64,000 nucleotides of DNA from Candidatus Daviesbacteria bacterium (GTDB lineage Bacteria; Patescibacteriota; Microgenomatia; Daviesbacterales; UBA10151). Below are positions 1 through 64,000 of this stretch, one piece after another. The stretch is taken from assembly GCA_016186955.1 (NCBI GenBank), contig JACPKP010000004.1:142563-206562 (forward strand), in the 5' to 3' direction. Numbering within the stretch: the stretch's first letter is position 1; the number at the start of each line of letters is the position of its first letter. The notes under the pieces were generated by a model. It was not told the DNA's origin and did not search any database. It saw only the letters and a list, made by a program, of their open reading frames with translations. The position numbers and the translations under genes are program-made.

Positions 1-260
1 AGTTGAGTTTCCTAAAGAATGCTGATGTAATCTTCTTTCTAAATTGTCAGTGAATCCTTTATAAAATTCTCCTGTTTTATGGCTTTTGATAACATAAACA
101 TAGAACATTTAGCTTTTCTGAGTGTATACCTGCCTGCCGGCAGGCAGGCCATTCCACCACACCAGCAAATACTTAACATATTTTATCAGAACATGCCTGA
201 GAATTTAACTACCACTTTGATGCTTCACTTTTTGGAGCCTGAAGGGATATAATACGGATT

Positions 261-1169
261 ATGGGCAAGAAGAAAAAAAAAGGCGTAGGGAAAAAACATT
301 TAAACCCTGTTTTAACTGTCGCTCTCTTTATTTTTTTGGGTGTACTTTTTACAGTAACAACATCAGTCAGCAAATTTCAAAAAGCTTCTTCAGCAACCCC
401 CAAACCCTCAATACTTGGTGTTTTATCAAAACCCAAAACCTCCATCCAAAAAACGGCCAGAAAACAGGTTCCTGCCATACCACAAAGTTATGGTAAATCT
501 GTAAATGTACCTATCCTTTATTACCATTACATTGGCACCAACGGAAATCCTGAAGATGTAGCCAGGGATAATTTATCGGTTGCCCCTGATAAATTTGATG
601 AGCAAATGGCTTACATTGCCAAAAACGGCTATAACGTAATCACGCTGGATACACTTTATGCAGCTTTACAGGGAAACGTAACGCTTCCTCCAAAACCGGT
701 TGTTTTAAGCTTTGATGACGGGTATATTGATTTTTATGTAAATGCTTACCCGGTCTTAAAAAAATACGGTTTCCATGCCACCTCATTTATCCCGACAGGC
801 CTGATAAACCAGGGGTATTATCTGACATGGGCCCAAATAAAGGAGATGGATAGCGCAGGCCTGATCTCTTTTCAGGCGCATTCTGTAAACCATCTCAACA
901 TGCCGTCCCTGTCTTCAGAGCAGATTAGGTATGAAGTCAACCAAAGCAAAAAAGAGCTTGAAGCTCAGATCGGGCATCCTGTTAATTTTTTCTCCTACCC
1001 TTACGGAGCTTCTAATGAGGAAGCCTGGAAGGCGGTAAAAGACGCCGGTTTTGCCGGGGCAGTAGGGACTTGGTATGGCAGCATCCAGTCAGAGGGAAAT
1101 ATTTTTGACATGCCGCGTATTAAAATCCCAGGCGGGCTCTCAATTACCGACTTTGCCTCCAAAATTTGA
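261..1169 (+). CDS. Polysaccharide deacetylase (NodB-homology domain) with N-terminal membrane anchor
   Basis: The N-terminus is a Lys-rich stretch followed by a hydrophobic helix. 'VVLSFDDGY' matches the NodB motif-1 (xFDDG) pattern. Conserved His residues lie downstream (HSVNH). Confidence 0.65.
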   Translation: MGKKKKKGVGKKHLNPVLTVALFIFLGVLFTVTTSVSKFQKASSATPKPSILGVLSKPKTSIQKTARKQVPAIPQSYGKSVNVPILYYHYIGTNGNPEDVARDNLSVAPDKFDEQMAYIAKNGYNVITLDTLYAALQGNVTLPPKPVVLSFDDGYIDFYVNAYPVLKKYGFHATSFIPTGLINQGYYLTWAQIKEMDSAGLISFQAHSVNHLNMPSLSSEQIRYEVNQSKKELEAQIGHPVNFFSYPYGASNEEAWKAVKDAGFAGAVGTWYGSIQSEGNIFDMPRIKIPGGLSITDFASKI

Positions 1170-1203
1170 CTATAGGTTCTTTTTCTGATATAGTTGCCTT
1201 TAA

Positions 1204-2058
1204 ATGGAAAGAACAATCCCTGAGAAAGAATTGTCACGGTTTGTAATAACCTTGCCAAATACAGAAGCCGGACTTGAAGAAAAATACCTGGGTATTAAAT
1301 TTGTCAAAATTCCCCTAAAAATCCCTGCATACGGGAAAAACAGGATTGTTTTTTGGATATACCACAGAAATCTTTTGCCAAAAATAGCCGGACTTTACGA
1401 TAGCGGAGACGGTAAGAGACTTACGGGGGTTTTCATCTGTGACTATTTTGGATTTTTCTACAGAAAGATCCCGGTAAATTCAGCATTGAGCAGGGTCACT
1501 CCTCTACATGAAAGCTTTCACGGTTTTCTTCACTTAAATAACTCACCATTAAACTTAATACATCCCGTACCGGAATTACCGAACTTAGGCCAGGCGATAA
1601 AGTTTATGGAATCAGAAGTTATTTTAAAAGTAGTAAATGAAGGTTTTTGTGAATGGGCCGCCTATGAAACGCTTTTGCGGATTAGAGGTATTTCAGACAG
1701 GATGGATTTATGCAGGTTGCACAGGTTATTTATTTGCAAAAGAGAGCCTGTTGACGGTGCAGATAAAATTGATTACGACAGCTTTATCTTTGAGGGTATG
1801 CAAAATATCGGCATATTGGCAGATTACCGGACCGGAAGGGATTTGTTAATGAAAGATTCCCAAAAATTCAGTGAGAAACTTGCCGCCTCCAGTTATGACA
1901 CAGGCCACCATTTTGTCAATGAAGTTATCAAGGATTTAGGCGGAATGGATGCAGCTTTACCTGAAGCAATACATTTATTGATTAAAAATCCCCCAAAAAC
2001 AATTGAACATTTGAAAAATCCACATGATTTCAGCAGGTTGCTAATTGCTAAGGGTTAA
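1204..2058 (+). CDS. Hypothetical protein with HEXXH motif (possible Zn-metallopeptidase-like)
   Basis: 'LHESFHGFLH' contains HEXXH. Nothing else in the sequence is recognisable. Confidence 0.3.
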   Translation: MERTIPEKELSRFVITLPNTEAGLEEKYLGIKFVKIPLKIPAYGKNRIVFWIYHRNLLPKIAGLYDSGDGKRLTGVFICDYFGFFYRKIPVNSALSRVTPLHESFHGFLHLNNSPLNLIHPVPELPNLGQAIKFMESEVILKVVNEGFCEWAAYETLLRIRGISDRMDLCRLHRLFICKREPVDGADKIDYDSFIFEGMQNIGILADYRTGRDLLMKDSQKFSEKLAASSYDTGHHFVNEVIKDLGGMDAALPEAIHLLIKNPPKTIEHLKNPHDFSRLLIAKG

Positions 2059-2135
2059 TTTAACCATATAAATTTTACCAGAAATTCCGGTGTTTCTTTA
2101 TTACTTTTTTATCTAATACGGGTATTAGCTAAAAT

Positions 2136-2390
2136 TTAGCGGTCTTCTCTTGGTCTGGCAACATTAACAACAATCTTACGGCCGTCCATGTCAGAACCGT
2201 TGAGTTTACTTATAGCCTCATCTGCTTCCGCATCATTGGCCATCTCAACAAACCCGAACCCTCTGGAACGTCCTGTCATCCTGTCCATAAGGACAGTTGC
2301 TGATGTGACTGCACCGAATTGTGAAAAAAGGTCAGCTAATTTTTGGTCGTCTATTGCCCAAGGCAAAGACCCGACGAATAATTTCTTAAT
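2136..2390 (-). CDS. RRM-type RNA-binding protein
   Basis: The RNP-1 motif 'RGFGFVEM' is present. The RNP-2-like 'KLFVGSLPW' is encoded in-frame immediately upstream of the ORF-track start at 2366. The true start is therefore upstream, near 2390, with no canonical ATG/GTG/TTG. Confidence 0.55.
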   Translation of the reverse strand: MKKLFVGSLPWAIDDQKLADLFSQFGAVTSATVLMDRMTGRSRGFGFVEMANDAEADEAISKLNGSDMDGRKIVVNVARPREDR

Positions 2391-2551
2391 ATATACTCAC
2401 CACCTATCTAGTCGCTAGCGTTAAGTCTTACTCACTAGGGACTAGATTTTAATCTAATACTAGGATCATTACTTGCTTAGCTCTTTTGTAATGGTACCCT
2501 AAAAATACTTCAAATGCAACTATGAGTTTAGCGTCTATAATCGAGGTTATT

Positions 2552-2585
2552 AATCGCGCAAGAATCGCGCATACTATTGCGAAGA
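2552..2585. promoter_or_regulatory. Iteron-like direct repeats (AATCGCGCAAn x3, ~11-bp period) at the 3' flank of fic
   Basis: 'aatcgcgcaag aatcgcgcata ctattgcgaag' is a GC-rich motif in an AT-rich spacer. A matching set lies at 3665-3700. Confidence 0.35.
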
Positions 2586-2586
2586 G

Positions 2587-3648
2587 CTAATCTTTGATTA
2601 AAACATAGAAAGTGGCTCGCGCTTTACCCTCAGATTTAATTAATTTCTTATCCAAAAGATTTTTAAGTTTTAGTTGAGCAGTTCTTTTGGCAACTTTGAC
2701 AAGCTTTGTAACCTCACCAGAAGTAATTTTTTGATTTGAAACTAAAAAGTCCATGATTTTTAGCTCATCAGGGTCAAGATAAGTTTGAGTCCGGTCGCCA
2801 ACCTTGTCAAACCCTAAAGATACTATGACATTTTTTACTTTTCTGGCCTCCACTAAAAACCCTGCAATAAAATATTCCAGCCAACTGGTAAAATCAGCGC
2901 CTTCCTTGTAAAAATCATTCCACCCATATGCCAAAGCGTTATAATAATCCTGCCTATTCTTGTTATAAAATGCCTCCAGAACAATAACTTTTCTGAAATC
3001 CCATCCGTCTAAGTACAAAAGCAAATTAGTTAAAAGCCTGGTAACCCGGCCATTTCCATCTGAAAAAGGATGGATATGGACAAATTGGCTGTGAAAAATT
3101 CCAGCTTTAATAACCGGATGAAGCTGGTCTTTTTCAGAGTGTTTTAACCAAAGTAAAAGTTCCCTGATTAGTGGTTTGATATTGTCTGTTGGCGGCCCCT
3201 TAAACCTTAAATGTTCTTTGCCATTGCCTAAATCATCAACTATATAAACATCTCCGGGCCGGAAATTTCCGGATTTATGGTTTTCAAGCAATCCGCTCAT
3301 AGTAAGGGCGTGAATCTTTAAAATTACATCAACAGTAATCCCAATATTGTTTTTAGCCATTTTTTCTACCTCTTTTAAAGCTGCCTGATAATTTTTAACT
3401 TCCGCGATACTTTGATCATCTGCAGACACTGACATGCCTGATAAAACTTTATCTACCTGATATTCCTCAAGTTTATTGCCTTCAATAGAAGTTGAAGTAT
3501 GAACCATCCGTATCAGCGCCTGCCTCTTTAGTTCTAACTCATTTAATGGCAACACAGGCGACCTTTCAATAATTCCTTTTATTTCGGCAATCTCTGAAAT
3601 TGCACCCAAAACCTCAGGTGAAATAGTGTATTTTGGCTTAAAACCCAT
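2587..3648 (-). CDS. Fic family protein (AMPylation/Doc-fold) with C-terminal winged-helix-like domain
   Basis: The canonical Fic motif 'HPFSDGNGRVTR' (HPFx[DE]GNGR) is present. The length is 353 aa. Confidence 0.8.
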   Translation of the reverse strand: MGFKPKYTISPEVLGAISEIAEIKGIIERSPVLPLNELELKRQALIRMVHTSTSIEGNKLEEYQVDKVLSGMSVSADDQSIAEVKNYQAALKEVEKMAKNNIGITVDVILKIHALTMSGLLENHKSGNFRPGDVYIVDDLGNGKEHLRFKGPPTDNIKPLIRELLLWLKHSEKDQLHPVIKAGIFHSQFVHIHPFSDGNGRVTRLLTNLLLYLDGWDFRKVIVLEAFYNKNRQDYYNALAYGWNDFYKEGADFTSWLEYFIAGFLVEARKVKNVIVSLGFDKVGDRTQTYLDPDELKIMDFLVSNQKITSGEVTKLVKVAKRTAQLKLKNLLDKKLIKSEGKARATFYVLIKD

Positions 3649-3664
3649 ATTTTAATTATACCAC

Positions 3665-3700
3665 AAATCGCGCAATAATCACGCAAATTATCGCGCAATA
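3665..3700. promoter_or_regulatory. Iteron-like direct repeats (ATCGCGCAA-type x3) in the fic upstream/divergent promoter region
   Basis: 'aaatcgcgcaat aatcacgcaaa ttatcgcgcaatat' shares the core with 2552-2585 at the same periodicity. Confidence 0.35.
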
Positions 3701-3765
3701 TATTGTTTTAACATCATTTTTTGGGACTTGTTTTCTTATATAAACATAGAATATATTAAATACTT

Positions 3766-4179
3766 ATGCAAGAACCTGAAGAAATCAATGCCGGGCAGAT
3801 TTTAATAAATATGGAAGGATTAATTAAAAACTATATCTCATCAATAGATAAGCTATCCGAAGAGGTCAAAAAACTCAAAGAGGCTCTTGAAGACATTTTC
3901 AAAAACGATCCCACTTTTCAGGAACATTCGGAGGAAGCAAAGAAATCGGCAAAGATTAAACAAAAAACAAAATCAGAAATACTAAAACGCACCCAGGCAG
4001 CCGAGCTTGATGCCAAAATTAAATCCCTAAGATCCCAGCTTAAAGAAAATAAGTCTGCGCTTTCAGATTATCTTCAGGAATATGCAAAAAAGTCAGGCTT
4101 AAATGAAATTGAGGGCGAAGATGGGGAAGTCAGGGAGATTGTTTATGTAGCAAAGCTTGTAAGAAAACCCTTCATTTGA
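3766..4179 (+). CDS. Hypothetical coiled-coil protein
   Basis: Heptad-like charged composition (K/E rich), no recognisable motif. Confidence 0.35.
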   Translation: MQEPEEINAGQILINMEGLIKNYISSIDKLSEEVKKLKEALEDIFKNDPTFQEHSEEAKKSAKIKQKTKSEILKRTQAAELDAKIKSLRSQLKENKSALSDYLQEYAKKSGLNEIEGEDGEVREIVYVAKLVRKPFI

Positions 4180-4191
4180 TAAACTGGATTT

Positions 4192-4836
4192 ATGGCAAAT
4201 ACCCCGGAACAGCGCAGGCAGTTTTTTAAATCCTTTGAAGCGCAATCCTTAAAATCAAGATCACTTCTTACTCAAATCGCCGATGACTTGACAGCTATCT
4301 GCGGGTCAACAAAATTTTTAATTGCACACATTATATGGTTTTTAGCCTGGATTTTGCTCAATATGGGCTATATTCCGCAAATTACCCCTTTTGACCCTTT
4401 CCCGTACGGGCTTTTGACAATGTTTGTTTCACTGGAGGCGATCTTTTTATCAATATTTGTGCTGGTTTCCCAAAACAGGTCATCCTATATAAGCTCAGTA
4501 CGTGAGGAGGTGCATCTAAGGGTGAATCTGATTGCCGAGGAAGAAATTACCAAAATTTTAAGTATCCTGGCTGAGATGAGAAAAGAGATGGGGATTAAGG
4601 GAAAGGATAAAGAGCTGGAAGAGATGATGAAAAGGACTGACGCAAGTTATATAGAGAGGTCAATTATGAGGCAGATGGAAAGGGCATCCAAGCCAATTTC
4701 AACGCAGCTTAAAAAAGAGTTTCCTGAGATGTTGCTTTATCCTGTGAAGAAACCTATAGAATTGGTAAAAGATATAGCTACAGGTGCAGAGTCTTCACCT
4801 ACTTCTACAAAACTTCCGATTGAAAAACTTGAGTAA
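4192..4836 (+). CDS. DUF1003-like membrane protein
   Basis: Two predicted TM helices and a 'FPYGLLTMFVSLEAIFLSIFVLVSQNR' block typical of DUF1003. Confidence 0.45.
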   Translation: MANTPEQRRQFFKSFEAQSLKSRSLLTQIADDLTAICGSTKFLIAHIIWFLAWILLNMGYIPQITPFDPFPYGLLTMFVSLEAIFLSIFVLVSQNRSSYISSVREEVHLRVNLIAEEEITKILSILAEMRKEMGIKGKDKELEEMMKRTDASYIERSIMRQMERASKPISTQLKKEFPEMLLYPVKKPIELVKDIATGAESSPTSTKLPIEKLE

Positions 4837-4938
4837 CTTCCAATATCACTCCTGGTTTGGTAAAATTGACAAAACAAATAAGATTCTAAGATTTGTTTTG
4901 TCATCCCGATCCGGCGTAGCCGGAGAGGGATCATGTTT

Positions 4939-5100
4939 CGCGGGATCGTCTAATGTAATACACCCCATTAGACGATATGATTGTAGACATATTGCGGGAT
5001 CGTCTAATGTAATACACCCCATTAGACGATATGATTGTAGACATATTGCGGGATCGTCTAATGTAATACACCACATTAGACGATATGATTGTAACTTCGT
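4939..5100. repeat. Tandem array of 3 x 54-bp units, each containing an 11-bp perfect inverted repeat
   Basis: The unit 'gcgggatcgtctaatgtaatacaccccattagacgatatgattgtagacatatt' repeats head-to-tail three times, with the third copy slightly diverged. The stem is atcgtctaatg/cattagacgat. The first 16 nt of each unit match a tRNA 5' end. Confidence 0.9.
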
Positions 5101-5137
5101 TTCAGAACCTTGCCATTACCCGATCTAAGTATGACCT

Positions 5138-5180
5138 TGCGGGATCGTCTAATGGTAGGACGACAGACTTTGCACATTTA
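5138..5180 (+). pseudogene. Degenerate tRNA-Gln-like 5' half (acceptor + D-arm + anticodon loop CTTTGCA, no 3' half)
   Basis: 'tgcgggatcgtctaatggtaggacgacagactttgca' parallels the intact tRNA-Gln at 5914. The anticodon-stem complement and the T-arm are missing. Confidence 0.4.
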
Positions 5181-5219
5181 CAACAGAACATAGATTATGT
5201 ATAATTTGATACATATAGG

Positions 5220-5909
5220 TTGGTTCTCATGTTAGCAAAAGTTAGAGAGCATCAGCAAGCGGTATATTTAAGGAAGAAAGGTAAATCTTATGCTGAAATT
5301 GCTTATAAAATACAAGTTTCGCAGTCGACACTTTCTTTATGGCTTAGGGATGTTAAGTTAACGAAAGAGCAAATAGATTCTCTTTTTTTAAAGAAATTAA
5401 TGGGTCAAAGGAAGGGTGGTTTTGCCAAAAGAAGATTTCGAGAACAGCAAGAAGAACGAATAATAAAAACCTCTTCAAGCGAAGTAGACTGTTTATCTAC
5501 AAGGGAGCTCTGGTTGTTGGGTATTATTGCTTATTGGTGTGAAGGAAGTAAGCAAAAAGAAAATAATGTTTCACAGAGAGTAGTATTTACAAACTCGGAC
5601 CCTTTTTTACTAAAGCTATTTGTAAAATGGATAAGAGAAATTTGCTTAATCGGAGATAAGGATATTGTATATAATCTGCATATACATGAAAATGCTGATG
5701 TTTCAACAGCGTTAAATTATTGGAGTAAGTTATTGAATATTAAAGTGGTAAGTTTTGGTAAGACATCAATTAAGACACATAAAATTCTCACCAAAAGAAA
5801 AAATATAGGTGAAAATTATCACGGGTTGATAAGGATTGGAATCAGAAAAAGTACGAGTTTAAATAGAAAAATTAGAGGTTGGGTAAAAGGTTTGAATAAC
5901 TTGATCTAA
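5220..5909 (+). CDS. HTH-domain DNA-binding protein (resolvase/transposase-type N-terminal HTH), function unknown
   Basis: The N-terminal 'GKSYAEIAYKIQVSQSTLSLWLRD' is a helix-turn-helix. The rest is unrecognised. Confidence 0.4.
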   Translation: MVLMLAKVREHQQAVYLRKKGKSYAEIAYKIQVSQSTLSLWLRDVKLTKEQIDSLFLKKLMGQRKGGFAKRRFREQQEERIIKTSSSEVDCLSTRELWLLGIIAYWCEGSKQKENNVSQRVVFTNSDPFLLKLFVKWIREICLIGDKDIVYNLHIHENADVSTALNYWSKLLNIKVVSFGKTSIKTHKILTKRKNIGENYHGLIRIGIRKSTSLNRKIRGWVKGLNNLI

Positions 5910-5913
5910 AAAT

Positions 5914-5985
5914 TGCGGAGTGGTGTAATGGTAACACGCCTGTCTTTGGAACAGGAAACTCTAGGTTCGAGCCCTAGCTCCGCAG
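5914..5985 (+). tRNA. tRNA-Gln (UUG)
   Basis: The cloverleaf is built by hand. The acceptor is tgcggag/ctccgca (U1:A72). The anticodon stem is cctgt/acagg with loop CTTTGGA. The T-arm is ctagg-TTCGAGC-cctag and the discriminator is G. Confidence 0.85.
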
Positions 5986-6064
5986 CAATTTTCCTAGGCT
6001 CAAATAACTATATCAAACTGAACGACCCCTGATTGTATTCGAACTTTAGCCTCAAAGGTGTATA

Positions 6065-7012
6065 ATGTACCTTATTATGAAGATGAAGACTAACTTTAGC
6101 TGCGTTATCCATGGAAGTTTCCGTAAACATTTTGATGTTATTCAAAAAATCTATAAACTCTTTATCGATGCAGGGATAGAAGTTCTTGCTCCACAACAAT
6201 CAGAAATTGTTTCAATTAAAGATGGCTTTGCACTATTCGAAGGTGAAGAAAAGCTGGACCAGCGTTTAATTGAACTGATATATCTACATAATCTAAAAAA
6301 ACTTGGCGAAAATGGATTTAGTTATTTCATAAACCCTGAAGGATATATTGGAAAAAGTACTTCATATGAGTTAGGAATTGCACAACTTACAAATACACGA
6401 TGCTTTTATTATTCAAAATTAGAAGACCATCCCGCATATGTTCATAAAAATGCTGTTTGGACACCTGAAGATTTAGTTACTTATATCCTCGAAAATGGTG
6501 CGCTACCTACTCCACAGATTAAACGTAGTGAGCGACTTATCCATAAGATGTGGGAAGACTTAATGGTTCCATGTTCAGTAGTAGCTACTGGAGCGATTAT
6601 TGAATATCAACCAAAAAGAAGACAATCTGAGAAAGAGATTTTATTAGTAAAAACTCATAAGTGGGGTAACAAATATTCTATTGTTGGAGGAAAGGTAAAA
6701 AGAAATGAGAGATTAGAACAAGCTCTTATTCGAGAAGTAAAAGAGGAAACAGGTTTACAATCTGAAATTGGTCAACATATCTGCACTTTCGACCAAATAA
6801 AAAATTCAGGATATTATCTATCTGGTATACAACATATTTTTGTTGACAATATTGTCAAAGTTACAAGTAAAAAAGTTTTCCTAAATGGCGAAGCTCAAGA
6901 CTATATCTGGATACCAGCAAAAGAGGCTCTCGAAGCCCTTGCTATTGAACCGAATGCTCGTCATACAGTGCAAATGTATGCGACTAGGCAATCTCAATTA
7001 AATATATTGTAA
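6065..7012 (+). CDS. Fusion: nucleoside 2-deoxyribosyltransferase/DNPH1-like domain + NUDIX hydrolase
   Basis: N-terminal 'GKSTSYELGIAQLTNTRCF' resembles the Ndt catalytic-Glu block (DSGTAFEiGyA). The C-terminus carries the Nudix box 'GGKVKRNERLEQALIREVKEETGL' (GX5EX7REUXEEXGU). Confidence 0.6.
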   Translation: MYLIMKMKTNFSCVIHGSFRKHFDVIQKIYKLFIDAGIEVLAPQQSEIVSIKDGFALFEGEEKLDQRLIELIYLHNLKKLGENGFSYFINPEGYIGKSTSYELGIAQLTNTRCFYYSKLEDHPAYVHKNAVWTPEDLVTYILENGALPTPQIKRSERLIHKMWEDLMVPCSVVATGAIIEYQPKRRQSEKEILLVKTHKWGNKYSIVGGKVKRNERLEQALIREVKEETGLQSEIGQHICTFDQIKNSGYYLSGIQHIFVDNIVKVTSKKVFLNGEAQDYIWIPAKEALEALAIEPNARHTVQMYATRQSQLNIL

Positions 7013-7372
7013 ATATTGCATAGATTTTTGGTATACTAATTCTGGATATTTAATATTTTCTGTCCACTTTGCGGTACGGAAGTCGTCAACCAGCCCAGCT
7101 TTGAACTGAAACCGTCATTTTTGTGGTGGTTTTTCAGTTCAAAATTAGGAATAGAGATCCGGACTGCGCAGCACAAAGCGCTAAGCTGTTCGCTCGAGCA
7201 AAACGAGGGCATATAATCCATGTCCCGTAGCCAAAATTGGACACCAAGCGACTGAAAGCTCTAAAAAACCCGATTATGCTTGCTAAATGTCATTTTTTAT
7301 CGTAAATCTTGTACAATACTAATTGTATTTTATTTACTACGACAGATGAAGATTTGGAGGTGAATCGAATCT

Positions 7373-7825
7373 ATGAAAAATCCAATAATAATTTTTGTGA
7401 TTATTGCAATTGTAGTAATTCTTGGAATCGGTGGATACACGCTTTCTCAGAACTCTTCTAAACCTGACTCCGCGATGAAAACAGATGACAGGATGACGGC
7501 AGCCTCTCGCTATGTTGAGTATTCCAAGGAAGTTTTTGAAAAAGCAGCTACAAACCGGAGGGTCCTATTTTTCTATGCTAACTGGTGTCCGATCTGTAAA
7601 CCAGCCGATGCTGATTTTAAGGCGAACTCAAGTAAGATTCCAGCTGATGTAACAGTTATTAGAGTTAATTACAACGACTCTGATACTGATCAAGAAGAAA
7701 AAGACCTTGCTAAAAAATACGCAATTACTTATCAACATACTTTTGTCCAAATCGATTCACAAGGAAAAGAAGTAACAAAATGGAACGGTGGCAAAACTGA
7801 TGAGTTACTTGCTAATATTAAGTAA
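7373..7825 (+). CDS. Membrane-anchored thioredoxin-like protein (CxxC = CPIC)
   Basis: N-terminal TM helix and 'WCPICK' active site. Confidence 0.65.
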   Translation: MKNPIIIFVIIAIVVILGIGGYTLSQNSSKPDSAMKTDDRMTAASRYVEYSKEVFEKAATNRRVLFFYANWCPICKPADADFKANSSKIPADVTVIRVNYNDSDTDQEEKDLAKKYAITYQHTFVQIDSQGKEVTKWNGGKTDELLANIK

Positions 7826-7846
7826 TCTGCTGTTTGTTAACACACT

Positions 7847-9571
7847 ATGATATTACTAGTTGCATTTGCATTTTTAGCCGGGGTTATAACAGTGCTCTCA
7901 CCGTGCATTCTACCAATACTACCAATTATTCTTACCTCAAGTATTGGCGGCCAAAATATTGGAAAGTCACGCCCCATGGGTGTGGTAATCGGGTTTGTCT
8001 TAAGCTTTACGTTTTTTACTCTTTTTCTCTCAACTATTGTCCGATTGAGCGGTATCTCAGCCGATACTCTGAGACTGGTTTCAGTATTTGTTATAGCAGG
8101 TTTTGGGGTATCGCTTCTAATCCCTAAGTTTCAGGTACTCGTTGAGAGGTTGTTTTCGAGGCTGGCAGGATTCATGCCAAGTAGCCAAAACAGAACGGGT
8201 TTTAGCGGTGGTTTACTGATAGGCCTTTCTGTAGGACTTCTCTGGACACCGTGTGTTGGCCCTATCCTTGCATCAGTCATTTCATTGGCTATTACCGGCT
8301 CTGTCACTTTTGATGCATTTCTCATTACTCTTTCTTACTCCCTAGGTACTGCAATTCCTATGTTCCTTATTATGTTGGGTGGACAAAATGCACTCAGTCG
8401 TGTTCCATGGCTTTTGGCAAATCTCGGTAACATTCAGAAACTATTTGGAGTCTTGATGATTCTTACAGCAATCGGAATATTTTTTAATATTGACCGGAAA
8501 TTTCAAACATTTGTCTTAACCACCTTTCCCCAGTATGGAGCAGGTCTGACGAAATTTGAAGATAATGAATTAATTAAAAATCAGCTTCAAAAAAAGAGTG
8601 GGACAGAGGTAAAAAAGGAAGATATGGGAAAACCCATGTTTGATTTGAATCAACCAAAAGGTCCGAAAGCGCCGGAAATTATTCCAGGGGGAGTATGGTT
8701 TAACCTGCCTGCCGGCAAGACAGGTAGCGATCCGCTCACGCTCGCAGAACTAAAAGGAAAAGTAGTGATTATTGATTTTTGGACCTACTCCTGTATCAAC
8801 TGTCAGAGAACCATGCCGTATCTGAAAAAATGGTGGGAAACATACAAAGATAAGGGGTTAGTAATTATCGGTGTTCATTCTCCTGAGTTTGAATTTGAGA
8901 AAAGCGGGAAGAATCTTGCGAAAGCGATCAAAGATTTTAAACTTCCATACCCTATCGTCCAAGACAACAATTTTGATACTTGGAAAGCGTATAACAATCG
9001 CTTCTGGCCAGCCAAATACATCATTGATAAAGAAGGATTTATTCGTTATACGCATTTTGGTGAGGGCGCTTATGATGAAACTGAGAAAGTTATCCAGGAT
9101 TTACTCAAAGAAATCGGAGCTAAGGATGTTTCATCTAAGATAAACAATCCAACATATCAGGTGCAAACGAAAACTCCGGAAATATACTTGGGGTATGGAC
9201 GCATTGATAACTTTGTATCACCTGAAAATATCAAAAAAGATACTCTGGGAACATACACGACACCTGTAAACCTTGGGAATAATCAGTTTGCATATACGGG
9301 CGCTTGGAATATCATGGAAGAATATGCTAATCCGCAAAAGGGGGCGAAGTTGGTTCTTGATTTTGAGTCAAAGGAAGTATTTCTGGTAATGCGCAGTAAA
9401 AACACTCCCGCGGCAGTTAAGGTCTATCTCGATGATAAATTGCAGGACTCCATCACTATTGATGCCGACAGACTATATAAACTTATTAACTTGCAAACAC
9501 CTGGTCGGCATATATTGCGTTTAGAATTTGAGGATAATAATATAGAACTTTATGCTTTTACCTTTGGATGA
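7847..9571 (+). CDS. DipZ-like fusion: CcdA/DsbD transmembrane electron-transfer domain + TlpA/redoxin-like thioredoxin domain + C-terminal beta-rich domain
   Basis: TM-embedded Cys residues (LSPCILP, WTPCVGP) match the CcdA pattern. 'WTYSCINCQ' is the redoxin CxxC. Domain order matches mycobacterial DipZ. Confidence 0.75.
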   Translation: MILLVAFAFLAGVITVLSPCILPILPIILTSSIGGQNIGKSRPMGVVIGFVLSFTFFTLFLSTIVRLSGISADTLRLVSVFVIAGFGVSLLIPKFQVLVERLFSRLAGFMPSSQNRTGFSGGLLIGLSVGLLWTPCVGPILASVISLAITGSVTFDAFLITLSYSLGTAIPMFLIMLGGQNALSRVPWLLANLGNIQKLFGVLMILTAIGIFFNIDRKFQTFVLTTFPQYGAGLTKFEDNELIKNQLQKKSGTEVKKEDMGKPMFDLNQPKGPKAPEIIPGGVWFNLPAGKTGSDPLTLAELKGKVVIIDFWTYSCINCQRTMPYLKKWWETYKDKGLVIIGVHSPEFEFEKSGKNLAKAIKDFKLPYPIVQDNNFDTWKAYNNRFWPAKYIIDKEGFIRYTHFGEGAYDETEKVIQDLLKEIGAKDVSSKINNPTYQVQTKTPEIYLGYGRIDNFVSPENIKKDTLGTYTTPVNLGNNQFAYTGAWNIMEEYANPQKGAKLVLDFESKEVFLVMRSKNTPAAVKVYLDDKLQDSITIDADRLYKLINLQTPGRHILRLEFEDNNIELYAFTFG

Positions 9572-9577
9572 ATTGCT

Positions 9578-9934
9578 ATGAATAAATTAACAGATGAGGA
9601 AAAAAGGATAATAATTGATAAGGGGACAGAAGCGCCTTTTACAGGCGTTTATGTCAATAATAAAGATACTGGTATTTACGTATGTAAACAGTGTGGAAAC
9701 CCCCTATATAACTCCAAGGATAAATTTGAATCATCTTGCGGATGGCCAAGTTTTGATGATGAAATTACGGGTGCGGTAAAAAAGACTGTGGATGCGGATG
9801 GAATACGTACTGAAATAACTTGCATGAAGTGCGGAGGACATTTAGGGCACTTATTTACTGGCGAAAGATTAACGACAAAAAACCTTCGTCATTGTGTGAA
9901 TTCAATATCAATGAAGTTTATCCCTGGAAAATAA
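9578..9934 (+). CDS. msrB: Peptide methionine sulfoxide reductase MsrB
   Basis: 118 aa. Two CxxC Zn knuckles ([21 protein letters not shown]) and 'CGWPSF' are present. Confidence 0.85.
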
Positions 9935-10027
9935 TTTTAACCCAACAACTTTAAACAAACAAGGCAATGGCCAGGGGTTGGGATTACATGATATGTTATC
10001 CATGTTCAGCAGCTAGGCACAAAAGCA

Positions 10028-10105
10028 AAAGAGGAGGTGGGAAGCCCTGCCTGTCCTGACTGCCGTCAGGCAGGACGGCAGGCAGGTAATCCACCTGGAG
10101 GGTGT
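10028..10105. repeat. 78-bp GC-rich palindrome-containing repeat (MITE-like), copy 1
   Basis: Near-identical (1 mismatch) to 13276-13353. It contains cctgcctgtcctgactgccgtcaggcaggacggcaggcagg. Confidence 0.85.
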
Positions 10106-10475
10106 ACAAGCTACCGAGATTGTCCCTAACGGCCGCAAAAAGACTCTTCAGGCAATCATCAGAGGCAAGATTGATACAGAGGCAGTAGTCCATACTGATA
10201 AATGGAAAGGCTATGATGGGTTAGTTGATGTGGGATATGACAAACACAAGAGGATTAACCATTCCAAAACATTTTCCTATGGAAATGGAATCCACATTAA
10301 CGGTATTGAGAACTTTTGGAGTTTTACTAAAGGTAGACTTGCTAAATTTAGAGGAGTTAAGGTAAACTTTGAATATCACCTAAAGGAATGTGAATGGAGA
10401 TACAAGAAAACCAAACAACAACTTTACAAGGAGCTCATAGTTTTACTGTCATTTCAGAAAGCCCCAGCTTTTTAA
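10061..10475 (+). pseudogene. IS1595-family transposase remnant (C-terminal portion only)
   Basis: '...VVHTDKWKGYDGLVDVGYDKHKRINHSKTFSYGNGIHINGIENFWSFTKGRLAKFRGV' matches the IS1595/ISXO2 C-terminal catalytic region. The N-terminal two thirds are absent. Confidence 0.6.
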
Positions 10476-10497
10476 AGCTGGGGATGAATGAAATTAT

Positions 10498-10522
10498 GGA
10501 TTCCCGTCTTCGCGGGAATGAC
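10498..10522. repeat. RPE-like short palindromic repeat copy (ggattcccgtcttcgcgggaatgac)
   Basis: Member of the GTCATYCCCGC-loop-GCGGGRATCC family. A second hairpin, caccgcttt-tt-aaagcggtg, follows. Confidence 0.7.
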
Positions 10523-10610
10523 AGGAAGATGCACCGCTTTTTAAAGCGGTGTAGATTCACTAAAAGGATTTAACAAATCGTTAATCTCCTAGTCTAGTAC
10601 CTAAAAAATT

Positions 10611-11345
10611 ATGACCAAGGAAGAATTAGAGCACATATTAAAAAATCATGACATTGTCAAACCCAAGCTTGAGATTTTGCGATTAGCTGAGGAAATTAAT
10701 CCAGAGTTTAAAAATCCACATATTGTAGGTGGTTTTTTAAGGAATATTATTTTAGATGCTTTCCCAAGAGATTGTGATGTAATATTTCAAGGACACCAAC
10801 TTAATCAACCCGGAATCCTAGAAGCAGTTCAGGAGGCAGAAAAAAGATTAGGAATTGAGCCTTACCCAGACTGGGAATTTGAAAATACTACTGCAACCGG
10901 ACGTTCAGGAGATATTTACGAAGATAATGTCGGTAAGTATACTCACCATACTGACTATTTAACAATGCTTATAATGGACACTAAGGGAAACCTCCATATT
11001 GGCGGAGAAAAAACCTTACACGACCTAGAACACAGAATTTATGATTTACATTTTCCAGGAGTCTATATTTGGGCTACTCACAGAGGAGGTGGCCGAAGTT
11101 TCTTTAGTTGCTTGTCAGGAGATTTAATTAGAGCTTATTATCTAAGTCATGTATTAAAACTGACTCCTTCTGCTACTTCTGCCTTTTTGATGGGTGAATT
11201 TGATAATATTTTTAACAATCTTAATCCTGGGGACCAACAAGCTAGATTAGACTTTTGGTTTAAAAAGACTCATGGTGATCCAGCCTACCAACCTATCTTA
11301 GATAAATACGGAGTCACAGTCTTGAAAATTAAATTAGCTGATTAG
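10611..11345 (+). CDS. Pol-beta-superfamily nucleotidyltransferase-like protein
   Basis: 'IVGGFLRNIILDAFPRDCDVIF' resembles the CCA/polyA-polymerase head motif GGxVRD...DxD. Confidence 0.35.
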   Translation: MTKEELEHILKNHDIVKPKLEILRLAEEINPEFKNPHIVGGFLRNIILDAFPRDCDVIFQGHQLNQPGILEAVQEAEKRLGIEPYPDWEFENTTATGRSGDIYEDNVGKYTHHTDYLTMLIMDTKGNLHIGGEKTLHDLEHRIYDLHFPGVYIWATHRGGGRSFFSCLSGDLIRAYYLSHVLKLTPSATSAFLMGEFDNIFNNLNPGDQQARLDFWFKKTHGDPAYQPILDKYGVTVLKIKLAD

Positions 11346-11723
11346 AAATAGTAAAAAGTGCTATAATAGGTGCATGACCAGCGTTCAATTAGTAGATAAA
11401 AACAAAGGTCTTTCATGCGTTTAGAAATTTTAAGAAACGCTATTTAAACATAGGTAAAAAACCAAATGTAAAAAATCTTCTTCCTGAAGATGTCTATCAT
11501 AATATGCGTCTGGAAGGGGAAAAAATCTCTCGTAAACAAGCTTGAGCTCTTTTTAGATGAGTAAATCCACTAAACCTAAATCAGCGACTAGCTTCAAAGA
11601 AACTGCTTTTGGAATTTTACCACAACACATTGCGGTAATGGGATAAAAAAGGGATACTCAAAGCAGTGCGCTTTGGGCAACGCCGGGACAGGTGTTACCG
11701 AAAAGAGGATATACCTAAGTTGA

Positions 11724-12347
11724 TTGGTAAAAAACGATATGAATAATTTACCTGCTGGAATTGTTCTTTCAATAAAACCAAAGGAATATCTTGTACAAGG
11801 CTCTAGTCATTGCGGGGCTTATTCAGTAAAAGGCATATTAAGCGCATTTGGCAAAGATTATAAAGGACACCCAAAGGAATACCATCCAATCTTGTTAGGT
11901 AGGTTGACCGGAGGAACATTTGGGAGAAACTATTGGGTAAATGTCTTAAAACATCATGGCATCGATGCGGAATTTCAAACAGCCAAAAAATTATCTCCTG
12001 TTGAAAAAATTAATCTTCTGAAAAATCTTCTTGCAAAAAATACTCCCGTAATGATCCGCATAGGAAACGGTTATTTTAGAAGTAATACCTATAATCCAAT
12101 TTTAGGAAAAATTGTACCTCACTGGATAACGTTTTGGGGTTATGATGATAAAGAAAAAGTATTTTATGTTTATGATTCTGGATTGACCAAAAACCTTTAT
12201 GATAGAAATGTTCCAATAGGAAATACTAAAAGGACTTATGATGAGATTTTAAAAGATTGGAATTTTGGTGCATGGCAAGCTTGGACTTGGCATACTTCAC
12301 CACAAACCTATGCCTACATTAAAATAAATTCGGATAAAATTATATAA
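11724..12347 (+). CDS. Hypothetical protein (possible papain-like Cys/His fold)
   Basis: 'GSSHCGAYS' and downstream 'VPHWITFWGYD' suggest a Cys...His pairing. This is weak. Confidence 0.25.
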   Translation: MVKNDMNNLPAGIVLSIKPKEYLVQGSSHCGAYSVKGILSAFGKDYKGHPKEYHPILLGRLTGGTFGRNYWVNVLKHHGIDAEFQTAKKLSPVEKINLLKNLLAKNTPVMIRIGNGYFRSNTYNPILGKIVPHWITFWGYDDKEKVFYVYDSGLTKNLYDRNVPIGNTKRTYDEILKDWNFGAWQAWTWHTSPQTYAYIKINSDKII

Positions 12348-12349
12348 CT

Positions 12350-12736
12350 TTGGATAAACTAAAACATATTTTTCTTCTGTCATTGTTACTTATCTACGCT
12401 CACGGTGTTGAAGAAATTATAAATGGTTTTCAATATTCAGATTCATTTATGGTTTACGGTGCAAATTTGTTTAATACAACACCAGAAATTTTTTACTGGA
12501 TTTCTCATCTAATATGGTGGTTTTCCTTACCCTTACTATTTTTGGTATTCAATAAAAGTCGCTTAGGTTTATTCCTAATGACTTTATATGGTTTTGTGTT
12601 TTTTATTGAAATACACCACTCGATTAAAGGGTTTTTAGCCGGTCGCTATTATCCCGGCATGGTTACAGCGATGCTTTACCCAATTTTTGGGATTTTTTAT
12701 TGGAGGCAGCTTTTTAGCTTGAAATATTCAACTTAA
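12350..12736 (+). CDS. HXXEE-motif membrane protein
   Basis: 'AHGVEEI' lies in the first TM region. The protein is multi-pass hydrophobic. Confidence 0.35.
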   Translation: MDKLKHIFLLSLLLIYAHGVEEIINGFQYSDSFMVYGANLFNTTPEIFYWISHLIWWFSLPLLFLVFNKSRLGLFLMTLYGFVFFIEIHHSIKGFLAGRYYPGMVTAMLYPIFGIFYWRQLFSLKYST

Positions 12737-12753
12737 GTAAATATAATATCTCA

Positions 12754-13162
12754 ATGATTGAGAAAGAAAAATTTTCAACAAGCCAAACCTTAAGCCTACC
12801 AAGTATTCGGAAGACTCCTTTGACTAATGAAGATTCATTGGTTGTTAGTGGAAATATTGCCGTATTAACAGATGGAATGGGTGGGTCTCGTAATACGCGA
12901 ATGGCAAGTCGTTATGTTTCCGGTATGATTCTTGTTAAACATGAAAAATATGTTTAATGTTCAAACAGGAACCATTATGCTGCAAAAAAATGACAAATTA
13001 ATATTAACTTCAGACGGGGTGACTGATAATTTAACATCCGATGAGATTCTCAAAAATAGCAAAGATGCCATGACTATTGCACTGGCAGCGCATACCAGAT
13101 CTAAGACCCAGAGCTTCCGTTCCACTCCCGATGATGTAACAGTATTTTTGGGGGTTATTTAA
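12754..13162 (+). pseudogene. PP2C-like phosphatase remnant split by a frameshift
   Basis: ORF1 carries 'LTDGMGGS' (PP2C metal-binding motif) and ORF2 carries 'LILTSDGVTDNLTSDEIL' (C-terminal PP2C motif). The N-terminal half is missing. Confidence 0.4.
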
Positions 13163-13275
13163 ACTTAGTGTTGTAGAATATCTTCAAGGGTCTTCTATTT
13201 GATTCCTAGCTAACATATTTAAAAATGTTAACACAAATCAAACCAACTTTGGGAATTTAATATTTTTTATCCAAC

Positions 13276-13353
13276 AAAGAGGAGGTGGGAAGCCCTGCCT
13301 GTCCTGACTGCCGTCAGGCAGGACGGCAGGCAGGTAATCCATCTGGAGGGTGT
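13276..13353. repeat. 78-bp GC-rich MITE-like repeat, copy 2
   Basis: Identical to 10028-10105 except for one C/T difference. Confidence 0.85.
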
Positions 13354-13527
13354 CAATCTGGTTTTCTATAATACCCTCATGATTTACAAAGTTTACATCC
13401 TTAGAACTCCCTCAAATAATCTGTACATTGGTCAAACCAATGATCTAGAAAGAAGCACTTATTAAAGGAGACTTCGATACTTAAAAGAGATTGAATCTGG
13501 TAAAATAATACAGTAATAAAAACAACT

Positions 13528-14676
13528 ATGAAAATTCTGACTAATACCCAATCTGTCCAGATAGGTGGAATCACGCAATATAATGCATTATTCCAACAGT
13601 TCCTGGAGAAAAATAACAAAGAAGATACGCACATGATAGGTGTAGATGTTATAAGAAAATATTCTCTACACGAGGAATTATTGTATGGACGACATACAGA
13701 TGGGCAAGTTACTATTATTACCCAGGAAGTTTCCATACGAAGGATACAGGACGTTTTACCAATTATTAAATCAGTAAGAGATATAGAAGATGAGTATCAA
13801 AATATTATTGAGATATTTAAAAAAATAATCAAAGCAGAAAAACCTGATTTAATAGTTATTAATGGGACTTATTTTATCCCCTGGTGTCTATATTTAGCAA
13901 CAAAATCATTTAGTATTCCAATTATTCTCCATTATCACGGAATAATAACTAAAGAAACTGAGACTTGGAACTTGCATTCTCACTCGCTTATGAAGCAGAT
14001 GGAGCAGACCTTTGATAATAGTAGATTATACTATATCTTCCCTTCAAATTTAGCAAAAGAGGTGGTGGAAAATGAGGTATTTGGACACCAAATTCACCAG
14101 AGTGCTATTTTACCTAATCCAATACCAGCTAATTTTTTTGATGTCAATATTCTTGGTGGCACAAGAAATGTTGGAATTGTAGCCAGGTGGACAGACATTA
14201 AAAATACTGATTTTATAAAAAAGTTTGCAGAGCTAAATCAAAAAAATCATAATTTTTTTAAAATAAATATGGTAACGGATATTGATCAAATCCCAAATAA
14301 AGATATAGGGATTTCAAAGATAATTAATTTACATCATCCAATGTCTGCTTATAAATTAGGGGAGTTTTATGGAATTATGGGAACAATTATTTGCCCCTCT
14401 ACTTTTGAGACCTATGGGAATGTTCCGCAAGAGGCAATTGCTACTAGAACACCTGTTTTAATAGGTTCAAGTATGGGAATTGCCGAGGTATTTCGCCGGA
14501 TGGGTTTAGGCTATTTGATAACCGATTTTACTTTTGTAGAAGATGTGTTTGAAAAAGTTAAGGAAGTAGCTAAACTAGGAATAAGTGATAAAATGCGTAG
14601 AAGATTTAAAAAAACACTGTCTCCAGATCATGTATATCCTCAGTTACTGAATATATACAAATCAGCTACTAGATAA
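13528..14676 (+). CDS. GT4-family glycosyltransferase
   Basis: C-terminal 'FETYGNVPQEAIATRTPVLIGSSMG' is the GT4 E-x7-E-like block. Confidence 0.55.
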   Translation: MKILTNTQSVQIGGITQYNALFQQFLEKNNKEDTHMIGVDVIRKYSLHEELLYGRHTDGQVTIITQEVSIRRIQDVLPIIKSVRDIEDEYQNIIEIFKKIIKAEKPDLIVINGTYFIPWCLYLATKSFSIPIILHYHGIITKETETWNLHSHSLMKQMEQTFDNSRLYYIFPSNLAKEVVENEVFGHQIHQSAILPNPIPANFFDVNILGGTRNVGIVARWTDIKNTDFIKKFAELNQKNHNFFKINMVTDIDQIPNKDIGISKIINLHHPMSAYKLGEFYGIMGTIICPSTFETYGNVPQEAIATRTPVLIGSSMGIAEVFRRMGLGYLITDFTFVEDVFEKVKEVAKLGISDKMRRRFKKTLSPDHVYPQLLNIYKSATR

Positions 14677-14677
14677 A

Positions 14678-15847
14678 ATGAGAGAAATTGTACCTGGAAA
14701 AATTAATATCGGTATTGTATGTTCTTCTTCAATTGGAGGTAGCGGAGTTGTTGGGTCAGATCTTGCGAAGTATTTATCTAAAAACAATAAATACAAAATA
14801 GTTTATATAGGTTTTGACCTCCCCCTTCGTTTAAGTAGAAGTGATATTTTCTTCCATACAGTAAAAGCGGTTGAACATGCTCTATTTACTAATCCTTTAA
14901 GAGAAACGGCCTTAGTAGAAGGTATTATTGAAGCAGTAATTGAGCACAAACTTGATATAATCCATGCACATTTTGCTATTCCATTTGCCTATTGCGCTCT
15001 ACAAGCCCGAGAAATATTGAAAAGGATGGGCATAAATATAAAAGTGGTGACAACCTTGCATGGAACTGATGTTTTGACTTTAGGGCGTGAAGTTCCTGGA
15101 ACCATGAAATATGTACTAGAGCAAAGTAACGCTGTCACAGCCGTCTCCGTAGATTTAGCTGAAAAAGCGAAAAGGATTTACCATACACAGAAAAACATCA
15201 GAGTAATTTATAATTTCATTGACTTAAACCGTAACCTGAAACATAAGGCTAATTTACTTGGTAGTACAAATATCCCCAAAACAGATAAAAAGATTTTTAT
15301 CCATATCTCTAATTTCAGACCTATTAAAAAAGTTAACGATACTCTGAAAGTGTTTGCAAAGGTTAATAAACAGATCCCCTCTGTTTTGCTCCTAATAGGA
15401 GAAGGTCCAGAATTTGAAATAGCTAAGAAACTTTGTAAATCAGTGGACAAAAGTCAATCCATTCACTTTATGGGCATAGTAAAAAATCCTTACAAATATC
15501 TTCAAATAGCGGATGGATTAATTGTTACCTCCGAATATGAGAGTTTTTGTCTGGTCGGCTTAGAAGCAATGTCCTTTGGAGTTCCAGTGTTTAGTACCAA
15601 AGTAGGGGGTATTCCTGAGGTAGTAAAGCACGGGAAATCTGGATATCTTGCAAAATATGGTGATATAGAAGCTTTATCACAGTATATTATTAGACATTTT
15701 TCCTACAGCAATAAGGCCCTTTTGATAAAAGAACAAGCGCAAGAATTATCCAAAAATTTTGCAGCAGAAAATATTATCCCTCAATATGAGCAAATCTATC
15801 GACAGCTATACCTTTCCAAAAACCAAATTACCACTACTATGAGTTGA
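14678..15847 (+). CDS. GT4 glycosyltransferase, BshA/MshA-like
   Basis: N-terminal 'KINIGIVCSSSIGGSGVVGSDLAKYL...IIHAHFAIPFAYCA...TTLHGTDV' closely parallels BshA. The GT4 C-terminal block 'EYESFCLVGLEAMSFGVPVFSTKVGGIPEVV' is present. Confidence 0.7.
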   Translation: MREIVPGKINIGIVCSSSIGGSGVVGSDLAKYLSKNNKYKIVYIGFDLPLRLSRSDIFFHTVKAVEHALFTNPLRETALVEGIIEAVIEHKLDIIHAHFAIPFAYCALQAREILKRMGINIKVVTTLHGTDVLTLGREVPGTMKYVLEQSNAVTAVSVDLAEKAKRIYHTQKNIRVIYNFIDLNRNLKHKANLLGSTNIPKTDKKIFIHISNFRPIKKVNDTLKVFAKVNKQIPSVLLLIGEGPEFEIAKKLCKSVDKSQSIHFMGIVKNPYKYLQIADGLIVTSEYESFCLVGLEAMSFGVPVFSTKVGGIPEVVKHGKSGYLAKYGDIEALSQYIIRHFSYSNKALLIKEQAQELSKNFAAENIIPQYEQIYRQLYLSKNQITTTMS

Positions 15848-15931
15848 TGTAGTATGCTGTATATGTGCTTGATCCTGTCCAGTTAACAACTGAGGAGTTT
15901 GATTTACTGCTTGCTCATAAAAAGAGTTCAC

Positions 15932-16051
15932 TTGATTAACTTACCAGCTTATGCACCTGACCATAATCCACAGGAACATGTCTGGAAATATGGAAAGGAT
16001 AAAATTGCTAATACACAATGTGCACTTGACAGGATGTACAGAATTTTGTAA
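15932..16051 (+). pseudogene. IS630/Tc1-family transposase C-terminal remnant
   Basis: 'INLPAYAPDHNPQEHVWKYGKDKIANTQ' matches the IS630 C-terminal LPPYSPxLNPIExxW block. No intact transposase is present. Confidence 0.5.
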
Positions 16052-16060
16052 TATTGATGA

Positions 16061-16336
16061 ATGATTAAAACATTACCTATTACCAAAGCAAGAGAAGAAT
16101 TGACCAGTCTGGTTAATAAAGCCAACAAATTATTAGATGAATATATAATTACTGTAAATGGTTCTCCTGCAGCTGTTTTAATGTCTGCTGCAGAATATGA
16201 ATCCTGGAAAGAAACAACTGAAATTCTCGCTGATACACAATTGATGAAAGCAGTCAAAGAAGGCGAGGAGGATTTCAAAAAGGGAAAATTTGTTACATTT
16301 GATAAACTGAAAAAAGAGCTCAAGTTAAATGTTTAA
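16061..16336 (+). CDS. Phd/YefM-family antitoxin
   Basis: 91 aa. The 'ITVNGSPAAVLMSAAEYESWKETTEIL' fold signature is present. It overlaps the downstream toxin by 8 nt. Confidence 0.8.
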   Translation: MIKTLPITKAREELTSLVNKANKLLDEYIITVNGSPAAVLMSAAEYESWKETTEILADTQLMKAVKEGEEDFKKGKFVTFDKLKKELKLNV

Positions 16337-16580
16337 ATTATTGGTTTCCGTCAGAGCTCAAAAAAGAATCAAACTGCTTAAAACATCCCATCAGGAGGCT
16401 ATTTTATCCACTCTGCAGGAAATAAAAGAAGATCCTCTTATTGGCAAGTCCCTAACAAGGGAATTAAAAGGGCGATTTTCATACAGAGTTGGTATTTATA
16501 GGATAATCTATCGTGTTAATCAGCAGGATAAAACCATCCGCGTGTTAAATGCTGGACACCGGGCTACTATTTACAACTAG
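16329..16580 (+). CDS. RelE/ParE-family toxin
   Basis: 83 aa. 'YRIIYRVNQQDKTIRVLNAGHR' is the typical RelE/ParE C-terminus. Confidence 0.75.
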   Translation: MFKLLVSVRAQKRIKLLKTSHQEAILSTLQEIKEDPLIGKSLTRELKGRFSYRVGIYRIIYRVNQQDKTIRVLNAGHRATIYN

Positions 16581-16748
16581 CTACCCTTCTCATTGAAGTC
16601 TGTAGAAAACCGTGAGCTTTGACTTTAAATACCCAAATAACCCACACTATTACCTTCCATCCAACCTATATTTATGCAGGGTTTCAGGCAGTTTTTACCC
16701 TTGCCAAAATCAAAATTAATGCTTGTTGTTTTGGTAGAATAGTTAGGA

Positions 16749-17537
16749 ATGAAAAAAATTATTATTTTTTTGATAGTTATTTTACCCCTCATGATTTTTT
16801 TCATCATAAAAAGCAAACCCGCCCCGGCGCCTTCACCCGCTGCCCAACCTACCCTGAACAAAAACTCAAAACAGGTTAAATATCCCCAGGATTACACTTT
16901 AGTTTTAGTGGGGGATTCCATGACACAGATTTTAGGAAATTGTGATGAGCTTAAGGCGGATTTAAAAAAATACTACCCCAAAAAAAGCTTTGAGTGCTTA
17001 AATTACGGTTTTGGTTCAACAAATATTCTATCCCTTCAGGAACGTTTGGAAAAGGAAACATTCTTTGAGAGAAAATTCAGGCCGTTAACTGAGATTGATT
17101 TTGATGTGATACTGGTAGAGTCTTTTGGACACAACCCGCTTTCTAAATACCCCCTTGAGGAAGGCTTGAAGAAACAAACGGAGGCTTTACAGGAAGCTTT
17201 TACCACGCTGAAGAGAACAAACCCCAGGGCCAAAATACTCTTTATGGCAACTATTGCCCCAAGCATAAAAAAATACGGATTAGGGCAGGTCAACCTGAGC
17301 GCTGAAAAAAGAGGCGAGTGGGCCAGGGAGAGGGAGGCTTATATCAAAAACCATATTAATTTTGCCCAAACAAACAATATCCCGCTTATAAACATTTATC
17401 AGAAGTCCTTAAAAGATGGGGATTTAAATTTGGATCTTGTTTCCTCTTCTGATTATATTCACCCGTCCCCGACAGGGGTTTATTTTATTAGCCAGGAGAT
17501 AGCTGATTTTTTATACAACAATAAGATCCTAAGGTAA
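16749..17537 (+). CDS. SGNH/GDSL hydrolase, membrane-anchored
   Basis: N-terminal TM. 'LVGDSMTQ' is block I and 'DYIHPSPTG' is block V (DxxH). Confidence 0.6.
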   Translation: MKKIIIFLIVILPLMIFFIIKSKPAPAPSPAAQPTLNKNSKQVKYPQDYTLVLVGDSMTQILGNCDELKADLKKYYPKKSFECLNYGFGSTNILSLQERLEKETFFERKFRPLTEIDFDVILVESFGHNPLSKYPLEEGLKKQTEALQEAFTTLKRTNPRAKILFMATIAPSIKKYGLGQVNLSAEKRGEWAREREAYIKNHINFAQTNNIPLINIYQKSLKDGDLNLDLVSSSDYIHPSPTGVYFISQEIADFLYNNKILR

Positions 17538-17595
17538 TACCCACCTCTTCGCTAATTTTAGTATATTATATATTCAGTTTTAATTCTATAGGGTG

Positions 17596-17624
17596 TTGAC
17601 AGAAGCTAAAATAAATGCTATAGT
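17596..17624 (+). promoter_or_regulatory. Sigma70-like promoter TTGACA-17-TATAGT
   Basis: Read directly. It lies 9 nt upstream of the 17633 ATG, suggesting a near-leaderless transcript. Confidence 0.3.
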
Positions 17625-17632
17625 TAAATGCT

Positions 17633-18211
17633 ATGTTTCAGGAGTTAAAAATAGAAGGCTCTAATATTGCTGTTATCAAGAAAGTTCAATATATTCTTCA
17701 TACACCTGATGGCGTTTCAAAATATTGGCAAAGTGAAAAATACCAACCACATTATATAGAGAACGGAAAGCATTTAACCTTCGAGGAGGAAGAATTAAGA
17801 GATCAACAAATTGCTGATTTAGAAAAAACCGCCAAGATGAATGCTATTGGGATTAGAGGAATTTATCGTGTACAAGGAGATGTAATAGTTGCAAACCAGC
17901 CTGTAGCAGTTTCAAGCGCACCATTCTTAGAATCACAACCTATATATTTTGGAGATCGGGCTGAAATTTATACTTTTAACGGAAGAAGTTGGTCAAATGA
18001 TTTAGACGTTTGGAGTATGGTTGAAGCATGCATGGGTCTAAGTCAGGGTAGTTGGGTTAGAGAATCCCATTGTCGTACAGTTTTAGTCCATAATAATGGG
18101 GTATTAGCTCTAAATTCAGAAGACTATATCTGGTCACAAGGAGAACTTACCCAGGTATCAAATTTAGGAGCTTTACTAACCTCAATTATAATCAACCAAG
18201 TAAGAATTTAA
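17633..18211 (+). CDS. Hypothetical protein
   Basis: ORF only. Confidence 0.3.
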   Translation: MFQELKIEGSNIAVIKKVQYILHTPDGVSKYWQSEKYQPHYIENGKHLTFEEEELRDQQIADLEKTAKMNAIGIRGIYRVQGDVIVANQPVAVSSAPFLESQPIYFGDRAEIYTFNGRSWSNDLDVWSMVEACMGLSQGSWVRESHCRTVLVHNNGVLALNSEDYIWSQGELTQVSNLGALLTSIIINQVRI

Positions 18212-18653
18212 ATTCTAAGAAACTTTAAATACCACTAGTATTTTATTAACACATCACTCCTAACATGCTCCAGGAAAAGATAGAAGAGGTAAAAGAAAAG
18301 CAAGCTCCCTCAGGGTAGAATAGCTGACTACTTCAAAACGGCTTGTAACTACTATGAAAATATTCATTAAATGGAATATCGGATACTGAGTATCGTGGTT
18401 GATATACCTCTTCTATAACTTTTAACGGAAGAAAGTCTATATAGGAGGATCCCATGGCGATACATTCATAGAAATGACTGTAAAGATTAATATATTCTGT
18501 GGTCATGTTTTGTAAAAGTATTTTATTTGGCTGCCCATAAACCAGTTTTCTTGCTTTAAGGTTATCCTGGTAAACCTGTTCCTTAATAATGTCAGCAGTA
18601 AAAACTTTTCCATTAACTGTTCTAAAAGTAAAAAGCTTGACATCATTTGGTTC

Positions 18654-19457
18654 CTAACGAAACCATTCCTGCATAAAACGTCCCTGGCCGTATCTCCCAA
18701 AGCAGAATTGAATATCTACTCTGGATTCGTAATGAAATTTATTCAGATTAACTTGTCTAATTTCACCGTTCGCTTGTAACCGCTTAACCACACCCGATCT
18801 TGGCCGGGTCCGTTGAACTGAAATTATCTTGATCTCACCGGGGATTAGCCGGTTAATAATGGAACAAGCATTATAACCGCTGTCCCGAAATGCACCACCA
18901 TCTGAAAAAACTCCCTGATATGGTTTTGGGTGCCAGTCTAAAACGTTCTCCCCGTAAACGATATCTATACCAACAATCTCCTCACCAGACAATAACTGTA
19001 ATAAACCATTAACTGTGGAATTAAATGCAGAATGCTCTGCCGTAAATAGAGAAACATTCATTTTCAGGGCTAAATTTGTCAGATCCCTTAACTCTTGTTC
19101 TGTCTGTGTTGGCGGTTTCTCAAGTAATACATGTTTACCGGCCCCAAGTGCTGCTTTAGCTAGCGAAAAGTGTGTCTGTGGAGGTGTAGCCAGCACTACT
19201 GCTTCGATATTTGAATCTTCCAGCAGGTCGTCAATTTTAGATAGTAACTTAATATGCCCCATTTTTTCTAAAAGAGATAACCGTTTGGGGTCTGAGTCAA
19301 CAACGGCAACAATATTAAATAAATTTGGGTGGGAAGTAATAGCAGACAGATGAGTGGGTCCAATCATACCATAGCCAACCAAGCCAATTGATATCCTTGG
19401 GGTGGCATAACTTCTTCTGGCAGAGGTTTGCTTTATTGACATATCCTGCCCCATCAT
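18654..19457 (-). CDS. Gfo/Idh/MocA-family NAD(P)-dependent oxidoreductase
   Basis: 'IGLVGYGMIGPTH...AVVLATPPQTHFSLAKAALGAGKHVLLEKP' is the Rossmann/GFO_IDH_MocA N-domain. Confidence 0.65.
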   Translation of the reverse strand: MMGQDMSIKQTSARRSYATPRISIGLVGYGMIGPTHLSAITSHPNLFNIVAVVDSDPKRLSLLEKMGHIKLLSKIDDLLEDSNIEAVVLATPPQTHFSLAKAALGAGKHVLLEKPPTQTEQELRDLTNLALKMNVSLFTAEHSAFNSTVNGLLQLLSGEEIVGIDIVYGENVLDWHPKPYQGVFSDGGAFRDSGYNACSIINRLIPGEIKIISVQRTRPRSGVVKRLQANGEIRQVNLNKFHYESRVDIQFCFGRYGQGRFMQEWFR

Positions 19458-19519
19458 CAGATGAGGATTATATAGATTACAAAGCGGAAAGTAAACTTAA
19501 CAAAAATTATTGTTGAATC

Positions 19520-20065
19520 TCAATCCCTATACTCTGCCTTGACCCTGCTTCCGTATTTTTCCAAAAGCTTGTGGATTTTGGGGCTGATTATAAAATCACA
19601 ATACGGGGCGCTTTTATTTTTATCATAATAATTTTTATGGTAATCTTCGGCTGTATAAAAATTTTTAAAGGGAATAATCTCCGTAACTATTGGGTCTTTA
19701 TAAACACCTGTGTGTGTAAATCTCTCTTTAGATTTTAGGGCTATCTCCTGCTGTTTTCGGTTGTGGTAAAAGATCACCGAACGGTATTGGGATCCAAAAT
19801 CATCTCCCTGGCGGTTTATTGTAGTAGGGTTGTGGGTATCCCAAAAAATATCCAATATCTTTTCAAAAGGGATTTTTGAAGGATCAAATTCTATTTGGAT
19901 AGCTTCAGCATGACCTGTTTCCCCCGAACAAACCTGCTCATAGGTTGGATTGGTAACTGCCCCTCCTGAATACCCAGGTGTTACAGACAAAACTCCTTTA
20001 AGCCTTTTAAAGATGGCCTCCGTACACCAAAAACACCCTCCTGCCAATGTTGCTGTCTCATTCAT
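19520..20065 (-). CDS. msrA: Peptide methionine sulfoxide reductase MsrA
   Basis: 'GGCFWCTEAIF', 'GYSGG' and 'GHAEAIQIEFDP' are present. Confidence 0.85.
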   Translation of the reverse strand: MNETATLAGGCFWCTEAIFKRLKGVLSVTPGYSGGAVTNPTYEQVCSGETGHAEAIQIEFDPSKIPFEKILDIFWDTHNPTTINRQGDDFGSQYRSVIFYHNRKQQEIALKSKERFTHTGVYKDPIVTEIIPFKNFYTAEDYHKNYYDKNKSAPYCDFIISPKIHKLLEKYGSRVKAEYRD

Positions 20066-21129
20066 CGGTTGTGTAAATTTGAAAAAAAGCTTTCAATCTT
20101 GGCGAATACATACCCTATGGCCAGAAATAATCCCAGGTAAAGCATAGTGGCTAAAGATGCAGGCAGATATTTGTAAAAAATATCATATCTTGAAAGTATG
20201 GGCCAATGGATAAGGTAAATAATATAAGAAAAGCTGCCAAAATAGGTAAAAAGCCGGAACTCAACATTTTTAAGCATAAAGACAAAGATGATAGAAAACA
20301 TGGTGATAAGGCTGATTGTTTGCTCGGTATTTTTATCAAGCCCCACCCCGGAGTTGATAGAAGTATAAGCTGCGGTTATCAAAAATACGGTAAGAAGAAA
20401 AAATTTTAAGTAGGTTTTTTGAGATAGTTTTGAAAGGTCCGGTGTCAGAAGCGCAAACATTAAACCAAGCGGAAAAGACAATGAATGTATTTTGTAAAGG
20501 CTCAAAACACCAGGGTTTAAAGACAGGGGTAAATTCATTACAAAATAGCTTAAGGCTAATATAACTACAGGGCAAAGATAGGGGAATTTTCTCCAAAATG
20601 TTAAGGGAAAAATTAGGTAATAGAAAAAAATTAAGGAGAAGTACCAAAGCGGGGAATTTAAACTTTGCCAGATATCGGCCTTTGGATAAAAACCCAGATA
20701 GCTTTGGATTATTTCATAAAAGGGATAAGCCCTGTTTAAAAATAGCAGATCTGCCAAAAAGAGAGAAGTCAGGACAAACCATAGAGGGATAAAAAGTCTT
20801 TTCAATCTCTTTTTATAAAATTCCAAAACGGAAGTATCTGAACGCAGGGCAGAGGAAGCCAGGCCAAATCCTGACCAAAATAGAAACAGGTTGACTCCAA
20901 CTCCGGCCAAAATAGAAAATGGATAAAGGAACCTATGATCAGCCGATAAAAAATACCCGATATGTGAAAAGATAATCGCTAAAATGGCAAAGCCTTTTAA
21001 CTCCCGGGTTAATTCTGAAGAAAAAAAGGGTATATTTTTAAGCTTTCTGGCAGTGAGTATTAAACAGACTAAAAACAATACACCAAATATTAAAGTTTGT
21101 CCGGATGGGTCGCCAACTTTAATTTGCAT
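20062..21129 (-). CDS. Acyltransferase family 3 (OatA/OafA-like) integral membrane protein
   Basis: It is multi-TM. The N-terminal 'LKGFAILAIIFSHIGYF' is the acyltransferase_3 signature. Confidence 0.6.
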   Translation of the reverse strand: MQIKVGDPSGQTLIFGVLFLVCLILTARKLKNIPFFSSELTRELKGFAILAIIFSHIGYFLSADHRFLYPFSILAGVGVNLFLFWSGFGLASSALRSDTSVLEFYKKRLKRLFIPLWFVLTSLFLADLLFLNRAYPFYEIIQSYLGFYPKADIWQSLNSPLWYFSLIFFYYLIFPLTFWRKFPYLCPVVILALSYFVMNLPLSLNPGVLSLYKIHSLSFPLGLMFALLTPDLSKLSQKTYLKFFLLTVFLITAAYTSINSGVGLDKNTEQTISLITMFSIIFVFMLKNVEFRLFTYFGSFSYIIYLIHWPILSRYDIFYKYLPASLATMLYLGLFLAIGYVFAKIESFFSNLHNR

Positions 21130-21850
21130 TTATAATTTTTCCCCAAAGCAGATACCCTTCTTTTGAAGGGTGGAATTGATCTTCCGAGTATAAATTGCTG
21201 GCTTTTTTAAATAACTCCGCTGTCTGTTTATACAGGTCAACATGCCTTATATCCTTATCTTTGACCTCCTTTTTAATAACATCATTAAACAGTTTTGTCT
21301 TGGAATCTAAAAGTGCATTATAGGGCGGCAGCAGTATGCGATCAGAACCTAGATAGGGGATATTAATTACAATTATTTTAGCACGGGTTCGGGCAGTCAA
21401 CAGGCTTATAATTTTTGAGTAATCCTTTCTAAAGCTGTCCGGTGGAACTAAATTATGTATATCATTTATTCCAATAAGTAAAGTAATAAAATCAGGCTTT
21501 TCCAAAATAGCCCGGGGAACCTGTTCATTTAAAACTTGTTTTACTCCTACACCGGATAGAGCCAGGTTTACTACCTCAACCCTAACTCCGGTTTTTACCA
21601 AATTAGTGCCTACCAAAAAAGGGAGCGAATCCTGATAATTTTGGGTTCCAGCACCAGCTGTCAAACTATCGCCCAACGCCACATATTTTATAACCTGTGT
21701 GGTTGTCGGGTCCCCCAGTATTAACATCTTTGGGTAAGCAGGTGGGAAAATTTTGTGGCTGCCAATAAAATCATAAAAATAAACGTAGGACCTGTTCAAG
21801 TATACTACGACTATCAAAACTAATGACAGAAGCAAAGTTTTTCTGCCCAC
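21119..21850 (-). CDS. SGNH/GDSL hydrolase (partner of acyltransferase-3)
   Basis: 'ALGDSLTAG' and 'DQFHPSKEGY' are present. The start overlaps the acyltransferase stop. Confidence 0.6.
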   Translation of the reverse strand: MGRKTLLLSLVLIVVVYLNRSYVYFYDFIGSHKIFPPAYPKMLILGDPTTTQVIKYVALGDSLTAGAGTQNYQDSLPFLVGTNLVKTGVRVEVVNLALSGVGVKQVLNEQVPRAILEKPDFITLLIGINDIHNLVPPDSFRKDYSKIISLLTARTRAKIIVINIPYLGSDRILLPPYNALLDSKTKLFNDVIKKEVKDKDIRHVDLYKQTAELFKKASNLYSEDQFHPSKEGYLLWGKIINAN

Positions 21851-21912
21851 AGTATTAGTATAACAGAGTTGGTTATTGATTCCTGAGGTAGACTCGGTTA
21901 ATAATTAAATTA

Positions 21913-22977
21913 ATGCCCAAAAATGCTTCTGCTTTTGCAACTTTACCGTTAATCTTTGTTGTGATAATTTTAGGTTTAATATTGGCAGGCTTCCTGCTAA
22001 TTAAAGCTGGGAGGAATGCAGACCTATCTCAAAGGGTAGGGAAACCAGTTCCCAAAAAAATAGGTGTTATCCAGCATGTAAAAACCCTTGACCCTGTTTA
22101 CCAGGGCTTTAAGGAGGGTATGTCCAAACTGGGTTATACGGAAGGGGATAATGTATTGTTTGAATATATCGATGACGGTGGAGACATTTCAAAGGTAAGG
22201 GGGATAACCAGGGATTTTATAAACAAAAAGGTGGATTTAATCCTGGTGATTACAACCCAGGCTTTGGAGCAAACATTAAAAGAGAGCACTGCATCAGGTA
22301 ATGCTGCTGTACCAATCGTTTTTACAAACGGCAGCACTGCCATCCAGCAGGGGCTTGTTAAAAGTTTTAAGTCATCCGGAAATAATTCAACCGGCATTAT
22401 ACCTGACGACACTAAAGTAAGCGCAAAGAAGCTTGATTTCCTAAAGGATATCAACCCGGGCGCAAAAAAAGTCCTGATTTTTACCTCTCCAGGCGCTGTT
22501 GCAGGAGAGATTTCCGCACAATCTGCCAGAGAGGGCGCAAAAAAATTGGGTATAACTATCGTTGAGTATAAATTTAAGAATAAACCCGGACCATTATCAA
22601 CCCAGGAGCTTAAGGATTATATCAGCACACTGAAACCAGGTGATATTGATGCTATTATGACCATGCCCGAACCGGTTGTCAATAGCGCCCCGGAAAACCT
22701 GAAGATGCTTTTAGACCTGTCAAAAAGGCTCAAAGTCCCAACATTTTTTGTCAACTTGGGCCAAGGGGGGTTAATAGGCTATAACCTGGACCTTACGGAT
22801 AGCGGAAAACAGGCGGCTGAGATGGCTGATAAGATATTGAAGGGCGCTAAACCTGCAGATATTCCGCTGGGTTATTCAAGAAAGAACTATTTAGAAGTCA
22901 ATTTAAAACTGGCAAAAGAGCTGGGTATTACTATTCCTGATTCAATAATTGCGATCGCCGACAGAAAGATTGAATAA
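21913..22977 (+). CDS. ABC-type solute-binding protein (COG2984/ABC_sub_bind-like), paralog 1
   Basis: N-terminal TM anchor. It is a paralog of 23029-24099 with a near-identical last ~100 nt. Confidence 0.5.
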   Translation: MPKNASAFATLPLIFVVIILGLILAGFLLIKAGRNADLSQRVGKPVPKKIGVIQHVKTLDPVYQGFKEGMSKLGYTEGDNVLFEYIDDGGDISKVRGITRDFINKKVDLILVITTQALEQTLKESTASGNAAVPIVFTNGSTAIQQGLVKSFKSSGNNSTGIIPDDTKVSAKKLDFLKDINPGAKKVLIFTSPGAVAGEISAQSAREGAKKLGITIVEYKFKNKPGPLSTQELKDYISTLKPGDIDAIMTMPEPVVNSAPENLKMLLDLSKRLKVPTFFVNLGQGGLIGYNLDLTDSGKQAAEMADKILKGAKPADIPLGYSRKNYLEVNLKLAKELGITIPDSIIAIADRKIE

Positions 22978-23028
22978 TCACTTGACATTACCAGGGGGTT
23001 ATTGCTACCTTAAAATGAGGGACATCTG

Positions 23029-24099
23029 ATGAAACTGCCTAAATTATCATCATTAGGATTTACTCCAACATTTTTAATTATTGGAGTAGCGGCATTGGTT
23101 GTTTTGGCAGGAAGTTTCTTTATCTATCAATCCAGCCGGAACCGACAGGTTGTTATTCCTCAAGAGATAAAACAGCCTAAAAAAATAGGGATTTTGCAGC
23201 ACATCAAAACTTTGGATAAAGTCATTGACGGCTTCAAAATAAAGATGACTGAATTGGGCTATGTTGAAGGCAAAGATATTGTTTATGACTACCAAACCAC
23301 TGGGGGAGACCCCTCAAAGGCAGCCGGAATAGCCAAAGAGTTTGTCAACAAAAAAGTAGATATGATCCTGGCGATAACCAGTCCGGCTCTTGGGCCGGCC
23401 ATAAAAGAGACAAGTGCATCTGCAAAACCAATCCCAATTGTATTTACAAATGCAATAAATCCCGTTGAAGCGAAGTTTATTAAAAGCTATAAATCCTCAG
23501 GAAATAATGCGACCGGAATTATACCTGATGCTGTGGCGTTAAGTTCAAAACAGGTTGAGTTTTTTAACAAAATCAGCCCAAAGTCTAAAAGGATAGGGAT
23601 GTTTTCATCCCATATATCACCTTATGCCAATGCCTCAATTGATGCGGTCAGAAAAAACGCCGAAAAATTCGGTATCACTGTCCTGGATTATGAATTTAAG
23701 AAATTACCGGGGCCTGCTTCACTGCAGGAGATCCAGGCTATAGCAGATAGTATCAAACCCGGGGATATTGATGCAATTATGACAGTTTCTGACCCGATTG
23801 CAACAGCCCAACCAAAAGTTTTTCCTATTTTGAACAATCTCGGAAAAAGACTAAAAATACCTACCCTTTATTTGAATACCGGCACAGAAGGATTAATCAC
23901 CTACAATGCTGACTATATCGAAACAGGTAAATCAGCCGCTGTTATGGCTGACAAGATATTCAAAGGGACTAACCCGGCAGATATACCTATTGAATATAAC
24001 AAGAGGAATTATTTAGAAGTTAACTTAAAACTGGCAAAAGAGCTGGGTATTACCATCCCTGACACAATAATTGCGATCGCCGACAGAAAGATTGAATAA
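23029..24099 (+). CDS. ABC-type solute-binding protein (COG2984-like), paralog 2
   Basis: Roughly 50% identity to paralog 1 with the same C-terminus, 'RNYLEVNLKLAKELGITIPDxIIAIADRKIE'. Confidence 0.5.
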   Translation: MKLPKLSSLGFTPTFLIIGVAALVVLAGSFFIYQSSRNRQVVIPQEIKQPKKIGILQHIKTLDKVIDGFKIKMTELGYVEGKDIVYDYQTTGGDPSKAAGIAKEFVNKKVDMILAITSPALGPAIKETSASAKPIPIVFTNAINPVEAKFIKSYKSSGNNATGIIPDAVALSSKQVEFFNKISPKSKRIGMFSSHISPYANASIDAVRKNAEKFGITVLDYEFKKLPGPASLQEIQAIADSIKPGDIDAIMTVSDPIATAQPKVFPILNNLGKRLKIPTLYLNTGTEGLITYNADYIETGKSAAVMADKIFKGTNPADIPIEYNKRNYLEVNLKLAKELGITIPDTIIAIADRKIE

Positions 24100-24158
24100 T
24101 CCGCAGATTTTAAAAAACTACTTTTTGCTAATACCCAAAGATTTAGTATGATCAATAT

Positions 24159-26387
24159 ATGAGAAGCCTTATTTTAATGCTTTTTAGGGGCAGGCTCCGT
24201 TTTAAACTGACCGCTTTGGTAGTGAGTATGGTTCTGATACCCCTTTTTACGGTAATGTCGATAACTATATATTACCTGCGTAGTTTAGAAACCAGCAACG
24301 CCTACAACATAGAAAAGAACATAGCTAAGGCTGCATCAAAAGAGATCGCCGGGTTTGTTGAGGTTCAGTTTGGAGTCCTTGAAAACTTGGCAACTATTTA
24401 TCCCGGACTGACAGAGGATAAGGAAAAGGCAGACCTACTGGAGCGTATCCTGTTTAAAAACAGTAATTTTACTGATATCAGCATTGTGGATAGTTTAGGC
24501 CGGGAAAAACAGAGGAAAAACATCTTGCAAGTTATCGGCAAAGATGATTTAACAGACAGGTCTCTGACCCCCGAGTTTAAATCTGTTCAGGATTACGGGT
24601 ATTATTTCGGGCCTTCATACCTGGTTGAAGGCCGTCCGTTTTTTTTAATCGGCAGAAGGATTTCCGGATTGGACGATTCATTCCAGGGCGCCGTATTTGC
24701 CATAGTTGACGCCAGGGCGATGCAGAGTATTATCATGCAGGTTTCATCAGTGCCGGAAGAAGGCAGGGTTTATGTTGTAGACGGGAAAGGAGTGGTAGTA
24801 GCCCACCCAGACATCTCCCAAGTCTTAGACCAAAGGGATTTTTCCCAGACCCCTTCAGTAAAATTTCTGGTCCTCAAAGACACTAAAATTGATCCAACGC
24901 AGATTTATACCAATGAACTGAAAAAGGACGTTTTAGGGGCAGGCGATGAAATCATCCTATCCTTGGGAGATAAGTTTGATAAAAAACTGGATACTTCGTG
25001 GATTGTCATTGCTGAGGAACCAGCATCCCTTGCCTTGGCTTTTGTATTCAGTATAACCGAGTTTACGGTTGTCACTTTATTTTTGATATTTTTAATATCA
25101 ATCGTAGTAACGCTTATATTTACCCACAGGATTGTCAAACCGATAGAGCAGCTTCACGAGGCCTCAAAGGAATTTGGATTGGGGTATCTTGACTACAGAT
25201 TAAATATACATACCAATGATGAGATAGAGGATCTGGCCGGCGGATTTAATTCAATGGCGGAGAGTTTAAAAACTTCTATAAATACCCTCCGGCAAGACCG
25301 GGAGCTGATAGCTGCAGAGAGGAATAAATTGGCAATTACACTCTCAGGAATCAAAGATGGAGTTATTGCCCTTGATACAGATAGAAACATCATGACTTTC
25401 AATAAGGCTTCTGAGGAGTTGACAGGATACAACTTTAGCGAAGTCCAAAGTAAGAGAATAGGCGAGGTTTTAAAGCTCTATGACCTAAATGGTGAGATAC
25501 ATGAATTGGCATATTGTCCGGTGACAACTGAAGGTTTTGAGGGAATAACATATAACAGTCAGGATATAAAAATTGTGGGAAAGAACAATAAAACGGCTGT
25601 TGTCAGTTTAATCTCAGGACAGATCAAGGAAGGGGCAAGCGTAAATTTAGGCTGTATTATCACACTCCATGATGTCACAAAAGAAAGAGAGCTTGAGAAA
25701 ATGAAGCTGGATTTTGTTTCCATGGCTGCACATGAACTTAGAACTCCGCTTACATCGATCAGGAATTATCTATGGGCTATAATGCACAAGTACAAACATA
25801 TCTTCGAAGGCGAGGCGTTAACTTATATAAACCGTATTGATATATCCACCCAACAGCTTTACTCATTGGTTGAAAACCTGCTTAATGTCTCAGGTATTGA
25901 AAGGGGGGCAATTGCGGTAAATTTAGAGTCTGTGGACTGGCCAGGTTATGTAAAAAAAATCGTTGAAGAAATGTCTGCTGCCGCAAGGGAAAAACAGATC
26001 TCATTGACTTATATCGAACCGCTTACCAAACTTCCTTCTGTAAAGGCGGACCGGCTGAGAATACGTGAAGTTGTTGCAAACCTTTTATCTAATGCAATAA
26101 ATTTTACAGAAATGGGAGGCAAGATCAATGTGTGGCTTGAGCAAAAAGAGGAGGAGGTGGTTACTCATATACTGGATACCGGAAAAGGCATACCGCAAGA
26201 GGATATACCAAACCTGTTTACCAAATTTTTCCGGATTACAGGCAGGCTTCAGATGGGAAGCAAGGGCACGGGCTTAGGGCTGTACATCTCAAAGTCAATT
26301 GTGCAGCTGCATGGAGGGAAGATCTGGGTTGATTCAACTGTAGGCAAGGGTTCTGTTTTTAGCTTCTCTTTACCTGTCTATCAATAG
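24159..26387 (+). CDS. Sensor histidine kinase (TM-extracellular-TM, HAMP, PAS, HisKA, HATPase_c)
   Basis: H-box 'MAAHELRTPLTSI'. N-box 'NLLSNAINFT'. G-boxes 'DTGKGIP' and 'GTGLGLYISK'. Confidence 0.8.
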   Translation: MRSLILMLFRGRLRFKLTALVVSMVLIPLFTVMSITIYYLRSLETSNAYNIEKNIAKAASKEIAGFVEVQFGVLENLATIYPGLTEDKEKADLLERILFKNSNFTDISIVDSLGREKQRKNILQVIGKDDLTDRSLTPEFKSVQDYGYYFGPSYLVEGRPFFLIGRRISGLDDSFQGAVFAIVDARAMQSIIMQVSSVPEEGRVYVVDGKGVVVAHPDISQVLDQRDFSQTPSVKFLVLKDTKIDPTQIYTNELKKDVLGAGDEIILSLGDKFDKKLDTSWIVIAEEPASLALAFVFSITEFTVVTLFLIFLISIVVTLIFTHRIVKPIEQLHEASKEFGLGYLDYRLNIHTNDEIEDLAGGFNSMAESLKTSINTLRQDRELIAAERNKLAITLSGIKDGVIALDTDRNIMTFNKASEELTGYNFSEVQSKRIGEVLKLYDLNGEIHELAYCPVTTEGFEGITYNSQDIKIVGKNNKTAVVSLISGQIKEGASVNLGCIITLHDVTKERELEKMKLDFVSMAAHELRTPLTSIRNYLWAIMHKYKHIFEGEALTYINRIDISTQQLYSLVENLLNVSGIERGAIAVNLESVDWPGYVKKIVEEMSAAAREKQISLTYIEPLTKLPSVKADRLRIREVVANLLSNAINFTEMGGKINVWLEQKEEEVVTHILDTGKGIPQEDIPNLFTKFFRITGRLQMGSKGTGLGLYISKSIVQLHGGKIWVDSTVGKGSVFSFSLPVYQ

Positions 26388-27025
26388 GTTTTTTTAAGCT
26401 CTTCATCAATCTTGTTTTTGAACGTATCATAGTTTGGCACACCTTCAATTTTTTGTCCGCCAATAAAAAATGTCGGGGTTGAATTTACTCCCAGTGCGCT
26501 TCCGTCATTTTGGTCTTGGTTGATTATGTCAGAGTATTTATTGGCTTTAACCTCCTGTTCAAACCGGGTAAGGTCTAAGCCAAGATCCTTTCCGTAACCC
26601 ATAAACAGATCAAAGACCTGCTTATCCTCTGACCATACGCCCTGGTTTATGTATAATTTGTTATGCATCTCCCAAAATTTACCCTGGGCCGCAGCAGCTT
26701 CTGCCGCCTCTGCTGCTGTCAGCGCATTTTGATGCTGGGGAAGGGGAAAATTCCTGAACACAAAATTTATCCTTCCAGAGTAATCTTGAAGTATTCTTTC
26801 CACCACAGGGTAGGCCAACCCGCAAGCCGGGCACTGGTAGTCGCCGAATTCAACCACAGTAATTTTGGCCGAATCAGAAGCAATCTTATGGCTGTTGCTT
26901 TTAACCAGAATATTTGTGTCAGCAGTCGGAGCCGGCGGGTTTTTGCTAAACATAAAAACAGCGCCTGCTAATATGGCTATTGTTGCTACACCTATTCCCA
27001 GCAGCACTTTCGCTTCCTGTGTCAT
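26381..27025 (-). CDS. DsbA/BdbD-like thiol:disulfide oxidoreductase
   Basis: N-terminal TM anchor. 'CPAC' in a thioredoxin fold. Confidence 0.7.
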   Translation of the reverse strand: MTQEAKVLLGIGVATIAILAGAVFMFSKNPPAPTADTNILVKSNSHKIASDSAKITVVEFGDYQCPACGLAYPVVERILQDYSGRINFVFRNFPLPQHQNALTAAEAAEAAAAQGKFWEMHNKLYINQGVWSEDKQVFDLFMGYGKDLGLDLTRFEQEVKANKYSDIINQDQNDGSALGVNSTPTFFIGGQKIEGVPNYDTFKNKIDEELKKTY

Positions 27026-27444
27026 TTGTGGCTATTATATCTTTTGTAAACTAACATGCAAACACTGATCAATGTAAAGGCTGAAAAAGAAAGAAACGGT
27101 ATGGTAACAAATCCCAACCATTCAAAAAACTTCGTGGTGCAGGAGATACCAGCAGCACAAGGGGCGGCAGATTCAGGCAACACCTGGTAGTACAAAAGGT
27201 TATGGTACAAAGCGGTCAGCATTCCGGTAATACTTAGCGGCAAGGCGTACAAATATACTTTTTTATCCTTTGTTAAAATACCTACTGCTAAAATTACCAC
27301 CAAAGGATACATAAATATCCTTTGGTACCAGCATAAGACGCAGGGCGGGAAACGGACTATCTCACTGAAAAAAAGACTGCCAAAAGTTGCGGAAAGCGCC
27401 AGCGCCCATGCAAAATATAAAGTATATTTTTTCAAAATGCCCAT
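27022..27444 (-). CDS. DsbB/BdbC-like disulfide bond formation protein
   Basis: Four TM helices. 'CVLCWYQR' is the first Cys pair and 'CAAGISC' the second periplasmic Cys pair. Confidence 0.6.
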   Translation of the reverse strand: MGILKKYTLYFAWALALSATFGSLFFSEIVRFPPCVLCWYQRIFMYPLVVILAVGILTKDKKVYLYALPLSITGMLTALYHNLLYYQVLPESAAPCAAGISCTTKFFEWLGFVTIPFLSFSAFTLISVCMLVYKRYNSHK

Positions 27445-28312
27445 AATACCGAAATTTATTATATTGCATTTGGAGCAATTTTACTATAAATTTTTATCTG
27501 TAATGCAAAAAGGAGTAACTGTTTCGGCGGTTGTACCGGCATACAATGAAGAGAAGGCGGTCGGGAAAATAGTTGACACCCTACTAGCCTGCAGCCTGAA
27601 CCAGGTTGTTTGTATCAATGACGGGTCCACAGACCAAACAGAACAAATCCTTGAAAATTTTGGGCGGCAAATTACCCTGGTAAACCATGAAAGGAACTTG
27701 GGTAAAGGTTTTGCGCTGGCTTCAGGCATAAAAGCTGCCCAAGGTCATGTTGTCATGTTTGTTGACGCAGATTTGCAAAACCTTAAAAAGAAACATATTT
27801 CCCAGCTTTTAGACACTTTTTTAACTAAAAAGTATGAGGTGGTAATTGGGGTGCGGTCTTTTGAAAAAGCAAATTATTACCTCCCCCTAAAATTAAATAT
27901 TTCCGGGGAGAGGGTATATTGGAGAGACTCCCTTTTGCCTTATCTGACCCAGATGAGAAAGATGAACTTTGGAGGGGTAGAAGTTTTCCTGAATTCTTTA
28001 TTTAAAAAAAACCAGGTCAGGAGAATTATTCTTGAAGGGTTGTACAACCCCCCAAAACACCAAAAAAGGGGATTTGAAGCAGGAATAAAGGAGTATCTGC
28101 AGGAGGGGGTTGAAATCGCCCTGGAACTTTCTAAACTTGAGCGCGCCCCTTTAGAGGATTACCTCAGGATTAAAAAAATTATGAAATTAAGGAATATTAA
28201 AGATATCAGGTCCCAGATAAACAGCATCACCAATAAATATGTCAAATCATCGCTTAAACTATACTTTAAAAAATACATGGAGGGGATACAGAAGATACTG
28301 ACTAAGATTTGA
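27437..28312 (+). CDS. GT2-family glycosyltransferase (DPM/DPG-synthase-like)
   Basis: 'VSAVVPAYNEE', 'INDGSTDQT' and 'FVDADL' (DxD) are present. The true start is probably Met at ~27503. Confidence 0.7.
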   Translation: MPIIPKFIILHLEQFYYKFLSVMQKGVTVSAVVPAYNEEKAVGKIVDTLLACSLNQVVCINDGSTDQTEQILENFGRQITLVNHERNLGKGFALASGIKAAQGHVVMFVDADLQNLKKKHISQLLDTFLTKKYEVVIGVRSFEKANYYLPLKLNISGERVYWRDSLLPYLTQMRKMNFGGVEVFLNSLFKKNQVRRIILEGLYNPPKHQKRGFEAGIKEYLQEGVEIALELSKLERAPLEDYLRIKKIMKLRNIKDIRSQINSITNKYVKSSLKLYFKKYMEGIQKILTKI

Positions 28313-28492
28313 CAGGAGACAAAATTTATGTTATTATGTGCTTCTGCCAGAACAACGGGTGCAGCTAAATTGCATTCTGTATCCGGTTTCTGGCAGAAAT
28401 ATTTTTTTGTTTTTAGCCGTCCCCCTTCGGGGGGTGAAGAAAGGAGTGCGCCTGGATCTGATGATTTAGCGCACAAATTTAATAAGCGGCGG

Positions 28493-28527
28493 GGGCAGTC
28501 CGGTTTTCCGGGCTGCCCATTCTTTTT
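28493..28527 (+). terminator. Rho-independent terminator (hairpin gggcagtccgg/ccgggctgccc + TTCTTTTT) between convergent genes
   Basis: Read directly. A second GC hairpin, cccccttcgggggg, lies at 28422-28436. Confidence 0.4.
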
Positions 28528-28939
28528 ACCCTGACGCTTTCGACAGTCCTAAAAACTCCTTATAATCCCTGATATAATCATCGGGATCATAAAGATTGGA
28601 CGCCAAAACCAGTAGAATAGTTTTCTTTTTAAAGTCATGCATTTCATGCCAGACCATTTTGTCTAAAAACAGTCCATGCTCAGGTTTGTCCAAAAAAACT
28701 GTTGCGCGTTTTTTCCCGTCATCAACTATTATTTTAATATCCGAATTCAGGCAGAATAAAACCTGTTGGGTTTTTTTATGTGCATGGAACCCCCTCGGAA
28801 ATTTAGGGTCAGCATCAAATATTGAATAAATCCTGTTTATGGGGAAGGGGATATGGTCAGGGGTTTGGGCAAACACCAGGGAACCGTCGTCTGTAATTTT
28901 TGGCAGGTAGATAAACCGCACCAGTTCATTTTCTCTCAT
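28526..28939 (-). CDS. Cupin-fold sugar 3,4-ketoisomerase-like (FdtA/WxcM-like)
   Basis: 'YSIFDADPKFPRGFHAHKKTQQVLFCL...VWHEMHDF' fits the WxcM/FdtA cupin pattern. Confidence 0.45.
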   Translation of the reverse strand: MRENELVRFIYLPKITDDGSLVFAQTPDHIPFPINRIYSIFDADPKFPRGFHAHKKTQQVLFCLNSDIKIIVDDGKKRATVFLDKPEHGLFLDKMVWHEMHDFKKKTILLVLASNLYDPDDYIRDYKEFLGLSKASG

Positions 28940-28980
28940 TTGTCTTTGTAAATATGCCAGTACTGTTGTAAAGTATCTTT

Positions 28981-29541
28981 ATGATAAATTTTTTAAAGAA
29001 TGTAATCAATCAGGCCACCGGTTTAGATTCTACATCAATTATCATAGCAGTTGGAGCAGCTACTTTTTTCTTCGGGTTTGGCGCAGGCGCGCTTTATAAT
29101 TATTACCTGATTTTGACAAACTCACCAATAGTTTCAACACTAAGAACCTCTTTAACCTTCAAATCAGCAATTTTCGGGGATGGGATAATTTTACCAATCA
29201 TTAACATGACGGCAGCATATTTCCTGATCAAAAACCGGAAATACCGGACAAAAACCATTTTAGTTTACTCATTTATATCAGGATTTGTTGTTTTAGCCTA
29301 TTTTCACATCACCCAGGCTGTCAAGGGTTTGGTCAACTGGGCGATGCCCTCACCCTGGCATTGGAACCTGTTAGGGCTTTGGCATGCAATATATATGTAC
29401 TCTGTTGCGAGTTTCATCTCCTATTTTTACTTTACCAGCATAAAGTCAGCAATAAAGGAAAAAAAAATTCCGCTTCAGCTGATACTTGTCACAATTGGAA
29501 TGATAACATTTTTTATACTACTTGATTTAGATTACCGCTGA
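28981..29541 (+). CDS. Hypothetical multi-pass membrane protein
   Basis: It has 5-6 hydrophobic helices and no motif. Confidence 0.35.
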   Translation: MINFLKNVINQATGLDSTSIIIAVGAATFFFGFGAGALYNYYLILTNSPIVSTLRTSLTFKSAIFGDGIILPIINMTAAYFLIKNRKYRTKTILVYSFISGFVVLAYFHITQAVKGLVNWAMPSPWHWNLLGLWHAIYMYSVASFISYFYFTSIKSAIKEKKIPLQLILVTIGMITFFILLDLDYR

Positions 29542-29559
29542 TTGATCCTTACTGGCACT

Positions 29560-29619
29560 CACCTGGAAGGAGTCCATTCGGCCACCTTCCAGGTGGGCCC
29601 TGACTCCTGGAAGGTGGTG
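29560..29619 (+). promoter_or_regulatory. Three-part element with mutually exclusive hairpins: A cacctggaagg, B caccttccaggtg, C cctggaaggtggtg
   Basis: B can pair with either A or C (11-bp and 9-bp stems). It sits just upstream of a TTGACA-18-TATAAT promoter. Confidence 0.3.
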
Positions 29620-29633
29620 TCATATGTGATAGG

Positions 29634-29663
29634 TTGACATGAACCCCATAGTCATACTATAAT
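29634..29663 (+). promoter_or_regulatory. Sigma70-like promoter TTGACA-18-TATAAT
   Basis: Read directly. It lies upstream of the GC-rich small gene. Confidence 0.35.
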
Positions 29664-29767
29664 CCCAACTTAGTGTCTGGAAAGTGACAAGGTCATAAGA
29701 TTGCTTGGCTTTTGTTGTTTTTCCAGCAATAGGCAGGGCATATTCAGTTGTGGAAAAGGAGGTTGTC

Positions 29768-29968
29768 GTGGCAAAGCGGAAGCGACAGCTGGTTGAGGCG
29801 GAGCTCAGGAAAGCTGACCTCCAGATCTCAGCCCAGTCCGGGTATCATTATGAAACCGGCCTGGGATACGGATCCCCGCTCGAAGAGTGGGATGAATCCT
29901 CATACTATGAGGAGGGCGAGGAACCAAACTGGGGCAGAGCCCTGTCCCAGTTGCAACGCAACAACTGA
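29768..29968 (+). CDS. Small (66 aa) basic-N/acidic-C protein encoded in an anomalously GC-rich (~57%) patch
   Basis: A perfect RBS AAGGAGG sits 5 nt before GTG. The ORF is in-frame with ORF-track entry 29705..29968. A terminator follows. Confidence 0.4.
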   Translation: MAKRKRQLVEAELRKADLQISAQSGYHYETGLGYGSPLEEWDESSYYEEGEEPNWGRALSQLQRNN

Positions 29969-29977
29969 ATATGCCAG

Positions 29978-30010
29978 AAGGCGGCCTCCGGGCCGCCTTT
30001 CCTATTCTAT
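29978..30010 (+). terminator. Hairpin aaggcggcc-tccg-ggccgcctt + T-rich tail (probably bidirectional)
   Basis: Read directly. It abuts the sortase stop on the opposite strand. Confidence 0.45.
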
Positions 30011-30592
30011 AAGTTCACCAAAGACCAAAAGCCTTTTTAGGCTGGTGCCGGGTGGAGTACAGGTCATCAGAGTAAGAATTTTTTCATCTGTGTTGCTTTT
30101 TAGGTACTGCACATCATTAGGATTAACTATTTTTTTGCCATTGACAACATATTCATATTTTTCCCCTTTAAAGTAGATAAAAACTTTATCCCCATAATTT
30201 AACTTATCCAGTAGATAAAATATTGAGTTGTACCTTTGTGCTTCATAAAAATTTACTGAGGAGTGTGAGAATAAAAACATATTTCCTGGTTGGCCGGGAT
30301 AGGCTGTACCTTTAGCATGGGCTATGCCCTTTGCCAGCACCTGTTGGTATTCCCACTCCTTCCATGGGTCAACATTGGCGATTATGCGTGAATTAGCCCC
30401 TATTTTGGGCACCACAATGCCAAATTGCCGGTCTATAGGTTTAACCTCCTTCTTAGACTGTTTAACTAAGGCGCTTGTTTGGTAACCAAGCTCAGCTAAA
30501 AGCATGGGGTAAAAGGTAAGCCCGACAATAGAAAATGAGAAAAAAATCAGAATAATACCTAATGATGTTAAAAACCCGGGATATTTAAACAC
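30002..30592 (-). CDS. Sortase (class A/E-like transpeptidase)
   Basis: N-terminal TM. Catalytic 'LTLMTCTPPGT' (TLxTC) with upstream His. Length 196 aa. Confidence 0.8.
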   Translation of the reverse strand: MFKYPGFLTSLGIILIFFSFSIVGLTFYPMLLAELGYQTSALVKQSKKEVKPIDRQFGIVVPKIGANSRIIANVDPWKEWEYQQVLAKGIAHAKGTAYPGQPGNMFLFSHSSVNFYEAQRYNSIFYLLDKLNYGDKVFIYFKGEKYEYVVNGKKIVNPNDVQYLKSNTDEKILTLMTCTPPGTSLKRLLVFGELIE

Positions 30593-30596
30593 AATT

Positions 30597-31163
30597 TTAG
30601 ATGCGTTTTTTTGACCTTAACCCTTTGAAAAGTATTACCAAACCGGAAACCAGTGAAGCCAAAGCAATAATCAACCAAATAGATTCTGCACCTGTTTTTG
30701 GCAGGCTGATTGATGCCCCCAAAATCTCTCCTCCAGTACCTCCGCCACTGCAGCTGTAATTGCTGTTTTTGGCCAGATATGGAGCATTTTGCAGCCCCCA
30801 AAGACTTCCGTCAGGTATCAGAACCCAATTGTCTTTTTTTAAAACTTCAATTTGACCCTGGGTTAAGGATGAAGCTTTCCACCAGTTTGTCTGAATACCT
30901 GCTCCGTCTATAGAACAAAAACATTGCTGCAGTGTATTGTCTGAAAGTGTATAGACCTTGTCAGACCCTTTAAATTCAGTGCTATTTCCCGCTATACCAT
31001 GGGTTCCGCCGGGGTAGTCTGCTTTTATTGTTCCCTCCGGATTTGAACATGAAGGGAAATGAGGGGTATCAACAGCTTTTACCTGCATTGGGGTAGCGGT
31101 AAATAAAATTAATGAAACTGATAGTGATACCAAAAGTAACTTTGATAAATTCAAATTTATCAT
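30597..31163 (-). CDS. LPxTG cell-wall-anchored surface protein (sortase substrate)
   Basis: Signal peptide. C-terminal 'LPKTG' + hydrophobic helix + 'RSKKRI' tail. Gly/Ser-rich linker. Confidence 0.8.
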   Translation of the reverse strand: MINLNLSKLLLVSLSVSLILFTATPMQVKAVDTPHFPSCSNPEGTIKADYPGGTHGIAGNSTEFKGSDKVYTLSDNTLQQCFCSIDGAGIQTNWWKASSLTQGQIEVLKKDNWVLIPDGSLWGLQNAPYLAKNSNYSCSGGGTGGEILGASISLPKTGAESIWLIIALASLVSGLVILFKGLRSKKRI

Positions 31164-31205
31164 ATCGCGCGGATTATAGCAGGCCTATAATGAAATTGCA
31201 AGGGG

Positions 31206-32192
31206 TTAAATGAATTTTCTGAAAGTGTAAAAGGATGTAATTGTTTTAACAGCTTTTCTGGGGTTTCCATTTTTATTCCAAAGCTGGGTTGAACCACCTA
31301 CACTAACCCAATAGTTTATTCCGATAACATTAGGATTGTTTTTAAGATTTTCGAGAACGCTTGAAATCCAATCTGATTGTTGTTCTTCATTCATCCGGCC
31401 GTTAATATCAGGTATTGGTACACCAAACTCACCCAAAACTACTTTTCCTCCGCTTGCCACTGCAATTTTATTGATATCGGAAATCAGTTTTTCCGGTTTG
31501 CCAACATAATGGTCGATCACTACAATTCCGCCCAATGATTTAGTTGTATCTTTATCCATAACTAAAGTTGCTACATCATAATTCATGGAATAAAAACCGC
31601 TGTTTAAATCCTTACCGATTTTTTTAAATGATTTTTGGGAGATTTGATATTCATCAATCAAAAATTTTCTATAATCCTCAACACCACCTGTTTGTCTGGG
31701 ATCACCCGAACCGCCATTTTCGCACTCAGGACAGGGAGTAAAAATATCGCCGTTTTCGAAAAAGTAAGGATTTTTTAATATAAAATCTTCTGTTTTTTTT
31801 AGATGGGTATTTCTGTCAATTTTATCATAGCCAAACCATTTTTCCCAACCGGAAAAATTCCCTCTGAACCAAACTTTGAGTTTATATTTTCTGGCAGCCT
31901 GAACCCACCTTTTTAGCATAGGGTTGAATTCATCGTCATACGGGGTTGAGATGGCGATATGGCTGGCGCCGGTTTTAGCAATATCTCCAACCTGGGTATT
32001 AATAGTCAGGTCAAAGCTCTCATCAGCTAACTTCTCCCGGCTTAAATCCCTGGAGTATTTAACAGTATCTATTGAGCGAAACTGCCAGTAGGGAACTGCA
32101 GCGGTTTTCGGTCCTGTCCCCGGAGCAATCGCCTTATAAAAGAAAAGCAGTCCTACCAGTATCATTAATATTCCCAGCAAAGTTTTATTCAT
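31206..32192 (-). CDS. Secreted TIM-barrel glycoside-hydrolase-like protein (GH5/GH113-like)
   Basis: Signal/TM. 'CPECENGG' (candidate acid/base NE/EN), 'LGEFGVP' (candidate nucleophile) and 'INYW' are present. Confidence 0.35.
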   Translation of the reverse strand: MNKTLLGILMILVGLLFFYKAIAPGTGPKTAAVPYWQFRSIDTVKYSRDLSREKLADESFDLTINTQVGDIAKTGASHIAISTPYDDEFNPMLKRWVQAARKYKLKVWFRGNFSGWEKWFGYDKIDRNTHLKKTEDFILKNPYFFENGDIFTPCPECENGGSGDPRQTGGVEDYRKFLIDEYQISQKSFKKIGKDLNSGFYSMNYDVATLVMDKDTTKSLGGIVVIDHYVGKPEKLISDINKIAVASGGKVVLGEFGVPIPDINGRMNEEQQSDWISSVLENLKNNPNVIGINYWVSVGGSTQLWNKNGNPRKAVKTITSFYTFRKFI

Positions 32193-33817
32193 TATTTTTG
32201 TTTTCCCAAAATTGGCCTGGTAATAAGATTGCTTACATATTGTTCCTGCAGCTTGTATACGTCCGCAAACGGATACTTAGCTACAAGATCATAATGATCA
32301 AGCTCCTTGGTTTTGCTGACTGCTTTATAAACCATATCTTTGTCATCGTAGGTACGCATCACAATCCATCTGGCCCAATGGGAAGGATTTGTAGTGGCAA
32401 GATCCCAATAAGCGCCCGTTCCTTCATGAATAAACTTGCTCATAGGTAATCCTGAGGAAAAGACGATCGCGTCATGAGATGCAACAGATATCAAAACGAA
32501 CCCATCTTTATCTTTGGCATTTTGGTTCAACCATCCGCTAACCTCGGAAACATTTTTTTGGCTTGATCCGACTCTGGCATCATCTATGGTCACCGCATCC
32601 AAACTGTTAAATTGAAAAAATGTTACAAATAATAAAAGACCGATCAATACAAGCCTTAAGTCTTTTAATCTGTCAATTAAAAATCCTACGAATATTGCAG
32701 CAGGCACAACCATCAGCGCTCCGTAACGCACATTAAACCAGGTTTCCCCTGAAATTCCCTGAATAAATAAAACAGAATGGCCAAAATACAGGGCAGCAAT
32801 ATTAAAAATTAGTGGAGTAGTTAACATTGAAGCTGCAATCTTTACGTTTAAGGCAATTTTTTTATCGATCCATAAAATTACCGCGCCAATCAAACCCAAA
32901 ACAGCAATAAAAGCGCCTACGTTATATACTAATGCATACAAATAGGCGCTTGCAGAATAAAGGATGTTTCCTTTGGTAACCAGATTTCCTGCCTGTTCCA
33001 ACTGAGCTTGCTGAACGCGCGCAGAGTAAGGACCATACGCAAAATATAGCGCATCTTTAAAAATCAGTTGGTTCCATAAAAACCATAGGAGTATCCCAAA
33101 CCCCGCCAGGGTTGCAAACAATATCATCAATCCTTCCGCTTTCTGGTATTTTTCTTTTAGGTTTTGGGTAATTTTACCTTGACTCTTTATAAAAATATTT
33201 ACCATAACCGCCGAGGCGATCAATAAAAATAGAAACCATCCGTCATAACGGGTAAGACTTGCCATCATCACCCAAAAAGCGGATTTGATTAAATCAATAA
33301 TTTTTTCCTCTTTTTCCCAAACGATAAAGCTGTAAATTGCCGCAGTGGTTGTGGCGATCAAAAGAGGTTCTGTCATTGCAGTAGACTGGAGATAAAGCAT
33401 GTTTAGGTTGGATGCAAACAGCCCTACTGCCACTAGCCTTCCCAATATCCCAATACCCAGTTTTTTTAAAATAAGATAGATAAAAATTCCTGTTGCCACA
33501 AAAGAAACCATTGAAGTTAAAGCTCCGGCTAAACCTGAGTGCCATAAAAAATCATTCCAGACAAAGGGGATCATTAAAACATGGGGGAGGGGAAGCCAGA
33601 CACTTCCAAGCTGAGCGATACCGGGCTTTAACCCTTCAACCACCCTCCTGCCAATATCCAAATGAGAACGCGCATCATTGTACGAAAGCCCCAAGCCGTT
33701 AATATAAAAATATGTAAAACTAACCAAGGCTATTAATGATAGAAGGATAGGTAAACCCAACATGGGGTCTTTAAAAATTATTCTAATTACATTCAGTTTA
33801 ATAATTGTATTTTTCAT
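32192..33817 (-). CDS. GT-C fold membrane glycosyltransferase (PMT/ArnT-like, GT39/GT83-like)
   Basis: More than 10 TM helices. The first loop has 'DARSHLDIGRR' (DE-like motif). Confidence 0.45.
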   Translation of the reverse strand: MKNTIIKLNVIRIIFKDPMLGLPILLSLIALVSFTYFYINGLGLSYNDARSHLDIGRRVVEGLKPGIAQLGSVWLPLPHVLMIPFVWNDFLWHSGLAGALTSMVSFVATGIFIYLILKKLGIGILGRLVAVGLFASNLNMLYLQSTAMTEPLLIATTTAAIYSFIVWEKEEKIIDLIKSAFWVMMASLTRYDGWFLFLLIASAVMVNIFIKSQGKITQNLKEKYQKAEGLMILFATLAGFGILLWFLWNQLIFKDALYFAYGPYSARVQQAQLEQAGNLVTKGNILYSASAYLYALVYNVGAFIAVLGLIGAVILWIDKKIALNVKIAASMLTTPLIFNIAALYFGHSVLFIQGISGETWFNVRYGALMVVPAAIFVGFLIDRLKDLRLVLIGLLLFVTFFQFNSLDAVTIDDARVGSSQKNVSEVSGWLNQNAKDKDGFVLISVASHDAIVFSSGLPMSKFIHEGTGAYWDLATTNPSHWARWIVMRTYDDKDMVYKAVSKTKELDHYDLVAKYPFADVYKLQEQYVSNLITRPILGKQK

Positions 33818-33824
33818 AATAATT

Positions 33825-35345
33825 TTATTGCCTGTTTTTAGAAATTGAAAAGACTATCAGAGAGGCTATAACAAAACAACTTGAGACGCCTGTGACGATG
33901 GCAAGAAATACCGTACTAGTTATTTTATCGAATAGGTATACATTATATATAAGCGAACCGGAGAAATTTTTTTGGATTAATTCAAGATTGTATCTGAAAT
34001 CTGAATGAATTGGGGTGAGTAAGTGGACTGCTTGAATAGCCGGCGGGATATGTACGGTTGTAACAGCGCTCAAGGTATTAACAAAAATTCCATATAGTGC
34101 AACCAAGCATAATAAAATCAAAAAAAATATATTTTTTTTAAGTCTATCCAATAGAATACCCAACCCAGAACAAAGCAAGGCAAATGATGGAATCAAATAT
34201 CTTGGTCCAAAAGCCCAACCGCCCCAAGGATCGTTAAACATAGAATACAATAAAACGTTTATCCCTATCATAGTTAGCATCAAAGACGCTAAACTACTGT
34301 CTTTTTTGCTCCGAATTATCCAAAACAAGCTTATAAAACCGATTAATACAACCGGACTATAATAAATTAGCCCACGGTCTCTGCTAAAAAGTAAAACGCC
34401 TAATCCATTGAGTTGTCTGCGTGATTCGAATTGATGAAAATCCTTAGACCTTGTGACTGTTTCATTTTCAATTTTGTGGGATTGGCTTAGTTGAGGATCC
34501 TCAGGAAAGATTGCTCTACCCTGAGTCTGTGCAAGTTTAAAATAGTTACCGGTTACCTGATAATTATACCAAAGAAATAACCCTGTAATGGGTACTAGAC
34601 CTATAAATATACCAAGCATACTTATACGCTTGAGTGACTGCTTTAATTGAAAAAATACCTCACTTTTTTCTATAAAAATATTTTTGTAAATTACAACAAT
34701 TAATATTGGGATAGACAGTATAATATTAGGAATATCAACTATCGCAGCAGCGCTCAATAAAAACCCAAAAATTATATTACTTAAAATCCCCCTTTTTTGT
34801 AATGTGTTAAGCAGCATTAAAATAATCAGAGTGACGCTAACCTGATGCTGTGTAAAAGTAACCGCATACGGGTATGCATTTGTAGCAAATAAAAATAAAA
34901 ACCCACTGAGTATGCTGGAATAAAAACCCGCCCCTAATTTTGAAGCTAATTTTGCAACCAGAAAGATATTCAAAAGAGATAATAATGTTATAGAAAGGTA
35001 AGTTGTTAATTGCTGGAGATTGAATATAGAGCCTAAATAATAAAAAGGCACTCCGATCAACGAAACACCGGGTGTAAAAATTGATAGATATTTACCATTA
35101 ATCTTGGAAATATCAGGCGATGAAAAAGCAGCCAAAGATTCATTAAGAAATAAACTATTGGATTTGACAATCGACTCAGTTAGGGCAAACCTCGAGGAAC
35201 TATTTGTACCTTCAAAAGGGCTGCCTATACCGGTATCCCTGTTTGTTTGAAAGTAAATTGGGATACCCGAACGTCCCCTGACCGCAAAACCTAATAAAAA
35301 TAAACTTATTATTAAGGTGGTTACCAGAAAAAAAGCATTTTTCAT
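33825..35345 (-). CDS. GT-C fold membrane glycosyltransferase (PMT/ArnT-like), second copy
   Basis: Multi-TM with the same architecture. It lies adjacent to 32192-33817. Confidence 0.45.
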   Translation of the reverse strand: MKNAFFLVTTLIISLFLLGFAVRGRSGIPIYFQTNRDTGIGSPFEGTNSSSRFALTESIVKSNSLFLNESLAAFSSPDISKINGKYLSIFTPGVSLIGVPFYYLGSIFNLQQLTTYLSITLLSLLNIFLVAKLASKLGAGFYSSILSGFLFLFATNAYPYAVTFTQHQVSVTLIILMLLNTLQKRGILSNIIFGFLLSAAAIVDIPNIILSIPILIVVIYKNIFIEKSEVFFQLKQSLKRISMLGIFIGLVPITGLFLWYNYQVTGNYFKLAQTQGRAIFPEDPQLSQSHKIENETVTRSKDFHQFESRRQLNGLGVLLFSRDRGLIYYSPVVLIGFISLFWIIRSKKDSSLASLMLTMIGINVLLYSMFNDPWGGWAFGPRYLIPSFALLCSGLGILLDRLKKNIFFLILLCLVALYGIFVNTLSAVTTVHIPPAIQAVHLLTPIHSDFRYNLELIQKNFSGSLIYNVYLFDKITSTVFLAIVTGVSSCFVIASLIVFSISKNRQ

Positions 35346-35348
35346 ATT

Positions 35349-36581
35349 TTAAATTTGCGGTTGGTTCATTCCAAAAAAAGCATCTTTTAACTTATCCATT
35401 GATTTTTTGAATTCGAAATTAGATATATATAATTCTCTATTGTTTACGCCAAATCTCTCTCTAATGCTTCGGTTTAGAATCAGGGTCGCTATTTTTTTAG
35501 CCAGTTGGGCAGGATTTCCAGAAGCAACTACAAATCCGCCGAAATGATATTTTTCAAGCTCTCGGCTTGTATTATTTTCAGCTATTACCATCGGCAGACC
35601 GGATGCCATCGCCTCAAAATACATAGCCGGCATAGTTTCTGAAATTGAGCCAGACACAAAGATATCTGCTTTATTATAAAATTTATTAATCAGCTCCCTT
35701 TTAATATATCCTTTAAAAACAACATATTTATTTAGTTTCAATCTGGTTGTTAAATTTAATAAATGCTCTTTTTGCGGACCATCTCCCACTATTACCAGTA
35801 TTAAATTTGTAATTTTCATTTTATGCACAAGAATATTTAAAGCAAAAATCAGATCTTCTGTTCTTTTTCTTTCAACTAAATAACTTACATTAAGCAGGAC
35901 AATATCTTTTGTTGTTTTTCTTGCCCTTTTTTTGTATGAAACCACCTGTGTAGCGTTATTTCCAACAGGTAAAATCATTGTATTATAAAGACCTTTATTT
36001 TTTAGTATTAATTTGCTTGCTTCATCCTTGGCTATAACTAAAGCTGCTTTTTTTAATGTTAGGTTAGATATGTAAATAAAAGCTTTAGATAAAAAATATG
36101 TTTTACTGTCAAAAAATTTAAGCAACGCAAGGGTCTTACTTGAACTTACATTTATTTTCTTACCCATAGATCTGGTTTCATCCTCTCCCAAAAAAGTATG
36201 CGGAGTTACAATTGGACCGATAACAAAAGGTATTTTTTTTGAAAATACTAACCCCGCAAGGTTGAATGTTTCGTTTAATGCAAACGGACCGTTATGCCAC
36301 ATAATGTCATACCTGTTCTGCTTAATTAATATCATTGATTTCAGAAAAACCCAGAAAATAAATTTCAAGCGTGTTAAATTAGATATATATTCAGGTTTTT
36401 TTTGAAAAAAACTAATGATACTTAGACGCCCCATTTTCTTTTTCTCACAAAACCCAACTAAAACATCCCCGTAAATATCCTCTTGTTTACTTAAATACTC
36501 AAGATAATCAAATGCCCTTGAATATTCACTGCCGTCATTTTTATCCGCTATATAGTGCAACGGCGCTATCAATAAATTCAT
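35349..36581 (-). CDS. GT4-family glycosyltransferase
   Basis: 'ETMPAMYFEAMASGLPMVIAENNTSRE' is the GT4 C-terminal block. Confidence 0.65.
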   Translation of the reverse strand: MNLLIAPLHYIADKNDGSEYSRAFDYLEYLSKQEDIYGDVLVGFCEKKKMGRLSIISFFQKKPEYISNLTRLKFIFWVFLKSMILIKQNRYDIMWHNGPFALNETFNLAGLVFSKKIPFVIGPIVTPHTFLGEDETRSMGKKINVSSSKTLALLKFFDSKTYFLSKAFIYISNLTLKKAALVIAKDEASKLILKNKGLYNTMILPVGNNATQVVSYKKRARKTTKDIVLLNVSYLVERKRTEDLIFALNILVHKMKITNLILVIVGDGPQKEHLLNLTTRLKLNKYVVFKGYIKRELINKFYNKADIFVSGSISETMPAMYFEAMASGLPMVIAENNTSRELEKYHFGGFVVASGNPAQLAKKIATLILNRSIRERFGVNNRELYISNFEFKKSMDKLKDAFFGMNQPQI

Positions 36582-36600
36582 ATAAATACCTTTCTTGATG

Positions 36601-37551
36601 TTAATGAACCTTTTTTTGTATTAAAAAGTCTAAATAATCGTTTTGCTTCCCTTTATCGTAATAATGAGATAAATTTAGAGAGATATATAAAGCTAGTGGC
36701 TGATTAAACTCTTTCGTTATTTTTTGAATCCGGCTATAAACATCCCGGGAATCGGTTTTAATCAATTTTTGCGTAAAATCATAATCTTTAAGAGTTAGCA
36801 CCATATATTCACAATCTATAATTGTAGCAGAGCTTTTACTAACCAGAATATTTTCGGCAGATAAATCCCTATGCGCTAAATATAAGGATTTTTGGTTTGA
36901 TAAAACAAAACCCTTGAGTATTAAAAGCGCTGATTTAATTATTGTCCAGGAATATTTCGGGTTAGATATAACGCCAAGAAATATTAAAAAAGGCAAGGAG
37001 AGAACCATAAAAGATAAACTTCTGGTTGGAAAACCATTCAGTTGTAATGGTTTTGAAACCTTTTCAAAGGCTTCAAGTATCCCTTTAATATAAGTTACCT
37101 GAAAGGGGATAGAGAAGCATTTTAACTGTTTTCCCGGGATATATTTGAAAACAACTGATAATAACCTCTTCTCTTCAATTATTTCTAAAACCTCAGTAAC
37201 TTCAAGTTTTTTACCACAAATTTTAATTGCAGTTTTGGAAAATTCTTTAGACAGCAATTTACTGGAAATAATTTCATTGAGTAAAGAATAATAATGAAAA
37301 TCCCTAAAGTGGCCCTGCCAGGTTTTTATAAATTTTTTATTACCTTGATTGTCCGAGTAAATGCCTACATAAAAATTACTGAAGCCATTTGATTTTTTTA
37401 TTGTTCTTATCAGTCTATACTTACCGATATTCGTCAGTTCAAGGTTATACTTATTAAATAACTTATTGATACCAAAAAAAGAAATTATCATACCCACCAG
37501 TAAGTTTAGGGTTGATGCTTTTTTGTAATCAGTTATGCTCTTACTTTTCAT
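36601..37551 (-). CDS. Protein-kinase-like fold protein (Kdo/WaaP / eukaryotic-like kinase), N-terminal TM
   Basis: Catalytic loop 'HRDLSAENILV' followed by 'IIDCEY' (DFG-like region). Confidence 0.5.
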   Translation of the reverse strand: MKSKSITDYKKASTLNLLVGMIISFFGINKLFNKYNLELTNIGKYRLIRTIKKSNGFSNFYVGIYSDNQGNKKFIKTWQGHFRDFHYYSLLNEIISSKLLSKEFSKTAIKICGKKLEVTEVLEIIEEKRLLSVVFKYIPGKQLKCFSIPFQVTYIKGILEAFEKVSKPLQLNGFPTRSLSFMVLSLPFLIFLGVISNPKYSWTIIKSALLILKGFVLSNQKSLYLAHRDLSAENILVSKSSATIIDCEYMVLTLKDYDFTQKLIKTDSRDVYSRIQKITKEFNQPLALYISLNLSHYYDKGKQNDYLDFLIQKKVH

Positions 37552-37553
37552 AT

Positions 37554-40500
37554 TTATTCTTTTAAAAGTTTTATTAACCTATCGCTACTTTGATCCCAAC
37601 TGAATTGTTTTACCCAATCTCTTGAATTAGTTTCCAAATAAATTCTGAATTTTTTATCTTTCAAGATCCTACAAATTGCCTCTATCCATTTTTCCTGATT
37701 GTCCCAAGCCACCAATAAACCTGTATGAGGGTTTTTAACCGAATCACGAAGTCCGGGTACATCGGAAGCAATTACACAGGTACCTGCAGCATTAGCTTCT
37801 ATGATAGTGATACCCCAGCCTTCAATCCTTGAAGGTTGAACCAGAATCCATGATTTAGCTAAAAGTTCGACTTTAGTCTTTTCACTAACAACACCAATAA
37901 ACTTAATAACCTTTTGTAGATTTAAGTTTTGTACTAATTTTTCAAGGGATGACCTGCTTTCTCCCTCTCCTGCAATAGTTAATGTAACTGACGGAACTTG
38001 TTTTTTGACCTCTCCCATGACATTTATAAGTTTGTCCAATGATTTGTAAGGCTTTAGTCTGCCAAGATATAAAAGCGAGGGTGTATAGGTCTTGTTAGTA
38101 TTTAACTGGAACTTTTTCAGATCTACTCCGGGGTTGATAATAGATATCTCTTGTTTTTTACCCAATCCTAAGCTTTTAATTGCCTGTTTTGAAGACTGCG
38201 AAACCGTTATCACCTTTGAATTTCTGTAAGCTAGGGGCATCAGTTTTCCTTCCAAAAATCTTCCAATTTGTGATAGGGGGAATTTAAGCTCAGTCAAAAA
38301 TACTTCCTGATGAATGTGGTGAATCAGCAGAAATATTTTCTCTCTGGCATAAAGCGGAGTAAAAAAAGGAATTCCGTTCTCAGAATCAATTACAACATCA
38401 AAAGAATCTTTAAATCTGAAAATATAATACAAAAAAGCCCAAATATATACTGTATATGTTCCGCCTCTTCTGATAATCTGTATTCCATCTATATATTCAG
38501 CTCTCGGTAAGTTACCGTCGTTTCCGCAAAAGAGCGTTACCTGATTTCCTTGCTCCACCCATTTTTTTGCCATTTCATGCAAATAAACCTCTGCTCCTCC
38601 AGCCCATTTATGTTTTGTATCCCTCCAATTCATGATTAAAATTGATTTGTTAGATTGAAATCTATTTTTTGGTTTTGTTCTAAAAAATAACAGCCCTAAT
38701 AGGTCTTTTAGATTAGATTTAATAGGATTGTATTTTTTATGAAGGACATGCAGAAGAAAAACACAAAGAAAATTGAAAAAACCTATATAAAATACCTGGT
38801 AAGTAAAATCTTTGACACTACTATGAAATTTATTTATCAGAACCAATTCAGCTGCAAATGAAAATACTCCGCTTAAAGTAAAAATATACTTTTCTTTAGC
38901 TTGGTAAAAATGGATTATTGGACGGCTGAGGGTAAAGAATGTTATACCCAGCAAAAAAACAGGTAAATATTCTAAAATGTGTTCAGTTTTTTTACCTAAA
39001 AGTAATGGAACAAAAAGATTACCGAAAATTCCTAATAATAAAAAAGTTGTCAAGGAAACAAGGGCTGTGGAGCCAAAAATCAGCCAAAAGGTTTTGTTAC
39101 TTTTTTTTGTGGCGCCTTCATTTCTGGAAACTATAGGGATCATGAAAGGCAAAAAAAGAGCGCCCATATAATATGCAATTTTCCCAACAAGGCTTAACAA
39201 GCTATATTGACCAGCCTCAAACGGGGACAAAAAATGCTTAGCTAGAATGATATCTAAGCCCAAAAAAGATATGTTTGAAATCCCATTTAAAGCCGAAGTT
39301 GTAAAGAAAAGAAAATTAAATGAGAATTGTTTAGAGGGTAATGCGCTAGATTTAGTTTTTAATACTAAAATCCAACCTAAGATAACTTCAATTAGTAATG
39401 CAGCTGGTATTGCCAGCGCTACATAATCTGCTAAGCCTGCTTTTATCAATAAAAAAGCTAGCGTAAGTTTTACAAAAGATTCAACGATTGTTAATAATCC
39501 AATTGTCCCAAAAGATAATATTCCCTTCAGGTATCCTGCAACACTCAAGTTTAATATTCCAATTGTCCAAATCGGGGTAAAGATTAAAAAAGTTAACAAT
39601 GAGTCTGTGTGAAAATAGGATGATAGAAACGGTATAGATAACAACCATAAAAGAGTCGCTAAAGAAGCAACTAAAATTCCGTAGTGGGCAACTACATTTA
39701 AATATTTCCTGGCATTTTCTTTAGAATACCTGCCAATAATAAACGCCACTTTATGGGATACGGTTGTTGAGAAAGCATTAAGGGGTATGTATGCTATAAA
39801 CAGAAGGCTTGTAAATAAACTCAATTCCCCAAAATCCTCAACACTAAGTTTCCTTCCCAAAAATGCATTGAATATAAAGTTTGAAATGTTTGCCAAAAGG
39901 TTTGCTAAGATCAGCATTGACCCTCCGACAAAAAGATCTTTCTCAGCTATCACTCCAGGCAATTTATTTGTAAGCCATCCTTTCCATGTTGCTTTACTTC
40001 CGGAAACTGACACTTCTTCGGCTACCTCATTTTTCATTACTTCACTGATATATTTTTTAGCTTCTGTTTTTTTAAAATCCAGTCCATGCACTGTTTTTTC
40101 CCAATAGTGAGGCTTAAAAATCAACTGGAAAAGCGCCATAACTGCAGCTATCGAGGTAATCAGCCAGTAAAAGGGGATTAGGTAAACAAATTTAATGATT
40201 GTAAAATGGCCTCTTTTGGCTGCACCTATCATATAGTTATAAAAGTGCAGGAAGTTTCCAAACACTAAGGAGAACGCTGCCATATAAAAAACAGGCGCAG
40301 GGTAGAATGATTCAATAGCCGGACCAACGATTGAATAAAGCGCAAAGTAAGAGATGGTTGTTATCCAAAGTATTGGGTTAATTAAAATAAATGAAATTCT
40401 TGAGCCGATTATTAAATCAAAAATTAATGCGTGCGCTCTGTGTTTTTTTAGGAAATCCCATCTGTCCCTGGTGTGAACTAAGTAGGTTTGCATATAACCC

Positions 40501-41186
40501 TTGATCCACCTTGATCTTTGCCTGATCCAGTTACCCAAATCGCTATTTGCTTCCTCAAGCGTTGTTGAATCAATAATCGCTGTTTTATAGCCCTGCCTGA
40601 AAAGTCTTACTCCCAAATCGCAATCCTCGGTAACGTTAAATGGATCCCATCCCTCAAGCGATCTTAGTATTTCCGTTTTGAAATGATTACTGGTTCCACC
40701 CAATGGTATGGTTGTATCAATGGATTGAAACCCTATAAGTATTACGTCAAACCAAAGCGAATACTCTGCCGTAAAAAGGCGGGTTAAAAGATTTTGATGA
40801 GGATTGTAGTAATTCAGTTTTGCCTGAAGGCATACAACGCTATTTTTGGATTTTTGAAAAGCCAAATAAGCTTTTTTCAGTTGACACGGATCCGGTTGAT
40901 CTTCGGCATCATAGATGACTAAGTATTCTCCTTTGACAAAATTTAAACCAAAATTACAGGCTTTTGGTTTTGTTTTAGGAAGGGAATCAGGAACAATAGT
41001 TGTTGTTATATACTCAGGTAAATTTAAGCTTCTGACTGCATCTATTGTTTCCTGATCATCACTCTCAAGAAGAAGCTGAATATCCAACTTTTCCTTAGGC
41101 CACTCAATTTTAGAAATAGATTCTAAAAATTTTGGTAAAACTCTTGCTTCCCTATACAAAGGCACAAGTATGGAATAAACCGGCAA
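37554..41186 (-). CDS. Tri-domain fusion: processive GT2 (QxxRW) - MOP/Wzx-type polysaccharide flippase - GT4
   Basis: Residues 1-~380: 'IYDAEDQPDP', 'QRSRWIKG' and GT2 TM helices. Residues ~400-820: 12-TM Polysacc_synt-like. Residues ~830-1210: GT4 'IEGWGITIIEANAAGTCVIASDVPGL'. It is a single 1210-aa ORF. Confidence 0.7.
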   Translation of the reverse strand: MPVYSILVPLYREARVLPKFLESISKIEWPKEKLDIQLLLESDDQETIDAVRSLNLPEYITTTIVPDSLPKTKPKACNFGLNFVKGEYLVIYDAEDQPDPCQLKKAYLAFQKSKNSVVCLQAKLNYYNPHQNLLTRLFTAEYSLWFDVILIGFQSIDTTIPLGGTSNHFKTEILRSLEGWDPFNVTEDCDLGVRLFRQGYKTAIIDSTTLEEANSDLGNWIRQRSRWIKGYMQTYLVHTRDRWDFLKKHRAHALIFDLIIGSRISFILINPILWITTISYFALYSIVGPAIESFYPAPVFYMAAFSLVFGNFLHFYNYMIGAAKRGHFTIIKFVYLIPFYWLITSIAAVMALFQLIFKPHYWEKTVHGLDFKKTEAKKYISEVMKNEVAEEVSVSGSKATWKGWLTNKLPGVIAEKDLFVGGSMLILANLLANISNFIFNAFLGRKLSVEDFGELSLFTSLLFIAYIPLNAFSTTVSHKVAFIIGRYSKENARKYLNVVAHYGILVASLATLLWLLSIPFLSSYFHTDSLLTFLIFTPIWTIGILNLSVAGYLKGILSFGTIGLLTIVESFVKLTLAFLLIKAGLADYVALAIPAALLIEVILGWILVLKTKSSALPSKQFSFNFLFFTTSALNGISNISFLGLDIILAKHFLSPFEAGQYSLLSLVGKIAYYMGALFLPFMIPIVSRNEGATKKSNKTFWLIFGSTALVSLTTFLLLGIFGNLFVPLLLGKKTEHILEYLPVFLLGITFFTLSRPIIHFYQAKEKYIFTLSGVFSFAAELVLINKFHSSVKDFTYQVFYIGFFNFLCVFLLHVLHKKYNPIKSNLKDLLGLLFFRTKPKNRFQSNKSILIMNWRDTKHKWAGGAEVYLHEMAKKWVEQGNQVTLFCGNDGNLPRAEYIDGIQIIRRGGTYTVYIWAFLYYIFRFKDSFDVVIDSENGIPFFTPLYAREKIFLLIHHIHQEVFLTELKFPLSQIGRFLEGKLMPLAYRNSKVITVSQSSKQAIKSLGLGKKQEISIINPGVDLKKFQLNTNKTYTPSLLYLGRLKPYKSLDKLINVMGEVKKQVPSVTLTIAGEGESRSSLEKLVQNLNLQKVIKFIGVVSEKTKVELLAKSWILVQPSRIEGWGITIIEANAAGTCVIASDVPGLRDSVKNPHTGLLVAWDNQEKWIEAICRILKDKKFRIYLETNSRDWVKQFSWDQSSDRLIKLLKE

Positions 41187-41232
41187 CTTGGAATCTTCAA
41201 GCGCAAATATTTCATCATCCTTTACTGAGATT

Positions 41233-42243
41233 TCAGGAGGAGCGTAAAAACTTTTGGTAATTAAAAAAAAGACTGAATAAAACGTCTATAAAATAAACAA
41301 CGCTGAGGATTCCAATTAATACTTGCAGCGCCAGCAGCCAGTTTAAAGCAAAGCCTATGAGTAGAATTCCGATTAATAAAACAAAGAAAAGCGCCTGATT
41401 AGCGCTGAAGGTTTTAAATGCGGAAGATTTATGGTTTAAAGTGGTATGTGTTATATATCTTTTGCTCTTGTAAGCCAAACCGGCGCCAACCATAGTTGTG
41501 ACAGCTTGAGGAAGAATTTTATATATCTTTCTTTTGGAAAATTTATGCTTTAAAGAATTCGTACCGATCTCAACTATTGTTTTGAAAACATTAATGTTTG
41601 AGGCCCCGTTTAATCTTTTGTCAAATTTGATACCAATAGTTCCAATTGAATACCCGAGTTCCCTGGCGGTTAAAAGAAGGAGCAGATCCAATGTCCAGGG
41701 AGAAAGAGTATTTTGGTCAACATTTTCAATCACCTCTTTTTTAAAAAGCTTTAGGCCTGATTGAACATCACAATCCAACCCAAACAAGAAATTGCCAAAT
41801 ATATTCTTAAATCCTGCATTTAAGAATTTTCTAAAAGGCTTATCCTGATAATCAATCCTGTTGGCAACAACCACCCCATGCTCTGAAAGTTTTGCAAACA
41901 TTGCAGGTATGACTTCTGGAGGATACTGCAAATCACCGTCGATCATAGCAAGGTTGTCACCTACTGCAAATTGGGCGCCCTCGATGATTGAATATGCTTT
42001 CCCGGCCTTACCTTTTTTTGTAACAAGTTTAACCGGATAAAACCGCTGAAGGTTTAATATAGTTTCAGTTGTTTGATCTTCAGACCGGTCATCTACAAAA
42101 ATAATTGTGTAATCTATACCTTTTGAAGACATGGAGGAATCAATCCTTTTTACCAAAGGCGTTATATTTTCTTCCTCGTTTTTGACAGGAATGATAATAT
42201 TTAAGTAATTCATAACTGTATTAAAAAGGCATGATCCTAGCAA
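41233..42243 (-). CDS. GT2 polyprenol-phosphate sugar synthase (DPM1/GtrB-like) with C-terminal TM helices
   Basis: 'IIIPVKNEEENI', 'FVDDRSEDQT' and 'IDGDLQYPPE' are present. Two C-terminal hydrophobic helices follow. Confidence 0.7.
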   Translation of the reverse strand: MLGSCLFNTVMNYLNIIIPVKNEEENITPLVKRIDSSMSSKGIDYTIIFVDDRSEDQTTETILNLQRFYPVKLVTKKGKAGKAYSIIEGAQFAVGDNLAMIDGDLQYPPEVIPAMFAKLSEHGVVVANRIDYQDKPFRKFLNAGFKNIFGNFLFGLDCDVQSGLKLFKKEVIENVDQNTLSPWTLDLLLLLTARELGYSIGTIGIKFDKRLNGASNINVFKTIVEIGTNSLKHKFSKRKIYKILPQAVTTMVGAGLAYKSKRYITHTTLNHKSSAFKTFSANQALFFVLLIGILLIGFALNWLLALQVLIGILSVVYFIDVLFSLFFNYQKFLRSS

Positions 42244-42481
42244 AAGCTAGTTTTTGGGCAGAGGCCTTATTTACAAAGGCCTATAATAACACAAGGGGAT
42301 TGAAAAGTCCAGCCTATAGATATCTTATCTTCGCAGAACCAAACAACCGGTGTTTAAAAAATGCTTTTAATTGTTACCCCATTTTAAACCATCCGTCAAG
42401 CAACCTGTTAATAGCTGTAATTTTTATACATAGCTTTTTGAGAAAAAAAGTGTATTATTATCCAAATTGGAGGTGATTTAT

Positions 42482-42934
42482 ATGGCAGAAAAAGAACCAA
42501 AATTTGCACAAGGGGATAAAGCCCAGGTGAAGAAGGTTGAGGTAACAGATGACGGCTCAAATGATGGGATTAAAAAAATTATAGTCACAAGAAGGGACCC
42601 TGCAGCAAGATGGACCGCAACAGGTTGTGCGGTTTTAACAGCTGTTTTTGTCATTACCGATGTTTTGATAAATTACAGCTTAAGACAACAGAGTCCTATC
42701 GGTGAACCTGAGCTGGCAATTTACCGGGAGGACTTAAAAAAAGAGGCGGAGGCAATGAAAAGCCTGAAGTTGCAACTTGAAGATGATATGATTAAAACCA
42801 GGCTGGCAGGTTATGCAGTTTTACAAGTAGTTTCAGAGGGGAAAATGAGCTATCAGGAATATTCAGATCAGATAGACACCTTATACAAAAAATCCAAAGA
42901 CCTGGCTTCTGCAACAAAGCCTTTAAAAAAATAG
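42482..42934 (+). CDS. Hypothetical single-TM protein
   Basis: RBS GGAGGTGA 7 nt upstream of the ATG at 42482. One TM helix (AVLTAVFVITDVLI). Confidence 0.35.
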   Translation: MAEKEPKFAQGDKAQVKKVEVTDDGSNDGIKKIIVTRRDPAARWTATGCAVLTAVFVITDVLINYSLRQQSPIGEPELAIYREDLKKEAEAMKSLKLQLEDDMIKTRLAGYAVLQVVSEGKMSYQEYSDQIDTLYKKSKDLASATKPLKK

Positions 42935-42956
42935 CTGCGGGTAGTATAATTTTGGG

Positions 42957-43673
42957 ATGGATTTTGAGGTTCAGGGAAAAACTATTCTTTTTGTATGCGC
43001 ACATCCCGATGATCTGGAGTTTTGTTTCGGGGGAACTGTTGCAAAATGGGCGGGCGAGGGTGCATCAATTTATTATCTTATATTAACTGACGGAAGCAAA
43101 GGCTGCGAAGATCCACAACTGGATCCAACTGAACTAATAAAAACCAGACAGAGAGAACAGGATGAGGCAGCCAAAATTCTAGGTGTTAAAAAGGTGATAT
43201 TTTTAGACCATGTCGACGGCGAACTTGAAAATAACCCAAAACTTAGAAAACAGATAGTCAGGGTCATCCGCAAGATAAAACCGGATATAGTTGTAACAAT
43301 GGATCCTACATTTGTCTATGACGAGAAATATGGCATCATCAACCATCCTGACCACCGGGTCGCCGGCCAGACCACCTTGGACTCTGTCTACCCTTTTGCC
43401 AGAAACCACCGTGCTTTTCCGGAGCTTTTGGATGAAGGGTTAACACCCCACCATGTCAGTGATATCCTTCTTTTCAACAGCCTAAGGATGAATTTTTTTG
43501 TAGATATAGAAGATACTCTTGCAAAAAAGCTTAAAGCGCTAAACTGTCATAAAAGCCAGTTTAAAGATCCACAAGCGGTTGAAAAGCTGGTAATACTTGT
43601 TGCCCAAAACGCGGGTAAGAAAGCAAAGCTCAAATATGCAGAAGGCTTAACCTGGGTCCATATTAATTTTTAG
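42957..43673 (+). CDS. PIG-L/LmbE-family N-acetylglucosaminyl deacetylase (BshB/MshB-like)
   Basis: 'LFVCAHPDDLEFCFGG' and 'HPDHR' zinc-binding signatures are present. Confidence 0.75.
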   Translation: MDFEVQGKTILFVCAHPDDLEFCFGGTVAKWAGEGASIYYLILTDGSKGCEDPQLDPTELIKTRQREQDEAAKILGVKKVIFLDHVDGELENNPKLRKQIVRVIRKIKPDIVVTMDPTFVYDEKYGIINHPDHRVAGQTTLDSVYPFARNHRAFPELLDEGLTPHHVSDILLFNSLRMNFFVDIEDTLAKKLKALNCHKSQFKDPQAVEKLVILVAQNAGKKAKLKYAEGLTWVHINF

Positions 43674-46600
43674 GGCTTAAATATTCATCCCAGCTTTTAA
43701 TTTGCAGATCTTCAAGTTTTTTTTCAGTTACCGCATAGGAAAATTCAATCGCTGCCTGTAGGTTTGTCATCAGGGGTATGGCAAAATCCACACAATTTCT
43801 CCTGATGATAAAACCATCCCTCTTGGCCCGATCTTCTCCTATTAAACTGATATTGATGGCAAGATCTACCTGAGCTTTTTTTATCAGGTCTAAAACAGTA
43901 GGGTGTTTCCCTTCTGATAATTTAAAAACAGTGGTATTTTTAATACCTGAGAGTTTTAGGAATTTCGAAGTCCCCTCAGTGGCAAAAATTTCTAAATTAA
44001 GAGTAGTCAATTTCCGGGCGCTTTCCAAAAAATCCAGTTTGTTTTTATCTCCGCCGATAGAGAGGAAAATAGATTTTTCCGGCATTTTCCAGCCTGTTGA
44101 AAAAAGGGCTTTCAGATATGCTTCATGAAGGTCCCGGCCAAAACAAGCCACCTCACCTGTGGATGACATCTCCACCTTAAGTTTGGGGTCAGCTTCTTTA
44201 ATCCTGTTAAATGAAAATTGTGGCGCTTTCACTCCCACATAATCTAAATCAACTGTCTGAAAATCACCTGTAATATTTTCTCCAACTATTACTTTTGCGG
44301 CAATTTCAATAAAATTTATCCCTGTCACCTTTGATACAAAAGGGAATGAGCGGGATGCACGAAGGTTAAGTTCAATGACCATCACCTTATTGTCTTTTGC
44401 TAAAAACTGGATATTAAATGGCCCGTGGATATTTAAAACCTTGAGGATTTTTTTAGTCTCCAGTTTTATCTGACGCATTGTTTCAAGATACAGCCTTTGC
44501 GGAGGCAAGACTAAAGTTGCATCCCCGGAGTGTACTCCTGCATTCTCGATATGTTCGCTGATCGCATAAATTAAAAGTTTGCCGCTCTTTGCAACCCCGT
44601 CTATCTCTATTTCCTTGGCATTGTCAATAAATTTACTGATCACCACCGGGTGTTTTGAAGAAACCTTAGCAGCTTTGTTTAAATATATAGCAACCTCTCT
44701 GGAGGAATTTGCTATATTCATGGCAGACCCACTTAAAACATAAGATGGCCTGATCAGGACAGGATAACCTACTTTCCCGGCAAACCGTTTGACACTTCCG
44801 GTATTTTTTATTTGCTCCCATTGGGGCTGGGATATGGAAAGCCTGTCTAAAAGCGCACTGAATTTATGGCGGTCTTCTGCAAAATCAATACTTTTGGTTG
44901 GCGTCCCCAATATAGCCATCTTTTCAGCGGCAAATAAAGCAGCAAGATTATTGGGTATCTGCCCACCAAAAGCTAAAACCAACTTGGCATTTTTCTCAAC
45001 CTTGTAGATATCAACTATTCTTTCCAATGTAAGTTCTTCAAAATAAAGTTTGTCTGCAATATCAAAATCCGTAGAGACAGTTTCAGGGTTACAGTTTATA
45101 ACTATTGTTTCCAACCCCTGCTGCCTGAAAGTTGCAACAGCCGTTACCAGGCACCAGTCAAATTCGACAGATGAACCTATCCTGTAAGGGCCGGCGCCTA
45201 AAACAATTACTTTTTTGCAGTTATGAGTTTGCCTGAATCCTGAATCCTGGATCCTTAATCTTGAATCATTTTCTGATTCCTCTCCATGGTATGTCATATA
45301 AAGGTAGTTTGTTTTGGCAGGGTACTCTGCAGCCAGCGTATCTATATGCTTGGTTTTAGGGTAAATATTCCATCTTTCCCTAAACTTCCTGACTTTGTTT
45401 AAACTCATCCTGCAGGAGGCTGCGATTAAATTATCGGAAAAGCCTAATTTCTTTGCCTGCAAAAAATTTTCGTTGTTAAACTTATAGGCAGGGCCAAAAT
45501 TCTTTTGATAATCTACAATCTCTTTGACCTGGTTTAAAAACCATTGGTCAATGCCTGTTTCTTTACTTATACTTTCGACAGATGAATTCCTTAAAAATTG
45601 TTGCGCTATTGCAAAAAGCCTTAAACTCCCGGGTGAGAGGGAATCTTCTCCTGGCATACCAAGCAGCCCGTCCTGTCCTGTCTCAAGCATCCTGACTGCT
45701 TTCTGCAGGCTTTCTGGAAAACTTCTGCCTATTGCCATTACCTCACCCACACTTTTCATTTCAGAACCGATCCGTAAATTCGCCCCTTCAAATTTTTGCA
45801 GGTCCCACCTGGGAATTTTAACCACTATATAATCAAGGGCAGGCTCAAAAAAAGCTGAAGTTCCGGTAACAATATTTTTAAGCTCCCTCAGGCTATAACC
45901 TAAACTTAGCTTGCATGCTATGTATGCCAGCGGGTATCCGGTTGCTTTTGAAGCAAGTGCAGATGACCTGGACAACCTGGCGTTTACCTCAATCACCCGG
46001 TAATCATCAGACTTTGGGTCAAGCGCAAACTGGATGTTGCATTCGCCAACTATCCCAAGATGTTCAATCACTTTAAGTGAAATTTGCCTGAGCAGATGGT
46101 ATTGATAGTTGTTTAGGGTTTGGGAGGGAGCCACTACAATACTCTCGCCCGTATGAATTCCCACCGGATCCATATTCTCCATATTGCAAACAGCTATTTT
46201 ATTCCCACCTTTATCCCTGACGATTTCATATTCAATCTCTTTCCAATGCCTTAAGTATTCTTCAATAGCAACCTGTGGGGCGTTTTTTAAAGCCATGGAT
46301 ACAACCAAATTAAGGTCTTCTTTGTTATTTACAACAGAAGATCCAAGTCCCCCAAGGGAAAAGCCCGACCTTACCATAACCGGATAACCTATCTTATTTG
46401 CAATCATCAATGCCCCCTTTACATCCCTGGCAAAACCGCCTCTGGGCGCTTTTATGCCGATTCCACCCAAATACTTTGCAAAAAGCTGGCGGTCTTCGGT
46501 GATTTCAATACTTTTTACAGGCGTCCCTAAAACAGTAATCTTATTTTTTTTGAACACACCACTGCCCGACAGGTTTAAACCACAATTTAAGGCAGTTTGT

Positions 46601-46866
46601 CCGCCAAACGAGAGCAGGGCGCAATCCGGTTTTTCCTTTTCAATAATTTTTTGGACAAAATAGGGGGTGACAGGTAAAAAATAGATCTTGCCGGCAAGCT
46701 CCTGTGATGTTTGGATGGTGGCGATATTAGGGTTTACCAAAACTACATTTATGCCTTCTTCTTTAAGGGCTTTCAAAGCCTGTGAGCCGGAATAGTCAAA
46801 TTCACCGGCTTCACCGATCTTAAGAGCGCCAGAACCAAGTAATAAGACTTTTTTTGGTTTTATCAT
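43663..46866 (-). CDS. carB: Carbamoyl-phosphate synthase large subunit
   Basis: 'KKVLLLGSGALKIGEAGEFDYSG', duplicated ATP-grasp halves and a C-terminal MGS-like domain are present. The start is moved to Met30 ('MIKPKK') because the ORF-track N-terminus reads through a palindromic repeat. Confidence 0.9.
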   Translation of the reverse strand: MIKPKKVLLLGSGALKIGEAGEFDYSGSQALKALKEEGINVVLVNPNIATIQTSQELAGKIYFLPVTPYFVQKIIEKEKPDCALLSFGGQTALNCGLNLSGSGVFKKNKITVLGTPVKSIEITEDRQLFAKYLGGIGIKAPRGGFARDVKGALMIANKIGYPVMVRSGFSLGGLGSSVVNNKEDLNLVVSMALKNAPQVAIEEYLRHWKEIEYEIVRDKGGNKIAVCNMENMDPVGIHTGESIVVAPSQTLNNYQYHLLRQISLKVIEHLGIVGECNIQFALDPKSDDYRVIEVNARLSRSSALASKATGYPLAYIACKLSLGYSLRELKNIVTGTSAFFEPALDYIVVKIPRWDLQKFEGANLRIGSEMKSVGEVMAIGRSFPESLQKAVRMLETGQDGLLGMPGEDSLSPGSLRLFAIAQQFLRNSSVESISKETGIDQWFLNQVKEIVDYQKNFGPAYKFNNENFLQAKKLGFSDNLIAASCRMSLNKVRKFRERWNIYPKTKHIDTLAAEYPAKTNYLYMTYHGEESENDSRLRIQDSGFRQTHNCKKVIVLGAGPYRIGSSVEFDWCLVTAVATFRQQGLETIVINCNPETVSTDFDIADKLYFEELTLERIVDIYKVEKNAKLVLAFGGQIPNNLAALFAAEKMAILGTPTKSIDFAEDRHKFSALLDRLSISQPQWEQIKNTGSVKRFAGKVGYPVLIRPSYVLSGSAMNIANSSREVAIYLNKAAKVSSKHPVVISKFIDNAKEIEIDGVAKSGKLLIYAISEHIENAGVHSGDATLVLPPQRLYLETMRQIKLETKKILKVLNIHGPFNIQFLAKDNKVMVIELNLRASRSFPFVSKVTGINFIEIAAKVIVGENITGDFQTVDLDYVGVKAPQFSFNRIKEADPKLKVEMSSTGEVACFGRDLHEAYLKALFSTGWKMPEKSIFLSIGGDKNKLDFLESARKLTTLNLEIFATEGTSKFLKLSGIKNTTVFKLSEGKHPTVLDLIKKAQVDLAINISLIGEDRAKRDGFIIRRNCVDFAIPLMTNLQAAIEFSYAVTEKKLEDLQIKSWDEYLSPKN

Positions 46867-46867
46867 C

Positions 46868-46910
46868 GTCATTGCGAGGACTCCGATATCCATCGGAGGA
46901 CGTGGCAATC
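46868..46910. repeat. RPE-like palindromic repeat variant immediately 5' of carB (gtcattgcgagga...ggcaatc) + T-run
   Basis: It shares the GTCATT... ...AATC termini with the family. The internal hairpin is ctccgat-atcc-atcggag. Confidence 0.5.
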
Positions 46911-47135
46911 TTTTTATTAGCAAGGCTCGAAGGCTTTGTTTATGAAGCTCCACGGCTAAAGCCGTGGTATCTTCTCATTACAGCTTCACAGCAAAAAGCT
47001 GTTCAGCTGACCGCCTTCGGCGGAGAAAAGCATTCATCCACGGTTAAAACCGTGGTTTTCTGCTTTTTGCTGATAAGATTTCTCGCTCCGCTTTAAATGA
47101 CAAATTGAATTTTGAAATTGTATTCAGTTTGTCAA

Positions 47136-48260
47136 CTAAATCATACTAATGAACTCATCAAACAGATACTCAGCATCAGTCGGACCTGGGCTAGCCTCAG
47201 GGTGAAACTGGACAGCCAGAAATGGCTTTTTTTTATGCCTGATTCCCTCATTGGAACCATCATTTAAATTAATAAACCATTCACTCCAACCCAAAGGCAT
47301 GCTTGTAAAATTAACGGCAAAACCGTGATTTTGGCTGGTTATAATGGCTTTTTTAGTAATGAGATTTTGGACAGGTTGGTTTTGGCCCCGATGGCCAAAT
47401 TTCAGTTTGTATGTATCTCCGCCTGCAGCCAAAGCCAGCAGCTGGCTGCCCAGACAAATCCCGAATACAGGGACAGATTGGCTCAACAAATTTTTTATAG
47501 TTAGTATTGTATCCTTGGAATTTTTGGGGTTGCCCGGCCCGTTGGAGATTAAAACTCCGTCAAAATTCCATTTTTCCTCAATAGGGTCAAAATTCCAGGG
47601 AGCAACAGTTACCCTAAGCTTACGCTTCAGCAGACTCCTGATGATGTTTTGTTTGGCGCCACAATCTATCACCACAACATTTTTTTTGCCTGTTCCATAT
47701 GTTTGGGGTTTTTCAATTGAAACAAACTGCAAAACATTTTCTAGATTTGGATTGTAAATTTCATTTTTGTCATTCTGAACTTGATTCAGAATCTTTCCTG
47801 CATTAGAATGGATTCCCGCTTTCGCTCGCCTCGCTGAAGCTTCGGCGAAGCGGGCGGGAATGACAGTAAGCCGTCCCAACATTGCTCCTTGAGATCTTAA
47901 CTTGGTTGTCAAAGCTCTGGTGTCTATCCCCTGCAAAGCAGGAATACCTTCTTTTTTGAGCCACTCACCCAAACTCATGATGCTTGCAAAGTGGGAGGGG
48001 GAATCAATGTAATTTTGGACAATAAGACCCCTTACCCAAATCTTCCTGGACTCAAAATATTTAGGGTTAGGTACTCCATAGCTTCCAATAATGGGGTAGG
48101 TGAGGACTAAAATTTGGCCAAAGTAGCTGGGGTCTGTCAGGCTCTCGGGGTAACCCACCATCCCTGTATTAAAAACAACCTCCCCTGAGCTTGAAACATC
48201 AGCCCCGAAAGATTCACCTATAAAGGTAGCGCCATCAGATAGAATTAATTTCCCCTGCAA
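47136..48260 (-). CDS. carA: Carbamoyl-phosphate synthase small subunit (glutamine amidotransferase)
   Basis: GATase catalytic 'GICLGSQ' and 'HGFAV...QFHPE' are present. It carries an ~18-aa in-frame insertion encoded by a palindromic repeat. Confidence 0.85.
   Translation of the reverse strand: MQGKLILSDGATFIGESFGADVSSSGEVVFNTGMVGYPESLTDPSYFGQILVLTYPIIGSYGVPNPKYFESRKIWVRGLIVQNYIDSPSHFASIMSLGEWLKKEGIPALQGIDTRALTTKLRSQGAMLGRLTVIPARFAEASARRAKAGIHSNAGKILNQVQNDKNEIYNPNLENVLQFVSIEKPQTYGTGKKNVVVIDCGAKQNIIRSLLKRKLRVTVAPWNFDPIEEKWNFDGVLISNGPGNPKNSKDTILTIKNLLSQSVPVFGICLGSQLLALAAGGDTYKLKFGHRGQNQPVQNLITKKAIITSQNHGFAVNFTSMPLGWSEWFINLNDGSNEGIRHKKKPFLAVQFHPEASPGPTDAEYLFDEFISMI
47811..47864. repeat. 54-nt RPE-like palindromic repeat inserted in-frame within carA
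   Basis: On the coding strand it reads gtcattcccgcccgcttcgccgaagcttcagcgaggcgagcgaaagcgggaatc. This translates to 'VIPARFAEASARRAKAGI' between conserved CarA blocks. Confidence 0.75.
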
Positions 48261-48353
48261 GCTTTAACCAGTCTAAAGAAAATTGATATCCGATGTCAAT
48301 TGCCAATTTGAGTAATTTTTGAAAATTTGCAACTTATAGGTTATAATTAGGTA

Positions 48354-49499
48354 ATGGCGGTCATACTCAAAAATATCCCAAAAATTGATGACGTTGAAAC
48401 AACAATCCGGATTTTAAACCATCTGGGTGTCAAAACCCTCCTTACCGGAGACAAGCTTGAAATAGAAGCCCTAACTGTCAAAACACATATCTTACCTTCT
48501 GATTTAATGAGGAAGTTGCGTGGTTCAATAGTTTTAGTGGGTTCAATTCTGGCAAGACAAGGTAAGGCCCAGTTTTCTTTTCCGGGCGGAGATATTGTCG
48601 GCAAAAGAAGCATTGATACACATCTTAAAGGGTTTAGAAACCTTGGGTTTAAAGTGCTGAAAAACGACTTAAATTTTCTGATTTCAAAAGGGACTGGGGA
48701 AAGAGAAGATATTTTCCTGGATGAAGCTTCAGTAACAGCAACAGAAAACTTGATCCTGGCTTCTGTTTTGAGCCAGGGTAAAATTACTCTGAAAAATTGT
48801 GCAACAGAACCTCATGTGACGGACCTATGTCTGATGCTCAATAAAATGGGCGCTGACATTAAAGGGGTTGGGACACACACATTAAATATAAAGGGGGCAA
48901 AAAAATTGAAAGGGACGCAGTTTAAGCTTGGCGCAGATTATCTGGAAATGGGGACTTATGCTGTTGCCGCTGCCATAACAGGAGGAAAAATCGGACTTAA
49001 AAACTGCAGCATCAGAGATCTTGAACCAGTGGTTTACCCTCTTAAAAAAATGGGGATTGAGCTTGAAAAAAATAAGGGGATTATTTATGCATATTCTAAA
49101 AATATTTTATCCATACCAAAGCTGCATACCAATATTTGGCCGGGGTTCCCCACAGACCTGATGAGCGCTCTTATTGTTTTGGCAACCCAAGCCAAAGGTA
49201 TTTCGCTCCTGCATGACTGGATGTATGAAACAAGGATGTTTTTTGTAGATAAACTGGTCAATATGGGCGCTGATATCACTATCTCTGACCCGCACCGGGT
49301 TTTAGTCTACGGCCCGAGTAAACTCTATGGCAGGGAGCTGGAGACACCGGACATCAGGGCCGGTATGGCTTTAGTTCTGGCAGCTCTTATTGCCAAAGGG
49401 GAAAGCGTTATCAACAAAGCTGAACTGATTGACAGAGGCTATGAGGATGTGGAGGGAAAACTCTCTTCCCTGGGCGCAGATATTCAAAAGATAGATTAA
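48354..49499 (+). CDS. murA: UDP-N-acetylglucosamine 1-carboxyvinyltransferase (MurA), Asp-type active site
   Basis: EPT fold. 'FPGGDIVGKRSIDTHL' matches the MurA active-site loop with Asp replacing the fosfomycin-target Cys. It appears ~35 aa shorter at the N-terminus than typical MurA. Confidence 0.75.
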   Translation: MAVILKNIPKIDDVETTIRILNHLGVKTLLTGDKLEIEALTVKTHILPSDLMRKLRGSIVLVGSILARQGKAQFSFPGGDIVGKRSIDTHLKGFRNLGFKVLKNDLNFLISKGTGEREDIFLDEASVTATENLILASVLSQGKITLKNCATEPHVTDLCLMLNKMGADIKGVGTHTLNIKGAKKLKGTQFKLGADYLEMGTYAVAAAITGGKIGLKNCSIRDLEPVVYPLKKMGIELEKNKGIIYAYSKNILSIPKLHTNIWPGFPTDLMSALIVLATQAKGISLLHDWMYETRMFFVDKLVNMGADITISDPHRVLVYGPSKLYGRELETPDIRAGMALVLAALIAKGESVINKAELIDRGYEDVEGKLSSLGADIQKID

Positions 49500-49509
49500 T
49501 CATATCTTC

Positions 49510-50943
49510 TTGTTTCTTACTGCTTGTGGTAAATTACCACTTGTGAATATAGAACTTGGCAGACCAAAGGAACATTGCGGAATAGTGGGTATTTATGGGG
49601 TAGAGGATGCCGCCAGGGATGTTTACTTCGGTTTGTTCGCGCTTCAGCATCGGGGCCAGGAAAGCGCCGGCATTAGCTCCGCTTATGGAAAATATATTTT
49701 TACCCGTGCAGACATGGGGTTAATCCCTGCAGTATTTGATGAGGAAGATATCACTAAGTTGGTGGGGGATATGGCAATAGGACACACACGGTACTCTACT
49801 TACGGCGGCTCTAAAAAAGAATATTGCCAACCCGTAAGTTTGGATAAAAATCTGGTTTTGGCACACAACGGCAACTTACCTATCACTAAACCGCTTGAGG
49901 ATTTTTTAGATTCCAAGGGTATTGATTGGAATAATTGTAATGACACTATGCTGATGTATAAAGCAATAAATTACAACCTCAAACGGGGATCAGGGTTATC
50001 TGATGCGGTTGAGCAAATTTACCATTTGGTGGATGGTGTTTATGCCTGTATAGCTATGACCGCAAGGGAGTTTGTTGTTTTCCAGGACCGCTGCGCTATC
50101 AAACCCTTGTGTATGGGTAAGGTAGGAAAATCAGGATATATCTTTGCTTCCGAAACCTGTGCCCTGGACACTATTGGCGCAAAGTTTACGGAAGAGATAA
50201 AACCCGGAGAGATGCTTGTTTTAAAAGATAATAAGATGAGGCGGAAACAGGTGACGGCAGGAGATCTTAAAAGAGACAGTTGGGAATTTGTTTATTTCGC
50301 CAGGCCGGATAGTGTAATGCTTGGAAGAAGTATTGGGATAGTTAGACTCACACTTGGAAAACTTTTGGCACAACAATATCCAACTGACGCAGATATTGTA
50401 ATAGGAGTGCCTAACTCAGGCACTACCGCCTCAATTGGCTATGCCCAGGAGTCCGGTATTCCCTGGCAGGAAGGACTGATTAAAAATAATTATATCGGCA
50501 GAACCTTCATACAACCAAATAAAAGATCAGAGTTGGTAAGATTAAAATTAAATCCAATTGAAGAGATAATTAGCGGAAAAAGAATTGTTTTGGTTGACGA
50601 TTCAATTGTCAGAGGAACAACTACCCCGAAAGTGATTAACATTTTAAGAAATAAAGGCGCCAGAGAAGTACATATGCGCATTCCTGCACCCCCGTATAAA
50701 TGGCCTGATTATTATGGCACTGACACCCCCATACAGGAAGGGTTGATTGCAGCTAAAAATAGCGAAGAGGAAATCCGCAAATTTATTGGCGCAGATTCAT
50801 TAAGGTATCTGTCCTTTGAGGCAACCATCCGGGCTATTGGTTTGCCGGAAAACCAACTTTCTACCTCCTGGTTTACCGGTGTTTACCCAATTCCAATCGG
50901 GGAGTTGGCAAATAATATTAAGGGGCTAAAAACTAATGCTTGA
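49510..50943 (+). CDS. purF: Amidophosphoribosyltransferase
   Basis: Ntn 'CGIVGIYG' after a short propeptide. PRTase motif 'VLVDDSIVRGTT'. Confidence 0.85.
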   Translation: MFLTACGKLPLVNIELGRPKEHCGIVGIYGVEDAARDVYFGLFALQHRGQESAGISSAYGKYIFTRADMGLIPAVFDEEDITKLVGDMAIGHTRYSTYGGSKKEYCQPVSLDKNLVLAHNGNLPITKPLEDFLDSKGIDWNNCNDTMLMYKAINYNLKRGSGLSDAVEQIYHLVDGVYACIAMTAREFVVFQDRCAIKPLCMGKVGKSGYIFASETCALDTIGAKFTEEIKPGEMLVLKDNKMRRKQVTAGDLKRDSWEFVYFARPDSVMLGRSIGIVRLTLGKLLAQQYPTDADIVIGVPNSGTTASIGYAQESGIPWQEGLIKNNYIGRTFIQPNKRSELVRLKLNPIEEIISGKRIVLVDDSIVRGTTTPKVINILRNKGAREVHMRIPAPPYKWPDYYGTDTPIQEGLIAAKNSEEEIRKFIGADSLRYLSFEATIRAIGLPENQLSTSWFTGVYPIPIGELANNIKGLKTNA

Positions 50944-50991
50944 CTTGATATCCCCATAATCGTTAAACTAATAAAAGTTTCTAAAAGAGAG

Positions 50992-51330
50992 GTGGTGATT
51001 TTATTGAACCCAAATAACCCAAATCAAAACGATCCTAATAATCAATCAGGCGACGGAGATCAGCCTATGGCTCAACCGGCTGATGATCAAACACCAGCAG
51101 ATACCGGAACTACCACTCCATCAATGGGTGATACAGCTGCTTCAACTGCAGAAACAACCCCAATGGGAGGAATGGACCAGGGTATGGGAACTATGACAGG
51201 AGACACAACCGGGCAACCGGCTGCTCCAGCTCAAGATACAGGGATGGCAGAAGCGCCGGCTATGGGAGATCAAACTGCACCGGTAGCTGAAAATACCTCA
51301 GGTGGAGACAATTCAGGTCAACCTCAGTAG
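50992..51330 (+). CDS. Low-complexity Met/Thr/Gly/Asp/Pro-rich intrinsically disordered protein
   Basis: RBS AGGTGGTG. There is no hydrophobic segment. Composition is highly biased and GC is locally elevated. Confidence 0.3.
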   Translation: MVILLNPNNPNQNDPNNQSGDGDQPMAQPADDQTPADTGTTTPSMGDTAASTAETTPMGGMDQGMGTMTGDTTGQPAAPAQDTGMAEAPAMGDQTAPVAENTSGGDNSGQPQ

Positions 51331-51436
51331 AGCAATATCCTGTCTTTTGAATTTGTTTTAGCTAGTCTAACGGCTAGTAATTGGTGTGCAAAAAACACCA
51401 ATGGAGAAATCCATTAACGTTTTTTGTCTGCCCATA

Positions 51437-51511
51437 TGGAGCGGGGGACGGGATTCGCACCCGCGACCTTCTCGTTGGCAACGAGACATTCTACTGCTGA
51501 ACTACCCCCGC
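51437..51511 (-). tRNA. tRNA-Gly (GCC), CCA encoded
   Basis: Cloverleaf built by hand: acceptor gcggggg/cccccgc, anticodon loop TTGCCAA, T-loop TGCGAAT, 3' CCA. Confidence 0.85.
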
Positions 51512-51522
51512 AATACACACAA

Positions 51523-52680
51523 TTATATAAGATTGGTCAGCAGATTAGCAAACTGCCTTACAGCCCGGTCTGCCTCAAAAATATCACCCAAGCTTGGGCT
51601 ATATTTTGGGGTGTGTTTTGCTAAAACATTTTCTACCACTTCAGGGATTTTGTAAAAGGGCAGCATGCCATTTAAAAAAGCTTCCACTGCAATATCATTG
51701 GCGACGTTTAATACTGCCGGGTACGTTCCTCCTGATTTAGCAGATTCAATAGCCAGCCTTAAACAGCGGAATGTCTCAGTATCCGGCTCTTCAAATGATA
51801 GTGTCGGGTAGTCAGCAAAAGATAATTTCCTGAAATTATTTTGGATTCTCCTACCCGGGTATAACAGGGCATATTGGATAGGCAAGCGCATGTCAGGAGC
51901 TCCCATTTGTGCAATCACCGACCCATCAACAAACTCCACTGCAGAATGTATGACTGATTGTGGATGGATTATTATGTTTATCTGATCCATGGGTAAACCG
52001 AACAACCAGTGCGCTTCTATCGCCTCAAACCCTTTATTCATTAAGGTCGCGCTGTCAACTGTGATTTTTTTGCCCATCTTCCAATTTGGATGGTTTAATG
52101 CATCCTGTAAGGTCACACTTTTGAGTTGCTCCGTATTTAATCCACGAAACGGGCCGCCGGAACAAGTCAGATAAATTTTACTTACTTGTTCAATGCAATG
52201 GTTTTGGAGGCATTGGAAAATGGCAGAGTGTTCAGAGTCTATCGGTAAAATTTGTGCCTTTGCTTTTTCTGCTGCATCCATAACAACATTGCCTGCTGCA
52301 ACCAAAACCTCTTTTGTGGCTAAAGCTACCTTTTTTTTAGCCTCAATTGCTGCAATAGTAGGTATTATCCCCGGTAAACCAGGTGTCGCTACTACAACCC
52401 TATCAACCTTCTCTGAGGTAGCAGCCAAAACATTACCAAAATCGCCCCAATAAATTAATTCATACCCGTCAAACATCTGATTTAAAATTTTGGCAGAATT
52501 TTTATTCTTTACAGAAACTAAAGCCGGGGAAAACTGTTTAATTTGTTCTGATAACAATTTGGTGTTTGAGCCGGCAGTCAGGGCATAAGCCCTTAAAGAA
52601 TCTTTATGTTGTTTTATAACTTCCAGGGCTTGGGAGCCAATTGAACCGGTAGAACCCAAAATTGCAATGTTTTCCTTCAT
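51523..52680 (-). CDS. dxr: 1-deoxy-D-xylulose 5-phosphate reductoisomerase
   Basis: 'MKENIAILGSTGSIGSQAL', 'LPIDSEHSAIFQCL' and 'LTCSGGPFR' are present. The start is set at Met35 because the upstream extension reads through a GC-rich repeat region. Confidence 0.85.
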   Translation of the reverse strand: MKENIAILGSTGSIGSQALEVIKQHKDSLRAYALTAGSNTKLLSEQIKQFSPALVSVKNKNSAKILNQMFDGYELIYWGDFGNVLAATSEKVDRVVVATPGLPGIIPTIAAIEAKKKVALATKEVLVAAGNVVMDAAEKAKAQILPIDSEHSAIFQCLQNHCIEQVSKIYLTCSGGPFRGLNTEQLKSVTLQDALNHPNWKMGKKITVDSATLMNKGFEAIEAHWLFGLPMDQINIIIHPQSVIHSAVEFVDGSVIAQMGAPDMRLPIQYALLYPGRRIQNNFRKLSFADYPTLSFEEPDTETFRCLRLAIESAKSGGTYPAVLNVANDIAVEAFLNGMLPFYKIPEVVENVLAKHTPKYSPSLGDIFEADRAVRQFANLLTNLI

Positions 52681-52757
52681 TTTTGTATAATAGCAGATAC
52701 AGCCGCAATTGCCAACGTGGTCAAGGCGGGCGCCTGAAGAGCGTCTTATCTCAGTCC

Positions 52758-52853
52758 GATTCTGGGTTGCGGCACCGAGCACCTGCGAGGTGCAAAAAAC
52801 CAGATCAAGGTTCTGACGCGAAGCGTCATGGTTCTTATTCTGGGTTGCGGCAC
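52758..52853. repeat. Two copies of 17-nt direct repeat ATTCTGGGTTGCGGCAC 79 bp apart, with short GC hairpins, in the dxr leader
   Basis: Copies at 52758-52775 and 52837-52853. Hairpins gcacc-tgcga-ggtgc and gacgcg-a-agcgtc. Confidence 0.5.
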
Positions 52854-52857
52854 AAAT

Positions 52858-53988
52858 TTAATCTTTTACAAGCATATAACCCAATTTCTTATGGCTTTCT
52901 ATCCCATATCCTGAAGAGATAAATCCGGGATTTTTTCTCAGCCTGTAAATTAAAGCATCCAGCGCCCAATCCGAAACCTCGGAAGAATCCTCCCAAACAG
53001 CATTAAAAATGTTTTCTTTAGAAACAAGCACTCCCTGATTATGCCTTAGGAGCCTGAAAAGTTTTGCCTCTTTTACCGGGAGCTTTAAAGGAGAAGCTGA
53101 CTGAATATATTCCGACAGAAGCGGGCTAAAAATTTCATACCCTCTGTTTTTTTTAATAACCATCCCCACATTTGATAGGTATTCATCAATATTATCTGAA
53201 ACCTTACCTGATGCAATTTTTTGCAGCTGCTTTTTTTGCCTGTAATTTAAGCTTTCATAAATTTCCCTCATCTGTAATTTTACAAAATGGTCAAGCAGAA
53301 GATTTTCACCTTTTTCGGACTTTGCAAGAATCTGGTAAAGCTGGCTGTGGCCGCCGGAAAGTTTTAAAAGAGTATCTTGTCTTTTCCTTTCCGCCGGGGT
53401 AAGGAGTTTAATCTTTAAAAGTTTCTCCATATCCTCACTGGAATAAGGCTTTAGGTAAATATATTTTGAGACAAGGTTTAAGTTGGTTCCGGAAATTGCT
53501 TCAGGAGCTATCTCGTACAGGGGTTTGATTGAAGTCAGGATTACCACAATCCTATGGGGATCTACATTCCTCAATGTCCTTAAGTTGGCAAAAAAATTCT
53601 TGTCAAACTCTTTTTCAAGCTGGTCGAAACGGTTAAACACAATGACAATTTTGTTGTGTTTCCGCACAAGCTCTTCAAGCCTCTTTCTGCACAAGTCCAG
53701 CAGCTCCTGTTCATTTTCTTTCTCCGTTTCCTGACCCATCTCTTTGAGTAAAGCCTTATAAAAATCCTCCTTGGTTAAATTGGCAAGGGTGTACATGTCA
53801 ACAAAGATAAAATAGGCCGGGTATTTCATCGCCAAAAAACGAAGCAAAAAAGAGACCCCCACACCAGTCATCGCTATGGTTGTAAAGGTTATCCCGCTAT
53901 CAATCAGGTCGCTGATTTTACTGAAATTCTCCCGGCAAAATTGGGGGTCAAGTTGTCCCTCTTTAAATTTGTATTTTGGATTAAGCAT
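52858..53988 (-). CDS. Putative regulator: degenerate P-loop NTPase-like N-domain + C-terminal OmpR/PhoB-type winged helix
   Basis: C-terminal 'LTPAE...LFRLLRHNQGVLVSKENIFNAVWED...ALDALIYRLRKN...GYGIES..GYML' fits trans_reg_C. N-terminal 'TGVGVS' is Walker-A-like but lacks Lys. Confidence 0.4.
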   Translation of the reverse strand: MLNPKYKFKEGQLDPQFCRENFSKISDLIDSGITFTTIAMTGVGVSFLLRFLAMKYPAYFIFVDMYTLANLTKEDFYKALLKEMGQETEKENEQELLDLCRKRLEELVRKHNKIVIVFNRFDQLEKEFDKNFFANLRTLRNVDPHRIVVILTSIKPLYEIAPEAISGTNLNLVSKYIYLKPYSSEDMEKLLKIKLLTPAERKRQDTLLKLSGGHSQLYQILAKSEKGENLLLDHFVKLQMREIYESLNYRQKKQLQKIASGKVSDNIDEYLSNVGMVIKKNRGYEIFSPLLSEYIQSASPLKLPVKEAKLFRLLRHNQGVLVSKENIFNAVWEDSSEVSDWALDALIYRLRKNPGFISSGYGIESHKKLGYMLVKD

Positions 53989-54036
53989 AGATACGTCAGG
54001 ATTATATCAGTTTTTTATCAAGCTGTCAAATAATTT

Positions 54037-54450
54037 TTGGGTTATAGTTTTAACATGATCGAAAAAGATAGTAAAAACACGTCTGAGTTTGTTGGAAATT
54101 TACCACTGCTTATAGACCGGTACCGTGATACAAGGGCTGGTGACACTTATGTGGAACCTGTAAGCTACAGCGAGCAGTTTTTGGTCTCGGAAAAATTTAC
54201 CCAAAGGCAAATTGAGGTTTTAGCAGAATTTATAACATCCAAACGCTTAGAGCCTGTTTTGATTAAAGTATCAACTATACACACATACAATGAATTCAGG
54301 GAACCTTCATACTGGGCTTCCCTCGTTATAAGCTGCAAAGATGAAAAAAATTTCCATGAGCTGATAAAAAAACATAACAGTAAAGAGGCTGATTATGACA
54401 GCTGGTTAAAACCGGGGGGTTGGATCCAGCAGGATGATCTTGGGAGGTGA
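54037..54450 (+). CDS. Hypothetical protein
   Basis: ORF only. Confidence 0.3.
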   Translation: MGYSFNMIEKDSKNTSEFVGNLPLLIDRYRDTRAGDTYVEPVSYSEQFLVSEKFTQRQIEVLAEFITSKRLEPVLIKVSTIHTYNEFREPSYWASLVISCKDEKNFHELIKKHNSKEADYDSWLKPGGWIQQDDLGR

Positions 54451-54655
54451 AATTTTTATGAAGGAGACAGAAATTCTAGTATTGGAAAAAGGCTCAAGTT
54501 GGGAAAAGATGGATAATGAAAGTCTGCACCTTTGGATTGATGCCTTAAATTTGACAATTGAACATATAGAAAAGATTTTAGAGGGCAGGGAAAGAAAGAC
54601 AAAGCCTAACCCGGTGTTTGCAGACAGGCGTTATTTTTTCCATTGTGATGATTAA
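54434..54655 (+). CDS. Hypothetical small protein
   Basis: ORF only. It overlaps the previous stop. Confidence 0.2.
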   Translation: MILGGEIFMKETEILVLEKGSSWEKMDNESLHLWIDALNLTIEHIEKILEGRERKTKPNPVFADRRYFFHCDD

Positions 54656-54671
54656 AAATTAGTTTAAAATT

Positions 54672-55340
54672 ATGGAAAATATTAATTTTGATCTTTACTT
54701 AATCAGGCACGGGGAATCTGAGGCAAACCGCAAAAAAAATATTATATGCGGCAGGAGTCCTAATGCCCCCTTAACCCGTAAAGGCAGGCTTCAGGCTAAA
54801 AGTCTTGGCCAAAGGCTGGCCGGGGAAGGCATAAAATTTGACAAAGTTTTTTCTTCCCCGTTTGTCAGGGCTCTTGACACATGCGATCTGGCAGTTGAAC
54901 CCACGGGGTTCCGGCCTGATCGGGTAATAATAGATGATGCGCTTGTGGAGATGAGCCAGGGAGAATGGGAAGGAAGGATCAGAGAACAAGTTTATATTAA
55001 GGATGTCCTGATTGATATGAACAGCCAGGGTAAGTTTTTCCTGCCGGAGGGGGGAGAATCACAAAGGCTGATAGAAAGAAGGGCTTCCAACTGGTTTGAA
55101 GACAATATTTTATACAACAGTGAGTTTTATGATGGCGTTCATAGGACATTCGCTGTTTTTACCCACACACAGTGGGTTCGGGCATTCCTTCATTACGTTA
55201 TGGGGTTTAACGACAGGCTTATCCATAAGATCGCCATAGATAATGCCTCCTTAACCAGACTGTACTTTGATAAATCAGGTTGGGGAATAGGCCCGCAGTT
55301 TAACGACACATCACATCTAAAAATAGAAGAACCTAAATGA
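54672..55340 (+). CDS. Histidine phosphatase (phosphoglycerate-mutase-like) family protein, paralog 1
   Basis: 'LIRHGESEANR' (RHG motif). Confidence 0.7.
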   Translation: MENINFDLYLIRHGESEANRKKNIICGRSPNAPLTRKGRLQAKSLGQRLAGEGIKFDKVFSSPFVRALDTCDLAVEPTGFRPDRVIIDDALVEMSQGEWEGRIREQVYIKDVLIDMNSQGKFFLPEGGESQRLIERRASNWFEDNILYNSEFYDGVHRTFAVFTHTQWVRAFLHYVMGFNDRLIHKIAIDNASLTRLYFDKSGWGIGPQFNDTSHLKIEEPK

Positions 55341-55353
55341 AGGGGGGTGAAAT

Positions 55354-55764
55354 ATGAATATTGAAAAAAAAGACAACGACATGAAAACTTCGGAATGGTT
55401 TGTGAAATATCTGCAAAGCCATGAGAATTATTGCATGGAAGATGACATACTTGAAGAAATATTGACAATGGAGGAAGAGGGTGTAGAGGATTTGGTGGCT
55501 GTTGTAAATGATAAAAAAGCACGGGGAATTTTCAGGGCTGCTGCAATAGACAGACTCTCACACCTGATACGGGATACTCAAAAAGAGCGCTTTTTGGATA
55601 TCTTGAGGATCAACTGTGATAAAGATACCGAGCACATTGACGAAGTAAGGGAGCATTGTTTCGGATGGAGATATTACCTGGAAGAAGATAAGCAGTCCTT
55701 GAATCAGGAGGCTTTGAAGGATCCTAATTTCAACATACAGTGGTTGGGAACTTTTGAGGATTAG
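55354..55764 (+). CDS. Hypothetical acidic protein
   Basis: ORF only. It lies between the two histidine-phosphatase paralogs. Confidence 0.3.
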   Translation: MNIEKKDNDMKTSEWFVKYLQSHENYCMEDDILEEILTMEEEGVEDLVAVVNDKKARGIFRAAAIDRLSHLIRDTQKERFLDILRINCDKDTEHIDEVREHCFGWRYYLEEDKQSLNQEALKDPNFNIQWLGTFED

Positions 55765-55812
55765 GTCAAAAAGTGTGGTAATATCCCATTAGAGTCAATA
55801 ATTTGATAATTT

Positions 55813-56451
55813 ATGCTTCATGAAAATACAGAACTGACAATATATCTGATCAGGCATGGGGAGTCTGAGGCAAACCTTAGGGCAGACAGTTTTGGAAACA
55901 AGTTAACACCGCTGACCAAAAAAGGGCAAAGGCAGGCAATCAGACTGGGCAAACTACTCAAAAAAGAGGGTGTTATATTTGATAAGGTTTACAGCTCCCC
56001 GTTGCCCAGAAGCCTGCAAACCTGCCAACTGGTGGTAGGAGAGCTCGGTTACCCTTTTGACCAGGTAGTCCAGGTTCAGGCGCTAGAGGAGATTGATGCG
56101 GGTATCTGGGAGGGAAAAATCAGGGATGATGTTCTGACACCGGAGATAGCATTGCGGATGAGCAGAAAAGGGGACCTGTTTGCCCCGGTAAATGGTGAAT
56201 CATGGAGAATGGTCAGAAGGCGTATTGCCAACTGGTTTGATGATGAGATACTTTATAATCCAGCCTATCTCACAAAACGTCAAACCTTAGGGGTGTTTGG
56301 TCATGCAACTGCAGACAAACTGCTGCTTCAAGATTTGATTAATTTTGATACTGCTTTTTTAAATAAAATGCATTTCGGGAATACAGGGTATATTAAGCTT
56401 TTTTTAAATAAGGACGGTATATCCATCCATAAATTTATCTCCCACCCCTAA
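55813..56451 (+). CDS. Histidine phosphatase family protein, paralog 2
   Basis: 'LIRHGESEANL'. It parallels paralog 1 along its length. Confidence 0.7.
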   Translation: MLHENTELTIYLIRHGESEANLRADSFGNKLTPLTKKGQRQAIRLGKLLKKEGVIFDKVYSSPLPRSLQTCQLVVGELGYPFDQVVQVQALEEIDAGIWEGKIRDDVLTPEIALRMSRKGDLFAPVNGESWRMVRRRIANWFDDEILYNPAYLTKRQTLGVFGHATADKLLLQDLINFDTAFLNKMHFGNTGYIKLFLNKDGISIHKFISHP

Positions 56452-56693
56452 AAGTTAAAATTTGCAAGCTTGAATAGGGTTAGCAAAAGGATCGCTGCAA
56501 CAAATGCCGTTGTGACAGGAAAATAGAGCCTGAACCCGAACTTATCAACTATCATATCCCAGGGAAATCTGGGAAGATTGGGCTCAAAATTAAAAATTAA
56601 GGTCAAAATCCCGAATGTGCCTATTAAAATATATATCCCATGCAAAATAGCAGTCACACCTAAATCATACCAAATCTTTTTTAACAATTTCAT
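56448..56693 (-). CDS. Small membrane protein (hypothetical)
   Basis: Two hydrophobic helices. The start is uncertain and it overlaps the 3' end of the upstream gene. Confidence 0.25.
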   Translation of the reverse strand: MKLLKKIWYDLGVTAILHGIYILIGTFGILTLIFNFEPNLPRFPWDMIVDKFGFRLYFPVTTAFVAAILLLTLFKLANFNF

Positions 56694-57876
56694 TAGGTAA
56701 AGTTGTTTTAAAACTCCCGATTTTAACCCCAGGGTAGACAGAGGTGTTGATACCAAGCTTTACACCATCTCCGATAACTGCCCCAAATTTATTCCTGCCG
56801 GTATCAGTCAGTTCATTATTTATCATCATTTTGATATTTTTAAAATCATGCCTTAAATTGGCAACTTTGGAGCCTGCACCAAAGTTTGTTGTATTCCCGA
56901 TAATGCTGTCACCAACGTATGATTGGTGCCTTAAACTGACATCATTACCCAAGCTGGACCTGACAACCTCCGAACCGTTTCCCACAAAACAATTATTTCC
57001 AAGCGCCGCAAAACCCTTAAGGTAGCAGTTTGGCCCGATAACACAGTTTTCCCCGATATAAAAATTTCCCTCAAGGTATGCGCCACTCTTGATAATTGAA
57101 CCTTTTCCTAAAAAAATTTTACCTTTTATTGTGACGCCTTTTTCCACCTTGCCCAATATTAAACTCTTTTTCATGCCTGAAAATAGTTTTTGTGTAGCTT
57201 CCAGAATTTGCCAGGGGTAGCTGATTGGGATTGAACCCATGTCATTTCGGATAATCTTAATAAACCGGTCTTTGGCATACAAATTGATCAGGTCTGTTAC
57301 TTCAAATTCACCCCTTTTGGATAATTTAATTTTTGGGCAGTATTGAAAAATTTTGCTGCCAACAAAGTAAAAACCGGTGTTGGCCAGGTTGCTGATAAAT
57401 TTTTTGGGCTTTTCTACAATTTCTGTTAACCTGCCGTTGTTTGATTTTACCGCACCTACACTGCTGCAATCCTCCTGGCGCCTGCAAATCAGAAAATCCT
57501 TACCCAAAAAGCTCTTTTGGAAGAGTTCCTTGGAATAGATATCATCACCGTTGATAATTACCAGCCTGCTGCCCCCAATAACATCTTTCACTAAGCCCAG
57601 TGCAACTGCATTACCATTTAATTTTTTCTGGGTGACATATTTTATGGGGACGCCTTTGTAAGATTTTCCAAAATAATCCCTGATCAGGCTTTCTAAATGT
57701 CCCACAACCATAACTATTTCCGAAATATACCTGTATGCATTCTCCATGTTCCATTCAAGGATTAGTTTACCGGCAATTTTAATCAGGGGTTTGGGGGTGG
57801 TATTTGTTAAAGGCTGAAGCCTGGTGCCTTTTCCTGCAGCCAGGATAATCAGAGACGGTTTATCCATAATTTCCAT
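56665..57876 (-). CDS. Bifunctional-type sugar-1-phosphate nucleotidyltransferase with C-terminal left-handed beta-helix (GlmU-like)
   Basis: 'LIILAAGKGTRLQPLTNTTPKPL' is the NTP-transferase motif. C-terminal hexapeptide repeats are present. The start is set at 'MEIMDKP' because the ORF-track N-terminus 'MDPRFRGDD' is a translated palindromic repeat. Confidence 0.7.
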   Translation of the reverse strand: MEIMDKPSLIILAAGKGTRLQPLTNTTPKPLIKIAGKLILEWNMENAYRYISEIVMVVGHLESLIRDYFGKSYKGVPIKYVTQKKLNGNAVALGLVKDVIGGSRLVIINGDDIYSKELFQKSFLGKDFLICRRQEDCSSVGAVKSNNGRLTEIVEKPKKFISNLANTGFYFVGSKIFQYCPKIKLSKRGEFEVTDLINLYAKDRFIKIIRNDMGSIPISYPWQILEATQKLFSGMKKSLILGKVEKGVTIKGKIFLGKGSIIKSGAYLEGNFYIGENCVIGPNCYLKGFAALGNNCFVGNGSEVVRSSLGNDVSLRHQSYVGDSIIGNTTNFGAGSKVANLRHDFKNIKMMINNELTDTGRNKFGAVIGDGVKLGINTSVYPGVKIGSFKTTLPNEIVKKDLV

Positions 57877-57901
57877 GTCATCCCCGCGGAAGCGGGGATC
57901 C
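57877..57901. repeat. RPE-like palindromic repeat (gtcatccccgcggaagcggggatcc) abutting the glmU-like start
   Basis: Family member with a C/G variant. It reads as 'DPRFRGDD' in the gene frame. Confidence 0.7.
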
Positions 57902-57911
57902 AATTAAAATC

Positions 57912-59669
57912 CTACCTCACAACGACTGACTTTGCCAGATTTCTAGGTCTATCAGGGTTCAACCCTAATTTCAAAGCCAGATAGTATGACAAAAGCTGGG
58001 CAAAAACAGGGTGGGGGATAACTGAGCTTGCCCCAACATCCCTTACCTTAAAAAAGAAGTCAAAAACCGGATTGTTCTCCGGTCCTACACCGATAATAAA
58101 TGCGCCCCGTGCCTTAACCTCCATGGCGTTTGCCAAAATGGCCTGTTTAGTTTCATCTTCCGGTACAAAAACTATCACAGGAGTATTTTTTTCTATTAGC
58201 GCAATCACTCCATGCTTAAGCTCTCCTCCTGCAAAACCCTCAGCATGGATATAGGCGTTTTCCTTAATTTTAAGACTTGATTCCATTGCAACAGGGTACG
58301 AAAGCCCCCTTCCCAAAATGAAAATATTTTTCTGGTGGAATATTTTACCTGCTAAATTTTTGATTGCAGACCTCCTTTTAAGAATTGATTCAATTTCTCT
58401 GGCGCTTTCAAGGATTATTTTTTGGGCTGTTTTTCTTTTACCAACAAGACAATAAGATAAAAACACCATATGGGCAAACATGGCTGTCAAAGCCTTTGTG
58501 GAACATACTGCTTTTTCAACACCTGCCCTCAGCAAAACAGGGAAATCCACGCTCCTGTACAAGGTTGAGCCTAAAACATTAACCAAAGCAACTGTTTTTG
58601 CACCATGCTTTTTTGCTGAAAGTACAGGTTCAAGCGTATCAATGCTTTCCCCTGACTGTGAAACAGCCACCACCAGGCTTTTAGGCTTTATGTAATCCTC
58701 GATATAATTGAACTCAGATCCAACTGAAAAGTTAACATGTTTTTTGGCTATTTTTGAGAAAAGATAAACTCCCAGCAGACATGAATAACTGGCCGATCCG
58801 CAAGCGATAAAAAATGTCCCATAGGCTTTCCTGATCATGCCCGCCACTTGCTCCACCTCTTTGGCGTTTTGTGCAATATTCCGGAGCGCCTTTGGCTGCT
58901 CATATATTTCTTTTTCTAAAAAGTATTTATATTTTTGCAGGCCTGAAGTACTGTGTTCCCAAGGCACCGTAGTAATAATAGGCTGAAGTTTTCTGGAGTT
59001 TAGGCTGTTGTAAAGCTCTAATTCTTTATTTAACCTGATAAGCTGGTTATCTTGTAAAAACACTAATTTTTTTGTGTGGGGGAGTAAGGCGTTCGGATCG
59101 GAAGCAATAAAAAGTTTTCCATTGCCAACACCTGCGATAAGGGGTGAACCAACTTTAGCTGCAATAATTTCATTCCCATCAGATACCACAATAGCGTTTA
59201 ATCCGCGTAATTTCTGGAATATATTTAAAACCGCTTGATTTAAACCATTTTTTTTTAGCGCTTCTTCAATCAAGTGTACGATCACCTCGGTATCAGTTTC
59301 AGATTTCAGATTGTGGCTTTTAAGGGTTTTTTTAAGCTCAAGATAATTCTCAACTATGCCGTTATGGACTAAAACCAGTTTGCCGCTGCAATCTTTATGT
59401 GGGTGGGCATTAATTTGAGTAACACCTCCATGTGTGGCCCAGCGGGTATGCCCTATTGCCAATCCCACACCGTCATTCCCGCGAAAGCGGGAATCCATTA
59501 TTTTTGGTAAAAAACCTGTGTTTTTTTCTATCTTCCATATTCCATCTTCTATATTCCAACTTGCTATTCCCCAAGAATCATAACCCCTGTACTCTATATC
59601 TTTGAGGCCATTAAAGGTTGTTTGAACCGCATTTGTATCCTGACCAATTACCCCAAAAATTCCGCACAT
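57912..59669 (-). CDS. glmS: Glutamine--fructose-6-phosphate aminotransferase
   Basis: 'MCGIFGV', 'GHTRWATHG' and two SIS domains with 'SQSGES' are present. It carries a 9-aa in-frame insertion from a palindromic repeat. Confidence 0.9.
   Translation of the reverse strand: MCGIFGVIGQDTNAVQTTFNGLKDIEYRGYDSWGIASWNIEDGIWKIEKNTGFLPKIMDSRFRGNDGVGLAIGHTRWATHGGVTQINAHPHKDCSGKLVLVHNGIVENYLELKKTLKSHNLKSETDTEVIVHLIEEALKKNGLNQAVLNIFQKLRGLNAIVVSDGNEIIAAKVGSPLIAGVGNGKLFIASDPNALLPHTKKLVFLQDNQLIRLNKELELYNSLNSRKLQPIITTVPWEHSTSGLQKYKYFLEKEIYEQPKALRNIAQNAKEVEQVAGMIRKAYGTFFIACGSASYSCLLGVYLFSKIAKKHVNFSVGSEFNYIEDYIKPKSLVVAVSQSGESIDTLEPVLSAKKHGAKTVALVNVLGSTLYRSVDFPVLLRAGVEKAVCSTKALTAMFAHMVFLSYCLVGKRKTAQKIILESAREIESILKRRSAIKNLAGKIFHQKNIFILGRGLSYPVAMESSLKIKENAYIHAEGFAGGELKHGVIALIEKNTPVIVFVPEDETKQAILANAMEVKARGAFIIGVGPENNPVFDFFFKVRDVGASSVIPHPVFAQLLSYYLALKLGLNPDRPRNLAKSVVVR
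59472..59496. repeat. RPE-like palindromic repeat inserted in-frame within glmS
   Basis: gtcattcccgcgaaagcgggaatcc translates on the coding strand to 'MDSRFRGND', immediately before 'GVGLAIGHTRWATHG'. Confidence 0.75.
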
Positions 59670-59711
59670 GAGTTATGAGAACAGACCTAAATTAACACAA
59701 AGCGGTAAAAA

Positions 59712-59749
59712 ATGTCAAAAAGAAGGGCGCCTGGGAAACCCAGGCGCCC
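59712..59749 (-). terminator. Rho-independent terminator (minus orientation): 10-bp GC stem gggcgcctgg/ccaggcgccc followed by U-run
   Basis: It lies downstream of the tRNA-Val/tRNA-Leu genes and upstream of glmS. Confidence 0.4.
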
Positions 59750-59955
59750 TGCGGCCGGAGGCCGACGCTGATCAGTGCATTAATACGAACTGGTTGTTTA
59801 CGTTACTCACGTCACAGTCCTCCTCCAGTTGGTAAATTCTTACAAAGGTAAGCAGGCTGCATTGAAATTTGAATTTCCTCAAATAATCCCTGCCACCTCT
59901 GTAAGTTTGGATATAATACCACGTTAAAACTCATATGTCAAGTATTATAGGATAA

Positions 59956-60029
59956 GATGTTTTTGTGGACTCCAGAGGGTTCGAACCTCTGACCTCTTCA
60001 GTGTAAATGAAGCGCTCTAACCAGCTGAG
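59956..60029 (-). tRNA. tRNA-Val (UAC)
   Basis: Cloverleaf by hand: acceptor ggactcc/ggagtcc, anticodon loop TTTACAC, T-loop TTCGAAC. Confidence 0.85.
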
Positions 60030-60033
60030 CTAG

Positions 60034-60117
60034 GAGTCCTTAGTGCCGAGGAGAGGACTCGAACCTCCACGCTCTTGCGAGCACATGCACCTCAAGCATG
60101 CCTGTCTGCCAGTTCCA
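60034..60117 (-). tRNA. tRNA-Leu (GAG), type II long variable arm
   Basis: Acceptor gccgggg/cctcggc. Anticodon stem catgc/gcatg with loop TTGAGGT. Variable arm tgctcgcaagagcgt. Confidence 0.8.
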
Positions 60118-60340
60118 GCACCCCGGCATTTTGGTTTATTATACCTAAAGCTTGTTCTATTTTAAACCTTTCCCTCTCTAAACTTAGTACCCAAAAATTT
60201 TTGTCTTGTTTGGCATTAAACCAATATTCAGTAAAAATCTATATAATTTTACATTGCCAAACTGAATTTGATAATAGTTACTTTTGGGGTTATTTGATAA
60301 GCTTTCTATATTGAATTTGAAGAGTAATCTTATTTTACTT

Positions 60341-60778
60341 TTACGCTTTTTTTTGTTCCTGGCTTAACAGTAAGTAGGCAAATTCCAAAATTTGAGGCAC
60401 CATGTAATTTTTGAGTCTAACTACTACATGTCTTGGTACACGAGCTCCTTTATCTGGAGAATAAACCTCTACTACACCATCAGGTTTAGTCATCTGCAAA
60501 TTTACCATTAATTCAGAATTTCGATTTTCATAGTAATAGTCGACAGCATTATAAAAATCTTCTTTGCTGTAATATTCTCTCGCAGCAACACTATCTCCAT
60601 CAGCAGTATAATATAATAAACAGATTCTATCTCTATCTTGTCTATCTTGTTGAAAACTATCACAATCCTGCAAAGATGTCAGTATTTCTATTGACCTTAG
60701 CTTATCTATATTTGGGTTAGGATTTTGCTCTGTTTCACTCATGCTAGGAATAATACCATAAAAAAAAGACAATGTCAA
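60341..60778 (-). CDS. Hypothetical protein (orphan ORF between the two tRNA-Leu genes)
   Basis: ORF only. It is flanked by AT-rich non-coding DNA. Confidence 0.3.
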   Translation of the reverse strand: MTLSFFYGIIPSMSETEQNPNPNIDKLRSIEILTSLQDCDSFQQDRQDRDRICLLYYTADGDSVAAREYYSKEDFYNAVDYYYENRNSELMVNLQMTKPDGVVEVYSPDKGARVPRHVVVRLKNYMVPQILEFAYLLLSQEQKKA

Positions 60779-60882
60779 CTATGGGTCTACTGTTCAAATC
60801 ATTCGCTCCTGAAACCTCCATAAAGGAGTTACTAGTGTCTTTCGTACAACCCACATAGGTGTATGCCTATCCTTAAGATTAG

Positions 60883-60965
60883 TGCCGAGGAGAGGAGTTG
60901 AACCTCCACGGGATTGCTCCCACAACGTTCTGAACGTTGCGTGTCTACCATTCCACCACCCCGGC
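60883..60965 (-). tRNA. tRNA-Leu (CAG), type II
   Basis: Acceptor gccgggg/cctcggc. Anticodon stem caacg/cgttg with loop TTCAGAA. Long variable arm. Confidence 0.8.
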
Positions 60966-61011
60966 TTTAAACTTAATTCTACCTTAATTTTTAATTTTTT
61001 GCATTTTTCAT

Positions 61012-62034
61012 TTGGTGTATAATCGGGGCAGGAAAATGACAGAGTTTAGGATTGTCACTTTTGGGGGAGGAACCGGGCACTATACGCTGTTGCGCGGGCT
61101 TGTTGAACAAAACAGGCCGGAGTCCGTCACAGCCGTCCCTTCAACCTGGGATGACGGGGGATCCTCGGGAAGGCTCCGTACCGAGATGGGGGTGTTGCCC
61201 CAAGGTGATGCCAGACAATGCTTACTGGCTCTAATGACCAGTGATGAGCAAAGGCAGGTGGCGCAGCAGCTTTTCAATGACAGGTTTGCCAGCGAACGCG
61301 GACCCCTGAAAGGCCACAGCCTGGGAAATCTTATCTTTGCCAGGCTGGAGCGGACTTTCCAGGGCCAGGACCGGGGGCTTGAAGCAGCCAGAATCCTTTT
61401 TAAGGTTAAATCCAAAATCATACCGCCTACTTTAACAAATACAATTTTAATAGCCAAAACAAAAAAAGGGGTCATTATAGAGGGTGAAACAAATGTTGAC
61501 CACAGAAAAAAAAGAGAGGACTTTGACCCGAAAGACAGAATTTCCAGATTATATTTTGACACCAAAGCAGATGCAAACCCTCAAGCGCTTCATGAAATAA
61601 GTAAAGCTGATGTTTTAATTTTCTCATCAGGGGATTTATATACCAGTATCCTGCCGCATCTTTTAATTTCCGGGATACAGGAGGGGATACTTTCATCAAA
61701 AGCTAAGCTTTTTTTTATAGTAAATTTGATGACCAAGGCAGGTGAGACTGATTTCTATAAAGCGTCCGATCATATTGAGGTTTTTCTGCATTATTTGGGG
61801 GATCCAAAAAGGTTAAATTACATCGTTGTCAATGAAAACCGCATCGACAAGAAAGTTATTAACCAATACAGGGAAGAAAGCCAGGAATTGGTTAAAATTG
61901 ATGCTGAAAGAATCCATAAGCTGGCCGCAAAATCAAGGATACTCAAGGCCCCAATGGCCTTATATTTTCCCAAAGAACATCTTTTACGCCATAACCCTGA
62001 GGTCTTGGCATCAACAATACTTAAAGCTGCCTGA
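61012..62034 (+). CDS. YvcK/UPF0052 (CofD-like) gluconeogenesis-factor family protein
   Basis: '[14 protein letters not shown]' and '[11 protein letters not shown]' are present. Confidence 0.75.
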
Positions 62035-62147
62035 ATTATCCAATGTTGCTTGAATTTGACATTCTGCAGGTTATGGGATATAATTATGAACTAGATCCTG
62101 GAGTATGACCCCTCATACCCCAGGATTTTTTGACGCGAGGAATAAAT

Positions 62148-62747
62148 ATGAGCAATAAAATTATTTTGTCGGCGCTGCTTTCATTGATATTTATCACTTT
62201 GCCTATATCCACGGCGGAAAGTTTGGTGGATAAAAAACAAGAGATTAAATTTGAAGCCAAAAAACTTGATAACCGCGCTATAGTTTTAAAGGATTATCTG
62301 GAAAAACATAATTCACCCCTGCAATATCATTCACAGGATTTCATTGATGCGGCTGACACATACCATTTAGACTGGAAATTGGTACCCGCTATTGCCGGCG
62401 TCGAATCCACTTTTGGAAAAGCCATACCCGGAGGATATAATGGTTGGGGTTGGGGAGTATATGGCAACCAGGCTTTGGAATTTGAGTCCTGGAATGACGG
62501 AATTCATACCGTAAGCCAGGGGTTGAAAGAGAATTATGTCAATAGGGGTTTAACCACTCCGGCAGCCATGAACCGTGTTTATGCCGCTTCACCAACTTGG
62601 GGCAATAAAGTCAATTATTTTATGAACGATATTGAAAAATACGCAAAATCCCAAAATTACTCCGGGCCGGAGGAACTTCCGGTAAAATATAGCTCTCCTG
62701 AAGCAAAAACAGCAGCTATATCTGCAAAGCTTACCCTCAAACCTTAA
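62148..62747 (+). CDS. Secreted peptidoglycan-hydrolase-like protein (glucosaminidase/lytic-transglycosylase-like)
   Basis: Signal peptide and RBS GAGGAA. 'LVPAIAGVESTFGKAIPGGYNGWGWG' resembles glucosaminidase/SLT active-site regions. Confidence 0.35.
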   Translation: MSNKIILSALLSLIFITLPISTAESLVDKKQEIKFEAKKLDNRAIVLKDYLEKHNSPLQYHSQDFIDAADTYHLDWKLVPAIAGVESTFGKAIPGGYNGWGWGVYGNQALEFESWNDGIHTVSQGLKENYVNRGLTTPAAMNRVYAASPTWGNKVNYFMNDIEKYAKSQNYSGPEELPVKYSSPEAKTAAISAKLTLKP

Positions 62748-64000
62748 CTTTGGTAAAGTATGCGGGTAGCTTGATAGATAGCATCCGTTAAAAACTTGAG
62801 GTCCGCCTGGGTAGAAACAAGCGGCGGGGTAAAACGGATGGCTGGGAATGATTTAGAAGCCGGATATGTCCATACTCCCAACTCACGCAGCTTTAAATTG
62901 ACTAAATCCCTCATCTTTGGATCAGGGATGCCATTTTTATCATAAAATTTAATGCTTCTGTACAAACCTATCCCGTCTACTTTTAAAGAGGGTAGCCTCA
63001 TATTATGAAGATTTAAGATATCATAGGGCTCTATTGCATTTTTCAGCATTTTCCCAAACTCCGGTGAAAGGTTACGGGCATTTTCAACTATTTTTTCTTC
63101 CTCATAGATCCTCATTACAAAATTTGCTGCAGCCATCCCGGCGTTATATCCCGGAAAGGTCCCAGAAATTTTACCATGCGGGAAATTATAAAGATCGTTT
63201 ATCCCTTTTTTTAATACAAAACATGAAACCGGGACAATGACGCCCAAAGACTTTCCCAAAACAATTGCATCCGGGTTAAGCCCTAATGCCTGATACCCAA
63301 ACCACTCACCACATCTGCCCATTCCCGCCTGAATCTCATCAGATATAGAATAAACCCCTTCCGTCTTCAAAAAATCTTCTACCTCTTTTATGTAACGGCC
63401 CACCCTCATACCGCCCCCTTCACCCTGCACTGGTTCATACAATAAATATGAAAATACTTTCAAGTTCAAGCTCTTTAGTTTTTCTAAACATGCTTTCAGT
63501 CCTTCTTTTGTTTCGGGATAAGGCAAGCGGTAAGCATGATGATCCCTCTCCGCCTCGTTCCAATGGATCGGGTTGGAATCTGAACTGTCCCTGGCTTCAC
63601 CGTGGCGTCCATGAAAGGCTTTCTCAAATGTCAGCCAATAGGGCCTTCCTGTAACCGTCCGAAAATATCGGAGGGCGTCATTGGCGCCAAGCGCCCCGGT
63701 GACATCCGGGAAACATATTGTATTTTCCGGACCAAAGGTATGCTGAGCCAACCGCCTTTGCAGTCCAGGAGGAGAGATCTCCATCCGCTCTCCATCCACT
63801 GTTAAAAAACTTCTGGCATAGCAATCTGTATTAATGGAAGAGGTGATGATCTTTTCCCGGGCGGCTTTAGCGTAATACTTTCTGGTCCAACTAATAAGTT
63901 TAGGGTGGTTATGGCCAATATTAACCATACTTACTTGTGAGGCTGCATCAAAATATTTCTTCCCATCCTCATCCCAAACCCAAACCCCGTCCCCCTTGCA
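62744..64000 (-). CDS. Class-III PLP-dependent aminotransferase (partial; N-terminus beyond window)
   Basis: 'DEIQAGMGRCGEWF...GKSLG' is the PLP-Lys region. The translation continues in-frame past 63928 to the window edge. Confidence 0.75.
   Translation of the reverse strand, partial: CKGDGVWVWDEDGKKYFDAASQVSMVNIGHNHPKLISWTRKYYAKAAREKIITSSINTDCYARSFLTVDGERMEISPPGLQRRLAQHTFGPENTICFPDVTGALGANDALRYFRTVTGRPYWLTFEKAFHGRHGEARDSSDSNPIHWNEAERDHHAYRLPYPETKEGLKACLEKLKSLNLKVFSYLLYEPVQGEGGGMRVGRYIKEVEDFLKTEGVYSISDEIQAGMGRCGEWFGYQALGLNPDAIVLGKSLGVIVPVSCFVLKKGINDLYNFPHGKISGTFPGYNAGMAAANFVMRIYEEEKIVENARNLSPEFGKMLKNAIEPYDILNLHNMRLPSLKVDGIGLYRSIKFYDKNGIPDPKMRDLVNLKLRELGVWTYPASKSFPAIRFTPPLVSTQADLKFLTDAIYQATRILYQS

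Follow-up and report, generated by a model that had tools for sequence, protein, structure and literature searches.

A putative four-module glycosyltransferase-flippase gene, split by a frameshift in Candidatus Daviesbacteria and linked to GT-C-fold partners

Can two kinds of glycosyltransferase (GT) and a flippase be encoded as one polypeptide, and is such a polypeptide complete enough to make and export a glycan? These questions are raised by an open reading frame of the 64-kb window, the whole stretch of Candidatus Daviesbacteria DNA analyzed here. The initial annotation had described this frame as a single 1210-aa protein in which a GT2 with a QxxRW motif, a Wzx/MOP-type flippase and a GT4 are covalently joined, an architecture it did not recognize as described, and had proposed that the protein forms a self-contained make-and-export machine.

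The frame, hereafter ORF B, occupies positions 37554..41186; like every feature given here with coordinates, it lies on the minus strand. Checking of the reading frame found 1210 codons without an internal stop, as had been claimed. A chance origin is far excluded, because the ORF extends over 3.6 kb at a GC content of ~34% and contains three significant domain matches. Its earliest possible start is a TTG, the first start codon past a stop, while NCBI and Logan both place the start seven codons downstream, at a GTG at 41165, which gives a product of 1203 aa (MBI2595752.1). Shine-Dalgarno-like sequences were sought before the TTG and the GTG and are absent at both; the TTG boundary is an unconfirmed candidate for the natural gene start.

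The 1210-codon frame is not the whole ancestral gene. Upstream of ORF B, the same frame reads on as '...FFLITKSFYAPPEISVKDDEIFALEDSK', which is the conserved linker of homologs ~340 residues longer. A run of eight T residues (T8; 41263..41270) holds a +1-nt frameshift that separates ORF B from a 326-aa ORF A (41233..42213; MBI2595753.1), which ends at a TGA that the frameshift created. Removal of one T (T7) joins ORF A and ORF B in a single 1552-aa ORF. The corrected junction, 'YFIDVLFSLFLITKSFYAPPEI', aligns without gaps with those of homologs, for example 'YFIDALFSLFLITKSLHSCPEL' of P0008, and the corrected protein is colinear with ~98 of the best 120 homologs, 98 of which align from its residue 1-4. 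The gap-free alignment across the junction identifies ORF B as the larger part of a split four-module gene. The identical T8 is found in Logan contigs from SRR12113424, SRR12113422 and SRR12113430; since assemblies of three sequencing runs agree, the split is real in this population. The insertion of one nucleotide into a T7 tract has detached module 1, by itself a complete GtrB-like protein, and the length of 1210 aa reflects a truncation specific to this lineage. Among the best 120 homologs just one more, P0053, looks split, and this is a scaffold-gap artefact, so that two-gene forms are not otherwise seen among them. Frameshifts that would divide the three domains of ORF B were also looked for, and the only one found lies upstream of all three; the covalent joining of GT2, MOP and GT4 is therefore left intact.

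This leaves three possibilities for ORF B: initiation of translation at an internal start, restoration of the frame through slippage on U8 (transcriptional, or +1 on the ribosome), or membership in a recent pseudogene. The frameshifted gene in this genome may be inactive, and the last of these readings deserves attention: the frameshift would stop translation of the 1210-codon part, whose frame would still be open simply because the inactivation is too recent for more lesions to have accumulated. The reality of the frameshift in three runs agrees with this reading, as do the two candidate starts without Shine-Dalgarno-like sequences and the lack of any other two-gene form among the 120 best homologs. 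On the other hand, the 3.6-kb ORF has acquired no further stop and retains all catalytic motifs, and the frameshift is positioned exactly past the second transmembrane (TM) helix of ORF A, so that the upstream product is GtrB-like and complete, while ORF B begins right at its GT2 domain. Slippage, either transcriptional or +1, can occur on U8 tracts and could restore the full protein, and no second copy of the four-module gene is found within the window. On balance, a recently inactivated pseudogene seems to us a somewhat unlikely explanation.

What, then, are the four modules? ORF A (module 1, GT2a) has a GT-A domain (~aa 1-235) with a DxD motif (DGD, aa 92-94), followed C-terminally by two TM helices predicted from hydropathy (~aa 267-319). 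It matches Pfam Glycos_transf_2 (1.9e-23) and, among NCBIfam models, PgfS, ArnC, AglJ and Dol-P-hexose transferase, the first three below their equivalog cutoffs. Its best relatives in the PDB are Pyrococcus furiosus DPMS (1.5e-21), ArnC (6.9e-15) and GtrB sll0501 (5e-13). This combination of GT-A domain, DxD, two C-terminal TM helices and similarity marks GT2a as a probable polyprenyl-phosphate GT2 of the DPMS/GtrB/ArnC type. Its catalytic domain is missing from 21 of the best 120 homologs, and GT2a is thus not obligatory in cis.

Module 2 (GT2b; 40437..41186, ORF B aa 1-250), delimited by Pfam and by alignment with BcsA, matches Glyco_tranf_2_3 (aa 4-230, 1.4e-22) and Glyco_trans_2_3 (aa 89-285, 4.3e-23), both above cutoff. 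Its best solved relative is Escherichia coli BcsA (5.5e-12), in an alignment that spans all motifs: DD (aa 43-44), DAED (aa 93-96), TED (aa 186-188) and QRSRW (aa 223-227). Presence of the full D/DxD/TED/QxxRW set assigns GT2b, as judged by sequence, to the cellulose-synthase-like GT2 clade. It should be noted that QxxRW occurs in non-processive members of this clade as well; the initial call of a processive enzyme from QxxRW alone was therefore over-stated. GT2b is followed by a hydrophobic block of ~110 aa (40101..40436, aa 251-362), in which hydropathy suggests probably four TM or interface helices and which terminates in a conserved KPHYWEKT motif, and then by a poorly conserved cytoplasmic linker (39936-40100, aa 363-417). 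TED and QRSRW are each present in 120/120 homologs. Compared with the 98 full-length homologs, GT2b has a mean identity of 72%, the hydrophobic block 64% and the linker behind it 19%.

Module 3 (38685..39935, ORF B ~aa 418-834) is the MOP-superfamily (Wzx/PST-like) domain, defined by Pfam MatE, an AF2 model and Foldseek. Pfam detects it only by a weak MatE match (aa 425-557, 27.3 bits against a cutoff of 24.9) and not by Polysacc_synt; the other domain annotations called for, Glyco_tranf_2_3 and Glycos_transf_1, were both obtained. However, a standalone relative, P0121, does match Polysacc_synt (36 bits; cutoff 28.2), and several full-length homologs carry a precomputed match to this family (PF01943). 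The AF2 model (pLDDT 87.9, pTM 0.85) has 12 TM helices, a C-terminal amphipathic helix and a conserved arginine after TM1 (R445, in 'LGR'). In the PDB, Foldseek matches the model best to MurJ (9ukv), WzxE (9g95) and MATE transporters, with probability 1.00 and TMq of 0.63-0.71 over about 450 (>440) columns. The model thus predicts a 12-TM MOP fold of two 6-TM bundles, which by itself does not tell lipid-sugar flippases from MATE-type exporters. It is the fusion with glycosyltransferases and the linkage with GT-C genes that suggest a domain flipping a polyprenyl-(pyro)phosphate-linked sugar.

Module 4 (37557..38624, ORF B aa 855-1210) matches Pfam Glyco_transf_4 (1.7e-15) and Glycos_transf_1 (1.8e-39) over aa 863-1191. 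Together with a conserved EX7E motif (EGWGITIIE, aa 1122-1130), these matches identify it as a probable GT4, a GT-B enzyme of a retaining-type family; its N-terminal part has the sequence GGAEVY. The best NCBIfam models are Agl16, EpsE, MshA and BshA, every one scoring far below its family cutoff.

The ancestral enzyme, as reconstructed from the homologs, has four modules in the order GT2a, 2 TM, GT2b, ~4 TM, MOP and GT4. About 98 of the best 120 homologs, all from Microgenomates-type Patescibacteria, have this form, with lengths of 1533-1922 aa. The enzyme is thus widespread in this part of the Patescibacteria, which are very small bacteria of the 'candidate phyla'. The same domain order, which was sought in relatives, is shared by more than 100 homologs at 50-61% identity, which rules out an assembly chimera as the origin of the fusion. 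In their alignment the catalytic motifs of all modules (QRSRW, TED, DAED, EX7E and DxD) are conserved. Of 150 representatives of the MOP subfamily, 66 are standalone, 38 are MOP-GT4, 12 MOP-GT2, 5 GT2b-MOP-GT4 and 9 four-module; this variety of fusions argues for a functional coupling of GT and flippase. With two TM helices before GT2b, an even-numbered block behind it and a 12-TM MOP domain, GT2a, GT2b and GT4 can all be placed in the cytoplasm, that is, three catalytic domains on the cytoplasmic side tethered to a Wzx-like flippase domain in the modeled topology. Full-text literature searches found no published description of the four-module architecture, in agreement with the initial impression.

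Another line of evidence comes from the neighboring genes. Downstream of ORF B, two genes encode membrane proteins, probably enzymes of the class that draws on flipped lipid-linked sugars at the outer side of the membrane. The 541-aa protein (32192..33817; HYW46_03375, annotated 'hypothetical protein') yields an AF2 model of moderate confidence (pLDDT 75.9, pTM 0.68), and its top 24 Foldseek matches in the PDB are all GT-C enzymes (24/24, TM-scores 0.4-0.5), among them STT3, ALG12, PglB, ArnT, ALG9, Pmt4, AftA, AftD and EmbB; the match to Pfam PMT is sub-threshold (0.0037). The 506-aa polytopic protein (33825..35345) matches the NCBIfam model of the LA_3751/LA_3752 putative glycosyltransferase (2.5e-14) and is a distant paralog of the 541-aa family (hhalign probability 93.8%, E 1.8e-7), which suggests a second GT-C-fold glycosyltransferase. 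For 21 homologous loci, sequence is available over 8 kb downstream; all of them (21/21) have one or both GT-C paralogs, accompanied by other GTs and by enzymes of sugar modification, and 15 have the pair, on the same strand and in the same order; each partner occurs in 18/21, with identity to the 541-aa protein of up to 61%. The accessory genes between ORF B and this pair (35349..37551), here a 316-aa kinase-fold protein with a weak Choline_kinase/APH-type match (36601-37551) and a 410-aa GT4 (35349-36581), vary across the loci. In other loci their position is taken by APH-like kinases, GT2s, GT4s, methyltransferases, a NodB-type deacetylase or an acetyltransferase, and UDP-glucose dehydrogenase, methyltransferases and several GTs are present in homologous loci. 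A PIG-L family deacetylase gene adjoins ORF B in the window; it is not conserved elsewhere, where NodB-type deacetylases occur instead. Shortly downstream, the window encodes an LPXTG protein and a sortase, as do some of the other loci.

Phosphoglycosyl transferases, Wzy polymerases and chain-length regulators were not found by Pfam on either side of the gene (24.2-43.7 kb of the window), nor among the genes tabulated for four homologous loci. By gene content the locus does not appear to encode a classical Wzx/Wzy-dependent pathway, whose genes could be elsewhere in the genome, and a lipid-monophosphate-sugar route fits these loci better.

Any model has to accommodate what is observed, namely the domain identities and folds, the conservation of motifs, the frameshift and the gene linkage. 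In our opinion, the four-module enzyme and the GT-C pair probably charge a lipid phosphate inside the cell, flip it and transfer its sugar outside, a reading that we favor with moderate confidence. GT2a, as a DPMS/GtrB/ArnC-like enzyme, would load a sugar onto polyprenyl phosphate at the cytoplasmic face. GT4 and GT2b would act on an intermediate, either lipid-linked or a nascent polymer, and attach sugars to it, and the neighbor-encoded soluble GTs, deacetylase, methyltransferases and kinase would act alongside them. The MOP domain would then move the lipid-linked sugar or sugars to the outer face, where the two GT-C-fold enzymes would transfer them to a cell-surface acceptor, for which a glycolipid or lipoglycan, a wall polymer and a protein are candidates. 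Substrates, step order, flipped intermediate and product are what we infer from these data. The idea of a self-contained machine does not hold, given the ancestral fourth module (GT2a), the linked GT-C transferases and the further GTs.

A counterpoint is that the most conserved part of the protein, GT2b with its TM block (72% and 64%), could autonomously synthesize and export a polymer, in which case the MOP domain could serve the GT2a product only. GT2b and its flanking TM helices would then be a processive synthase of the BcsA, PgaC or HAS type that passes a β-glycan through its own channel; GT4 would possibly prime synthesis on a lipid, and GT2a, MOP and GT-C would form a separate branch for side-chain decoration outside. 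The alignment of all synthase motifs with BcsA agrees with this, as does the PgaC_IcaA model, which covers ORF B aa 2-359, TM block included; moreover, deacetylases are encoded near the gene (PIG-L in the window, NodB-type elsewhere), an association known from PNAG and Nod-factor systems. However, GT2b scores 55 bits with the CelA model against a cutoff of 699 and 50 bits with PgaC against 422, the TM helices available for a channel are those of a predicted block in which four are only probable, and the commonest fusion of the MOP subfamily, MOP-GT4 without GT2b, is left unexplained. We therefore regard an autonomous synthase at the center of the pathway as unlikely.

Transfer of a finished oligosaccharide, as in Wzx-dependent or archaeal Agl-like systems, appears still less probable. 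Here an AglJ-like GT2a would start an oligosaccharide on polyprenyl monophosphate, to be extended by GT2b, GT4 and the neighboring GTs and methyltransferases and flipped by the MOP domain; one GT-C would be an oligosaccharyltransferase or ligase with a protein or polymer of the cell surface as its acceptor, and the second would attach a last sugar, donated by a lipid-P-monosaccharide. GT2a resembles AglJ and GT4 resembles Agl16, which points in this direction, but both scores are far under the family cutoffs. Likewise, STT3 and PglB are top structural matches of the 541-aa protein, yet ArnT and ALG9/12 match its model about equally. STT3, PglB and AglB have a WWDxG-type motif, which is not among the invariant residues of the 541-aa family alignment, and the soluble C-terminal part of this protein, only ~100 aa, is nearer in size to that of ArnT. 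The methyltransferases, UDP-glucose dehydrogenase and several GTs of homologous loci, and the LPXTG protein and sortase downstream, would suit such a pathway.

The favored charge-flip-transfer reading also has a bolder form, which we offer tentatively and consider rather doubtful at present. The ancestral protein might be a physically coupled synthase-flippase, in which the DPMS-like domain passes its polyprenyl-phosphate sugar directly to the covalently linked MOP domain; in parallel, a lipid-anchored glycan would be assembled by GT4 and the synthase-like GT2 and extended outside by the GT-C pair. If so, it would represent a compact lipoglycan pathway with a logic like that of GPI or lipomannan assembly, central to the envelope of Microgenomates-type Patescibacteria, and the fusion would be a natural 'Rosetta stone', indicating that polyprenyl-monophosphate sugars are flipped by MOP proteins.

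Several known systems resemble the locus in part. Actinobacterial PIM/LM/LAM and eukaryotic GPI-anchor assembly use a GT4 (PimA/PIG-A), a PIG-L deacetylase, a DPMS-type polyprenyl-P-mannose synthase, a flippase and GT-C mannosyltransferases. The likeness, which concerns components only, extends to the MshA/BshA-like GT4, the PIG-L gene in the window, the DPMS-like GT2a and GT-C partners that match ALG9/12, Pmt and Aft/Emb; unlike those pathways, other loci have NodB-type deacetylases in place of a conserved PIG-L. GT2b shares D, DxD, TED, QxxRW and a C-terminal hydrophobic block with BcsA, PgaC/IcaA, hyaluronan synthase and NodC, but differs from BcsA/PgaC-type synthases in its low CelA and PgaC scores and its fusion to a MOP domain and a GT4; the domain searches run found neither a PilZ domain nor a BcsB/PgaD-type partner. 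Module 3 resembles Wzx/PST and MurJ flippases in its predicted 12-TM MOP fold (TM-scores of ~0.7 to E. coli MurJ and WzxE), in the conserved arginine after TM1 and in its standalone relatives that match Polysacc_synt. It differs from Wzx and MurJ in being flanked by three GT domains, with no Wzy, PCP or phosphoglycosyl transferase nearby; to our knowledge, no characterized Wzx or MurJ protein is fused to glycosyltransferases.

Another parallel in organization is three-component transmembrane glycosylation, in which a GT-A C55-P-sugar synthase (GtrB/CsbB/GacI) works with a GtrA-type or Wzx-type (GacK) flippase and a GT-C enzyme (GtrV/YfhO/GacL); the combination of such a synthase with GacK and GacL is a precedent (PMC8035078). 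[quoted passage not shown] Unlike the three-component systems, it has two GT-C paralogs, and its synthase and flippase were ancestrally one polypeptide, together with a cellulose-synthase-like GT2 and a GT4.

The initial annotation described one ORF combining three domain types, a GT2, a flippase-type domain, and a GT4. This description is correct, since the 1210 codons of ORF B (37554–41186, minus strand) run without interruption in the ORF listing and the domains are recognizable by their Pfam regions and motifs. The N-terminal GT2 (GT2b) matches Glyco_tranf_2_3 (aa 4–230, 1.4e-22) and Glyco_trans_2_3 (aa 89–285), the middle domain gives a marginal MatE match (aa 425–557; 27.3 bits vs. a cutoff of 24.9), and the GT4 is complete (Glyco_transf_4 and Glycos_transf_1, aa 863–1191, 1.8e-39). 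The best solved relative of GT2b is the E. coli cellulose synthase BcsA (5.5e-12), with whose catalytic motifs the DAED (aa 93–96), TED (aa 186–188), and QRSRW (aa 223–227) of GT2b match in alignment.

Judged from its reading frames, ORF B is part of a longer gene, not all of it. The TTG at its head is simply the first start codon following a stop, and the same-frame sequence 5′ of this TTG reads ‘...FFLITKSFYAPPEISVKDDEIFALEDSK’. The neighboring ORF A (41233–42213, minus strand; 326 aa counted from ATG) terminates with ‘...YFIDVLFSLFFNYQKFLRSS’ and a stop, just past a run of eight T residues (T8) at 41263–41270. Deletion of one T from this run joins ORFs A and B into 1552 codons, and the corrected junction, ‘YFIDVLFSLFLITKSFYAPPEI’, aligns gap-free with ‘YFIDALFSLFLITKSLHSCPEL’ of P0008, one of the homologs. 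The module thus placed 5′ of ORF B (GT2a) is, by homology, a predicted GT2 of the polyprenyl-phosphate glycosyltransferase type: among solved proteins it is closest to Pyrococcus DPMS (1.5e-21), ArnC, and GtrB, in NCBIfam it resembles PgfS, ArnC, and AglJ, and it is followed by two TM helices in hydropathy analysis.

The T8 tract (minus strand) is a +1-nt frameshift relative to an ancestral T7 that encodes ‘LFL’, and this frameshift is real and population-wide. A sequencing or assembly error is rejected: T8 is present in independently assembled Logan contigs of SRR12113424, SRR12113422, and SRR12113430, one of which carries two substitutions elsewhere, and NCBI also annotates two separate CDS, MBI2595753.1 (326 aa) and MBI2595752.1 (1203 aa). 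Reading of the sequence likewise rejects −1 ribosomal frameshifting on the U-run, because UAA is met at once in the −1 frame; the frame is restored only by a +1 or −2 shift or by the loss of one U from the mRNA. The tract could serve transcriptional slippage, +1 slippage, or on/off switching. Neither the TTG nor the GTG of ORF B has a Shine-Dalgarno-like sequence before it, and module HMMs found no second gene copy in the six-frame translation of the window. ORF B may be expressed as a product of its own or be rescued by slippage. It is possible, if somewhat doubtful, that the ORF B copy of this genome is a recent pseudogene, irrespective of which mechanism holds for the family; old decay is opposed by the intact 3.6-kb frame and the intact motifs. 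The frameshift means either that the linkers allow the modules to be separated or that slippage is needed for expression.

At E ≤ 1e-3, ORF B has over 5000 protein matches, many of which may involve one GT domain only; their database labels are ‘glycosyltransferase’ or none. Among the 120 best homologs, 98 (1533–1922 aa) align from residues 1–4 of the corrected protein, 21 (1285–1440 aa) start after the first catalytic domain with the two TM helices retained, and a single one, P0053 (1219 aa), starts at the same point as ORF B. The fusion sought in related genomes is present, in most of these 120 homologs with GT2a in addition. P0053 is rejected as a natural two-gene variant: its break (GCA_964441115.1, L039:4380–4470) is a scaffold gap of 10 N between copies of a duplicated 16-mer, i.e., an assembly artefact cutting an intact gene, and the gene 5′ of it is a GT2a homolog (48% identity). 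The homologs that are named belong to Curtiss-, Levy-, Beckwith-, Gottesman-, Ames-, Woese-, Roizman-, Dojka-, and Doudnabacteria or to ‘Microgenomates’. It should be noted that MAGs with the gene cluster are often titled ‘uncultured Gammaproteobacteria’, ‘Bdellovibrionales’, or ‘Pseudomonadales’ (loci L004, L012, L013, L016–L021, L026–L029, L031); these titles look misassigned because they conflict with a typically patescibacterial gene content. Mean identity of the 98 full-length homologs to the window protein is 72% in GT2b, 64% in the TM block that follows it, 56% in GT4, 45% in GT2a, 37% in the MOP domain, and 19% in the linker before MOP.

A PDB sequence search with the MOP domain gave no useful match, and the same was true of the 541-aa membrane protein encoded downstream (likewise for a 14-sequence profile of its family), while its 506-aa neighbor returned chance antibody matches only; comparison of folds was therefore needed. 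The AlphaFold2 model of the MOP domain, built from an alignment of 54 homologs (pLDDT 87.9, pTM 0.85), has twelve long helices followed by a C-terminal amphipathic helix. Foldseek against the PDB returned MOP-superfamily transporters only, first E. coli MurJ and the lipid III flippase WzxE and then MATE exporters (probability 1.00, TM-score 0.63–0.71, approximately 450 columns). HMMER, run exhaustively over 1.84 billion cluster representatives, found 2565 relatives of the domain, the standalone members of which (410–470 aa) score above the threshold for Pfam Polysacc_synt, the Wzx/PST family (e.g., P0121, 36 bits). Together, the model, the Foldseek matches, and the Polysacc_synt-matching relatives establish the predicted MOP fold. 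This part of the earlier assignment to a Wzx/MOP-type flippase thus stands; the flippase activity itself is something we infer. Identity with MurJ was not adopted: the model has 12 rather than 14 TM helices, and the relatives match Polysacc_synt or MatE and no MurJ family. Across 150 representatives of the MOP subfamily, the domain occurs alone in 66, as MOP-GT4 in 38, as MOP-GT2 in 12, in the four-module form GT2a-GT2b-MOP-GT4 in 9, and as GT2b-MOP-GT4 in 5, the remainder having other architectures, including MOP-GT4-GT2 and MOP-GT4-acetyltransferase. Thus, GT-flippase fusion recurs in this subfamily, of which the four-module protein is, on predicted architecture, the most elaborate example.

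Downstream (3′) of ORF B the window encodes a kinase-fold protein, a GT4, and two polytopic membrane proteins without a Pfam match, of 506 aa (33825–35345, minus strand) and 541 aa (32192–33817, minus strand). By tblastn of the downstream proteins against 34 homologous loci, the last two are the conserved partners: each of the 21 loci whose sequence extends 8 kb downstream from the MOP domain has at least one, and 15 have both; the two genes share a strand, with the 506-aa type ahead of the 541-aa type. The 541-aa protein is HYW46_03375 of a Candidatus Daviesbacteria MAG (100% identity). The top 24 PDB matches of its model (33 homologs; pLDDT 75.9, pTM 0.68) are all GT-C-fold glycosyltransferases, namely STT3, ALG12, PglB, ArnT, ALG9, Pmt4, AftA, AftD, and EmbB, and the 506-aa family is its distant paralog (hhalign 93.8%, E 1.8e-7). 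Two loci carry tandem 541-aa paralogs (L011:10794–13863 and L027:7924–10907) with the 506-aa type undetectable; each family may therefore stand in, in part, for the other. One 506-aa homolog (L026:7508–9061) contains an in-frame stop codon, which could reflect loss of the gene's function, an error in sequencing, or codon recoding.

The genes between the four-module gene and the GT-C pair differ among loci, comprising GT2s, GT4s, SAM methyltransferases, NodB-type deacetylases, an acetyltransferase, APH-like kinases, FdtA/DegT sugar-modifying enzymes, and UDP-glucose dehydrogenase. In the window, a 316-aa protein with weak kinase-fold matches (36601–37551, minus strand; Choline_kinase 4.5e-4; CotS, ThiK) abuts ORF B without overlap (2 nt stop-to-start); in L001 and L003, comparable positions hold larger APH-like kinases. 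A divergently transcribed PIG-L/LmbE family de-N-acetylase lies upstream (42957–43673, plus strand; 2.4e-31) and is not conserved in other loci, which have NodB-type deacetylases instead; either enzyme hints at a GlcNAc-to-GlcN step. A 328-aa protein (31206–32192, minus strand) immediately follows the 541-aa GT-C; it has a TM helix at its N-terminus and matches ‘glycosyl hydrolase catalytic core’ below threshold (PF11790, 0.0084), and it is conserved at this position in L011, L021, and L031 (43–61% identity). Approximately 1 kb beyond the GT-C pair are a sortase (PF04203, 2.5e-25) and an adjoining 188-aa secreted protein with a C-terminal LPXTG-type anchor (TIGR01167, 19.3 bits; 30002–31163 for both, minus strand); homologs of both lie near the four-module gene in L003, L013, L018, and L021; the LPXTG protein is a possible glycosylation target. 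A further GT2 (27437–28312, plus strand) and an FdtA/WxcM-like sugar isomerase (28526–28939, minus strand; 6.6e-42) lie about 9 kb from the four-module gene, which in L003 is also followed by FdtA and a DegT aminotransferase. Some members are thus suggested to have a 3-amino-3,6-dideoxyhexose in their glycan.

Each single domain is a member of a known family, namely a GT2 synthase-like clade, GT4, the MOP fold, the polyprenyl-phosphate GT2 type, and the GT-C fold. What is new is the covalent combination of the two GT2s, MOP, and GT4 and its strict linkage to the GT-C pair; the system is not categorically new, and the window copy is split. The architecture had not been recognized as a described one, and full-text literature searches likewise brought up no account of the fusion; patescibacterial operons are mentioned in the lipocone paper, the four-module protein is not. 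Membrane crossing of polyprenyl- and dolichyl-monophosphate sugars is still poorly resolved, the candidate flippases, GtrA-type and the Wzx-type GacK, being supported mostly by genetics. Fusion of a DPMS/GtrB-like synthase with two more GTs and a Wzx fold, always beside GT-C, links these activities by genome context alone and offers biochemistry and cryo-EM a single-polypeptide target for the coupling of synthesis to flipping. The product of the family is probably a major glycoconjugate on the surface of many uncultivated, host-dependent bacteria that form a large group, and the family is worthwhile for studying the envelope of Patescibacteria, too.

The locus content does not fit a classical Wzx/Wzy pathway, as no phosphoglycosyl transferase, Wzy, or chain-length regulator is found among the genes flanking the four-module gene in the window (24.2–43.7 kb) or in the gene tables of four homologous loci. 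GT2b might be an autonomous processive synthase with the remainder forming a decoration branch, which we consider rather unlikely. An en bloc route of the archaeal Agl type, with flipping and transfer of a complete lipid-linked oligosaccharide, seems improbable.

In multi-component transmembrane glycosylation, GT-C enzymes use polyprenyl-phosphate-linked donors at the outer face of the membrane, the donors are made at the inner face by DPMS/GtrB-type GT2s, and a flippase is required in between (PMC8035078). The GacI/GacK/GacL system of S. pyogenes, with its Wzx-type flippase, is an example (PMC8035078). All three classes are present in the four-module protein and the two GT-C proteins, and in our opinion, formed by analogy and held with moderate confidence, these constitute a system of the same general scheme. 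GT2a would make the polyprenyl-phosphate sugar donor on the inner face, the MOP domain would flip it, and the GT-C proteins would use it on the outer face, with GT4 and GT2b performing further cytoplasmic glycosyl transfers onto a lipid-linked or polymeric intermediate. The difference from the known systems is that the four-module protein and GT-C pair would represent a fused version.

Follow-up and report, generated by a model that had tools for sequence, protein, structure and literature searches.

A probable dRS3/NTS/SRM-family hairpin lying in frame in the carA gene of a Candidatus Daviesbacteria bacterium

What kind of DNA is a palindrome that lies inside the reading frame of a housekeeping gene, and how did it get there? 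The question is raised by carA (47136..48260, minus strand), the gene for the 374-residue small subunit of glutamine-hydrolysing carbamoyl-phosphate synthase, in a 64-kb stretch of DNA from a Candidatus Daviesbacteria bacterium. We call that whole stretch the window. Within carA, 54 nt at 47811..47864 (minus strand) occupy codons 133-150 and specify the peptide VIPARFAEASARRAKAGI. The original prediction described an in-frame, 54-nt palindromic insert adding 18 amino acids whose peptide is the translation of the palindrome itself. Coordinates, frame, and the exactness of that translation are all as described.

The natural unit is larger, with these 54 nt at its core. Specifically, the full hairpin measures 58 nt (47808..47865, minus strand), has the form TGTCATTCCCGC-CCGCTTCGCCGAAGCTTCAGCGAGGCGAGC-GAAAGCGGGAATCCAT, and, read from the window sequence, runs from TGTCATTCCCGC to GCGGGAATCCAT; it is probably the long variant of the dRS3/NTS/SRM-type repeat. 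Its outer 8-nt arm, ATTCCCGC (47812-47819, plus strand), has a perfectly complementary partner, GCGGGAAT, at 47854-47861. An inner GC stem pairs CGCT-T-CGCC with GGCG-AGCG, leaving one bulge. The loop contains a mini-palindrome centered on AAGCTT, GAAGCTTC (47836-47843, plus strand), a nested feature that had been foreseen and that corresponds to the loop of the family consensus (CCAAAGCTTCA, CCGGAGCTTCA, and similar sequences). The palindrome is therefore real, and it is imperfect and nested. The insert is 65% GC, compared to 39% for the window and 42.5% for the remainder of carA. As RNA it is predicted to fold with −33.9 kcal/mol (z = −4.0), a value equaled by 0 of 200 shuffles, and as DNA with −17.2 kcal/mol (z = −2.3). 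For the 58-nt unit, the predicted structure consists of an 8-bp outer stem, a 4+4-bp inner stem, and a loop, with energies of −28.6 kcal/mol as RNA and −14.7 to −17.1 kcal/mol as DNA. The unit is not an intrinsic terminator because no U-run (T-run in the DNA) follows the stem. An intron or intein was likewise rejected, as 54 nt is far too small and no features of either are present.

With respect to the protein, the insert was predicted to lie in the CarA interdomain linker, and an alignment of 120 homologues places it there. Pfam assigns residues 5-130 to CPSase_sm_chain (8.5e-50) and residues 196-372 to GATase (9.5e-55). The insert falls between the conserved G(V/A)MLG and YDPNxENVLP blocks, in a hypervariable stretch of 0-45 residues. 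The element is absent from the nearest syntenic homologue and from about 115 of the 119 others. That nearest homologue (P0002, encoded on contig L001) has the same gene neighbourhood and 81% amino acid identity outside the linker, and it possesses an unrelated 12-residue linker. The shortest homologues, at 342 residues (P0006 and P0042), have almost no linker. Two further, more distant homologues, P0003 and P0010, carry VIPARFA(A/D)RRAKAGI at the same place, and in both the shared residues come with the nucleotide palindrome. The refuting condition named in the original prediction, conserved residues in related taxa that lack a palindrome, therefore does not apply. The protein itself is 100% identical to a Candidatus Daviesbacteria protein, finds E. 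coli CarA and human CPS1 among PDB matches, and retains all 87 family-invariant columns (87/87), including the amidotransferase triad C269, H353, and E355. The large-subunit gene carB (43663..46953, minus strand) lies directly downstream and is intact as judged by Pfam and by alignment with the CarB proteins of L001 and L002. Given the invariant columns and the intact carB, it is plausible, as the original prediction proposed from the preserved frame and length, that CarA with the insert is a still-functional enzyme. Because the linker is variable, the closest homologue lacks the element, the shortest homologues are nearly linkerless, the peptide is an exact translation of the palindrome, and the invariant residues are kept, the insertion reading stands: sequence comparison indicates that the carA element is an insertion relative to the gene's relatives.

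Is the element a repeat? In the window, the full 54-mer is not one: it occurs once even with 3 mismatches allowed, with 0 occurrences expected. Only its termini and a short form recur. The arm octamer ATTCCCGC occurs 6 times in the window compared to 1.5 expected, a count that no shuffle reached. A short 28-nt copy, CGTCATTCCCGCGAAAGCGGGAATCCAT (59471..59498, plus strand), lies in frame within glmS (57912..59669, minus strand; identified from its ORF and Pfam), where it encodes IMDSRFRGND. A variant short hairpin, GTCATCCCCGCGGAAGCGGGGATCC (57877..57901, plus strand), lies in the 35-nt gap between the glmS stop codon and the ATG of the next gene, and a short intergenic copy, TGTCATTCCCGCGAAGACGGGAATCCAT, is located at 10496..10523 (minus strand). 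Finally, carA itself hosts a second hairpin, GTCATTCTGAACTTGATTCAGAATC (47769..47793, plus strand), which has AT-rich arms and the opposite orientation, lies 16 nt downstream of the first, and specifies CarA residues 156-164 (KILNQVQND). It matches the window once, with 0 matches expected. We considered that its AT-rich arms arose by decay in situ, an idea we dropped on finding a near-identical copy, TGTCATTCTGAACTTGTTTCAGAATCT, on an unrelated metagenome contig (L230, 4513-4539). The window thus contains five family members. Since the 58-nt unit and the second hairpin both contribute, hairpins account for about 27 residues, not 18, of a linker of roughly 35; the predicted extent of 54 nt and 18 residues holds for the core.

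Outside the window, the element is abundantly repeated. A metagenome scan found the interior of the long hairpin on at least 120 contigs. When 49 canonical metagenome copies are reduced to a consensus, the 58-nt unit departs from it at 2 of 58 positions, and the nearest copy is 1 nt away. The same arms occur in 53 of 88 parsed copies, and the modal loop in that set is also 11 nt. The loop of the window unit, CCGAAGCTTCA, is present in 3 other copies, while CCAAAGCTTCA is present in 12 and CCGGAGCTTCA in 9. Across the family the arms co-vary (ATCCCCGA/TCGGGGAT, ATTCCCGA/TCGGGAAT, and others). The exact short 27-mer is found in at least 120 genome stretches from many phyla, including the CPR groups Peribacteria and Microgenomates. 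Identical element DNA appears in unrelated genes, in all six frames, and between genes. Elsewhere, the same element lies in frame in genes encoding LeuRS, LigA, UvrA, PheS, MiaA, RluD-like and RsmI-like proteins, and GlmS. On these comparisons, the carA element is a canonical member of a dispersed family.

The identity of that family emerged from a literature search with the translated peptides and a 20-mer, in which the sole match was a Neisseria construct sequence pointing to dRS3; a search for CPR together with palindromic inserts returned nothing relevant. The dRS3/NTS/SRM repeats are oriented palindromes of the form (T/C)GTCAT-stem-loop-stem-ATCC, with the NTS consensus CGTCATTCCCGCGMAVGCGGGAATCYRG (Chenal et al., Nat Commun 2025, PMC11893778). 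Like them, the carA unit forms a hairpin with a defined orientation and recurs in many dispersed copies. It possesses the NTS flanks and palindromic arms, CGTCATTCCCGCG..GCGGGAATCYRG; both the flanks and the 8-nt arms, (C/T)GTCATTCCCGC...GCGGGAATCC, are identical to those of dRS3/NTS. The glmS copy at 59471-59498 equals the NTS consensus at 27 of 28 positions (PMC11893778), and the short 27-mer common to many phyla provides a further likeness. The published SRM motif, HGTCWYN(0-2)YYVSBRHN(0-5)WNVSBRGN(0-2)RNCYNB, matches two short window copies (59471-59498 and 10496-10523) compared to 0.15 expected. The 58-nt unit, however, is unmatched by it: the motif tolerates no loop longer than 5 nt, and the carA copy has a 34-nt interior made up of the second stem and an 11-nt loop. 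Two other differences concern location and host. Specifically, the carA copy is intragenic and in frame, while just 2% of the NTS copies of N. meningitidis are reported to be intragenic (PMC11893778), and the host belongs to the CPR, a group probably absent from the RefSeq reference/representative genomes searched in the SRM study (PMC11893778). We assign a probability of roughly 80% to the reading that the 54 nt in carA are the core of a 58-nt hairpin of the dRS3/NTS/SRM family, of a long subfamily, that was inserted or converted into the CarA linker.

The same site in relatives provides the sharpest view of how the element behaves. In the window and on contigs L002 and L003, the element lies within one codon of the same site, and each time a second hairpin in the opposite orientation follows; in L002 and L003, GGATCCCCGATTAGATCGGGGATGAC takes the place of the window's second hairpin. 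Apart from one 9-nt indel, the window and L002 elements are identical at 49 of 49 nt, whereas the two carA genes share 66% nucleotide identity and 40% at third positions. By our own calculation, the chance of 49 identities in 49 positions at 66% identity is 0.66^49 = 1.4e-9. The disparity between element and flanking gene argues for recent insertion, conversion, or constraint, and against the carA element being old neutral DNA. The 45-nt version in L002 and L003 was considered as the ancestral form and set aside, because the 11-nt-loop form is the mode of the family. In L002, carB also carries the element in frame. Direct repeats beside the unit were absent from the window, L002, L003, and L004. 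The linkers that represent empty sites are too diverged for a target-site duplication or an exact insertion boundary to be defined.

Could the shared site instead reflect descent, with an ancestral linker common to the window, L002, and L003 that was lost in L001 and whose peptide was kept as a functional helix? Besides the coincidence of site and second hairpin, the predicted structure lends this notion something. In the AlphaFold2 model (mean pLDDT 88.9), residues 136-147 form a helix of moderate confidence (~74-79), residues 153-164 fall below 50, and the remainder superposes on E. coli CarA with a TM of 0.87; at the equivalent place, E. coli CarA has the Ala-rich segment PDAALALEKARAF. Selection on a peptide, however, would not fix all synonymous positions, and so the 49/49 identity, set against 40% at third positions elsewhere in carA, counts against it. 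The absence of the element from the nearest relative and most other homologues, and the occurrence of identical DNA in unrelated genes, six frames, and intergenic DNA, count against it as well. We regard shared ancestry as highly improbable.

The preferred reading, insertion or conversion of a family member, must also be weighed against the possibility that the hairpin is useful where it is, i.e., a DNA or RNA structure selected in the carA linker. It could, for instance, make translation pause between the two domains, govern processing or stability of the mRNA, or offer a nuclease a site through which recombination around carAB is modulated. Each of the seven carA linkers for which DNA was read (7/7) contains sequence able to form a hairpin, and at least three unrelated families are represented. 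The linkers of the window, L002, L003, and L004 have SRM hairpins, those of L247 and L248 have inverted heptanucleotide arrays, and that of L001 has a short remnant. Moreover, the element is far better conserved than the surrounding gene, and its arms co-vary between subfamilies. Yet co-varying arms are expected of any element recognised as a hairpin, and identity among copies is expected of recently spread repeats. The 342-residue homologues P0006 and P0042 have no room for such a structure, and the same elements are frequent both in intergenic DNA and within a wide range of unrelated genes. Rfam, used with a permissive threshold on 47000-48400 and the gathering threshold on the whole window, found no match in the linker, only tRNAs elsewhere. 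A useful hairpin in carA is, in our judgment, distinctly unlikely. With regard to why three lineages (window, L002, and L003) carry the element at one site, a hotspot or selection fits equally well as passive tolerance.

The same comparisons bear on the more mundane concern that assembly or binning wrongly joined a repeat into carA. The contig derives from a metagenome-assembled genome, and the exact CarA protein occurs on a single contig. The organism is also represented in independent Logan assemblies, but these are short and break near other palindromes, and the exact CarA and MurA proteins of this organism were not found when independent assemblies were sought in the contig index. But the insert is exactly in frame, the gene is unbroken, and the CarA sequence on either side is normal; independent assemblies from other samples (L002 and L003) show the same arrangement, and in-frame copies exist on dozens of other contigs. 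Such an artefact is scarcely credible.

What might spread an inserted hairpin of this family? In Neisseria and other bacteria, small GIY-YIG nucleases called SsnA bind such single-stranded hairpins and cut just upstream of them (PMC11893778). SsnA has been shown only to cut; transposition or copying of the hairpins by SsnA is put forward as a hypothesis by Chenal et al. (PMC11893778). We found small GIY-YIG genes directly bordered by members of the family, in the hairpin-gene-hairpin layout of dRS3/NTS/SRM systems. Specifically, in L154, L206, L214, and L215 an SsnA-like GIY-YIG ORF is preceded, at a distance of 2-40 nt, by a long hairpin, which in L154 has the exact loop of the window unit. 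In L206 and L215, short inverted hairpins follow the SsnA-like ORF, and Pfam confirms the GIY-YIG domain (2.8e-17 and 2.4e-19, respectively). L026 and L081 display a short hairpin on both sides of a small GIY-YIG ORF, the GIY-YIG ORF of L031 lies between a related short hairpin on its upstream side and the 27-mer on its downstream side, and L044 has a short hairpin upstream only, as the contig ends there. These contigs indicate that the family flanks SsnA-like genes and, together with the in-frame copies above, that it repeatedly enters housekeeping genes in frame.

The window itself contains no SsnA-type gene flanked by NTS-type hairpins. It does contain the 5' part of a gene for a small single-domain GIY-YIG nuclease (1..108, minus strand), noticed with tblastn GIY-YIG queries used only as a lead, and subsequently supported by Pfam (GIY-YIG, 1.6e-13). 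Its full 82-residue product, read from L126 (56-304), is 35% identical to a hairpin-flanked SsnA-like protein. A different palindrome, CCTGCCTGCCGGCAGGCAGG (CCTGCC...GGCAGG), is situated at 130-149, 21 nt upstream of this gene. A strict GIY-YIG regular expression found no match in the window, and NCBIfam assigned no family to the small GIY-YIG proteins examined here.

An enzyme of another kind could be responsible, for example a REP-associated tyrosine transposase (RAYT, IS200/IS605-like) or a palindrome-targeting IS110/IS1111-type recombinase, with the GIY-YIG link being secondary. There is established precedent for Y1 transposases spreading hairpin repeats (REP/BIME, cited in PMC11893778), a phage recombinase is known to target dRS3 in Neisseria (PMC11893778), and the demonstrated activity of SsnA is limited to cleavage. 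However, hairpins directly abut an SsnA-like ORF on 8 independent contigs, on both sides in 4 of them; the elements start with GTCAT, not with the REP head GTAG/GTGG; and an unsystematic look among the window ORFs revealed no RAYT-like gene. We consider this alternative unlikely, and we infer that the GIY-YIG nuclease or another hairpin-specific enzyme spreads the family.

Comparison with better-known palindromes places the element further. Rickettsia palindromic elements (RPEs) are ~100-150 bp and belong to Rickettsia-specific families (Ogata et al. 2000, summarised in PMC10969869). Analogous to RPEs, the present hairpins are palindromic repeats that lie in frame in many unrelated housekeeping genes, insert extra peptide where folding can accommodate it, and leave host enzymes seemingly functional; one repeat family occurs in frame in the genes for LeuRS, LigA, UvrA, PheS, MiaA, RluD-like and RsmI-like proteins, GlmS, CarA, and CarB. 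The likeness is one of behavior; the carA unit is shorter, at 58 nt, and a candidate partner enzyme exists for its family. REP/BIME elements, for their part, are likewise short, GC-rich, imperfect palindromes that often come in inverted pairs; they too are recognised in single-stranded hairpin form and border the gene for the enzyme believed to disperse them. REPs, however, have a GTAG/GTGG head, are extragenic, and are partnered by a Y1 HUH transposase (RAYT, IS200/IS605-like), whereas here the head is GTCAT, copies are both intragenic and intergenic, and the flanked gene specifies a GIY-YIG nuclease. MITEs such as Correia, ERIC, and QMITE are also non-autonomous, form stable stem-loops, and occasionally fuse in frame with host ORFs, but they are usually 100-400 bp and AT-rich, with IS-derived terminal inverted repeats and target-site duplications, none of which we saw here.

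Our proposal is as follows. In the long subfamily, a second GC stem (CGCTTCGCC/GGCGAGCG) and an 11-nt loop are added to the 8-bp NTS stem. One copy would have landed in, or been converted into, the DNA specifying the CarA interdomain linker, which is presumably free to vary in Daviesbacteria. A copy would survive selection only if its length and frame left the ORF open, and the element would then be read as an Ala/Arg-rich, 18-residue peptide with the rest of the enzyme intact. The insert is probably translated and may be neutral, or nearly so, for CarA. The presence of near-identical copies across genomes that are saturated at synonymous sites points to ongoing mobility, gene conversion, or constraint imposed by a nuclease. 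A broader notion is that Ssn-type hairpins are active colonisers of coding sequences in CPR/Patescibacteria, which would make them a second system, independent of that in Rickettsia, of selfish hairpin DNA that is routinely translated as added segments of essential enzymes (CarA, CarB, GlmS, LeuRS, LigA, UvrA, PheS, and others). We offer this tentatively; at present it seems possible but somewhat doubtful.

What we know of CarA is unchanged by these findings, and both halves of the phenomenon have precedents: the repeat family was already known, as was in-frame behavior of the kind exhibited by the Rickettsia elements. What changes is the host range, as the dRS3/NTS/SRM family, recently tied to a single-strand-specific nuclease, exists also in small CPR genomes. 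There it enters genes in frame, whereas in Neisseria it is almost wholly intergenic. For genome annotation, VIPAKAGI, SFPRKRES, MDSRFRGND, and VIPARFA.ASARRAKAGI in predicted proteins represent translated repeats, not conserved motifs. A near-identical element inside a heavily diverged host gene also provides a concrete handle on how hairpins spread. If the GIY-YIG nuclease drives that spread, the carA linker would preserve a trace, left in nature, of the way in which a single-strand nuclease and its hairpin spread and reshape proteins.

The carA gene (47136..48260, minus strand) encodes a 374-aa product in which Pfam recognizes a CPSase small-chain domain (residues 5-130) and a class-I amidotransferase domain (residues 196-372). 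A database protein 100% identical to this product, encoded on a contig of 206,757 bp, is named for a Candidatus Daviesbacteria bacterium. Between the two domains lies a GC-rich hairpin. Specifically, codons 133-150 (47864..47811, minus strand) encode VIPARFAEASARRAKAGI, exactly as claimed in the original prediction of a 54-nt palindrome placed in-frame in carA. On the plus strand, the outer arms ATTCCCGC (47812-47819) and GCGGGAAT (47854-47861) are 8 nt long and perfectly complementary, the inner GC stem has one bulge, and the loop holds GAAGCTTC (47836-47843). The GC content of the stretch is 65% versus 39% for the window, and the region folds better than shuffled sequence (RNA z = -4.0, DNA z = -2.3). 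The full 54-mer occurs once within the window, while its arm octamer occurs 6 times versus 1.5 expected.

Alignment of 120 CarA homologues indicates that the hairpin is an insertion relative to relatives, as had been proposed. The linker between G(V/A)MLG and YDPNxENVLP ranges from near zero, in 342-aa proteins, to ~45 residues. P0002, the closest homologue (81% identity outside the linker), has a 12-residue linker unrelated to that of the window, and its contig, L001, shares the carA neighborhood (purF-like gene, murA, carA, carB, PIG-L). Among the aligned homologues, a near-identical insert peptide is present only in P0003 and P0010, and in both it comes with a nucleotide palindrome, so the 18 residues are not CarA sequence that relatives keep without one; on their contigs, L002 and L003, the palindrome has a 45-nt form whose loop is shorter by 9 nt. 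In P0030 (L004), the window's arms enclose a different interior. The window CarA retains every family-invariant residue, including the Cys-His-Glu triad, and an intact carB lies downstream, which is consistent with the suggested selection for a functional enzyme. In an AlphaFold2 model built from the same alignment (mean pLDDT 88.9), the insert is predicted to form a helix over residues 136-147 (pLDDT ~74-79), and the remainder matches E. coli CarA (1JDB) and human CPS1 with TM 0.87 and 0.88, respectively. By sequence alignment, human CPS1 has 7 residues opposite the window CarA's 35; E. coli CarA has a segment of similar length at the site, including PDAALALEKARAF.

The carA element is a new, long-form member of the dRS3/NTS/SRM hairpin family, here in a CPR bacterium. 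A literature match in Neisseria to the 20-mer ATTCCCGCGAAAGCGGGAAT led to the work of Chenal et al. 2025 (PMC11893778), which describes the 28-nt NTS, CGTCATTCCCGCGMAVGCGGGAATCYRG, with the classical dRS3 repeat ATTCCC-N8-GGGAAT inside it; in N. meningitidis, 2% of NTS copies are intragenic (PMC11893778). NTS-like "Ssn-related motifs" (SRM), hairpin repeats of 20-50 nt found in several phyla, border the gene of SsnA, a 94-aa single-domain GIY-YIG protein that binds single-stranded DNA at the hairpin and cleaves just upstream of it, and the NTS-ssnA-NTS arrangement has been likened to an insertion sequence (PMC11893778). The published SRM motif has 2 matches in the window versus 0.15 expected and 4 in the 5.8-kb L002. 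One short copy, CGTCATTCCCGCGAAAGCGGGAATCCAT (59471-59498), is identical to NTS at 27/28 positions. It lies in-frame in glmS (57912..59669, minus strand), within the part coding for the glutaminase domain, and is read as IMDSRFRGND; the corresponding stretch of E. coli GlmS is MLAQAAEEHPLH, so relative to E. coli the net length is unchanged. Another, TGTCATTCCCGCGAAGACGGGAATCCAT (10496-10523), is intergenic, and a variant short hairpin, GTCATCCCCGCGGAAGCGGGGATCC (57877-57901), lies between glmS and the following gene. The exact 27-mer GTCATTCCCGCGAAAGCGGGAATCCAT is present in at least 120 genome stretches (L005-L124) of 32% to 73% GC from Alpha-, Beta-, and Gammaproteobacteria, Chloroflexota, Planctomycetota, Ignavibacteria, Zixibacteria, Omnitrophus, Nitrospirales, Vampirovibrionales, and the CPR groups Peribacteria and Microgenomates. 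For a sequence to be this well preserved between phyla, it must either have spread horizontally or be very tightly constrained.

The long form is likewise widespread: its interior (CCGCTTCG..GCGAGGCGAGC..GGGRAT) is present in at least 120 metagenome contigs. Of the 88 copies that were parsed, 53 share their arms with the window copy; the commonest loop length is 11 nt, equal to the window's, and the window loop itself, CCGAAGCTTCA, is found in 3 further copies. Against a consensus built from 49 canonical copies, the window's 58-nt unit TGTCAT...ATCCAT (47808-47865) has mismatches at 2/58 positions. Given the modal loop and this near-consensus sequence, the 54-nt form is canonical and the 45-nt form of L002 and L003 a deletion variant. 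The arms co-vary across subfamilies (ATTCCCGC/GCGGGAAT, ATCCCCGA/TCGGGGAT, ATTCCCGA/TCGGGAAT, ATCCCGTA/TACGGGAT, ATTCCCAA/TTGGGAAT), as would be predicted if the hairpin is what matters.

A link to the nuclease emerges from the comparison contigs. On L026 and L081, a small GIY-YIG ORF has the short hairpin at each side, in inverted orientation; on L031, such an ORF is preceded by a related short hairpin and followed by the 27-mer; and L044 shows a hairpin upstream only, the contig ending there. SsnA-like ORFs are present on 8 of the 120 long-variant contigs listed. Because long copies adjoin such ORFs, lying 2-40 nt upstream on L154, L206, L214, and L215, the long variant is a genuine end-hairpin of the hairpin-ssnA-hairpin unit. 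The L154 loop is exactly the window's, and on L206 and L215 the ORFs, which are GIY-YIG (Pfam 2.8e-17 and 2.4e-19), are followed by short inverted hairpins. The window itself begins with a small single-domain GIY-YIG gene (108..<1, minus strand, running off the window start), whose full 82-aa product, taken from L126 (56-304), matches Pfam GIY-YIG (1.6e-13) and shares 35% identity with the protein from L026. A GC palindrome, CCTGCCTGCCGGCAGGCAGG (130-149), which precedes the start codon of the gene by 21 nt, differs from the carA-type hairpin. This protein could be the hairpin nuclease of the genome, although one that serves a different hairpin family. 

Other repeats accompany these elements in the window. 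A 78-nt repeat whose copies are 99% identical includes a long CCTGCC...GGCAGG hairpin; a GIY-YIG-like fragment interrupted by an internal stop (13382-13504) comes after one copy (13276-13353), and the other (10028-10105) abuts a truncated IS1595-family transposase (10106-10475; Pfam DDE_Tnp_IS1595, 1.6e-13). An SRM-like nested hairpin, TGTCATCCCGATCCGGCGTAGCCGGAGAGGGATCAT (4899-4927), lies just upstream of a 54-nt unit that is present head-to-tail in three copies (4940-5101) and again, in part, near 5140; the unit starts with GCGGGATCGTCTAATG, resembling a tRNA 5' end, and each copy has an internal palindrome, ATCGTCTAATG..CATTAGACGAT. Adjacent paralogous genes (21913-22977, 354 aa; 23029-24099, 356 aa) are ~72-78% identical in repeated stretches spaced 1122 nt apart. 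Finally, ARAGORN calls a tRNA-Phe at 52702-52776, inside a long minus-strand ORF (51523..52782), with no Rfam report at gathering threshold; the call is possibly false.

Outside the linker, the window and L002 carA genes are 66% identical in nucleotides (40% at third positions), whereas their elements, leaving aside the 9-nt indel, are identical at 49/49 positions; at gene-wide identity, the calculated chance is 0.66^49 = 1.4e-9. The element is therefore not old DNA that drifts freely. It may have arrived recently and independently, been homogenized against other copies, or been kept by constraint. A selected role for the hairpin at this linker is possible and poorly supported: the shortest homologues (342 aa) lack any hairpin, and identical elements are present in many other places.

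The linker also holds a second hairpin, GTCATTCTGAACTTGATTCAGAATC (47769-47793, plus strand), 16 nt downstream in the coding direction. It encodes residues 156-164 and has the termini of the first, AT-rich arms, and the opposite orientation; its peptide (residues 153-164) is modeled with pLDDT <50, and L002 and L003 have GGATCCCCGATTAGATCGGGGATGAC in its place. A near-identical copy on the unrelated contig L230 rules out a decayed local copy and makes the second hairpin another subfamily member. In other Daviesbacteria, the linker carries a heptanucleotide tandem array, (AATGGAC)x4.9 (L247, 3439-3515) or (AGAGTCA)x4.3 (L248, 441-470); in both cases an inverted array comes next, and the translations are 7-residue periodic peptides (NGQWTMD... 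and ESRVKSQ..., respectively). Comparable 7-residue patterns occur in dozens of the 120 homologues. The carA linker collects hairpin-forming repeats of several kinds.

Other genes are entered similarly. At least 100 open codons flank the element on both sides in 14 of the 120 long-variant contigs listed, in hosts that by Pfam include LeuRS, NAD-dependent DNA ligase, UvrA, PheS, MiaA, an RluD-type pseudouridine synthase, and an RsmI-like methylase, and, judged by sequence, GlmS on L157. Six of six reading frames are used across long-variant copies, and 4/6 are open in the window's version. The linker that precedes the second synthetase half of carB holds one short and one long copy in L002, both in-frame; in the window carB (minus strand), this linker (45184-45291) exceeds that of L001 by 7 residues and contains AGGATTC heptamer repeats along with a small palindrome, GAATCAGAAAATGATTC. 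Rickettsia palindromic elements are likewise found in-frame in protein-coding genes (PMC10969869). The carA element behaves as those elements do. We infer that such hairpins are spread by an enzyme, be it a GIY-YIG nuclease or a different one acting on hairpins.

Follow-up and report, generated by a model that had tools for sequence, protein, structure and literature searches.

The glmS gene of a Candidatus Daviesbacteria bacterium carries, within its coding sequence, a solo hairpin repeat of the class that small GIY-YIG nucleases, the Ssn enzymes, cut in Neisseria and Wolbachia (Chenal et al. 2025, PMC11893778). The repeat lies at 59471..59498 on the + strand of the 64-kb stretch of DNA analysed here (hereafter the window), and the gene, which specifies a glutamine--fructose-6-phosphate transaminase of 585 aa and occupies 57912..59669 on the - strand, reads it as its codons 58-66. 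Most probably it is a tolerated passenger, the insertion of a mobile, DNA-level hairpin of the type named NTS or SRM. The Ssn-related hairpins were reported in 2025 from Neisseria and other bacteria, chiefly Gram-negative ones, where most of them lie between genes (PMC11893778). The finding extends them to a genome of the candidate phyla radiation (CPR), and it shows that these hairpins are able to sit in frame in essential enzymes, here GlmS and CarA.

Results

Chenal et al. (2025, PMC11893778) gave CGTCATTCCCGCGMAVGCGGGAATCYRG as the Neisseria Transformation Sequence (NTS), which includes a repeat known for longer, dRS3 (ATTCCC-N8-GGGAAT). Their SsnA, a single-domain GIY-YIG nuclease of 94 aa (cd10448), binds the NTS in single-stranded form and in only one of its two orientations, and cuts it immediately 5' of the stem; Ssn-related motifs (SRMs) and ssn genes are present in many phyla, often arranged as NTS-ssn-NTS (PMC11893778). 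The glmS copy, CGTCATTCCCGCGAAAGCGGGAATCCAT, agrees with the NTS at 27 of 28 positions, within a limit of one mismatch, the only difference being a T for G at the last base (its tail is ATCCAT, against ATC(C/T)(A/G)G in the NTS). It includes an exact dRS3-type core (59475..59494), in which two perfect 8-nt arms (59475-59482 and 59487-59494) flank a GAAA loop (59483-59486), and either strand, as single-stranded DNA, is predicted to fold into a hairpin of about -9 kcal/mol (z about -4 versus shuffles). The 20-nt core, with up to three mismatches allowed, occurs three times in the window and not once in 100 dinucleotide-preserving shuffles, and the published SRM pattern, HGTCWYN(0-2)YYVSBRHN(0-5)WNVSBRGN(0-2)RNCYNB, matches at two places (10496-10523 and 59471-59498), against 0.16 expected from shuffles. 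The top strand of the repeat, the one with the GTCAT head, is the + strand and is thus antisense to glmS. Judged by its sequence, the glmS repeat is an oriented hairpin of the NTS/SRM class and not a private coding palindrome. A preliminary description of this DNA had reported a 25-nt palindromic repeat at 59472-59496; the sequence is as described there, but the full conserved unit is 27-28 nt long (59471-59498).

Positions 59472-59498 correspond exactly to codons 58-66 of glmS (ATG GAT TCC CGC TTT CGC GGG AAT GAC), which give the peptide MDSRFRGND without a stop and leave the 585-aa ORF intact, in agreement with that description. Since the unit is 27 nt long and stop-free in the glmS phase, the reading frame survived. 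All three frames of the unit are open on the + strand (VIPAKAGIH, SFPRKRES and HSRESGNP), and so are two on the glmS strand (MDSRFRGND and WIPAFAGM), whereas the third (GGA TTC CCG CTT TCG CGG GAA TGA) ends in TGA. The idea that the repeat would be open in all three frames of both strands, put forward as a hallmark of coding-compatible palindromic elements, is therefore contradicted by the glmS copy itself, with five open frames out of six. An independent Logan assembly (run SRR12113430) encodes the identical GlmS, insert included, so that the insert is in the reads and is not an artefact of the MAG assembly. A chance palindrome, native loop sequence or an assembly artefact would have nothing but the short length of the repeat in its favour, and the empty shuffles, the close agreement with a published consensus, the recurrence of the same 27-mer in many phyla (see below) and the identical independent assembly all argue against it; we give this explanation practically no credence.

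The product of the gene is 100% identical to a protein (P0001) named by NCBI as the glutamine--fructose-6-phosphate transaminase of Candidatus Daviesbacteria bacterium, and it can be aligned with E. coli GlmS over its whole length (E = 2e-100). MDSRFRGND ends six residues ahead of the conserved (A)IGHTRWATHG; in E. coli GlmS, the HTRWATH segment opens the glutamine-binding 'Q-loop'. Palindrome-free orthologues carrying the same peptide had been named as the observation that would speak against an insertion, and an alignment of GlmS orthologues had been proposed to look for them: none was found, DSRxRGND occurring in 0 of 119 orthologues (58-73% identity over shared columns). The segment from GFLP to (A/S)xGHTRW has 10 residues in 108 of these 119 proteins versus 15 in the Daviesbacteria GlmS, a net gain of five residues (15 nt) and not of nine (27 nt), which implies that some four native codons are missing and that the event was no clean 27-nt addition. 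When the nine repeat-encoded residues are subtracted, six native loop residues are left (KI...GVGL), the boundaries of the insertion being drawn from protein alignment, with a closest orthologue that is 73% identical. E. coli GlmS aligns gap-free across the same stretch, and the insert thus incidentally brings the loop back to its length in E. coli. Of the earlier statement that the insertion lies in a length-variable loop of the glutaminase domain, the location holds and E. coli does have a longer form, but among the close relatives the length is nearly constant. In an AF2 model built from 64 orthologues (mean pLDDT 90.2), residues 52-69 are irregular and lie between strands 44-51 and 70-76, with residues 61-70 as the least confident part of the N-terminal domain, and every residue that is invariant in the alignment of 64 orthologues (A1) is kept in the insert-bearing protein. 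These comparisons support a lineage-specific insertion in a surface loop of the glutaminase domain.

The window holds more than the glmS repeat: a census returned two strict NTS copies, two variant copies and one related hairpin. An intergenic NTS copy (10496..10523, - strand; TGTCATTCCCGCGAAGACGGGAATCCAT) lies between two other small hairpins. A variant copy (57877..57903, + strand; GTCATCCCCGCGGAAGCGGGGATCCAA), in which a T-A pair of the stem has become C-G by changes in both arms, takes up the greater part of the 35 nt that separate the stop codon of glmS from the start codon (ATG, 57876-57874) of the NTP-transferase gene downstream; in the Logan assembly, the gene caller starts the NTP-transferase gene inside this variant repeat (LDPRFRGDD...). 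In carA, an NTS copy (47808..47864, - strand) encodes VIPA...KAGIH from residue 133, with a 30-nt palindrome (47824-47853) nested in its loop; the copy that had been noticed there in the opposite orientation is real, although interrupted. A second GTCAT-headed hairpin (47769..47792, + strand; GTCATTCTGAACTTGATTCAGAAT) lies inverted 15 nt from this copy, so that carA contains a head-out pair spanning residues 133-164. Residues 132-166 of CarA do not align to the solved CarA/CPS1 structures, and the stretch encoded by the pair falls between the two domains. Both glmS and carA are full-length, keep their conserved residues and match solved structures strongly. No target-site duplication is shared by the flanks of the four NTS-type copies.

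Other Microgenomates acquired related hairpins in this GlmS loop by independent events. One of their GlmS proteins, P0007, has 85% identity with P0002, which lacks an insert, and 71% with the Daviesbacteria protein; it carries in this loop, and in the same orientation, a different 27-nt GTCAT-headed hairpin, GAGATCCCGAAACAAGTTCGGGATGAC. Its loop again comprises six native residues plus nine, 15 in total, so that the Daviesbacteria GlmS and the independent P0007 share one and the same arithmetic. A comparison at the DNA level between the filled site of P0007 and the empty site of P0002 showed no recognisable flank homology. In P0105, the loop is occupied in the other orientation by GTCATTCCCGCTAAGGCGGGAATCCAT (VIPAKAGIH), followed by 11 nt and then by an inverted second hairpin, and P0087 retains a remnant of this two-hairpin arrangement. 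The head-out architecture of the carA pair is found both in P0105 glmS and in the NTS-ssn-SRM unit of a CPR-labelled locus, L198, and we infer that the pairs in carA and P0105 glmS could be ssn-less derivatives of NTS-ssn-NTS units. Further short palindromes lie in frame in the preceding GlmS loop, for example CCTGCCGGCAGGCAGG in P0005 and P0013, a sequence that is also present at 129-148 of the window.

These observations bear on the possibility that the hairpin is kept in glmS for a function, for example as an mRNA structure acting on translation or decay, or as a loop of the protein that tunes the neighbouring glutamine-binding loop. The stem is perfect, the variant at 57877 keeps its pairing through a change on both arms, the insert precedes the conserved HTRWATHG by a few residues only, and two independent lineages have arrived at the same 15-residue loop. 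However, the same element stands at unrelated sites and in both orientations, 108 of the 119 orthologues lack any insert, an Rfam search around glmS returned tRNAs only, with neither a glmS ribozyme nor any family at the hairpin, and inspection of the sequence next to the repeat revealed no T-run or other regulatory signature. We consider selection for such a function improbable, and the nine-residue peptide is probably neutral, a passenger without a role of its own.

The in-gene copies seen in CPR genes (those of Daviesbacteria, P0007 and P0105 glmS, that of carA, and the one at the start of the gene after glmS) all use the phase of nine whole codons, in either orientation. With four or five cases, this coincidence corresponds to roughly p = 0.03 if open phases are equally likely, which is only suggestive. 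It is conceivable, if rather doubtful, that the NTS-type hairpins of CPR bacteria behave as phase-locked nine-codon cassettes. On this view, which also draws on the identical six-plus-nine loops of the Daviesbacteria GlmS and P0007, a mechanism with codon precision would insert or exchange them in exposed loops and need no Ssn encoded nearby; if this were true, the hairpins would quite generally supply new loop sequence to proteins across phyla and not merely be tolerated junk.

The common codon phase could also be invoked for a dedicated, coding-compatible family of the Rickettsia palindromic element (RPE) type, evolved to be open in all frames and spreading mainly inside genes, as could the in-frame position, in both orientations, of two of the four window copies in housekeeping genes and the other short palindromes in frame in the GlmS loops of related Microgenomates. 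According to PMC10969869, which reviews Ogata et al. 2000, RPEs are elements of about 150 bp, in ten families, described from Rickettsia, which lie in frame and in different orientations in unrelated metabolic genes and give a tolerated peptide. The initial comparison with RPEs is well founded as regards behaviour, since glmS and carA both accommodate an in-frame insertion with an intact host protein, but the element does not belong to the RPE family: its unit of 27-28 nt compares with about 100-150 bp for an RPE family member, its sequence is unrelated, occurs in many phyla and is elsewhere mostly intergenic, and it is that of a pan-bacterial NTS/dRS3-type Ssn-related motif of which only 2% of the copies lie inside genes in N. 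meningitidis (PMC11893778). The TGA in one frame points the same way, and most copies of the genome sample that seemed to lie within ORFs proved to precede the true start codon or to fall in spurious GC-rich frames. A dedicated coding family is, in our opinion, a poor candidate, and an inserted NTS/SRM hairpin remains the preferred reading.

When one genome per species was scanned, more than 120 stretches of DNA, belonging to upwards of a dozen phyla, contained the pattern GTCATTCCCGC-N4-GCGGGAATCCAT. The matches listed for the 27-mer come from Alpha-, Beta-, Gamma- and Deltaproteobacteria, Chloroflexota, Planctomycetota, Cyanobacteria/Vampirovibrionales, Verrucomicrobiota and Nitrospirota, and further from Spirochaetes, Omnitrophica, Bacteroidota, Ignavibacteria, Acidobacteria, Zixibacteria and a 'Peribacteria' MAG; viral contigs, scanned with a similar pattern, gave matches as well. 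Among the matches listed, an Ssn-like GIY-YIG gene directly adjoins the repeat in 7 of 120 loci. At L198, the NTS copy is base-for-base that of glmS, and an Ssn-like gene is flanked head-out by two hairpins; this gene has an in-frame TGA where a homologue has glycine. An estimate of the intragenic fraction across phyla, obtained from spanning ORFs of at least 200 codons (35 of 153), was discarded: the ORFs inspected were spurious GC-rich frames, or the element lay upstream of a plausible start.

No Ssn-like gene of the cd10448 type was found within the 64-kb window, and the name Daviesbacteria is absent among the best 120 Ssn-like hits to a CPR Ssn-like query. A Pfam scan covering 50 of the 60 window ORFs of at least 120 aa and one 81-aa ORF detected no transposase, integrase or second GIY-YIG family; the ten ORFs outside the scan include glmS, carA and the downstream NTP-transferase gene. 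At its left edge, the window cuts through a GIY-YIG gene of the minus strand that starts at position 108. The complete product (82 aa) is available from L122 and, as P0241, from the same NCBI contig; according to Pfam it has GIY-YIG as its single domain, and it is 35% identical to NTS-adjacent Ssn-like proteins. This gene was considered as the cognate ssn and rejected. Eighty metagenomic loci with homologues of it (283 kb, 38% GC) contain no NTS-like hairpin, and a tRNA gene lies at most 250 nt away in 66 of the 80, usually 0-30 nt after the stop, that is, the family sits immediately upstream of tRNA genes. The edge gene would thus belong to a different, tRNA-associated GIY-YIG family and not be the partner of the NTS.

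The nature of the enzyme also separates the repeat from REP elements moved by a RAYT through IS200/IS605-like peel-and-paste. There are clear resemblances to REP/BIME in size, hairpin, defined orientation and clustering, both being short oriented hairpins that act as single-stranded DNA and that form inverted pairs around the gene of the enzyme recognising them. The REP head is GT[AG]G, however, and that of the present repeat GTCAT; the sequence equals that of the NTS; the Pfam-scanned ORFs of the window include no Y1 transposase family; and the neighbouring enzyme gene, where seen, encodes a GIY-YIG hydrolase and not an HUH tyrosine transposase. REPs are, moreover, extragenic by definition. 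Although the authors of the Ssn work drew the same analogy (PMC11893778), we regard RAYT-driven movement, in place of an SRM origin, as very improbable.

Discussion

We favour a scheme in which the glmS repeat derives from a mobile NTS/SRM hairpin. In Neisseria and Wolbachia, the top strand (5'-CGTCAT, stem, loop, stem, ATCC), once single-stranded, folds into a hairpin that small single-domain GIY-YIG Ssn nucleases bind and cut just 5' of its stem; repeats of this class multiply and move between genomes, probably in connection with IS-like NTS-ssn-NTS units. In the Daviesbacteria lineage, one copy would have landed in the part of glmS that encodes a surface loop of the glutaminase domain, after which GlmS would carry MDSRFRGND at the expense of about four native loop codons, with a net gain of five residues. 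An Ssn-type enzyme presumably acts on these copies in the Daviesbacteria host, and the glmS copy may have arrived by this route. To our knowledge, Ssn enzymes are hydrolytic nucleases, and nobody has demonstrated that they copy or move hairpins.

Placed beside known systems, the Daviesbacteria repeats show the following similarities and divergences: (i) With NTS/dRS3/SRM they share a near-identical sequence, the dRS3 core, the oriented GTCAT head, the hairpin and the presence of several copies, here within 64 kb, as well as head-out pairs like those that flank ssn genes and subfamilies that differ in their stems and keep the pairing. They differ in their host, an AT-rich CPR bacterium, in the last bases of the tail, in the 64-kb window without a visible ssn gene and in lying in frame in housekeeping genes, as opposed to the small intragenic fraction reported for N. 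meningitidis. (ii) Like MITEs (Correia and ERIC among them, with occasional in-frame gene fusion), they are small non-autonomous repeats able to lie in ORFs. In contrast to MITEs, the four copies have neither transposase-type terminal inverted repeats nor a target-site duplication, and a solo unit is much too short for a MITE.

Both the repeat family and its wide distribution are already in the literature (PMC11893778), as are in-frame palindromic inserts in Rickettsia (PMC10969869). What appears to be new is that members of the NTS family occur in a CPR bacterium, where they lie in frame within glmS and carA, and that a single GlmS loop has been hit repeatedly and independently; a literature search on in-frame palindromic repeats of CPR genomes retrieved nothing pertinent. 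These genes provide natural test cases for the spread of the hairpins, for the need for an Ssn nuclease and for the tolerance of a conserved enzyme towards foreign loop sequence. For annotation, the repeat accounts for recurrent peptides of the 'VIPAKAGI / MDSRFRGND / SFPRKRES' type and for mis-called gene starts.

A GIY-YIG gene at the edge of a tRNA gene

At the left end of the window, on the minus strand, an 82-aa GIY-YIG gene lies between two 5' parts of a tRNA gene (window 1-165, then 1-345 of L122, the DNA stretch that carries the complete gene): its ATG is at 108-106, its reading frame continues past the window start into L122, on its 3' side comes the 5' portion of a gene resembling tRNA-Leu(TAA), and a second copy of about 25 nt from this same 5' part is found ahead of it. 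Among 80 metagenomic loci with homologues of this gene (L250-L329), 66 have a tRNA gene at most 250 nt away, usually in the same orientation and 0-30 nt past the stop; tRNA-Leu is the neighbour in the majority, with Glu, Met, Asn and His also represented. The pattern looks like that of a mobile GIY-YIG gene that, in CPR bacteria, targets tRNA genes at their 5' edge.

The duplicated tRNA fragment upstream of this gene is itself split by a perfect 20-nt palindrome, CCTGCCTGCCGGCAGGCAGG (129-148). A palindrome of this family also encodes an in-frame insert, 'MPAGRQG', in the GlmS orthologue P0005 (locus L247), and the insert of a second orthologue, P0030, is probably encoded in the same way. In L198, from a MAG labelled Candidatus Peribacteria, the Ssn-like gene (6665-6931, minus strand) has an in-frame TGA at the position where a homologue has glycine, which suggests either that UGA is read as Gly (genetic code 25) or that the gene is a pseudogene.

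NTS copies near and within genes

The glmS stop and the start codon (ATG) of the next gene downstream, an NTP-transferase/hexapeptide gene, are 35 nt apart (region 57874-57914), and 27 of these nt are filled by an NTS variant. The public call for this gene places its start at a TTG within the variant (LDPRFRGDD...), probably in error. The apparent insert in carA (47769-47864) is composite: an NTS copy whose loop contains a nested second palindrome of 30 nt is separated by a spacer of 15 nt from an inverted hairpin with a GTCAT head, and the whole encodes residues 133-164, in the interdomain linker. At 10451-10558 an intergenic NTS copy has a hairpin on each side, CCCCAGCTTTTTAAAGCTGGGG and CACCGCTTTTTAAAGCGGTG, and this group of three is directly preceded by an 81-aa ORF (10230-10475) for which a Pfam scan gave no matches.

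Other repeats and a gene start

Two identical copies of a 22-nt palindrome, CTGCCGTCAGGCAGGACGGCAG (10060-10081 and 13308-13329), lie 3.2 kb apart and are a further small repeat family in the window. The spacer at 4860-5180 is also rich in repeats: a 13-bp hairpin (4867-4903) overlaps with what may be a degenerate hairpin with a GTCAT head (4900-4935). These are followed by a tandem array of three 54-nt units that all start with GCGGGATCGTCTAATG, a sequence resembling the 5' end of a tRNA; a fourth copy runs on as a tRNA-like 5' half (approximately 5139-5175). Finally, the dxr ORF as listed (51523..52782, GTG start) overlaps a tRNA-Phe of the opposite strand (52702-52782), and its true start is probably further downstream than the listed GTG.
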